Shown here piece after piece: positions 1-32,000 of a DNA stretch of 32,000 nucleotides. Where the stretch lies: positions 510,001 through 542,000 of the forward strand of contig AP024486.1 of assembly GCA_021654395.1 (NCBI GenBank), given 5' to 3'. This stretch comes from Candidatus Saccharimonadota bacterium. Lineage in GTDB: Archaea > Micrarchaeota > Micrarchaeia > Micrarchaeales > Micrarchaeaceae. The notes under the pieces are model-generated. The model was not told where the DNA came from. It made no database searches and worked only from the letters and a program-made list of their open reading frames with translations. Both the position numbers and the translations under genes were made by a program. Positions within the stretch are counted from its first letter, which is position 1. Every line of letters begins with the position of its first letter.

Positions 1-960
1 ACAGTAACAAGAGATGAGAATGGAATATTTAAGGTTCTATTCCCTGGAGTTGAGTCTTCAATAGATCTTATATTGCTATTAAGAGCATTAGGTATGTCAA
101 AAGACGATATGCTAAACTCAGTAAGTGATGAGTATACATATAACGATATTCTAGTAAATCTCGATAGCAGCGAGGCATCAGATGCAAATATAGAAGAGGT
201 ATACGATATGCTAGCTAAGCAAGTATACGCAGGTCAGAATAAGGAGTATAAGCAGAAGAGGATAAAGAAGGAGCTAGATGAGTATCTACTGCCGCATATA
301 GGCTTATCAGAGGATGCTAGAAAAGAGAAAGCGAGATTCTTGCTGCTTATGGCTGCAAGAGCATCTCTTGCTTACCATCACAAGATAAAGCCAGATGATA
401 AGGATCACTTCAAGAACAAGAGATTAAGATTAGCAGGTGATCTACTATTTGATCTATTTTTACATTCATTTAAGCTATTCTTAAGGGATGTTAAGTATCA
501 TATAGAGAGAAATGTAATGAGAGAGAGGAAGGCAAACTTCAATATAGCAGTTAATCCAGATGCATTAACAGATAGAATACTATCAGCCATGGGAACAGGA
601 AATTGGCCGAATGGTCCAAGCGGCATCTCTCAAGTCTTAGACAGAATAAACTTCATATCATCATTAGCGCATCTAAGAAGAGTTAAATCTCCGTTAGCAA
701 AGAGGAGAACCAACTTTAAAGCTAGAGATGTGCACGGAACGCAGATAGGCAAGATATGCATTAGTGAGACGCCAGAAGGAATAGAGGTAGGACTAACAAA
801 GTATCTAGCAATAATGGCAAGAGTAACAGATGATGTTGACGCATCAATAGTTCTTAACAAGATAAAGGACATAAAAGGATTCAAGGTTAATGAATACTAT
901 CTGCATAATATTAATGAGAAGAGGCTTATAGATGAGAGTGATACTTATGGCAAGCAATAA
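1..960 (+). CDS. rpoB2: DNA-directed RNA polymerase subunit B'' (Rpo2N), 3' part; 5' end lies outside the window
   Basis: The frame is open from base 1 (TVTRDENGIFKVLFPGVESSIDLILLLRALGMS...), so the TTG at 73 in the ORF track is not the real start. RpoB N-terminal-half motifs are present (RALG, DDKDHFKNKRLRLAGDLL, LSAMGTGNW, RRVKSPL). It ends 29 nt inside the next ORF, which carries the C-terminal half of RpoB. Confidence 0.9.
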   Translation, partial: TVTRDENGIFKVLFPGVESSIDLILLLRALGMSKDDMLNSVSDEYTYNDILVNLDSSEASDANIEEVYDMLAKQVYAGQNKEYKQKRIKKELDEYLLPHIGLSEDARKEKARFLLLMAARASLAYHHKIKPDDKDHFKNKRLRLAGDLLFDLFLHSFKLFLRDVKYHIERNVMRERKANFNIAVNPDALTDRILSAMGTGNWPNGPSGISQVLDRINFISSLAHLRRVKSPLAKRRTNFKARDVHGTQIGKICISETPEGIEVGLTKYLAIMARVTDDVDASIVLNKIKDIKGFKVNEYYLHNINEKRLIDESDTYGKQ

Positions 961-2788
961 TGAAAATGCAGCTTATGTATTATTAAATGGAAAGCCGATA
1001 GGCAGAGTAGTGGATCCTTTAGCATTTGTGAAGGAGGTTATAAGCTTTAGAAGAAAAGGGCTAATACCAAATTCAATAAATGTAGCATATATAAAGAAGC
1101 TCAATGAGGTTCATATAAATGCAGATAGAGGCAGAGTGAGAAAGCCCTATATAGTTGTAGAGAATGGAAAGAGTCTACTCACACCAGAGCTTAAGGAGAA
1201 GCTAAAGAGAAAAGAGATCAGCTTTAACTATCTTCTACTTCATGGCATTATAGAGTATCTAGATGCAGAAGAGGAGAGCAATGCAGTAGTTGCATTAAGA
1301 GAAGAGGATATAACAAAGGATACAACACATCTAGAGGTAGATGGAGCATCGATATTTGGATTAACAATGAATCTAACAACATTTAATGAGCACAATACTG
1401 TAGCTAAGCATCACTTAGGAGCAAACTTCATTAAGCAAGCTCAAGGAGTCTATGCACTAAACTACTCAAAGAGATTCGATTCTAGAGCATTTCTGCTTTA
1501 CTATCCGCAGAGACCATTAATAGACACAGCAGCATATAGAAAGCTCAATCTAGAGAAGCATGCATCTGGTCAGAACTTTGTTGTTGCATTAACCACATAC
1601 TTTGGATATAATATGATGGATGCAGTAGTACTTAATAAGGCTGCTGTAGAGAGAGGCTTAGCAAGAAGTGCTTTCTTTAAGTCATATATAGCAGAGGAGA
1701 GAAGGTATCCTGGGGGTCAGAAAGAGAGATTCGCTATTCCACCACCAACAGCAGAGGGCTATCTAGGAGAGAGTGTCTACTCAAAGCTATCTGATGATGG
1801 TATAATAGAGAAGGAGATGGATGTTAAGGAGGGAGAAGCTATAATAGGAAAGCTATCACCGCCAAGATTCGCTGAGGAGCCATCAATAAGCGGAGGAACA
1901 CCTATAGAGAAGCATAAGGATAGCTCTATAGTATTAAAGCCTAACGAGGATGGAGTTGTTGATGAAGTGCTATTTACAGAGACTCTATCTGCAACAAAGC
2001 TTGTAAAGGTTAGAGTAAGAAGCATTAAGATACCAGAGCTTGGAGATAAGTTCGGATCTAGACATGGCCAAAAGGGAGTTGTTGGATTGATAGTACCTCA
2101 AGAGGATATGCCATTTACTAAAGATGGAATAATACCAGATATGCTTCTAAATCCATTGAGTCTACCAAGCAGAATGACACTAAGCCACTTATTAGAAACA
2201 CTAGCAGGAAAGGCAGCCTCATACTCTGGAAGAACCATAGATGAAACTCCATTTACAGAGAAGAATGGATATGAGAAGGTAAAGGATTATGAAGAGATCT
2301 TAAAGAGATATGGATTCAATGATATGGGTAATGAAGTAATGTATGATGGTAGAACAGGAAAGCCGTTTGAATCAAAGATATTCATAGGCGTTGTTTATTA
2401 TAATAGATTATGGCATATGTCAAGCTTAAAGCTACAAGTAAGAAGCACAGGACCAGTTCAGCTATTAACAAGACAGCCAACAGAAGGAAAGCCAAGAAGA
2501 GGTGGTCTAAGATTTGGAGAGATGGAAAGAGATGCACTAGTAGGACATGGAGCAAGTATGCTTCTTAAAGACAGAATGCTTGATCAGAGTGATAAGACAG
2601 AGGTATGGATATGCAAGAAGTGTGGAAATCTAGCTTACTATGATTATATAAAGAGACAGCCGACATGCTATATAGATGGTCCTGGAGACTTTGTAGTAAG
2701 CGTAGAGATGAGCTATGCGTTCAAGCTGCTATTAGAGGAGATAAAGGCTATGCATATCTTAACAACTATACATATTAATACTGAGTGA
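932..2788 (+). CDS. rpoB1: DNA-directed RNA polymerase subunit B' (Rpo2C)
   Basis: 618-aa ORF with the RpoB C-terminal-half signatures GDKFGSRHGQKGVVG, LNPLSLPSRMT and GGLRFGEMERDALVGHGA. The start could be ATG 932 or ATG 947 (MASNNEN...). Confidence 0.93.
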   Translation: MRVILMASNNENAAYVLLNGKPIGRVVDPLAFVKEVISFRRKGLIPNSINVAYIKKLNEVHINADRGRVRKPYIVVENGKSLLTPELKEKLKRKEISFNYLLLHGIIEYLDAEEESNAVVALREEDITKDTTHLEVDGASIFGLTMNLTTFNEHNTVAKHHLGANFIKQAQGVYALNYSKRFDSRAFLLYYPQRPLIDTAAYRKLNLEKHASGQNFVVALTTYFGYNMMDAVVLNKAAVERGLARSAFFKSYIAEERRYPGGQKERFAIPPPTAEGYLGESVYSKLSDDGIIEKEMDVKEGEAIIGKLSPPRFAEEPSISGGTPIEKHKDSSIVLKPNEDGVVDEVLFTETLSATKLVKVRVRSIKIPELGDKFGSRHGQKGVVGLIVPQEDMPFTKDGIIPDMLLNPLSLPSRMTLSHLLETLAGKAASYSGRTIDETPFTEKNGYEKVKDYEEILKRYGFNDMGNEVMYDGRTGKPFESKIFIGVVYYNRLWHMSSLKLQVRSTGPVQLLTRQPTEGKPRRGGLRFGEMERDALVGHGASMLLKDRMLDQSDKTEVWICKKCGNLAYYDYIKRQPTCYIDGPGDFVVSVEMSYAFKLLLEEIKAMHILTTIHINTE

Positions 2789-2793
2789 TCTGA

Positions 2794-5361
2794 ATGAAGC
2801 CAGAGGTAATAGATTATATTAGATTCTCTGTAATGCCAGATTATCTAATAAAGAAGATCTCAGTAGCTAAGATAAGTATACCTGAGACTTATGATGACGA
2901 AGGATATCCTATAGATGCAGGTTTAGCAGATCAGCGCTTAGGAGTTGTTGATCCAGGATTAAGATGCAAGACCTGCGGAGGAAATCTAAAAACATGCCAA
3001 GGCCACTTTGGGCATATAGAGCTGGTCAGACCAGTAATACATCCATTCTATGCTAAAGTAATATATCTACTTCTTCAAGTGACATGCTATAAGTGCCATA
3101 GATTGCTACTAGATGCAGATCAGCTAAAGGATGTGAAAGAGGATCTAAAAGGCTTTCTAGAGGAGGATATAACTAATGAGGAGGAGCTAAAAGACTATAT
3201 GGATTCTGAGAAGAGATTAAATGAGAAGAGAATAAGCTCGTTAGTAAGCAAGAGCATAAAGCGTATGTCAAAATGCCCATACTGCGGAGCAGATATCGCA
3301 AAGATAAAGTTCGAGAGACCTACAACATTCTATATAGATAATGAGAGATTAAGACCAGACGTTATAAAGGAGTGGCTATCTAATATAAGTGATGAGGATC
3401 TTGCAGTATTAGGCATAGATGGAAAGCTACTAAGACCAGAGTGGTTCATTATAACAAATCTATTAGTACCTCCTGTAAGCGTTAGGCCATCTATTATACT
3501 AGAGAATGGAGAGAGGAGCGAGGATGATCTAACACACCAGCTAGCAGGTATAATAAGAGTAAATAGAAAGCTTCAGCAGGATATAGAGTCTGGAGCTCCT
3601 CAGATAATAATAGATGATCAGTGGGAGCTATTGCAGTATCATGTTAGCGTATACTTCGATAATGAGCTTCCAGGAGTACCTGTATCAAGGCATAGGAGCG
3701 GAAGAGCGTTAAAGAATCTAGCGCAGAGACTTAAAGGAAAGGAAGGAAGATTGAGATATAACTTAAGCGGAAAGAGAGTCAACTACTCAGCGAGAACAGT
3801 TATAGTTCCAGACACATCATTAAATATAAGCGAGCTAGGAGTACCAAAGAGAATAGCACAGGAGCTTACAGTTCCAGTGAATGTAACTGAGTGGAATATA
3901 GAGGCATTAAAGGAGCTAATAAGAAGAAGAGAGTTCCCTACTGCTGTATATGTGATCTCAAATGATGGTATAAAAAGAAAAGTAACAGATGCAAATAGAG
4001 AGGATATAGCAAATGGTCTTACTGTCGGATCTGTTGTAGAGAGACAGCTGATGGATGGTGATATAGTACTATTCAATAGACAGCCGACTCTACACAGGAT
4101 ATCAATAATGGCTCATAGAGTCAGAGTACTTCCAGGAAGAGTCTTTAGACTTAATCTACCGGTTACAACGCCTTACAACGCAGACTTTGATGGAGATGAG
4201 ATGAATATGCATGTTCCACAGTCTATTCCAGCGAGAGCAGAGGCGTTAGTGCTAATGCAGCCAAAGGATTGCATACTATCTCCTAGAGATGGAAAGCCAA
4301 TAATGAAGCTTCAAGAGGATATAGTTATAGGCTTGTATCTGCTTACAAATGATGATAGATACTTCGATAAGAGAGACGCATCTTATCTGCTATCACTAGT
4401 AGGCATCTTTGAGCTACCAGAGCCAGAGAAGAATGGATTATACTCTGGAAAGGCTATATTCTCTATGCTTCTACCGAAAGACTTTAACTATAAGGAAGAG
4501 ACAAAGAAGGGAGTAATAGAGATAAAGAATGGTAAGCTTATCAAGGGAGTTATATCATCAGAGAATGTAAGGAGTGGTAAGTCGCTATTCTTAGCAAAGC
4601 TATATGACAAGTATGGCTCAGACTTTATGGATTCGTTCTTACAGAAGGCAACGCTTCTTGCATTAGCAGTTACATATAGAGCAGGATTAACAATAGGTAT
4701 GAAAGATTACGACCTAAGCGAGGAGCTAATAAAAGAGAAAGATAAGATAATAAAAGAGACTTTAGATGAGGCCGAGAAGATAAGGCAGGAGTATAAGGAA
4801 GGAAGATTGATACCAGAGCCAGGATATAAAGAGAAGGAGTACTATACAATAAAGCTACTGCAGATACTTAGTAAGTCTACAAAGAGAGCAGAGGAGCTGC
4901 TTATAAATAAGCTAAATGAGAGAGAGAACTCGCCATTCTTAATGGCAAGGCTAGATGCTAGAGGAAAGCTTAGCAATCTAGTTGAGATGAGTCTGTTCTT
5001 AGGGCAGCAGATGGTTAGAGGTAAGAGAACACATAGAGGATATGGAGATAGACTAATACCATATCTAAGTAAGAAGGATAAGACACCGCGTGCACATGGC
5101 TTTATCGTAGATTCGTTTATGTATGGATTAGATCCTATAGAGATGATTATGCATGCGATGGGTTCAAGAGCATCGATGCAGGCAAAGTCATTAGTAACAG
5201 CAGTAAGCGGATATCTACAGAGAAGATTGATTAACTCTATGCAAGACTTCTATATAGAGAAGGATCTATCTGTAAGAGACTCCTCTGGTAGATTGATTCA
5301 GACAGTATATGGAGGGGATGGTATTGATGGGATGTATGAGCTTGTTAGCAAGTTAGAGTGA
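2794..5361 (+). CDS. rpoA1: DNA-directed RNA polymerase subunit A' (Rpo1N)
   Basis: 855-aa ORF with the Zn-binding N-terminus CKTCGGNLKTCQGHFGHIEL and the catalytic NADFDGDEMNMH motif. It starts 5 nt after the rpoB1 stop. Confidence 0.95.
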   Translation: MKPEVIDYIRFSVMPDYLIKKISVAKISIPETYDDEGYPIDAGLADQRLGVVDPGLRCKTCGGNLKTCQGHFGHIELVRPVIHPFYAKVIYLLLQVTCYKCHRLLLDADQLKDVKEDLKGFLEEDITNEEELKDYMDSEKRLNEKRISSLVSKSIKRMSKCPYCGADIAKIKFERPTTFYIDNERLRPDVIKEWLSNISDEDLAVLGIDGKLLRPEWFIITNLLVPPVSVRPSIILENGERSEDDLTHQLAGIIRVNRKLQQDIESGAPQIIIDDQWELLQYHVSVYFDNELPGVPVSRHRSGRALKNLAQRLKGKEGRLRYNLSGKRVNYSARTVIVPDTSLNISELGVPKRIAQELTVPVNVTEWNIEALKELIRRREFPTAVYVISNDGIKRKVTDANREDIANGLTVGSVVERQLMDGDIVLFNRQPTLHRISIMAHRVRVLPGRVFRLNLPVTTPYNADFDGDEMNMHVPQSIPARAEALVLMQPKDCILSPRDGKPIMKLQEDIVIGLYLLTNDDRYFDKRDASYLLSLVGIFELPEPEKNGLYSGKAIFSMLLPKDFNYKEETKKGVIEIKNGKLIKGVISSENVRSGKSLFLAKLYDKYGSDFMDSFLQKATLLALAVTYRAGLTIGMKDYDLSEELIKEKDKIIKETLDEAEKIRQEYKEGRLIPEPGYKEKEYYTIKLLQILSKSTKRAEELLINKLNERENSPFLMARLDARGKLSNLVEMSLFLGQQMVRGKRTHRGYGDRLIPYLSKKDKTPRAHGFIVDSFMYGLDPIEMIMHAMGSRASMQAKSLVTAVSGYLQRRLINSMQDFYIEKDLSVRDSSGRLIQTVYGGDGIDGMYELVSKLE

Positions 5362-6473
5362 TGCATATGAGCAAAAAAGATAATAAGTATCTGATAAGCT
5401 ATGGTGAGGCTATAGGAACTGTTACTGCTCAGTCAATAGGAGAGCCAACAACGCAGATGGTTCTAGGATCTCTGCACTCTGCAGGAACATCTCTAACAAT
5501 AACAACAACAGGACTACCAAGGATAATAGAGATATTAGATGGTAGAAAGGTACCAAAGAAGCCAAGCATGACATTATACCTAGAGAAGGATATAGCGAAG
5601 GATTATGATAAGGCAAAGCAGATAAGGCTATCTATAGAGAGCGTTAGTCTAGAGGATGTAACAGAGAGCTACTCTGAGGATCTGATAGCTAGGAAGCTAA
5701 AGATAGAGCTATCAGAGAATATTATGAAGCAGAAGGATATAACAGTAGATAGCTTAATCAACCTTCTTCAAGCAGAGAACAAGTCTATAAGCGTTAAGAA
5801 GATTGGTAAGAATACAATAGAGATATCTCTAGAGGATAAGAATAAGAAGATGAAGCTTATAGATGTAAGAGATAGATTCAATAAGATAATGCACTCAAAT
5901 ATAAAAGGCATAAGAGAGATAAAGAGAGTTGTAATAATGAAAGATAAGAATGATGAGTACTACTTTATAACAGAGGGATCTAATATAAAGGAGGTGCTAA
6001 ATGTAGAAGGGATTGATAAGAATAGGATATATAGTAACAATCCATTCGAGATGTACGAGGTTTATGGAATAGAGGCTGCTAGAGCCACAATAATAAAGGA
6101 GCTACACGCTGCAATACTCTCAGAGACATCATTAAGCTTAAGGCATGTTCTATTAGTTGCAGATACAATGACTTATGATGGAACAATAAAGAGCATAGGC
6201 AGACATGGTGTAGTTGGAGCAAAGAGCTCTGTATTTGCAAGAGCTGCATTCGAGGAGACAGTAAAGCACTTTGTAAATGCAAGTATATTTAATGAGATAG
6301 ATAGATTAAATGGAGTTGCAGAGAATATACTAATCGGAAAGCAGATAAAGCTTGGAACTGGTAGAGTAATACTAAGCTTAAAGAAATCTGATCTTCCAAA
6401 GCTACTACCATTAAAGGAAAGAGAGAGATCAGAGAAAGGTAAGGAGAAGAAGCAGATTGAGGAGAGCAAATAA
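5358..6473 (+). CDS. rpoA2: DNA-directed RNA polymerase subunit A'' (Rpo1C)
   Basis: 371-aa ORF overlapping the rpoA1 stop (GTGATG). It has the GEAIGTVTAQSIGEPTTQM motif and the conserved C-terminal block GRHGV...FEET. It has a K/E-rich tail. The start is ambiguous (GTG 5358, ATG 5361 or ATG 5367). Confidence 0.92.
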   Translation: MMHMSKKDNKYLISYGEAIGTVTAQSIGEPTTQMVLGSLHSAGTSLTITTTGLPRIIEILDGRKVPKKPSMTLYLEKDIAKDYDKAKQIRLSIESVSLEDVTESYSEDLIARKLKIELSENIMKQKDITVDSLINLLQAENKSISVKKIGKNTIEISLEDKNKKMKLIDVRDRFNKIMHSNIKGIREIKRVVIMKDKNDEYYFITEGSNIKEVLNVEGIDKNRIYSNNPFEMYEVYGIEAARATIIKELHAAILSETSLSLRHVLLVADTMTYDGTIKSIGRHGVVGAKSSVFARAAFEETVKHFVNASIFNEIDRLNGVAENILIGKQIKLGTGRVILSLKKSDLPKLLPLKERERSEKGKEKKQIEESK

Positions 6474-6496
6474 TTGCTTTATTAAAAGCTTGTAAC

Positions 6497-6510
6497 TCTC
6501 TTTTTTAATC
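6497..6510 (+). terminator. Possible archaeal oligo-T terminator after rpoA2
   Basis: A T6 run at 6501-6506 (ctctcTTTTTTaatc) lies about 30 nt after the rpoA2 stop, in a convergent intergenic gap. Confidence 0.3.
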
Positions 6511-6562
6511 TTTAATCTTATCTTTAATCTATTAAAATACAAGCTATTAAGAATCTAGTAGA

Positions 6563-7051
6563 TTAATCTTTCTTCTTTTTAGCTCTATTCATTCTCATTG
6601 TAAGCTCTTTTGGAAGCTTTAGCTCTGGGTATATCTCTGTTAAAAGCATCTGATCAGGGAATATATGAAACTCTGTTATATCTGCGATCTTTGACGCTAT
6701 ATAAGCTAGAGCTATCTCAAATAGCTTCTCATCCTTTACAGCCTCTTTTATCTTGTTCTTTATCTCTTGATTATCTAGCTGCTTTATAGATTCTGCGTAC
6801 TTCTCTATCTTACTTAGCTTCTTACCTTTAGAAGCAGACGCAACAATATCATTAGCTATCTTATCTAGCTTATCTCTATCTATCTCAAATAGCTTATATA
6901 TCCTCTCTTTAATGCTAAAGTAGATACCAGCTAGATGAAAGGCTATCTCGTTATCTTTAGTATTATCACTAATACTGAGTCTCTTTATAGAGACCCAGTC
7001 TTTATGCAATGCTATAAAATCTATATAATTATTCTGCTCTTGTTGGTTCAT
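6563..7051 (-). CDS. Hypothetical helical protein (162 aa), co-transcribed with the upstream wHTH gene
   Basis: Intact ORF whose ATG overlaps the stop of the 74-aa ORF by 4 nt (ATGA). It has a K-rich C-terminus. No family was recognised. Confidence 0.5.
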   Translation of the reverse strand: MNQQEQNNYIDFIALHKDWVSIKRLSISDNTKDNEIAFHLAGIYFSIKERIYKLFEIDRDKLDKIANDIVASASKGKKLSKIEKYAESIKQLDNQEIKNKIKEAVKDEKLFEIALAYIASKIADITEFHIFPDQMLLTEIYPELKLPKELTMRMNRAKKKKD

Positions 7052-7272
7052 TGAGGCTTCTGCACCAGATAGTAGCCTGCAGCCTTCTCTCTTGCGACTC
7101 TCTTTACTAAGCCCTTATTTGCTAGTGATACTAATGCATTATTTACCATTCCCTTTGGTCTGTTACATTTCTTTGCTATATCATCTGCTGTCTTTATAGA
7201 ATCTTCTTTTGTTGCTCCTAGCTCCTGCATCGCCTTTACAACCAACTGCTCTATAGGTGTCAATTCTACCAT
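7048..7272 (-). CDS. Small winged-helix DNA-binding protein (74 aa)
   Basis: The pattern TADDIAKKCNRPKGMVNNALVSLANKGLVKR...YYL fits helix-turn-helix plus wing. The size is typical of archaeal single-domain wHTH proteins. Confidence 0.5.
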   Translation of the reverse strand: MVELTPIEQLVVKAMQELGATKEDSIKTADDIAKKCNRPKGMVNNALVSLANKGLVKRVAREKAAGYYLVQKPQ

Positions 7273-7338
7273 ATATTATCACTCTTTATATATTTTATTC
7301 TAAGCATCATTTATTATTAAAAAGCTAACTATTTATAT

Positions 7339-7491
7339 TTATTTCTTTGCAGCTACCTCCTTTCTCTTAGGTCTTAATGCTTTGCTGCCACACTTTCTGC
7401 AGAACTTTGCATTAGGGCTATTTCTTGCCTTACAGTTCTTACAGATCAGAACATTAAATAGGTATGCATCTGCTATCTGCAACTTGCCCAT
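7339..7491 (-). CDS. rpl40e: 50S ribosomal protein L40e (50 aa); too short for the ORF track
   Basis: Minus-strand translation gives MGKLQIADAYLFNVLICKNCKARNSPNAKFCRKCGSKALRPKRKEVAAKK. This matches the L40e pattern: a C-x2-C ... C-x2-C zinc ribbon with ARN and KCRKCG-like context and a basic tail. Confidence 0.85.
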   Translation of the reverse strand: MGKLQIADAYLFNVLICKNCKARNSPNAKFCRKCGSKALRPKRKEVAAKK

Positions 7492-7669
7492 AAAATTCAC
7501 TGAATATATACATATTTAAGAGATAAATAATTTAAAAATCTTACGATATAAAAAGTTTTAAGATAATGCAACAAAAATTGATTCTTACTTTAGGTTTTTA
7601 AAATAAAAAAAGTAAATTTGTTCTATCTGCTTATTGTTGAAATCAGAAAGAAAGAAGCTAACTGTATTG

Positions 7670-8494
7670 TTATGATGCATTCCTTAATTGCTTTAAGATA
7701 TCTGTCGCGTCACCTACACTCTTTCTTATTTTATCTAAATTTTCTCTGAACTTTATTACCTTATCTTTATTTGGCCTTATTCTGAAGAACTCTTTTCTTA
7801 TATCTTTTCTCAACTTATCTATCTCATCTATTAAGCTTTTATACTCTTTATCGCCACCGTATTCGGATAGTTCTTTCTTCATTTTCTTTAATTCTACTGA
7901 CATCTTTATTAAGTCGTATCCTTTCATACTTTTCTTATAGTTATCTAATCTATTTTTAATAGCTTCCTTTAAGCTTTTAGCTTTATTAAGTGATCTAGTA
8001 ATGTTTCTTCTTAGCATTGGTATTGTTGATTTAGCTGTTCTTATAAGTGATGTTAAATGTAATCTCTTAAAGTTTCTTAGTCTTGGCATTCCTTCGAAGA
8101 ACTTTTCTTTAATCTCGGCTCTAAGATTATCTATATTCTTTATTTCTTCAGGATATCTAGCTTTAGCTCCCATCTCTTTTAACTTTGCAGACATAATTAT
8201 AAGCTGATATCCTCTTAATGGTCTAAACTCTTTAAATACCTTTTCTATTATTTCTGGTTCACCTGCGCCTTTTAATAAGATATCTATTACATTGTTTCTC
8301 TCTTTTTCGTTATCGATATCTTTTGCTTTATTTAACACAGCATACTGAAGGGGTGTCATATGCTTTTCTACAGCACGTAAAGCTATGTCTTTTAGCAATT
8401 TTCTATCATTTTTTCTCTTCATATCTAGATTAGATACTACGTATTTCAAATACATCTCGATATCATTTATTGTTGTTTCTACCATACCTATCAC
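7670..8494 (-). CDS. Hypothetical K/E-rich helical protein (274 aa) with an internal duplication and one ankyrin-like segment
   Basis: Two about 60-aa modules align by eye: LRGYQLIIMSAKLKEM...IDNLRAEIKEKFF and MKGYDLIKMSVELKKM...IDKLRKDIRKEFF. The N-terminal TPLQYAVLNKA...VIDILLKGAGEPE resembles a single ankyrin repeat. Confidence 0.45.
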   Translation of the reverse strand: MIGMVETTINDIEMYLKYVVSNLDMKRKNDRKLLKDIALRAVEKHMTPLQYAVLNKAKDIDNEKERNNVIDILLKGAGEPEIIEKVFKEFRPLRGYQLIIMSAKLKEMGAKARYPEEIKNIDNLRAEIKEKFFEGMPRLRNFKRLHLTSLIRTAKSTIPMLRRNITRSLNKAKSLKEAIKNRLDNYKKSMKGYDLIKMSVELKKMKKELSEYGGDKEYKSLIDEIDKLRKDIRKEFFRIRPNKDKVIKFRENLDKIRKSVGDATDILKQLRNAS

Positions 8495-8613
8495 CTATCC
8501 TAAATACTAGTGAGCGAACTGATATATAAATCTTTCTATCCCTAATAAAAAGATTTAAATACGTTGCTTATTCAACGCTTTTTTAAGTAGAATAAAGAAT
8601 GAGTTTATCTGCA

Positions 8614-8970
8614 TTAGTGTAGAGATTTATTTAATTTACAAATACAGTTCAATATAAAGATCTTGTCCTGCTTTGCATGCTTAATTTTATCTTTAAGACC
8701 ATTCAAAGTATTTAAGAGCCCCATATTATCTAATAGCCCTTTTAAAGGACTATTACTTATTAGCTCTTTTATTAGATTTAATGATAAGTAACTAGAATCA
8801 ATTATTCCGTAAGAAGCGATATCTAGCGTTATTAAATTATATATTATACTACTTATGCATTTTGAGGCAATAATTGCATAAGCCTCTTCTTTATTTGCAG
8901 ATCTTGAAAACTTAGTTAATGCATTATTTATTTGATCTGAATATCTTTTATTTAGAATTACACGATCTTT
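8614..8970 (-). pseudogene. Start-less 118-codon open frame, probably the displaced C-terminal part of the 8958..9533 gene
   Basis: The frame KDRVILNKRYSDQINNALTKF...KLNKSLH* is open from 8970 to the stop at 8614-8616. It has no ATG/GTG/TTG until two thirds of the way through. Adding one A to the A5 run in ggtAAAAAgatcg joins it in frame to the 191-aa ORF (...YKKGKKDRVILNK...). Confidence 0.35.
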
Positions 8971-9533
8971 TTACCTTTTTTGTATCTATTAATAACTTCT
9001 ATTAATTCGGTAAATATCTGTGCTATATTTATATTGTTTTCTGTATCTACTATTAATCCATTAAATACATTATCATCACTATCTTTGTTAATATTACGTA
9101 TAATCGCTAGATATGTCTTATCTTCAGAATAATCTATTCTTACAATCCTTTCTATATTACCATATGTTGATCCATATTTTAATACCTCTTTTATATATTC
9201 GTTTTCTTTTAAATATTCTGATTTATGCATTACAGATTGATCATCTATACGAATATCGAATTGGCTAATGCGCAGATCTGTCGCTAATATTATTGGCTTT
9301 CTACTAATATCTATAATTCTATTTAACTTTGATGCTGCCTCTAGTTGATTGTTATCTTCATAAGGCAATACAGGTATATCAATATTTTCTGACTTAGATA
9401 CATTTATCTTACTTTTTATAAAGTTTTCAATTATAATTCTAATCTTTTCTATTTCATTATCTATATAATTCTTTGAATTGATTGGTAATATATACTTTAT
9501 TACTTTAGAAGTATTTACATTCATTAAATTCAC
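8958..9533 (-). CDS. Hypothetical protein (191 aa as written), probably the N-terminal part of a frameshifted longer gene
   Basis: Intact ATG ORF with no recognised family. It stops just after an A5 run. Another frame then stays open for 118 more codons. Confidence 0.45.
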   Translation of the reverse strand: MNLMNVNTSKVIKYILPINSKNYIDNEIEKIRIIIENFIKSKINVSKSENIDIPVLPYEDNNQLEAASKLNRIIDISRKPIILATDLRISQFDIRIDDQSVMHKSEYLKENEYIKEVLKYGSTYGNIERIVRIDYSEDKTYLAIIRNINKDSDDNVFNGLIVDTENNINIAQIFTELIEVINRYKKGKKIV

Positions 9534-9814
9534 TTTCGCATTTACTTATTCTATATACAAGTACTTTTCAAAACTTTAAGCATAATAAATGATTTAGCAT
9601 TAATATTTAAGGCTTTCGATAATTATACCGCTAATTTTTCTTTTTAATTATATATTTCGATCGATTATCTAAAAGCTCTTAACGAATCATTACTTTATAT
9701 ATGTTGAACGTTTGAATTAGAAATAAGGCTTATTCACTAAAGTATAAAATTACTCTCAAAATAACTTCAGTAAAGACGTAACTTTAAATAATAGCTTTAT
9801 TAAACTTTATCTTC

Positions 9815-9824
9815 TTTATATAAA
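9815..9824 (+). promoter_or_regulatory. Possible archaeal TATA box upstream of the mini-ORF and rSAM cassette
   Basis: tttatataaa lies in an otherwise non-coding AT-rich gap, about 46-55 nt upstream of GTG 9870. Confidence 0.2.
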
Positions 9825-9869
9825 AATGCGGACGAGATAAAAAAAGAGAATTATAGAGAGTTTGTAATA

Positions 9870-9950
9870 GTGCCATCTCCTTTTAATAAGCCAGTTGATG
9901 ATGCAGAGGAGCCAGTAATGTTATGTAAAAGATGTAAACACCCAAGATAA
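9870..9950 (+). CDS. Candidate 26-aa precursor-like peptide (GTG start): (M)PSPFNKPVDDAEEPVMLCKRCKHPR
   Basis: The frame is open from 9804 to TAA 9948-9950. The only plausible starts are GTG 9870 or ATG 9918 (MLCKRCKHPR). The N-terminal half is acidic and the C-terminus is basic with C-x2-C. It lies directly upstream of the RRE-like and rSAM/SPASM genes. Expression is unproven. Confidence 0.2.
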   Translation: MPSPFNKPVDDAEEPVMLCKRCKHPR

Positions 9951-10003
9951 AATTATTTTATTTATTTTTATTAGGTGGTTATTATAATACAATTTCTTAA
10001 TGA

Positions 10004-10207
10004 GATAATATTTCTGAGAGAAGCGAATTAGGCTATAAGATTAATCCACAATTATATTTCTTTAAGGATAAAAATGGATATATCTGCTATGCTCCTTATG
10101 ATCATTTCGCAGCAAGACTTACAGAGGAAGAGTACAATTATCTAATTACACGCCCAATCTTAAAAGAGATGCACCTAAGAAGCTTTTTATGGCAAATTTT
10201 ATGTTAG
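10004..10207 (+). pseudogene. PqqD/RRE-like peptide-recognition fragment without a usable start codon
   Basis: The open frame DNISERSELGYKINPQLYFFKDKNGYICYAPYDHFAARLTEEEYNYLITRPILKEM... resembles the hairpin-plus-helix opening of PqqD-type RiPP recognition elements. There is no ATG/GTG/TTG at its 5' end. The ATG at 10000 is out of frame (ATG AGA TAA). Confidence 0.3.
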
Positions 10208-10233
10208 AGAATCTCACACGTCTGATATCACAT

Positions 10234-11306
10234 ATGAAAACCACGTTATGAGCCTACTACTACTCTTACTATATTTTTAGGAGACGCATGCAATCTAAGA
10301 TGTATATACTGTAATGTAGTCCCAAATAGAAAGAGAAGCTTTAATGAAAATGCAACTATAGAAGCTGCAAAGATAATGCTTGAAAGATTTCCAATAAAAG
10401 AGATCTCTTTCTTTGGAAATGGAGAACCTTTACTATATTTTGATACTATCAAGAAGATAGTAGAGTTAGCGAAGAGCAAGGGCCAGTATTCATTTACAAT
10501 ATGCACAAATAGTGTGTTTGGTAATAGAAGATCTGAGATAGTAAGATTTTTGGTAGAAAACAACTTCTATATGCAGATATCAATAGATGGCTATAAAGCT
10601 ATACAGGATAAGCAAAGACCAATGGCTAATAAAAGGAGCCCTTCTGAAGAGGTCGAGAAGACTATAGAAGAGATAATAGATGTAGATCTTGATAAATTTG
10701 CTATGGCCAGATTTACACTTACAAAAGAGGCGTTTGATCATTAAAAGAGATATTATTATATCTTAAAAGCCTAGGCTTCAAAAAGGTCAGATGCGCAGAG
10801 CTTATACCAGAAGGTGAGGCATTAACTAATCATATAGAAAGATTGGATCTTTACAATTTATATAAAGAGATAGTAGATGCGCTTATATTCGCAGAAGAGA
10901 TAGGAATAGATTTTTCAGGCGATTTTGATCCAAGAACGCCATCAGAATCTGGATTATACCCATGTCCTTATATGGCAGGCAGAGCAGCATCTTTAAATGA
11001 GATCTCAATCTTTTGTCATGTTTAGAAGATGTAGAATATTGGAAGATAGGCAGGGTTAATATTAAAGAAAAAGCTATAGAGATAGATGAAGATGCATTCA
11101 ACAGATTTGCATCTAGAAATAGCAGAACTCTTAAATGTGATAGCTGCCATGTTAGATGCGGCAGAGGATGTACGCATTCTTCATTTATTAATTCAAAGAG
11201 GCTAGATGTTCCTGGAGATTATCCAGGCAAATGCGATATATTAAGGAATATACTTTATAATTACTTAAATAGAAAGTTAAGTGGTTTAAATGAATATCAA
11301 AGTTAA
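10234..11306 (+). pseudogene. Radical SAM / SPASM-domain maturase, disrupted by three frameshifts (about 357 codons when repaired)
   Basis: Pieces: ATG 10234 then (frame change) KPRYEPTTTLTIFLGDACNLRCIYCN (CxxxCxxC), FFGNGEPLL; next frame from 10738 SLKEILLYLKSLGFKKVRCAELIPEG...YPCPYMAG; next frame from 11001 ...SCLEDVEYWKIGRV...CDSCHVRCGRGC (SPASM-type Cys cluster). The frame switches are confined to 10238-10248, 10738-10741 and 11001-11022. Confidence 0.75.
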
Positions 11307-13140
11307 AGATAGGTTAAAATTATTTGGAGGTAAAGCCAGTAATCTATTAGAGATAGCCGATAGTTTCAATGTACCAAAGTTTTCAGTTTTAGATACTAAT
11401 CTATTTAACGAATTTGTTAAATATAATGATATATATAAAAGAATTGAATCGATTTTATATAAAAGCGATATAAGAGAAAATAGCGAAAAGATAAAACAGA
11501 TATTTCTATCCTCTGAGTTTTCTAAAGAACAGAGATCTATAATACAAGCTGCTCTAAAGAATCTAAATGAGCCGTTAGCTATAAGAAGCAGCGCTAATTT
11601 AGAGGATCTGCCAAACGAAAGCTTTGCCGGAGCTTTTAAAAGCGTTTTATACGTTAAAAAGGATAATGTAGAGCAAGCTATTAAGGAGGTATATGCCTCT
11701 TTATTCAATGAGAGAGTTCTAAATTACATAAAAGCAAATAATATAGCTATAGAAGATATAAAGATGGCTGTAATAATGCAAGAGATGATAACTAATGGAA
11801 AGTATGGAGTTTTATTCTTCTCAGATAACGGAATTCTTATTCAGGTTGGATTAGATCCTGATGCAGTTATATCTGCAAATACAAAAGATATAGATACTTA
11901 CTTCATTAAAGATAGCACTAAATTTAAGTATCCTTTTAGACATGGAGTAAGCATGCTTTTCGAATATGAGATAGAAGAGCTAGAAGATATAGCTAAAAGA
12001 TTAAAGAGTTATAACTTTCCATTAGATGCAGAGTTTGCAATTAAGGATGGAAATATATACATATTACAGCAGAGAAGGCTTACTAAAGAGATACCAAACT
12101 ATAGCACTCATGCTGAGGTTTATGCATTCCCAGCTAGCGAAGGTATAGCAGTTGGAAAGGCCACTATACTGCGTCATAACGCTAGTATTGAAGAATTACC
12201 AAAAGGTAAGGATAGAATCTTAATAGCAGAAGAGATAGAGCTAGATTATGCACCTAAAATAAAAGACTTCGCTGGTGTATGTATAGAGATTCCTGGAATA
12301 ACGTCACATGCTGTTATATATGCAAGAGAGAATAATATTCCATGCATAGTTGGTGCGACAGACATTACAAAGATTGTAAAAGATGATGAACTTATTGAGA
12401 TAAACGGTTCAACAGGCGAGATAAGATTAATCGATAGACCAGGAATATCAATAGGCAGTAAGATAAAAAGCATAGAGATAAATTATAAAGATCTAAAGCC
12501 TTTTAGATACAAAAAAGATCTCTTACTGATTAAAGAGCTTGAAAAAGAGCAGATAATATTTCATGTGATTAACGATAAAAAGCTGCTATTAGATATTGTC
12601 AAGACTCTAGAGAAAGAGAGAGATAAACCGGTAAGTGAAGGCTCAGTCGATATATGGTATGCTTATGCAAATATAATAGAGCTAGAATCTTTGGATAAGA
12701 ATCTAGCGTATGCATTAGATAAGGCCTATATTACTGCTAAAGAGGGAAGTATAGAATCGATAAGAGAAGCAATAAATAAGCAAGTTGAAATATCAGAAAG
12801 GCTTTATAATGAAGCCTTTGAAAGCTATAAAAGATATGCTGCTAGTAAGAATAAAAGTGATCTAGTAAACGGATTTTTAAACGCAATACTGGCAGAAGCA
12901 CATAATAAGATAGCCACAAGGTTGATGCTGTTTGAGTTTATCGACGATAGAGCAAATAAAGATAAGGAGATATTTAACTTTGTGGCCAAGATGGAGGAAG
13001 ATTCCAATCTTAATGATATAACTAATTCGATACGCAACTTGATTGATAGATTTTTAGAAATCTACAAGAGCGACTTTGGCATAGAATATGTTAAATACTC
13101 TTCTCAATTAGCTCTAATCGAAGCATTACATGCTAAATAG
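11290..13140 (+). CDS. PEP synthase/PPDK-like phosphotransferase: ATP-grasp (PPDK_N) + swivel phosphohistidine domain + unknown C-terminal helical domain
   Basis: 616-aa intact ORF with FGGKASNL and IRSSANLEDLPNESFAGAF (PPDK_N) and GITSHAVIYARENNIPCIVG (PEP-utilizer mobile His domain). No PEP/pyruvate TIM-barrel motifs were seen. The last about 230 aa were not recognised. It overlaps the rSAM 3' end by 17 nt. Confidence 0.8.
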   Translation: MNIKVKDRLKLFGGKASNLLEIADSFNVPKFSVLDTNLFNEFVKYNDIYKRIESILYKSDIRENSEKIKQIFLSSEFSKEQRSIIQAALKNLNEPLAIRSSANLEDLPNESFAGAFKSVLYVKKDNVEQAIKEVYASLFNERVLNYIKANNIAIEDIKMAVIMQEMITNGKYGVLFFSDNGILIQVGLDPDAVISANTKDIDTYFIKDSTKFKYPFRHGVSMLFEYEIEELEDIAKRLKSYNFPLDAEFAIKDGNIYILQQRRLTKEIPNYSTHAEVYAFPASEGIAVGKATILRHNASIEELPKGKDRILIAEEIELDYAPKIKDFAGVCIEIPGITSHAVIYARENNIPCIVGATDITKIVKDDELIEINGSTGEIRLIDRPGISIGSKIKSIEINYKDLKPFRYKKDLLLIKELEKEQIIFHVINDKKLLLDIVKTLEKERDKPVSEGSVDIWYAYANIIELESLDKNLAYALDKAYITAKEGSIESIREAINKQVEISERLYNEAFESYKRYAASKNKSDLVNGFLNAILAEAHNKIATRLMLFEFIDDRANKDKEIFNFVAKMEEDSNLNDITNSIRNLIDRFLEIYKSDFGIEYVKYSSQLALIEALHAK

Positions 13141-13650
13141 ACTTGTATAAAGTTAAGTATAAAATTTTATTAGTAGTTATAAATAGTTTTACTATTTAAT
13201 AATCAAAATCTATATCCTTATTACATAATTACATATATTTATTAAAAGCTTTTAAGTTAGATAGCCATGCATAAAATAAAGCAATAGGAGATCTAAAGGT
13301 AATAAAATTAAAATTTTATAAGGTTGGCTTTATAAGCTTCTAAAGAGCGAAGCAATTTCAGTACTCATTCTTAATAGAAATTTTTATATTTTCCTAATAT
13401 AAAATAAAATATCACAGTTACGTAATTGTTAAAAATTAAAAGTATAAAATAAGAGACATTGGATAGAACAGTAGCAATACACGAACTTATTCTTAATCTT
13501 AGAAATATGAGGAATAAAAAAATTAAAAATATTAATCATAGTTTTAGCTGGAACTCTTCATCTATTTCCAAAGTGAAGCTAATTTACATATTTTATATTA
13601 GCTCCGAAATGAAACGAAAATTATATATATTCGTTCCCATTTAATATGCT

Positions 13651-14949
13651 ATGAATGACATGGAGGTAAGTGACGCTTTAAGGCTTCTCAATAGTTGGTG
13701 GACATCGGGTAAAGTAAAGTCTGAGCTAGTTAAGCCATACAGACGCCCTGTATTTTCAGAAGTTTATGATCTGCTTGAAAATTACAAGGAAGTAATAATA
13801 CTCACTGGACTTAGGCGGGTTGGCAAAACGACAATAATGTACCAGATTATAGATGAATTGCTCAAGAAGGTAAAACCTACAAGCATTATCTATTTTACAT
13901 TTGATTATGGTAATGCAGATATAACAGCAGTACTAGATGCATATCAGCAGCTAACAAACATAGACTGGAAAGAGGAGAAAATTTATTTGTTTTTAGATGA
14001 AGTTCAAAAACTGAAAAGCTGGAGTCAGCAGGTAAAGATACTCTACGATGCCTTTCCAAATATAAGATTTGTATTATCTGGCTCTGCATCACTGCAACTA
14101 GAGAAAGACGCAATAGATAACCTGGCAGGTAGGTATTATCTTGTAGAAGTGCCAGTATTGTCAATATCAGAGTACTATTCGCTCAAATATGATAAGATAA
14201 TTGAAAATGTTAAGCTATATGAAGAAGAGATAGGTAGAGAGCTTGAAACATATATAAGAAGACCCTTCCCAGAGCTGGCAAAAGTTACGGACGAAGCAAG
14301 GGCATATGAGTACATACGTGAAAGTGTTATTGCAAAGATAGTAAGCCAGGATATGCTACAAGAGTTTGAAAAAGTAGATATACCTCTTCTGAATTCGCTT
14401 GTCAGCATATTTTTCGCTGAACCTGGAATGATTCTTAATATAGACTCGCTTTCAAGAACACTAAAAAAGAGAAAGCAGGAGATAGAGCGCCATATTCACA
14501 TGCTCGAATTTGCAAAGATTATAAGAATTGTAAAGAACTATAGGCCCTCTGTTCTATCGGAATCGAGAAAACTTAGAAAGGTCTATCCGTATGACATATC
14601 TTTAGCATTGGCTGAAAATCCCTCTCTAGAAAAGGGAAAGATTACCGAAGCACTGATTGTATCGAGGCTTGATATCAAGCTATACTGGCGTGAAGGAAAC
14701 AAAGAGATAGATTGCTTGATTGGAGATAGAAAAGATCTAATTCCAATAGAAGTAAAGGCATCGGATGTGCTAAAGGAGGAATACATAAAAAATCTAAACT
14801 ATTTCGTGCAAAAGTTTAATACAAAATTAGGTGCACTGCTTTACTATGGAAAGAGAGTAGACTTGGGTAAAATAAAAGTGATTAACATAAAGGATGTACT
14901 TATATATGGATTTTATGATGCGATAGGAGTGCATCAAAATAATAAATAG
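13651..14949 (+). CDS. COG1373-type AAA+ ATPase with a C-terminal DUF4143 / PD-(D/E)xK-like domain
   Basis: Walker A GLRRVGKTT and Walker B YLFLDEVQ are present. The C-terminal EIDCLIGDRKDLIPIEVKAS fits the D...E-x-K nuclease-fold motif. Confidence 0.8.
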   Translation: MNDMEVSDALRLLNSWWTSGKVKSELVKPYRRPVFSEVYDLLENYKEVIILTGLRRVGKTTIMYQIIDELLKKVKPTSIIYFTFDYGNADITAVLDAYQQLTNIDWKEEKIYLFLDEVQKLKSWSQQVKILYDAFPNIRFVLSGSASLQLEKDAIDNLAGRYYLVEVPVLSISEYYSLKYDKIIENVKLYEEEIGRELETYIRRPFPELAKVTDEARAYEYIRESVIAKIVSQDMLQEFEKVDIPLLNSLVSIFFAEPGMILNIDSLSRTLKKRKQEIERHIHMLEFAKIIRIVKNYRPSVLSESRKLRKVYPYDISLALAENPSLEKGKITEALIVSRLDIKLYWREGNKEIDCLIGDRKDLIPIEVKASDVLKEEYIKNLNYFVQKFNTKLGALLYYGKRVDLGKIKVINIKDVLIYGFYDAIGVHQNNK

Positions 14950-15062
14950 TGTTTTGGTATTCTTATATATTGCAAATATATTCGCATTTTGTTCAAGAAC
15001 AAAAGGATAAGCTCTATGAGAGAAAGATATATACATCATACCAAAGAATTTGAACTATAATG

Positions 15063-15135
15063 AGCCCTAAGTGGGATTTGAACCCACGACCTCCTGCTTA
15101 CGAGGCAGGCGCTCTACCAGCTGAGCTATTAGGGC
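15063..15135 (-). tRNA. tRNA-Thr (anticodon CGU)
   Basis: The 73-nt minus-strand sequence folds as a perfect cloverleaf: acceptor GCCCTAA/TTAGGGC, D stem GCTC/GAGC, anticodon stem CCTGC/GCAGG, loop CTCGTAA, T stem GTGGG/CCCAC with TTCAAAT loop. The discriminator is U and no CCA is encoded. It is the only GC-rich island in the window. Confidence 0.93.
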
Positions 15136-15266
15136 AGAATTGATTTTTTTATTTTATAATTATTTTTAAATATTAATAACTCTAAGAATATAAAAGGATT
15201 TATATTAATAAAAGTTTTATTAGCGAATAAATAAAAATATCCATTATATAGTATAAATCTAATTCC

Positions 15267-16268
15267 ATGAGCAAATATACAATAGAAGTTTCTAATCTTG
15301 TAAAGAGATACGGCAACTTTGAAGCAGTTAAAGGAATCTCTTTTAATGTAAATAAAGGAGAGATATTTGGATTTCTTGGGCCTAATGGAGCAGGAAAGAC
15401 TACAACTGTGCATATATTAACAACAATAATAGATAAAACCTCAGGAGACGCATATGTATGCGGCTATGATGTATCAAAGCAGAAAGAGAAGGTTAGAGAA
15501 AATATAGGTATTGTATTTCAAGATCCTTCATTAGATGATAGATTAACAGGGTATGAAAATCTAGATTTTCATGCAATGATCTATGGAATTAATAAGGAAT
15601 ATAGACGTAAAAGAATAAAAGAAGCGTTAGAGATGGTTGAGTTAGAAGATAAAGCAGATACATTAGTAATGTACTATTCTGGTGGTATGAAAAGAAGATT
15701 AGAGATCGCAAGAGGCTTGTTAAATCAACCAGAGGTATTATTCTTAGATGAACCAACTGTTGGATTAGATGTTCAAACGAGAAGACATATACTAGATTAT
15801 ATAAAAGCGTTGAGAGATAGATATAAGATGACAATATTTTTAACAACGCATTATATAGAAGAAGCAGACTATCTTTGTGATAGAATAGCTATTATAGACC
15901 ATGGAAAGATAATTGCATTAGATACACCTGAAAATCTAAAGAAGAGCATTGGTGGAGACACATTATCTCTTACATTAAAGCACAAATCAGATATAAAGAT
16001 AATTTTAAATGCATTAAGTAGGTTAGACGTGATAGAAGACGTTAAAGTAGAGAATAATAGCATATATCTAATATTGAAAGATGCATCGTCCAACATAGTA
16101 GATATAATGAATATTGCATATAATAAAAATGTAGCAATAGAAAAAGTAGAGATAAGAAGACCAAGCTTAGAGGATGTATTTATACATTATACTGGAAGAA
16201 GCATTAGAGAAGAGGAAGGAAGCAATTTAGATAGAATTAGAATGAGACTCAGAGCGGGAATGAGATAA
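15267..16268 (+). CDS. ABC transporter ATP-binding protein (ABC-2/DrrA-like exporter type)
   Basis: Walker A GPNGAGKTT, signature YSGGMKRRLEIA and Walker B LFLDEPTVGLD are present. Its stop overlaps the start of the downstream permease gene by one base. Confidence 0.9.
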   Translation: MSKYTIEVSNLVKRYGNFEAVKGISFNVNKGEIFGFLGPNGAGKTTTVHILTTIIDKTSGDAYVCGYDVSKQKEKVRENIGIVFQDPSLDDRLTGYENLDFHAMIYGINKEYRRKRIKEALEMVELEDKADTLVMYYSGGMKRRLEIARGLLNQPEVLFLDEPTVGLDVQTRRHILDYIKALRDRYKMTIFLTTHYIEEADYLCDRIAIIDHGKIIALDTPENLKKSIGGDTLSLTLKHKSDIKIILNALSRLDVIEDVKVENNSIYLILKDASSNIVDIMNIAYNKNVAIEKVEIRRPSLEDVFIHYTGRSIREEEGSNLDRIRMRLRAGMR

Positions 16269-17035
16269 TGAATAGAGAGTTTGCTGCTATATATGTATTG
16301 TGGCTAAGGGCTCTTAAGAGGTTTATAAGATCGCCTTCGCAGATAATAGGATCTGTTGCAATGCCATTATTATTTCTAATATTCTTAGGTTTGGGATTTA
16401 GTAATGTAAAGTTTCCTGGTTTACCATCAAATCTTGATTATATTGATTTCTTAGTACCAGGAATATTAGGCATGTCTATGCTATTCGCCGCAACTACAGC
16501 AGGCATATCATTATTGTGGGATAGACAGTTTGGCTTTTTAAAAGAAGTAATGGTAGCTCCTGTAAGCAGATTAAGCATAATGCTTGGAAGGACTTTGGGC
16601 GGAGTAACAACAGCATTTATACAAAGCATAATGCTTATAATCTTCTCAATATTAATAGGTTTTAAGATAATTAGTGTACTTGGCTTAATTGCTTCTTTTA
16701 TATTTATGCTGCTTATAGGCTTAATATTTGTATCTTTAGGATTAATAATAGCTTCGGTTATGTCTGATATACAAGGCTTTGGTTTGATACTTAATCTGCT
16801 TATATTCCCTCTTTTCTTTCTCTCGGGAGCATTATATCCATTAAATGTATTGCCTAAATATGTAAGATATATCGTGTATCTTAATCCACTGACTTATGGG
16901 ATAGATGGAATAAGAGGTGCTTTGATAAATTTCTCTATATTTGGTGAAACTAACGACTTTATAATATTGTTGATTGTAGCAGCTGCATCTTTGAGTATAG
17001 GAGCTCATGCTTTCTCTAAAGCAAAGATAGTATAA
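16268..17035 (+). CDS. ABC-2 type transporter permease
   Basis: 255-aa ORF with about six hydrophobic spans, coupled to the ATPase gene (TAATG overlap). This is the typical ABC-2 size and layout. Confidence 0.8.
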   Translation: MNREFAAIYVLWLRALKRFIRSPSQIIGSVAMPLLFLIFLGLGFSNVKFPGLPSNLDYIDFLVPGILGMSMLFAATTAGISLLWDRQFGFLKEVMVAPVSRLSIMLGRTLGGVTTAFIQSIMLIIFSILIGFKIISVLGLIASFIFMLLIGLIFVSLGLIIASVMSDIQGFGLILNLLIFPLFFLSGALYPLNVLPKYVRYIVYLNPLTYGIDGIRGALINFSIFGETNDFIILLIVAAASLSIGAHAFSKAKIV

Positions 17036-17243
17036 TTATACAATTATTACAATTAGATACTAGTATTAGTTTCATAGGAATCAAAAATCAAAGGCTTCTT
17101 AATAATGTAGATCAAAAAGATCTTTAGCTTAAAACGCTATCTAGATTATAGGGTAAGTATATAGAAGATAACGCTTATTATAAACGAATTAAATAAAGAT
17201 TAAAGTCTTTAAAGAAATAATAAAAAATTCAGAAAGGTTTGGT

Positions 17244-18368
17244 TTAACCTCTGTTTAATTCCTTGTCTTTTCCTTCGCCTTTTTCTTCTACTCTTATCAT
17301 AGCGTTTGATAATAATTCTAGAAGCTCTCTATTTCTCTTAAATACAGCACCGTATCTCTCTTCGTAGCCAGTTGCTATTATATCAATACCTGGATTAACA
17401 GTAATTCCATTTTCGTTTAGATCTCTAACAATCGCTGCTAAAATAGAGGCTACCTTTTCTGTTGCATAGAATCCGTTTGTTTTATCTGGAGGTACTGCTG
17501 CATTCATTATCTCTTCTATACTTCCCTTCCTTATTACTCTTCCGTTATGGAAAAGTATTGCGATATCATCATCTAGGCCTATTAGAGCACTCTTTCTATT
17601 TAGTAGTTTCTTGCCATCATCAATAGTTTCAGTATCCTGAACTACAATATCATTTAGAGTTAAATCCTTCAGCAACTTAATCTCGGCTGCAATTACTAAT
17701 TCTATGCTCTTATCTTCAAAAGAGGCTATCATGCCATTATAAACTCTCTTTCCATCAGGTCCAATTACCTCTACATCATTGCCGCTGCTTAAGCTCATTA
17801 CTTCTGCCTTTACTCGTCTTATACTATATTCACCCAACTCTAAGCCTATTAGACCTGCTCTTCTTTCGACTTCTTTAAGTATCTCAAAGTCGGAAGGCCA
17901 TCCAAAGTAAGGTACAAGAATTTCTGGAGTAATATTCTTAGTCTCGTTGGGAGTCTGGCCTTTTATCCCACGCAGGTAGTAATATATTATGACCTCTTCA
18001 CTAAGCTCTCTTGGTATTAATTCATCTGGATACATTATGTCTCCTATTCCTGCTAGTGTATCTCCTAGATAGGGCTTTCTGGGTGCATCTGGTGTTCTTA
18101 TCTCAATTACTATATATCTCTTACCTCTTATATTTAATATAGGTAATATCCCAGCCCCATATCTTAGCCTTACACCAAACTCAAACTCGCCAGTATATCC
18201 TTCTTTCATAAGTCTATTTAAAGTTTCTTTATCTTCATTAAACCTTTTTGTATCAAAATTTTTGTTGTACTCCTTTAAATCCATCTTCTCTGGAGCTTCT
18301 AATACCCATTTTTTTACTTTTCCATTTTCTAAAACGCATTTTACACTATAGACATATATATCTGACAT
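17244..18368 (-). CDS. Hypothetical protein (374 aa) with a possible divergent Nudix-like N-terminal region
   Basis: GAGILPILNIRGKRYIVIEIRTPDAPRKPYLGDTLAGIGDIMYPDELIPRELSEEV resembles a Nudix strand-loop-helix (RE-x2-EE). The canonical G-x5-E-x7-RE spacing is not met. The rest is unrecognised. Confidence 0.4.
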   Translation of the reverse strand: MSDIYVYSVKCVLENGKVKKWVLEAPEKMDLKEYNKNFDTKRFNEDKETLNRLMKEGYTGEFEFGVRLRYGAGILPILNIRGKRYIVIEIRTPDAPRKPYLGDTLAGIGDIMYPDELIPRELSEEVIIYYYLRGIKGQTPNETKNITPEILVPYFGWPSDFEILKEVERRAGLIGLELGEYSIRRVKAEVMSLSSGNDVEVIGPDGKRVYNGMIASFEDKSIELVIAAEIKLLKDLTLNDIVVQDTETIDDGKKLLNRKSALIGLDDDIAILFHNGRVIRKGSIEEIMNAAVPPDKTNGFYATEKVASILAAIVRDLNENGITVNPGIDIIATGYEERYGAVFKRNRELLELLSNAMIRVEEKGEGKDKELNRG

Positions 18369-18448
18369 ACATTCACCAATTTATAATTAATTAAAAACTC
18401 TTTATAAATTTTTTTATATATAATTTTATAATAAAAGAAGCCACAATA

Positions 18449-19183
18449 TTATCTATGATGTCTTTTAAGTATATTGTATGGAAATGTATCTAAATTTGTT
18501 AAAAACCAGTATGTAGTTAAGAGCTTATCAAGTTCATCTATATTACTGAACCGATCTCTCATACATTTAAAGAACTCTCTATTATGTGCTTTTATCTTAA
18601 TATGTAAAACCTCATGATATACAACATACTTAAGAAGCTCCTTTGGAATGAATGCTAGTCTTATATTAAAGCTTAGACTTCCCTTTGAGGAGCAGCTACC
18701 CCATCTTGTCCTCTGATTCCTTATATAGATCTTATTGTATCTAACAGATAGCTCGTTAGAATATATGTTGCATATAGCATTTAAAGCCTTAAGTAGCTCT
18801 TTCCTTATAAATCTGTAGAATAGCGTTAGATGCTTTTTATTATATTGATCTATATATATAGTATTAAGCAGATGATTTACAAAGAAGCTTTCTGAATGCT
18901 CTATCTTAAACTCTTTACCAAAGAGCATTATGCTACTGTTTGCCCTATATCTCTCTGCGATTGCTTTAGCCTCATTAATCTGATCCAAAGTTCTAACTAT
19001 CCATCTAGAATGCTTATTTATTATTTTAATTTCATCCTTAGCTCTATATGGTAATACTATAACTAGCTCTCCATTAGTAAGATCTATTCTAGCATATCTG
19101 ACTTTTCTTCTTAATACTTTATATCTTACTAATCTATTCTCTATATAAGCGCTTTTTATAACAGATCTATCATCAAGATTCAT
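18449..19183 (-). CDS. YgjP/DUF45-family (M48/WLM-like) zinc metallohydrolase
   Basis: RWGSCS followed by LKYVVYHEVLHIKIKAHNREF (HExxH) is the typical DUF45 core. Confidence 0.7.
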   Translation of the reverse strand: MNLDDRSVIKSAYIENRLVRYKVLRRKVRYARIDLTNGELVIVLPYRAKDEIKIINKHSRWIVRTLDQINEAKAIAERYRANSSIMLFGKEFKIEHSESFFVNHLLNTIYIDQYNKKHLTLFYRFIRKELLKALNAICNIYSNELSVRYNKIYIRNQRTRWGSCSSKGSLSFNIRLAFIPKELLKYVVYHEVLHIKIKAHNREFFKCMRDRFSNIDELDKLLTTYWFLTNLDTFPYNILKRHHR

Positions 19184-19379
19184 AAGTATTATAGTTTAAT
19201 AGAGATTAAAATAATTAAAACTCTTTTAAGCTACCGCTGCATTAGCTACTTATATATTATAGTTCCTTAAGCTTATATCTTTATAAATTTATAGTATTAG
19301 ATTACTGAAAAATACAAGCTAATACAAAACTTCAATTAATCTTAACAAAGATTTTTATGCTAATAGTTTAATATTATTC

Positions 19380-20204
19380 TTGTATAATATGAACCCAAGC
19401 TACACACTTGATAAAGATATAATTGGTAAACTATCTAGTATAAAGTATCTCTTCTTTGATATTGAAGGAACATTAACTCCGGATAAGGATATAGAGATAC
19501 CTAAAGAGAAAAGAGCTATAATAAAACAGCTAACCGAATCAAAGAGGAGTATAAAGTTTGGTATACTTACTGGTAGAGATCTGAGCTTTGCAATGCAGTT
19601 CTCTGATATTATAAGAGAGGGAATAATACTATGTGAGTCAGGAGCCATAATATATAATATAGAAGATAAGAATAAGATCAACATAATAGATAGAGCTAAG
19701 CTAAGTATAATCAAGATGATAGAAAAAGATCTAGACAGCTTTGTTAATAGTATTGGCGGAAGTAAGGAGTATAAAGATACGATGCTTACATACGATCCTC
19801 CTAAAGGAGTTAGTGCAAGTGAACTTGAAAGAGAGATAGTATCATTCTTAAGCGAGCTGAGCAGTGCTAAAGGAGCAGATCTGCTAAAGGGCATAAGTAT
19901 AACACATTCGCAATCTGCAGTAGACATAACCGTAGAGGACTTGAATAAAGGCATAGGTCTAAGAAGATGGGCAGAGCTCTATTCTGTTAATCTGGAAGAT
20001 GTAGGGTTTATCGGAGATGGTGCTAACGATATAGAAGCATGTAAGCTTCTGTGTAGAGCTAATGGCTTATTTTTAGCACCAAAGAATCTATCAATAGAGC
20101 TAAAGAGTGCTATAGAGTCATTGCAGAAAGAGCATAAGAATGCCTTTATTATACCTTATGAATCTACAGATGCAGTTATAGCGGTACTTTATAATCTGCC
20201 TTAA
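19380..20204 (+). CDS. HAD-superfamily phosphatase (Cof/IIB-like)
   Basis: Motif I is LFFDIEGTLT, with Glu where the second Asp normally sits. Also present are ILTGRD and motif IV GDGANDIEA. The true start is probably ATG 19389 rather than TTG 19380. Confidence 0.75.
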   Translation: MYNMNPSYTLDKDIIGKLSSIKYLFFDIEGTLTPDKDIEIPKEKRAIIKQLTESKRSIKFGILTGRDLSFAMQFSDIIREGIILCESGAIIYNIEDKNKINIIDRAKLSIIKMIEKDLDSFVNSIGGSKEYKDTMLTYDPPKGVSASELEREIVSFLSELSSAKGADLLKGISITHSQSAVDITVEDLNKGIGLRRWAELYSVNLEDVGFIGDGANDIEACKLLCRANGLFLAPKNLSIELKSAIESLQKEHKNAFIIPYESTDAVIAVLYNLP

Positions 20205-20412
20205 TTATGATAGCAAGATCTTAAATATATAAATCTATCTTGTAAAAATACTAATTCTTAAATAATGTAATTAGTGAGATCTAGATTTAATGATCTGGCT
20301 CTTCTATATAGATGTATACATAATAGTTGAGAAGCTGTTTAAGAATATTAAAAAAGCCCGGCTCTAATCTATAAGTAAGATCTTTAAGGTATTGTAGTCT
20401 AATAAAGTATAT

Positions 20413-21048
20413 ATGTATAATTACTTCACTTCAGAAGAGTTTATAGAAGCATCAACATTATTAATATCTTTACTCTCACTTGCCCTTGCTATAGTAATAA
20501 CAGTCAGATATATTAAATTCAGATCTAAAAGCTTATTCTTCTGGTCTCTAGGTCTATGGGCATTCACTGCTTCTGCCTTTGAAGAAGTTATATTTGCATT
20601 AGGCTTATATTCAGAGCTTTTAATAGACATATATCTTTTCTTAGTGGCTATGGTAGTAGAGCTACTGGCTATGGGGTCTATAAACCTGATCAGATCTAAT
20701 AGATCTATAAGACTTTATTATATATACTCTATAATAGCCGATATGCTACTTTTTTATTCATTATACATATCAAAGGTCGGAAATATAATAGAGAATTATA
20801 TAGTTTATGGCTCATTGCCGCTATCTGTTGTTATTACCTCTTCTATAATTACATTTCCTGCAGCTGTAATAATAGCAGCAATAGCTGCCTTAAGCTATAA
20901 AAGAGATCATAATAAAAAGCTATTAAGCATAATAGCGGGAGTTATAGTAGTCTCTATTGCTGGAACCTTGTACATAGCTCAGTTCCCAGCGTTTCTATAT
21001 TATGCAGAGTTTATTGGAATATTACTGCTATGGATAGGCTTTATATAA
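20413..21048 (+). CDS. Integral membrane protein (211 aa, about 6-7 TM), function unknown
   Basis: Hydrophobic throughout. It lies 44 nt upstream of cydA on the same strand. Confidence 0.55.
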   Translation: MYNYFTSEEFIEASTLLISLLSLALAIVITVRYIKFRSKSLFFWSLGLWAFTASAFEEVIFALGLYSELLIDIYLFLVAMVVELLAMGSINLIRSNRSIRLYYIYSIIADMLLFYSLYISKVGNIIENYIVYGSLPLSVVITSSIITFPAAVIIAAIAALSYKRDHNKKLLSIIAGVIVVSIAGTLYIAQFPAFLYYAEFIGILLLWIGFI

Positions 21049-21092
21049 AATATTTAATAATTTTTTGTATATATTAATATATATTATTACTG

Positions 21093-22445
21093 ATGAGATT
21101 CATGTCAGTACTGTTTTATGATAGATTTGCTACGGCATTTTCTTTAGCATTTCATATAATCTTTGCTTCTATTGGTATTGCACTACCAGCAATAATAGCA
21201 ATAGCAGAGTATAACTATATAAAGAGAAAAGATATATACTATAGAGCATTAGCCAATAGGCTCTCTATAGCTTTAGCAATACTGTTTGCGATAGGAACTG
21301 CTTCTGGAACACTTGTAGCTATAGATCTATTGGCGCTCTGGCCTAAATTTATGTCATTAGTTGGAGAGGTAGCTATACTACCTCTGTTTACCGAAGTCTT
21401 TGCCTTCTTTGGAGAGTCTATACTATTAGGAACTTATCTTTATCTTAGAGATAGAATTAAGAGCGACACTATAAGATTCCTACTTATAAGCGGGGTAGCG
21501 TTCTTTGCAGCGTCTTCTGGAGTATTAATAACTATGATAAATGCATTTATGAATACTCCTGTTGGATTCAACATAGATGCATATCTACAAAGTAACACAA
21601 TAGAAGCTGTAAATCCTTTAGCTGCTTTTGATACTCCATCCACACCTATAGAAGAGTTTCATGTTATATCTACTGCTTATCTATCTGGTTCAATAATATT
21701 TCTTGCATACTTTGCCTTTATGCTGAATAAGAACAGAATGGATAAGATTAAGAAGCAGTATTATATTAGGGGTGTTAAGATTGCTTTTGGAGTAGCCTTT
21801 ATATCGCTAATACTTGCTGTTATAAGTGGAGTTCTCTCTATAGAGATGCTTTATCATCTACAGCCAGAGAAGTATGCAGCATTTGAGTTAGACATCTACT
21901 CTCAAGCAGATGCACCAGAGGTTATATTCGGTTATTATAATGCAGCGACAAACTCGATAAAAGACGCTATAATAATTCCTGGCTTGCAGAGTATATTGGC
22001 TAATGGTTCAGTATCCGCTGTAGTTCCTGGATTAGATCAATTTCCTAAAGATACATGGCCTCCTCTGTTTGTTCATGATCTATTCGATGCGATGGTTATT
22101 ATAGGATTTACTTTAGCATCTATATATATACTTGCCTTATTACTAATTGTATTAAAGAAGATTTCTATAGATAGTAAGGCAATGATGTATATCTCAATAA
22201 TATCAGCAGCTCTAGTTGTATCTCTATTAGAGATGGGCTGGGTTGCAGCAGAGGTTGGCAGGCAGCCTTGGATAATATATAACGTTATGACAGTAAATCA
22301 GGCAGCAAATTATTCCAGTAGTGTAATACCTATAGCTATAGCAATAGTTGTAATATATGCTATACTGCTGCCTTTTACTATATACATCTTAAAAAGAGTA
22401 TTTAGCTCGAGGCCCATAGAGAAGTATATAGGTGAATATAGATGA
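21093..22445 (+). CDS. cydA: Cytochrome bd-type quinol oxidase subunit I
   Basis: N-terminal FH heme-ligand context, FTEVFAFFGES, HVISTAY and GWVAAEVGRQPW motifs are present. 450 aa, short Q-loop type. Confidence 0.88.
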   Translation: MRFMSVLFYDRFATAFSLAFHIIFASIGIALPAIIAIAEYNYIKRKDIYYRALANRLSIALAILFAIGTASGTLVAIDLLALWPKFMSLVGEVAILPLFTEVFAFFGESILLGTYLYLRDRIKSDTIRFLLISGVAFFAASSGVLITMINAFMNTPVGFNIDAYLQSNTIEAVNPLAAFDTPSTPIEEFHVISTAYLSGSIIFLAYFAFMLNKNRMDKIKKQYYIRGVKIAFGVAFISLILAVISGVLSIEMLYHLQPEKYAAFELDIYSQADAPEVIFGYYNAATNSIKDAIIIPGLQSILANGSVSAVVPGLDQFPKDTWPPLFVHDLFDAMVIIGFTLASIYILALLLIVLKKISIDSKAMMYISIISAALVVSLLEMGWVAAEVGRQPWIIYNVMTVNQAANYSSSVIPIAIAIVVIYAILLPFTIYILKRVFSSRPIEKYIGEYR

Positions 22446-23380
22446 ATACCCTAATACTAATTAACTATCTGGTTTTTGCATTATTTCTTACTGCATTTAT
22501 GATAGAGATTGGTGTTGCTCTACTGCTATTAATAGATTATAAGAGAAAAGATAAGCTTCTAAGATATCTCATGCCGATATGGGCTGCAGATGGCACATTT
22601 GGGATATTCTATGTTGTTGATCTAGAAGCAACTTACCCATCTGCAGTTCCATTAATAGGTAAGCTATATGCAACTTTTCTTCTTATAGCTGGACTAATAT
22701 TTATATTTAGAAATGCATTTATAGAATATGCAGAGTATATAAGTAGGAGATCATCTAAGAGGGCTTATCATATAGTCTATATATCTGCTACAGCTATAGT
22801 TACTTTTATCGCGTTATCATTATTAGCATCTACAATAAGTGGCATTGGAGTAGATCTTAATAGTCAGAGTATAGATTCTTATGCCTTGATCTTTAATCCT
22901 TTTAGTATACTGCTATTTATCTCTGGTGCACTCGCTTCATTCTTTATAGCATCTACGATATTTAACTTTGGTAAGGTTAAATTAAAAGCAGCATCCATAG
23001 CTCTTTCTATATTGCTTATACTGATAGGCTTTTATCTATATGCTTATAACATATATAAATCACTTATAAGCAATCCATTATTACTAATTCTGCCTATATC
23101 TATTATTATACTCTCTATAGCTATGCAAGCTAGTAAGATAAGAGCTTACTCAAAGTATATAGCTATATTAAGCCTATTTATATCGATCCTTTCTATAGAG
23201 ATAGCAGAGTATCCTTATATATTTAATGGCAGTATAGACTTAAACTCTATAGTAATAGCAGGATCTGAAGCCTACTATCTAACAATATTCTTTGCTGGTG
23301 GTATAATTCTGCTAGCAGCTTTATTAACCATAATGCTGTACTTTGGTTTAATATCAAGGCAAGTTAAGTTAAAAGCTTAA
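22442..23380 (+). CDS. cydB: Cytochrome bd-type quinol oxidase subunit II
   Basis: 312-aa polytopic membrane ORF overlapping the cydA stop by 4 nt. Assigned by position and topology; the sequence is divergent. Confidence 0.7.
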   Translation: MNTLILINYLVFALFLTAFMIEIGVALLLLIDYKRKDKLLRYLMPIWAADGTFGIFYVVDLEATYPSAVPLIGKLYATFLLIAGLIFIFRNAFIEYAEYISRRSSKRAYHIVYISATAIVTFIALSLLASTISGIGVDLNSQSIDSYALIFNPFSILLFISGALASFFIASTIFNFGKVKLKAASIALSILLILIGFYLYAYNIYKSLISNPLLLILPISIIILSIAMQASKIRAYSKYIAILSLFISILSIEIAEYPYIFNGSIDLNSIVIAGSEAYYLTIFFAGGIILLAALLTIMLYFGLISRQVKLKA

Positions 23381-23510
23381 GATACTTGTCTAAATCTAAT
23401 TAAAGCTATATTATAGATAGAGTTTAACTATATCTATCTTGAATAATCGCCTAATAAAGATATTGATTAATAAGTAAGTGTTTAATATGTAAGCATTTTA
23501 AAGATAGTAT

Positions 23511-24323
23511 ATGGCAAGAAGAAGATCTAAACGAAAGATGCCGCCTTTACATGAGGGGCCTCTAGAGAGATTAGAAGAGGGCGGCAAGGTAGAGGATGGT
23601 GTATTAACGCAGTATAGGGCAAGAATACTAGCTAAGTTTATAGCTAAAGGAGAGATAGATAAGATAGAGTTCAAGCTCGCAAGAGGTAAGGAGAGCGATA
23701 TCTTTGTAGTAAAGAAGGGTCCGAGTATAGATATTGAAGATGAATACTTAATAATAAAGGCTTATAGAATAGAGAGATCTGAGTTCTTTAAGAGCATAAG
23801 GCAGTATATAGTATCTGATCCAAGGTTCTCTGTTGTTAAAAGCAGATATAGACTAATAGATATGTGGTGTAAGAAGGAGTATGGTAATCTAAAGGTCGCT
23901 GAAGTAGCTGGCATATACGCACCTAAGCCATTTGCAGCAAGGGGTAACTTCTTATTAATGCAGTATATACATGATGATAATATGGATCCTGCACCCCAGC
24001 TAAAGGACTATAGATTAAGTAAGCCAGATGAGACATTTAATATAATAATCGATCAGATAAAGAAGTTAGTAAGAGCACAGCTAGTCCATGCAGACCTAAG
24101 CCCATACAATATAATAATTAAGAAGGATTATAATAAGGAGCTTCCGTACTTTATAGATTTCGGCCAGGCAGTCAGTATACAGCACCTAAGAGCCTTAGAG
24201 TTTCTCAATAGAGATATAGATAATATATACAGCTACTTTGTTCACGAGTATAAGATAGATCTAGATATAGATAAGATCAAGAATGATATAGATAAGATAT
24301 TTATAGAGGAGTTAAACGCTTAG
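23511..24323 (+). CDS. rio1: RIO-type serine/threonine protein kinase (Rio1-like)
   Basis: LARGKESDIFVV (nucleotide loop), LVHADLSPYNIII (catalytic loop) and IDFGQAV (metal-binding loop) are present. Confidence 0.85.
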   Translation: MARRRSKRKMPPLHEGPLERLEEGGKVEDGVLTQYRARILAKFIAKGEIDKIEFKLARGKESDIFVVKKGPSIDIEDEYLIIKAYRIERSEFFKSIRQYIVSDPRFSVVKSRYRLIDMWCKKEYGNLKVAEVAGIYAPKPFAARGNFLLMQYIHDDNMDPAPQLKDYRLSKPDETFNIIIDQIKKLVRAQLVHADLSPYNIIIKKDYNKELPYFIDFGQAVSIQHLRALEFLNRDIDNIYSYFVHEYKIDLDIDKIKNDIDKIFIEELNA

Positions 24324-25462
24324 CTATTAGTTAAGCTGCTTATATCGATTACCTCTATACTGTTAAATGCTCTCTCAACTGCAGCATCAAGGTCTATAGA
24401 TCTCTCTATATCGAGTATCTTCTCTATGTGACTTCTGGTTGCAGCATGCTTATAGTAAAATACGCAAACGTCCTTATACTTTTCAATAGATAGCTCGTAA
24501 GTTCCTATCTCTCTTGCCATCTTTATTATCTCTTCTTTGTTTAGACCTATCAAAGGCCTTATTATAAGTCTATCTATTCCGTACTCTGTAGTCCTTAAGT
24601 TGCTAATTGTCTGAGAAGAGACTTGCGATATACTTTCACCAGTTACTAAAGATTCAATTTTATATCTTTCAGCTATTCTATCAGCTAGCTTATACAGGAA
24701 TCTTTTAAATAGCAGCGTCTCGTACTTGCGCTCCTTCAATAAAAGTACAGACCTCTGAAAATCCTTAAAGCTAGCCAGGAATAGTCTCCCTCTATTATTA
24801 TATCTACTAAGATGCTTCATTAGCTTAAAGATCTTTGTATCAACTATATAATCGCTAGACGGAAATGCATGTACATGCAGATAGTTTATCTTTAAGCCCT
24901 TCTTTATTGCCATATAAGAGGCTACTGGTGAGTCTATACCTCCAGAGAAGAGCACCAATGCACTTCCATTAGAGTCTGGGGGGAATCCTCCTATTCCAAG
25001 TATCCTATTTGGAGTTATATAAGTAAGATCTTTCATAACCCTAATCTTCATTACATTACTAGAGCCTTTATCTATCCTGTCTCTTGCTTTTGAGTAGATT
25101 GCATCATATATATCCTTTGAGGTAAATGGTATACTCTTCTCAGATCTAGAGATATTAAGTCTAAATCGCTCATTGCTGCTATTAATGTAATCTAAAGCAG
25201 TTTTCACTATAGCATCTAGATCTGTTTTTACTTCTAATGATCTGCCTAGCCAGCTTATTCCTGGTATATATCTTAGTCTCTCAATTACATCAGAGGGCTT
25301 ATCTGTTTTAACTATTACTCTGTCATAAAGTAGCTCAGCATATGCTATATCCTTTGTAAGTTCAAATATCTTATTAAATAGCTTTCTCTTATAGTAATCG
25401 CGCTTCTTTTCAGTCTTAGTCCAGAACTCTGCAAAATGAACAGATACAGTTTCATTATACAT
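24320..25462 (-). CDS. thiI: tRNA sulfurtransferase ThiI (4-thiouridine / thiamine sulfur relay), THUMP + PP-loop
   Basis: PP-loop LFSGGIDSPVA is present, with an N-terminal ferredoxin-like/THUMP-sized region. 380 aa, no rhodanese domain. Confidence 0.85.
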   Translation of the reverse strand: MYNETVSVHFAEFWTKTEKKRDYYKRKLFNKIFELTKDIAYAELLYDRVIVKTDKPSDVIERLRYIPGISWLGRSLEVKTDLDAIVKTALDYINSSNERFRLNISRSEKSIPFTSKDIYDAIYSKARDRIDKGSSNVMKIRVMKDLTYITPNRILGIGGFPPDSNGSALVLFSGGIDSPVASYMAIKKGLKINYLHVHAFPSSDYIVDTKIFKLMKHLSRYNNRGRLFLASFKDFQRSVLLLKERKYETLLFKRFLYKLADRIAERYKIESLVTGESISQVSSQTISNLRTTEYGIDRLIIRPLIGLNKEEIIKMAREIGTYELSIEKYKDVCVFYYKHAATRSHIEKILDIERSIDLDAAVERAFNSIEVIDISSLTNS

Positions 25463-25521
25463 AATTAAATAATTAATCTGCTAGCTCCTTTTATATATTT
25501 ATCTGAATAAATCATATATTT

Positions 25522-26106
25522 ATGGATAGCTTCTATACTTATAAACAAAGAGCTATTGAAAGGATAGAAAGAGATAGAGAGATAGGCTATCTGGATCCAG
25601 ATATATATGATCTACTTAAGAAGATTATAGAGCATGATAAGCTATATCCACAGAGCAGCTGCTCTGGTAGAATAATAATGGTTAATGGTAGATATCAATG
25701 GAAGAGATCAGAGTCAAATGTTATATATAAACACCACTTCTATATAAGATCTTTTAATATAAAAAACTTTTTATATAATGATCTTATTAAGGACTTATGG
25801 CTTATAGCTCAAGGGCCTATCATGCATATATATACTTACGATTACGATTCTGCATTTAAGCTTATAGAGTCTGTTAGAAAGATAGGATATAAGCATAGCG
25901 GAATATTTATAAAGAATGAAAAGGGCGTATTAGTAGAGATACAGACAGGTATAAGAAGCTCTATATTGCTTAAAGCAGATGGAAGAGTAGTTATAAACGA
26001 ATTCGAAATAGAGAATATTACTAATGTGGCTAATGATATATTGAATAAAGCTAAATTAAAGTTAAAAGAACTTTATGATATGTTTAACAGTGCTAAATTT
26101 ATATGA
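25522..26106 (+). CDS. taw3: tRNA wyosine-derivative methyltransferase Taw3 (TYW3 family)
   Basis: The hallmark SSCSGRI motif is present, with N-terminal LDPDI...L context. 194 aa. Confidence 0.8.
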   Translation: MDSFYTYKQRAIERIERDREIGYLDPDIYDLLKKIIEHDKLYPQSSCSGRIIMVNGRYQWKRSESNVIYKHHFYIRSFNIKNFLYNDLIKDLWLIAQGPIMHIYTYDYDSAFKLIESVRKIGYKHSGIFIKNEKGVLVEIQTGIRSSILLKADGRVVINEFEIENITNVANDILNKAKLKLKELYDMFNSAKFI

Positions 26107-26210
26107 AATATTATAGTAGAGTAAAATCTAATGCATAGCAAGTTTTATAAATCTACGCTTGCATATAATGAAAAGCTTTATTAATCATTATAATCTCTTT
26201 TCTTAAGTAT

Positions 26211-27077
26211 ATGAACATAGATAAAGATTTAGAACGCAGTTATATTGGGAAATCTGTAGAAATTACAGCTTCAGAAATCAATGATTCTATTATAGGAGAT
26301 AATACTAAGCTAAATAACTCAAAAGTTAAAGGCAGCAATATAGGGAGAGGTGTAATTATAGAAAACTACGATATAAAAAACTCTATTATAGGTGATGGCA
26401 CATCAGTATCTTCTAAAATTACACCCATTACTCCTTTAACTATAGGAAATTGCATTATAGGAAAAAACGTCAAAATAGAAGACATTAGCTTTAAAGATTC
26501 TATTATAGGAGATAACGTAACTGTTGAACAAGATAAAAGCAGGCATTATTGTTTTATACCAACAATCAAGTCGTTAGTAATAGCAGAGAACTCGCATTAT
26601 AAGGTATCACTTACAAGATATGATTCAATACAAGATGGAGATACTGTATTTACGCTATCAGGAGATGAAATGATAAATGTAAATAAAGGTGATAATTACA
26701 AAAGACTTTTAAATGAAGTGAGAAGAATTATTAAAGGAGAAAGAGTGAAAGATCCTCTAGATGTTTTAACTAAAGTTCTTGATTATTTAGGCAGCTTATT
26801 TGAAGTAGATGAAAAAGCTAAATCATCTAATATAGAAGAATGCATAGATAAAAGAAGATGTTCGCCTTTTGCATTCGCCTTGATCGCTTCATTATTATTC
26901 AACGAGATAACAGACCAAGAAAGCAATATAATACTTCATAAAAGGGAAGGTTACAGCATAGTTATTAAGTATAGGAATAAATCTTATTATATCTCTACTA
27001 AAGGTAAAGCGTATATTCCGCAAATTTTCGAAATGCCAGACTTTCTTTGTCTTGAAGATAATATAGAAGTGGTGTAA
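26211..27077 (+). CDS. Beta-helix (hexapeptide-like) repeat protein with a Cys-containing C-terminal domain (288 aa)
   Basis: Repeats occur about every 17-18 residues: NDSIIGDNTKL, GSNIGRGVII, KNSIIGDGTSV, GNCIIGKNVKI, KDSIIGDNVTV. The C-terminal KRRCSPFAFALIASLL...H is loosely reminiscent of a transglutaminase-like Cys-helix. It is a paralog of the 27433..29348 gene. Confidence 0.55.
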   Translation: MNIDKDLERSYIGKSVEITASEINDSIIGDNTKLNNSKVKGSNIGRGVIIENYDIKNSIIGDGTSVSSKITPITPLTIGNCIIGKNVKIEDISFKDSIIGDNVTVEQDKSRHYCFIPTIKSLVIAENSHYKVSLTRYDSIQDGDTVFTLSGDEMINVNKGDNYKRLLNEVRRIIKGERVKDPLDVLTKVLDYLGSLFEVDEKAKSSNIEECIDKRRCSPFAFALIASLLFNEITDQESNIILHKREGYSIVIKYRNKSYYISTKGKAYIPQIFEMPDFLCLEDNIEVV

Positions 27078-27204
27078 TATTTAGACCATATTCTAAAGGT
27101 TCTAAAATTATTAGTGTTAATAGAGTATTTGAAGCTATGACTTATTACGGGTTAAGAGAATAAAAAGCAATACGATCTAGATTTAACTTTTAATTAATCT
27201 TTTA

Positions 27205-27345
27205 TGTTTTATGGCTTCTATGGAGCTTTAACTATAGATTACATGAGTTTATCTTTCTTACACAACTTCTTGCAAGGTTCAGCAATCTCTTTATCTTTGT
27301 AGTGCATCCGCATATCTCACAGATAATACAAAGCTCAAAAGAGCT
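27205..27345 (-). pseudogene. Decayed duplicate of the small Cys-rich gene at 30710..30898
   Basis: DNA aligns by eye with 30725-30870. For example, catatctcacagataata matches catatctcgcagtagta, and ggcttctatggag matches tgcttctatagag. Translation gives CEIC in one frame, MHYKDKEIAEPCKKLCKK in another and SCNL* back in the first, so it needs two frame changes. Confidence 0.6.
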
Positions 27346-27432
27346 TTATAATACTTTAGATAGATCAGAATATTAAGATATTAAAAAGATATCTTTTGTA
27401 TATAGATAGTTTATAATCTATGCGAATCTAAA

Positions 27433-29348
27433 CTAAGATCTGATATCATCTGCAAATGACACTGGATTATTTAATATGGGAGTAATGCCGATAGGCCTTA
27501 ATATAGTTGAATTGTAAACTAATGTTATCTGCCTAAAAGTGTTATCTGAGATGCATACTAATTTAATATAGCTATTCCCTTTAAGATAGCTGTTCAATTC
27601 AGAGCCATTAGCTAATCTCTTTTCAATAAGTTCTAAATAGCTTTTAGATATTAATCCCAAGTAGAACTCTTGTGGATTATAAATACTTGTAGGACTTTCA
27701 CAAAGATCACATTCTATACCTCTAATATCTAATGCGATCTTGGCTAGTACTGCTTTATCAAAAGGTGTTGCTGATTGTCTTCTGTTTAATATATCGCTTA
27801 TTCTAAGAAAGCTCCTGGAGTTAATACTGATCTTGCTTAGTTTAATCTTCCGGTCTATATTATTTAATATTAGTTCAATAACTTTGTCTTTACTTTTCTT
27901 AGCCTCTCTATCAGCTAATGGTTCATAGCTTTTAATTAGCTCATATATAGCAGATGGCTCTATATCAATATAAGTAACAAACTTAGAGCCGTAAGATACA
28001 ATAACATCCCCTTCTTTAGCTCAACAGAGGTAGATCGCATAACATAGAACTCATACCCATCTTTTACAAATAGATTACTAAGCTTTAAGTCTTGATCACT
28101 ATAACCTATCAGCTTAACATTATTTCCAATAAAGCATTCATCTAACTTGATATATAAGATCTTAGAGTTACTTCCAATCTTAGATTTATATATACTTACA
28201 TCCAAGGCTGATGAGCCAGCAATAAAAGAGCCATCTCCTATCTCTGAGGAGCTTATTGAAACATTATCTATTATCGCTCCAGATCCTATAGTAGAGTTTG
28301 ATATATCAATATGAATAGATTCGGGATTGCTTGAGAAGATTAGTGCTAATCTGCCTATCTTAGAATCTATTAACTTAGCTCTTGCATCAACTATCGCTCC
28401 ATCTTTTAAATACATCAGAATAGGAAAGCTACGATTATGCTTATAATTGTATATAACTATTATACCAGTCTCATTATCTATATCATAATCCTTAAGCTTT
28501 AGCAGTATCTCTTCTGGTCTACTTGTCTTTATTAAAACTAATCTTTTAAAGCTCATAATCTCTCTACTTATCTTATATCCTATCATCACAGAATTGCTTT
28601 GCAGATTCATATTATTTATGCTCTCTGGTTTATCAGATCTTGAGATAAGATAAGAGCCATCTCCTATATAAGAGCTATCTATTGAAGTATCCTTTACTAC
28701 GCAGTTATCACCTAGATTAGAATTAGTTATACTAATTAAGAAGTCGCCTGTGGTATAGACAACGCTTCCCCTTCCAATCTTCGAATTCTCTATAAGTACA
28801 CTTATATCTATAAAAGCATCGTTAACTCTTTGAAAGTATATCCTCTCTCCAGACTCTGTTATCACTATAACTCTATCTTCTCTTACAGCTTTTAGAGCAT
28901 CTGGTATATCATAATAGCTATCTACTTGTAAAGACTCAACGAAAGAGTCTATGTAGCTCTTAAATCTTTCAAGCTGACTAGTATCTTTTAAGAAGTCAGA
29001 TAATCTTACTGCAAATCTACTATTCTTCGATAAGATATATAAGAAGTCTTTGCTTGTTAATATCTTAAAGCTCTGATCATTCATATTACCAATAAGCTTT
29101 CCTTTTAAATTAGGTGATAAGCTCTCTACTCTTTTTAGATTAGACTCATCAGATAAGAAAGTTAAGAGCATATCTATTATATCAGAATCATCTGATTTTA
29201 GTTTAGCAAGTAGGGCTGTACGCATTTCTACACTAAATCTATCTAAGATGCTACTATCAATTCCTAATCTTCTTAACTTATTAAGTAACCTTTTATTAAG
29301 ATCATCAGATAATGGAAAACACAAATCCTTACTATCTACATTAACCAT
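27433..29348 (-). pseudogene. Beta-helix repeat protein, paralog of 26211..27077 with an N-terminal helical extension; frameshifted (462 aa + about 195 aa)
   Basis: The listed 462-aa ORF carries ENSKIGRGS, NSNLGDNCVV, SSYIGDGSYL, NSTIGSGAII, SSEIGDGSFI and KSKIGSNSKI. A second frame is open from 28020 to 27436 (AKEGDVIVSYGSKF...NRRQSATPFDKAVLAKIAL...). That frame aligns with the C-terminal half of the 288-aa paralog. Adding one G to the G4 run at 28008-28011 (C4 on the + strand) joins the frames as ELKKGDVIVSYG. Confidence 0.6.
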
Positions 29349-29500
29349 AGCTTATCACAGATTAAAGATTAATCTAAGATTCGAACTTTAATAGATAATT
29401 CGTCTATGTATTAGGTTAAGTAGCTCTGATATATAAATTTTAAGTAAATTAGATATGCAGAAACAAACAATTTTATATTACTAATCTAAATTATTTATCA

Positions 29501-30739
29501 ATGGTGGATAAGCAGATAGTTATAGATGCTTTTGATATAAATGCTGTCTCTAGTATAGTAAAAAGGTTGGATATTAATATTATAAGTGTTTTAAGCCACT
29601 ACTTAAAAGGAGCATATATTACATATAACGAAAGCGATGATGAAGCTTCCATAAATATACATAAAGTCAGATCCCAATCCGAGAAGCAGTCTGAAAGGAA
29701 TACAACAATAGTCCTTTCAATATCTAAGAAAAAGCTTGCTACTAACTCTAAGTCCAGAGCAACGAATCTATATGACGAGCAGTATATTAAAAGCATAGTT
29801 AATAAAGAAGATGCTGATACTTATAGGAGGATCTTCGACATATACTTTCTTTATAACTACCTCTGGTACTTGTATAGATATAACCGTATTGCAGGACGTA
29901 ATAACAGTAAACTTAATAAAGCCATTGAAGATCTAATAAAGACTCTAACAGACAATAAGTATATTAGTAAGACAGATAACGTAATTGATAATGATAAAGT
30001 CTTTAGATCTTATATAAAAGATCTCAAGAAGAGTCTTAACAAGATAGATAAATTAGTAAGTAAAAATATAGTGGACGATATTGATAGCTATAAGAAAATA
30101 TTATACAGTATAAAAGGCATATTAGATAGCTATAATAGTAGTAAGAATGGCTTTAAAGGTAAGCTAGCCTCTATAGCATTTAGGCATAGAAGTGAGAGTA
30201 AAGATTTAGAGCTCTTAGACATTATAGAAATAAATCTAGGAAATATTAGTAATATAGAATCGATAATTTATAGTAAGGCAAATGACTATAGTATAAGGGA
30301 TGTAGCTGATAAAGAATATATAGAGGAAGATAATATATATGAAAAAGATGCAGCTTGGATAAGGGTAGCAAAAGCAATAGCTGCATTTAATAGGGCAGAG
30401 TTTATAATTAAAAGTATACGTAGTGATGAAGATAAGGCGGATGTTACAGCTAGCTATTTTATACTAATGCATCTAATTGATATTGAAGATAAGTTAAATT
30501 ATGGCGTTTCTTTTAGAGAGATCTCTCCTTTCTCTATAGAAGATCTTTTTATATTAACATTCGGCATACTGCATAACAGCGAGTTTTCTAATTTTAAGAA
30601 AGAGTATCTATACGGATCTATTAAATATCTGTTCGAGTATGGCAGTGAATTAATTAAGCTAGATATAGATGAGAGAAAATACTTTATGAAGAGACTACTT
30701 GCAAAGTATCTAACTGGTTCTGCCAGTCCTACGACTTAA
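29501..30739 (+). CDS. Hypothetical protein (412 aa), K/N/D/I-rich, no recognised domain
   Basis: Intact ATG ORF, divergent from the beta-helix gene. Its 3' end overlaps the convergent 62-aa ORF by 30 nt. Confidence 0.45.
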   Translation: MVDKQIVIDAFDINAVSSIVKRLDINIISVLSHYLKGAYITYNESDDEASINIHKVRSQSEKQSERNTTIVLSISKKKLATNSKSRATNLYDEQYIKSIVNKEDADTYRRIFDIYFLYNYLWYLYRYNRIAGRNNSKLNKAIEDLIKTLTDNKYISKTDNVIDNDKVFRSYIKDLKKSLNKIDKLVSKNIVDDIDSYKKILYSIKGILDSYNSSKNGFKGKLASIAFRHRSESKDLELLDIIEINLGNISNIESIIYSKANDYSIRDVADKEYIEEDNIYEKDAAWIRVAKAIAAFNRAEFIIKSIRSDEDKADVTASYFILMHLIDIEDKLNYGVSFREISPFSIEDLFILTFGILHNSEFSNFKKEYLYGSIKYLFEYGSELIKLDIDERKYFMKRLLAKYLTGSASPTT

Positions 30740-30898
30740 TGCTTCTATAGAGTTCTTTGCTATTGACAGATTACAAGAGTCGTGAGTTGAACACCATTCC
30801 TGACACTTCTCTGCTAGCTCCTTATCTTTATAATGTAGCTTGCATATCTCGCAGTAGTATGCATTTAGTGATCTATCAAACTTAACCATATCTACCAC
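30710..30898 (-). CDS. Small Cys-rich putative metal-binding protein (62 aa)
   Basis: YYCEICKLHYKDKELAEKCQEWCSTHDSCN has C-x2-C ... C-x3-C ... H-x2-C spacing. The decayed paralog at about 27205-27345 supports it being a real gene family. Confidence 0.5.
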   Translation of the reverse strand: MVDMVKFDRSLNAYYCEICKLHYKDKELAEKCQEWCSTHDSCNLSIAKNSIEALSRRTGRTS

Positions 30899-30933
30899 TA
30901 TCTAGGAATCTCTTTATTTAAAAAATTTAAAAA

Positions 30934-32000
30934 TCATACTACTGGTCTAATATTACTGAATTTATAAGAGGGCATTACGCCATTAGGTGGATAATCTGTT
31001 ACATATACATACTGTATAGTAAATGTTCCGTTGAAATTATTCGTATCTACTAAGACATAATATCCTGTGCCTGTTGGATTTATATCTTCGTAATATCCTG
31101 TGCCTGTTGAATTTATATTTTCGTAATATACTAGCCCGGTAAATTCATACTGACCTGGAACTCTGATACTAGTTGATAGCCATCCTATATACGGCTTATA
31201 GCAAGATGAATTTGGGTAGCTATTCTGATAGTATGTTACTAAAGTGTGGTCTACTGCACGAGAGTATAGATTATTTGAATAGATAAAGTTCCATCCCCTC
31301 GGTTGAGAGAACGTTGCACTATTGTCTATTGTAAAGGTAAATGGGAACCATGAGAACCATGTCGTCCAAAGATTTCCATTTAAGCTAGTTCCTATGAAGT
31401 TATCGTAGAAAGGAAATACATTCGCTCCATCATCGTATTCTGCATATAAGGAGCAGCTAGTAACTGGTGTATTTCCACATGGTAGTTGCGGCGCTTCACC
31501 AACATTGTTTGTATTAAAGAAGTTAGTCAATTGACTTCCGAAGCCTATAGCTATTACTTCTTGAGAGTTGGCTGGTATGCCATTTACTTTGATCCACCAG
31601 TATGCATTACTGCTAGAGTAATTTGCTAACCAAGATGGTATTACTGTTCCGTTATTCGGGTAGAAGAATACTACATTCTGGCCAAAGTTATTACCATACT
31701 TTGCTATAGAGCTCCATAATAAGAATTCGCTAGAGTTAATCTGTATAAGCTGCTGGTATGGATTAGGTGTAGGCTGGCTTTGATTGTTTTTAAGAGTTAT
31801 AAGAGCATACTCCAATACGCCGCTAGGTACTGTAACTTGGTTGTTTCCTATTTTGATTCCAATAAGGTTAACAAATGCAGTTGGTTGCAGCGGATAATGC
31901 AAGAATCTACTATTGTATATCTTATATGGATTCGATTGTGAGTTATAAGATAGATTATTCGCTTTTAGTCTATCTATTATTGATAGATTATCTAAAGGCA
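30934..32000 (-). CDS. Secreted/surface protein with a DUF2341-like (concanavalin-type lectin) domain; 5' end lies outside the window
   Basis: The frame stays open upstream of the listed TTG (31902) through to base 32000. YQQLIQINSS...VVFFYPNNGTVIPSWLANYSSSNAYWWIKVNGIPANS..IAIGFG resembles the DUF2341 core. It has many N-x-S/T sequons and contains a 33-bp tandem duplication. Confidence 0.5.
   Translation of the reverse strand, partial: PLDNLSIIDRLKANNLSYNSQSNPYKIYNSRFLHYPLQPTAFVNLIGIKIGNNQVTVPSGVLEYALITLKNNQSQPTPNPYQQLIQINSSEFLLWSSIAKYGNNFGQNVVFFYPNNGTVIPSWLANYSSSNAYWWIKVNGIPANSQEVIAIGFGSQLTNFFNTNNVGEAPQLPCGNTPVTSCSLYAEYDDGANVFPFYDNFIGTSLNGNLWTTWFSWFPFTFTIDNSATFSQPRGWNFIYSNNLYSRAVDHTLVTYYQNSYPNSSCYKPYIGWLSTSIRVPGQYEFTGLVYYENINSTGTGYYEDINPTGTGYYVLVDTNNFNGTFTIQYVYVTDYPPNGVMPSYKFSNIRPVV
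31058..31130. repeat. 33-bp tandem duplication (2 copies + 7-nt partial) inside the lectin-like gene
   Basis: taatatcctgtgcctgttggatttatatcttcg (31058-31090) and taatatcctgtgcctgttgaatttatattttcg (31091-31123) differ at 2 positions. Together they encode YYE[ND]IN[SP]TGTG twice. Confidence 0.9.

Follow-up and report, generated by a model that had tools for sequence, protein, structure and literature searches.

Organization of the locus

The window analysed here is a 32,000-nt stretch of a Candidatus Micrarchaeota metagenome-assembled genome (MAG). Positions 9826–13140 hold a cassette of three co-oriented genes, encoding a precursor peptide, a radical SAM (rSAM) maturase and a PpsA-like phosphotransferase, hereafter the kinase (Table 1). 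The original prediction, made from the sequence alone, had described four co-oriented elements: a 26-aa mini-ORF, a PqqD/RRE-like fragment, an rSAM gene and the kinase. All of these sequences are present at or near the positions it gave, as judged from the ORF listing, Pfam matches and alignment with orthologues, and they are indeed co-oriented; however, they make up three genes, because the RRE-like fragment belongs to the rSAM gene. The predicted 17-nt overlap between the start of the kinase ORF and the stop of the rSAM gene matches the ORF coordinates. Of the three, only the kinase gene is predicted to be functional; the other two are pseudogenes. The locus is the damaged version of a cassette of three genes that is rare and belongs to DPANN archaea; here only the kinase remains intact. 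We have high confidence in this class assignment taken alone, that is, in a decayed copy of a conserved cassette of peptide, rSAM maturase and phosphotransferase; the class is apparently undescribed.

Table 1. Genes and gene remnants of the cassette, in coordinates of the window.
Feature	Position	Strand	Basis or remark
Precursor-peptide gene, damaged	9826..9950	+	ATG 9826 off-frame by 1 nt; GTG ORF 9870–9950 left
rSAM pseudogene, N-terminal RRE-like domain	10004..10248	+	Aligns to residues ~20–95 of intact orthologues
rSAM pseudogene, radical SAM core and SPASM-like C-terminal region	10247..11306	+	PF04055, orthologue alignment
PpsA-like phosphotransferase, 616 aa, intact	11290..13140	+	Pfam domains, invariant catalytic residues

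The peptide gene

The GTG-start mini-ORF predicted at 9870–9950 exists (MPSPFNKPVDDAEEPVMLCKRCKHPR) and encodes ...PSPFN-x13-CKRCKHPR, but the peptide gene to which it belongs is itself damaged. To judge from the sequence, that gene probably started at the ATG that now sits out of frame with the conserved peptide core, and in-frame homology to intact precursors reaches upstream of the GTG (KKENYREFVIV versus KKEEFIII). The pattern SP(F/W)N...CKRCK(H/Q)P(R/K) is common to the peptides of loci L004, L007, L009, L019 and others. Across 17 peptide variants the only invariant residues are the Ser and Asn of SxxN and one Cys 16–20 residues downstream, and intact precursors carrying them are 40–60 aa long. 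A homologous ORF of this length, positioned as a RiPP precursor would be, lies directly upstream at all type A loci with enough sequence. Hence, the short ORF that the original prediction had anticipated in homologous loci is conserved directly upstream of the rSAM gene, and it is homologous to the window mini-ORF. At L005 the peptide ORF has no canonical start, though the rSAM and kinase genes are intact. When databases were searched with a profile of the peptide, 15 of 15 matches were stand-alone ORFs of 40–78 aa. Formation of a thioether (Cys-S to carbon) in the precursor would be consistent with the invariant Cys.

The radical SAM maturase

The window rSAM is homologous over its full length to intact orthologues (52–63% identity per segment). 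It contains four internal frameshifts, at about 10168, 10247, 10740 and 11001, and tblastn with the L004 and L005 rSAMs spreads the window matches over three frames. The gene has no in-frame start codon and no uninterrupted ORF; it is a pseudogene, and the predicted contrast between a broken rSAM gene and an intact 616-aa kinase ORF is borne out. The segment 10004–10207, which had been read as a separate PqqD/RRE-like gene, is a real coding remnant of the N-terminal domain of the rSAM, and the same region is fused to the rest of the protein in intact orthologues (INPQLYFF...YAPY..FAA..EY.YL...DAPK.L in the alignment). In the AF2 model of one orthologue, P0122, the N-terminus consists of three strands (E29–33, E36–41, E46–50) followed by three helices (H52–60, H70–73, H85–90), and the alignment of P0122 with the RRE-containing CteB spans 445–459 columns.

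The radical SAM motif CX3CX2C is kept as CNLRCIYC at 10289–10312, and PF04055 matches both the repaired window translation (E 9e-16) and intact orthologues (4e-13 to 9e-17). Seven C-terminal Cys residues are invariant in 20 members of the rSAM family (C334, C353, C392, C395, C399, C403 and C424 in P0122 numbering), and the window rSAM retains seven of the seven. CteB and anSME, which have the SPASM fold, can be aligned along the whole of the P0122 model. Of the five Pfam profiles that had been proposed as checks, PF04055 and the two kinase profiles match; the SPASM profile PF13186 does not (E≤1 for the L005 and L014 rSAMs, E≤0.1 for the repaired window protein), nor does the PqqD profile PF05402, even at E≤1. 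The basis for assigning SPASM and RRE is therefore the pattern of Cys residues together with the predicted fold.

The best NCBIfam matches of the repaired rSAM and of intact orthologues are PapB, nif11-like, HxsB and SCIFF, and no NCBIfam peptide-maturase model reaches its cutoff (PapB 84–113 versus 340 bits, SCIFF 62–81 versus 425). CteB is the closest solved structure by both sequence and fold, anSME ranks second, and the fold matches include PqqE. The family is sharply bounded, with 20 clusters above 225 bits and the next at 82, and its nearest relatives are the thioether-forming maturases PapB, SCIFF and CteB. A grouping with non-peptide enzymes would have counted against the original prediction; the rSAM groups instead with peptide maturases, and the anaerobic sulfatase maturase ranks lower.

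The kinase

Pfam identifies PPDK_N (PF01326, E 4e-45) and PEP-utilizers (PF00391, E 2e-17) in the kinase. The ATP-grasp domain (PPDK_N) covers aa 11–267, the swivel phosphohistidine domain aa 307–376, with TSH at 12295–12330, and a family-specific C-terminal domain aa ~376–616 (nt 12415–13137). The catalytic His340 and the ATP-grasp residues are invariant in 24 kinase homologues. With both domains in place, the window protein is a predicted swivel-histidine ATP-grasp phosphotransferase.

By sequence, the kinase is closest in the PDB to rifampin phosphotransferase (RPH; 7e-73). The kinase is nonetheless not an RPH: its His domain is central rather than C-terminal, and it scores 111 bits with NF041857, versus a cutoff of 999. 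Nor is it a PEP synthase, despite its annotation as “phosphoenolpyruvate synthase”. The PEP/pyruvate TIM barrel (PF02896), present in true PpsA matches, is missing from the window kinase and its close homologues (P0001–P0021), and the TIGR01418 score is 175 bits versus a cutoff of 740. In place of the TIM barrel stands the C-terminal domain, a model of which (pLDDT 89.6) has no fold match in the PDB (best E 0.09). It is restricted to the kinase family (7 representative clusters out of 1.84 billion) and no similarity could be detected between it and either RREs or the HEAT region of the Fic protein described below; hence, peptide binding by this domain is a guess. The substrate of the kinase could be something other than a peptide.

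Related loci and a Fic-type sister cassette

Nine other distinct metagenomic lineages, mainly Ca. Micrarchaeota, carry a peptide gene, an intact rSAM gene and the kinase gene back to back (L004/18, L005/6, L007/8/21, L009/10, L013, L016/17, L019/20, L022 and L036), so the adjacency of rSAM and kinase, whose restriction to this genome would have spoken against the original prediction, is not unique to it. At junctions within the cassette, a stop codon often overlaps the next start (for example in L004, L007, L009 and the window), and the kinase and rSAM families are similar in size, around 20 clusters each. The neighbourhoods are variable and island-like, with restriction, transposase, Fic and candidate-defence genes. 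Outside the cassette, no gene family is common to three or more distinct loci, and an ABC pair at 15267–17035 of the window is not conserved at the others. No leader protease, exporter or immunity gene conserved with the cassette was found across the loci, which is unusual for a secreted RiPP. We found no curated family for the pairing of peptide, rSAM and kinase. Full-text literature searches gave no paper that couples an rSAM maturase with such a kinase, in agreement with the earlier statement that no established RiPP class is known to have one.

The rSAM has a sister clade (about 31–33% identity), in which a Fic-domain protein with a HEAT-repeat region of ~400 aa replaces the kinase, at loci with homologous rSAM and peptide (L014/15, L030/32, L031, L033, L035 and L037/38). 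The sister protein matches the Pfam Fic model (E 4e-16), and its motifs read HPFEDGNGR, HPFEDGNKR or HVFGDGNGR. The same cassette slot is held, then, by two unrelated enzymes, both hydroxyl-modifying. No description of a Fic protein in a RiPP-like cassette was found in the literature.

Decay of the cassette

The peptide and rSAM genes together have five indels in 1464 nt. At this rate about 6.3 would be expected in the kinase, and none is seen (Poisson P about 0.002). This agrees with the retention of the kinase after rSAM decay elsewhere: the rSAM is decayed and the kinase intact in three independent lineages (the window, L001–3/L034 and L011), and at L012 the kinase stands alone. That only the kinase is left in the window fits an “orphan” modifying or immunity enzyme that has been kept.

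Could the frameshifts be sequencing or assembly errors, and the window cassette really be intact? The source is a MAG, on an 814-kb contig, and consensus errors are possible. However, at least five frame disruptions fall within 1.5 kb, whereas the flanking 30 kb holds long intact ORFs, such as those for an 855-aa RpoA' and the 616-aa kinase. The indels at about 10168 and about 11001 are losses of the GAGGAT to GAGAT type, not in long homopolymers; both damaged genes also lack in-frame starts; and independent decay is visible in other lineages. We consider such errors a very improbable explanation.

Proposed pathway and alternatives

What would an intact cassette make? The original prediction is largely supported as a whole; the phosphoryl transfer to a peptide that it suggested is a step that we, too, infer. 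On balance we lean towards a decayed RiPP-like cassette in which the rSAM cross-links the Cys and the partner enzyme places phosphate (or AMP) on Ser. The N-terminal RRE-like domain of the CteB-like rSAM/SPASM enzyme would bind the precursor, and the rSAM would cross-link the Cys by radical chemistry, the likeliest link being a thioether to the SxxN region, for example to Asn, and the product a ring of about 20 residues. The kinase would then move phosphate from ATP to its swivel histidine and on to a peptide hydroxyl, most likely that of the invariant Ser, with the peptide perhaps held by the unique C-terminal domain. In the sister clade, the Fic-domain protein would act in the equivalent role, by AMPylation or phosphorylation. 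The phospho or AMP mark may be a tailoring step or self-protection of the producer. At the level of individual residues this chemistry, in every step and target, is tentative.

Alternatively, the kinase (or Fic protein) may make a leaving group, turning Ser into dehydroalanine that the Cys attacks to form a lanthionine-like ring, while the rSAM carries out epimerisation, C-methylation or a second link at Asn. In a variant, the rSAM would resemble anSME in converting Ser to formylglycine by oxidation, and the PpsA/PigC-like enzyme would activate the enol or aldehyde oxygen so that Cys can attack. In class II–V lanthipeptides, the established route runs through phosphorylation of Ser and then elimination, and Ser and Cys are among the three invariant peptide residues. 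Furthermore, NCBIfam places the kinase in the PpsA/PigC/RPH group, whose members phosphorylate enol, aldehyde or hydroxyl oxygens, and the rSAM is structurally closer to anSME than to any other solved relative except CteB. However, the cassette has no conserved lyase or cyclase, the rSAM is nearest to thioether-forming enzymes that themselves require the Cys thiol, and SxxN does not fit the sulfatase motif (C/S)xPxR. We regard this route as unlikely.

We think it distinctly unlikely that the product is an intracellular peptide-derived cofactor or a regulatory peptide, comparable to PQQ or mycofactocin, that the kinase activates or charges, even though the combination of an rSAM-SPASM enzyme, an RRE (here a putative one) and a short peptide also occurs in PqqE/PqqA and MftC/MftA, the hosts are genome-reduced DPANN archaea, and exporter, leader protease and immunity genes are not conserved. 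The patchy distribution, the frequent decay (three decayed copies, one lone kinase and further remnants) and the restriction, transposase, Fic and candidate-defence genes around the loci suggest an accessory trait rather than a cofactor pathway, and no dependent oxidoreductase is conserved nearby. There is also a slim chance that the kinase shares only the operon and the mobile island, and phosphorylates an unrelated small molecule, for example detoxifying an antibiotic as RPH does. RPH is its closest solved relative, it persists without the rSAM in four lineages, and the island-like neighbourhoods vary. Against this stand the tight coupling through stop/start overlaps, the confinement of the C-terminal domain to the kinase family, and the near-equal size of the kinase and rSAM families. 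Replacement by Fic in exactly the same cassette is likewise hard to reconcile with hitch-hiking.

Returning to the cross-linked and esterified peptide, its boldest form, which we offer as a speculative possibility, is a new class of DPANN ribosomal peptide. A CteB-like rSAM would join the Cys to SxxN in a ring of ~20 residues, and a phosphohistidine-relay dikinase (a Fic AMP-transferase in the sister clade) would esterify the Ser; for each of these two enzyme types it would be the first RiPP substrate. The phospho or AMP group would be a pro-drug or immunity switch, which would account for lone kinases that outlive the rest of the pathway.

Significance

If our inference holds, the RiPP toolbox gains two families that are new to it, PpsA/RPH-type swivel-histidine dikinases and Fic enzymes, which take each other's place beside a single lineage of radical SAM maturases. 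DPANN archaea would also, for the first time, be the centre of a radical-SAM-modified peptide system. These archaea have tiny genomes and live on other archaea; hence, a dedicated, modified peptide could be relevant to competition or to their interaction with the host. The invariant triad of Ser, Asn and Cys is a prediction directly testable by heterologous expression, and the repeated retention of the kinase with loss of the maturase is a natural experiment on a possible protective role of the kinase. For the window itself the message is more modest: a mis-annotated “phosphoenolpyruvate synthase” beside an rSAM pseudogene.

Comparison with known systems

The maturase most resembles CteB/SCIFF and PapB-type ranthipeptide and sactipeptide maturases. 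It shares with them the CX3CX2C core, the seven-Cys auxiliary-cluster region, an RRE-like N-terminal domain with a predicted three-strand/three-helix fold, and a short Cys-containing precursor encoded directly upstream. PapB is its best or second-best NCBIfam match, and CteB matches it both in sequence (5e-31) and, over the full length, in fold (TM 0.67–0.71). In contrast, identity to CteB is only about 18–20%, scores lie far under the PapB cutoff and every other curated one, and the auxiliary motif is Cx2Cx3Cx3C, which the Pfam SPASM model misses. Furthermore, the precursor is unrelated to SCIFF or PapA, with a single invariant Cys set 16–20 residues from the other invariant residues, and the cassette has an obligatory kinase or Fic partner with no counterpart in those systems.

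Like PpsA, RPH and PigC/RedH, the kinase has a PPDK_N ATP-grasp domain and a PEP-utilizers mobile domain with the conserved T-S-H histidine, and its expected chemistry is the same: from ATP to His~P to an oxygen nucleophile. Its domain order is PpsA-like, not RPH-like. Where PpsA has a TIM barrel and RPH a rifampin-binding domain, its third domain is a family-restricted alpha/beta and helical region of ~240 aa. It also differs from all of these enzymes in scoring far under every NCBIfam cutoff and in its presumed substrate, a peptide. Kinases are established in other RiPP pathways: LanL/LanKC, class V lanthipeptide kinases and the HPr-kinase-like kinases of lasso peptides (paeninodin) phosphorylate Ser of the precursor with ATP, as a final mark or to make a leaving group. 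The proposed role of the cassette kinase is the same in concept. Those enzymes, however, are protein-kinase-like or HPr-kinase-like and transfer phosphate directly, whereas the cassette kinase combines ATP-grasp with a phosphohistidine relay, and no radical SAM maturase is known to accompany them. The sister Fic protein has the canonical HxFx(D/E)GN(G/K)RxxR motif of Fic/Doc enzymes and their N-terminal SxxxEG inhibitory-helix motif. It differs from them in its fusion to the HEAT-repeat region, and in being embedded between a precursor peptide and a radical SAM maturase.

Results

The cassette comprises three co-oriented genes on the + strand at 9826-13140 of the window. The original prediction correctly described a decayed cassette pairing a maturase with a phosphotransferase, but counted four elements: the supposed separate PqqD/RRE-like fragment at 10004-10207 is the N-terminal domain of the radical SAM (rSAM) gene, and is fused to it in every intact orthologue. 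The predicted 26-aa mini-ORF is present, but the original gene was longer. Upstream of its GTG codon the frame stays open and is homologous to intact precursors (window ...KKENYREFVIVPSPFN; locus L004 ...KKEEFIIIPSPFN), and an ATG at 9826 is off-frame by 1 nt relative to the peptide core (ATGCGGACGAGATAA...). Hence, the peptide gene probably had ~41-42 codons and lost its start by a 1-nt indel. The neighbouring genes (split rpoB, rpoA'/A'', RIO kinase, ThiI) are consistent with an archaeal origin of the window.

Features of the window and of related loci
Sequence	Coordinates	Strand	Feature	Details
Window	7000-10000		Low-GC region	GC 24-30%, versus 31-39% elsewhere
Window	7670-8494	-	ORF	274 aa
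Window	8958-9533	-	ORF	191 aa
Window	9870-9950	+	Peptide ORF (mechanical)	GTG start, 26 aa: MPSPFNKPVDDAEEPVMLCKRCKHPR
Window	10004-11306	+	rSAM gene, pseudogene	From three-frame translation and tblastn with intact orthologues
Window	11290-13140	+	Kinase ORF	Intact, 616 aa; 17-nt overlap with rSAM stop
Window	13651-14949	+	AAA_14/DUF4143 ATPase	432 aa; directly downstream of cassette
Window	15062-15135	-	tRNA-Thr(CGT)	
Window	15267-17035	+	DrrA-like ABC ATPase and ABC-2 permease	~2 kb downstream of kinase
Window	21093-23380	+	Cytochrome bd oxidase subunits I and II	In a DPANN genome
L005	1031-1153		Homologous precursor ORF (…EIIASPFNKRMEDWENQRKFVCKRCKDPK)	No ATG/GTG/TTG upstream of core; both enzymes intact
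L005	6603-7622		GNAT acetyltransferase	
L007	4460-4633		Precursor peptide gene	Part of intact cassette
L007	4640-6001		rSAM gene	Part of intact cassette
L007	5998-7911		Kinase gene	Part of intact cassette
L007	7915-8687		GNAT acetyltransferase	
L011	10335-10553		GNAT acetyltransferase	
L014	5711-9392		Type B cassette	Precursor peptide, Fic/HEAT protein, rSAM
L016	7744-11617		Two tandem cassette-kinase paralogues	625 and 644 aa, after one rSAM; found in L016/17
L031	198-3714		Type B cassette	Order as in L014
L035	136-3652		Type B cassette	Order as in L014
L036	3488-4306		Second, shorter radical SAM protein	272 aa; Pfam PqqD match; ~400 bp upstream of type A precursor gene

The rSAM gene is homologous from end to end to its intact orthologues (52-63% identity per segment), with frame switches at about 10168, 10247, 10740 and 11001. 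It lacks an in-frame start, since the ATG at 10001 meets a stop two codons on. As predicted, the kinase is intact. The peptide and rSAM genes carry 5 indels in 1464 nt, versus none in the next 1851 nt, the kinase, where ~6.3 would be expected at the upstream rate (Poisson P ~0.002). Long uninterrupted ORFs are present in the remainder of the 32-kb window, and at two of the indel sites the change is a GAGGAT->GAGAT-type loss, not one in a long homopolymer. On these grounds, we regard the rSAM and peptide genes as genuine pseudogenes and take the kinase to remain under selection.

Between the RNA polymerase operon and the tRNA at 15.1 kb, the low-GC region with its two minus-strand ORFs, neither of which has a significant Pfam or PADLOC match, may mark a variable island. 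The presence of a putative exporter close to a RiPP-like cassette is suggestive; the ABC ATPase/permease pair is not conserved beside the cassette in other loci. For the AAA_14/DUF4143 ATPase, PADLOC gave a match to PDC-S01, a candidate single-gene defence family (E 2.9e-46). In L016/L017, the cassette is directly preceded by a protein that also has 432 aa and both domains. Since it was seen in two lineages only, it is not counted as part of the system.

Intact versions of the cassette, for which the original prediction had allowed, exist elsewhere. We collected 38 loci from three sources, namely the genomic contexts of kinase relatives, metagenomes scanned with the rSAM alignment, and GTDB genomes scanned for a motif, and screened all of them uniformly by tblastn. 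A scan of genome contigs with the rSAM alignment yielded no confirmed relative; a scan with the back-translated CPVKCGGGC pattern succeeded, and its one unrelated match, in Desulfovibrio (L029), was left out. An intact rSAM gene (442-487 aa) is directly followed by the kinase in nine distinct lineages (L004/18, L005/6, L007/8/21, L009/10, L013, L016/17, L019/20, L022 and L036), often with overlapping stop and start codons. In L001-3/L034 and L011 an intact kinase is preceded by only the last ~130-140 rSAM codons, and L012 has the kinase only, amid genes that look bacterial. The limits of the rSAM family are sharp, with 20 clusters above 225 bits and the next match at 82 bits. About 20 full-length kinase relatives (34-49% identity) share its three-part architecture; beyond them, matches drop to ordinary PEP synthases aligned over the first 60% only.

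An all-against-all comparison of ORFs from all loci revealed no other gene family common to at least three distinct loci, and GNAT acetyltransferases, the AAA_14 ATPase and the ABC transporter were rejected as conserved accessories on this basis. The GNATs of L007, L005 and L011, found within a few genes of the cassette and including RimL/MccE-like PF13302 proteins, did not cluster as a single family in this comparison. The kinase of L001-3/L034 (P0004) is labelled 'Nitrososphaerota archaeon' in one source versus Candidatus Micrarchaeota (FK3.bin41) in the contig title; faulty binning or taxonomy probably explains at least one of the two labels.

The short ORF is also conserved in homologous loci, as anticipated. 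Across the 17 peptide variants gathered from type A (kinase) and type B (Fic) cassettes, the only invariant residues are the Ser and Asn of an SxxN motif and one Cys 16-20 residues past the Asn. CKRCK(H/Q/D/R)P(R/K) is the C-terminal ending of most type A peptides and C(V/K)..CKGG(Q/E)GG that of two; the tails of type B peptides are Cys-rich. The L016 precursor ends in KKGCKGGEGG and has a single Cys in its C-terminal part. For the L005 precursor, either the start codon is non-canonical or decay is at an early stage.

The original prediction of a peptide-modifying rSAM enzyme is supported by its closest matches. The best NCBIfam models are those of peptide maturases (PapB ranthipeptide, nif11-like, HxsB, SCIFF, QhpD), all far below their cutoffs. 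Among solved structures, CteB, which forms thioethers, is closest in sequence (5e-31), and anSME is next. An AF2 model (pLDDT 84) of the intact orthologue P0122 aligns with CteB over its full length (TM 0.67-0.71), and then with anSME, SkfB, TigE, ChlB and SuiB. Its N-terminus, three strands then three helices, has RRE topology. Seven C-terminal Cys are invariant in the family. As a lead, we take the CteB structure (PDB 5WGG/5WHY) to mean that seven rather than eight Cys leave one auxiliary-cluster site free for a substrate Cys.

Among the Pfam families named in the original prediction, PPDK_N (aa 11-267, E 4e-45) and the PEP-utilizers mobile domain (aa 307-376, E 2e-17) match the kinase, while the SPASM and PqqD models do not match the rSAM. 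The catalytic swivel histidine (H340) does not vary among 24 homologues, nor do the ATP-grasp residues. The kinase is 100% identical to a Candidatus Micrarchaeota MAG protein annotated 'phosphoenolpyruvate synthase'. However, it cannot be a PEP synthase, since the TIM-barrel PEP/pyruvate domain is absent; its best PDB match is rifampin phosphotransferase (7e-73), above true PEP synthases. No Pfam family matched the last ~240 residues, which are confidently modelled (pLDDT 89.6) as a small sheet and a helical bundle. In a fold search of this domain against the PDB, the only matches were helical-bundle noise (best E 0.09, TM <0.35), so no function can be transferred to it. Only 7 of 1.84 billion representative clusters contain the domain, which is invariably C-terminal in proteins of ~630 aa.

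The five rSAM clusters that diverge most (31-33% identity to type A) never adjoin the kinase. Directly before each rSAM gene stands one for a ~610-aa protein that combines HEAT repeats with a Fic domain at its N-terminus. In these type B cassettes (L014/15, L030/32, L031, L033, L035 and L037/38), the precursor is encoded upstream of the Fic gene and shares the W-x-x-S-x-x-N motif; a 46-aa ORF upstream of the L014 rSAM was rejected as precursor in favour of this homologous peptide. The Fic motifs are HPFEDGNGR, HPFEDGNKR and HVFGDGNGR, and an SxxxEG inhibitory-helix motif lies near the N-terminus. In L030 the HPFEDGNKR motif is Doc-like, a hint that the reaction there may be phosphorylation and not AMPylation. 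Both types occur in MAG FK3.bin41, where separate contigs hold a type A remnant and a type B cassette. The Fic protein has no homology to the kinase. Thus, two unrelated ATP-using enzymes of hydroxyl-esterifying types fill one slot.

Discussion

The window copy is a dead pathway with a live kinase, and a pointer to a small, coherent, apparently undescribed family. The general assignment, a decayed cassette of peptide, rSAM maturase and phosphotransferase, is likely to be correct; the specific residue-level chemistry that we propose is tentative.

Other readings of the cassette were weighed. The type A peptide profile had 15 matches among 5.8 billion proteins (E down to 1e-14), all of them stand-alone 40-78-aa ORFs and none in a larger protein; we thus rejected the idea that the motif belongs to a bigger cellular protein, for instance a zinc-ribbon ribosomal one. 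The similarity of the rSAM to anSME raises the possibility of an anSME-like reaction, for which a sulfatase-type (C/S)xPxR motif would be expected; the peptides do not conform to it. Nor could the cassette be assigned to a known defence system: in PADLOC the kinase has no match, the rSAM has generic viperin-core similarity only, and the Fic protein matches generic Fic models only. A peptide-binding module common to the kinase C-terminal domain and the Fic C-terminal region was likewise rejected (hhalign probability 0.2%).

What might the preferred pathway, cross-linking and esterification of the peptide, look like? We observed a conserved cassette of peptide, rSAM and either kinase or Fic protein, with its predicted folds, its Ser/Asn/Cys triad and its pattern of decay. 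The precursor would be bound via the RRE-like domain of the rSAM, which would cross-link the invariant Cys to the SxxN region; by analogy with the Cys-Asn and Cys-Asp thioethers of related enzymes, the Asn is the obvious candidate acceptor. The kinase would charge its histidine from ATP and phosphorylate the Ser, the only invariant hydroxyl, and the Fic protein would perform the equivalent step with AMP or phosphate. The phosphoester could be there for tailoring, act as a leaving group or protect the producer itself. Phosphorylation and adenylylation are classic antibiotic-inactivating modifications. In three independent lineages the kinase outlasts its rSAM, and a fourth has only the kinase, as would be expected of an immunity or detoxifying enzyme.

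In the full-text literature covered, from which most subscription journals are absent, we found no rSAM RiPP pathway with a PPDK_N/PEP-utilizer or Fic protein, in line with the original statement that no established RiPP class is known to have such a kinase; given this coverage, an earlier description may exist. NCBIfam release 20 has no model for the cassette. RiPP kinases are known for lanthipeptide classes II-V and for phosphorylated lasso peptides, and their folds are unrelated to the PpsA-like kinase. The cassette appears to operate like sactipeptide/ranthipeptide-type rSAM-SPASM RiPP pathways, but it lies outside every curated family, since all equivalog cutoffs are missed. Similarly, the kinase resembles PpsA, RPH and PigC in its likely working mode, but its different third domain and its scores far below the cutoffs set it apart from these families.
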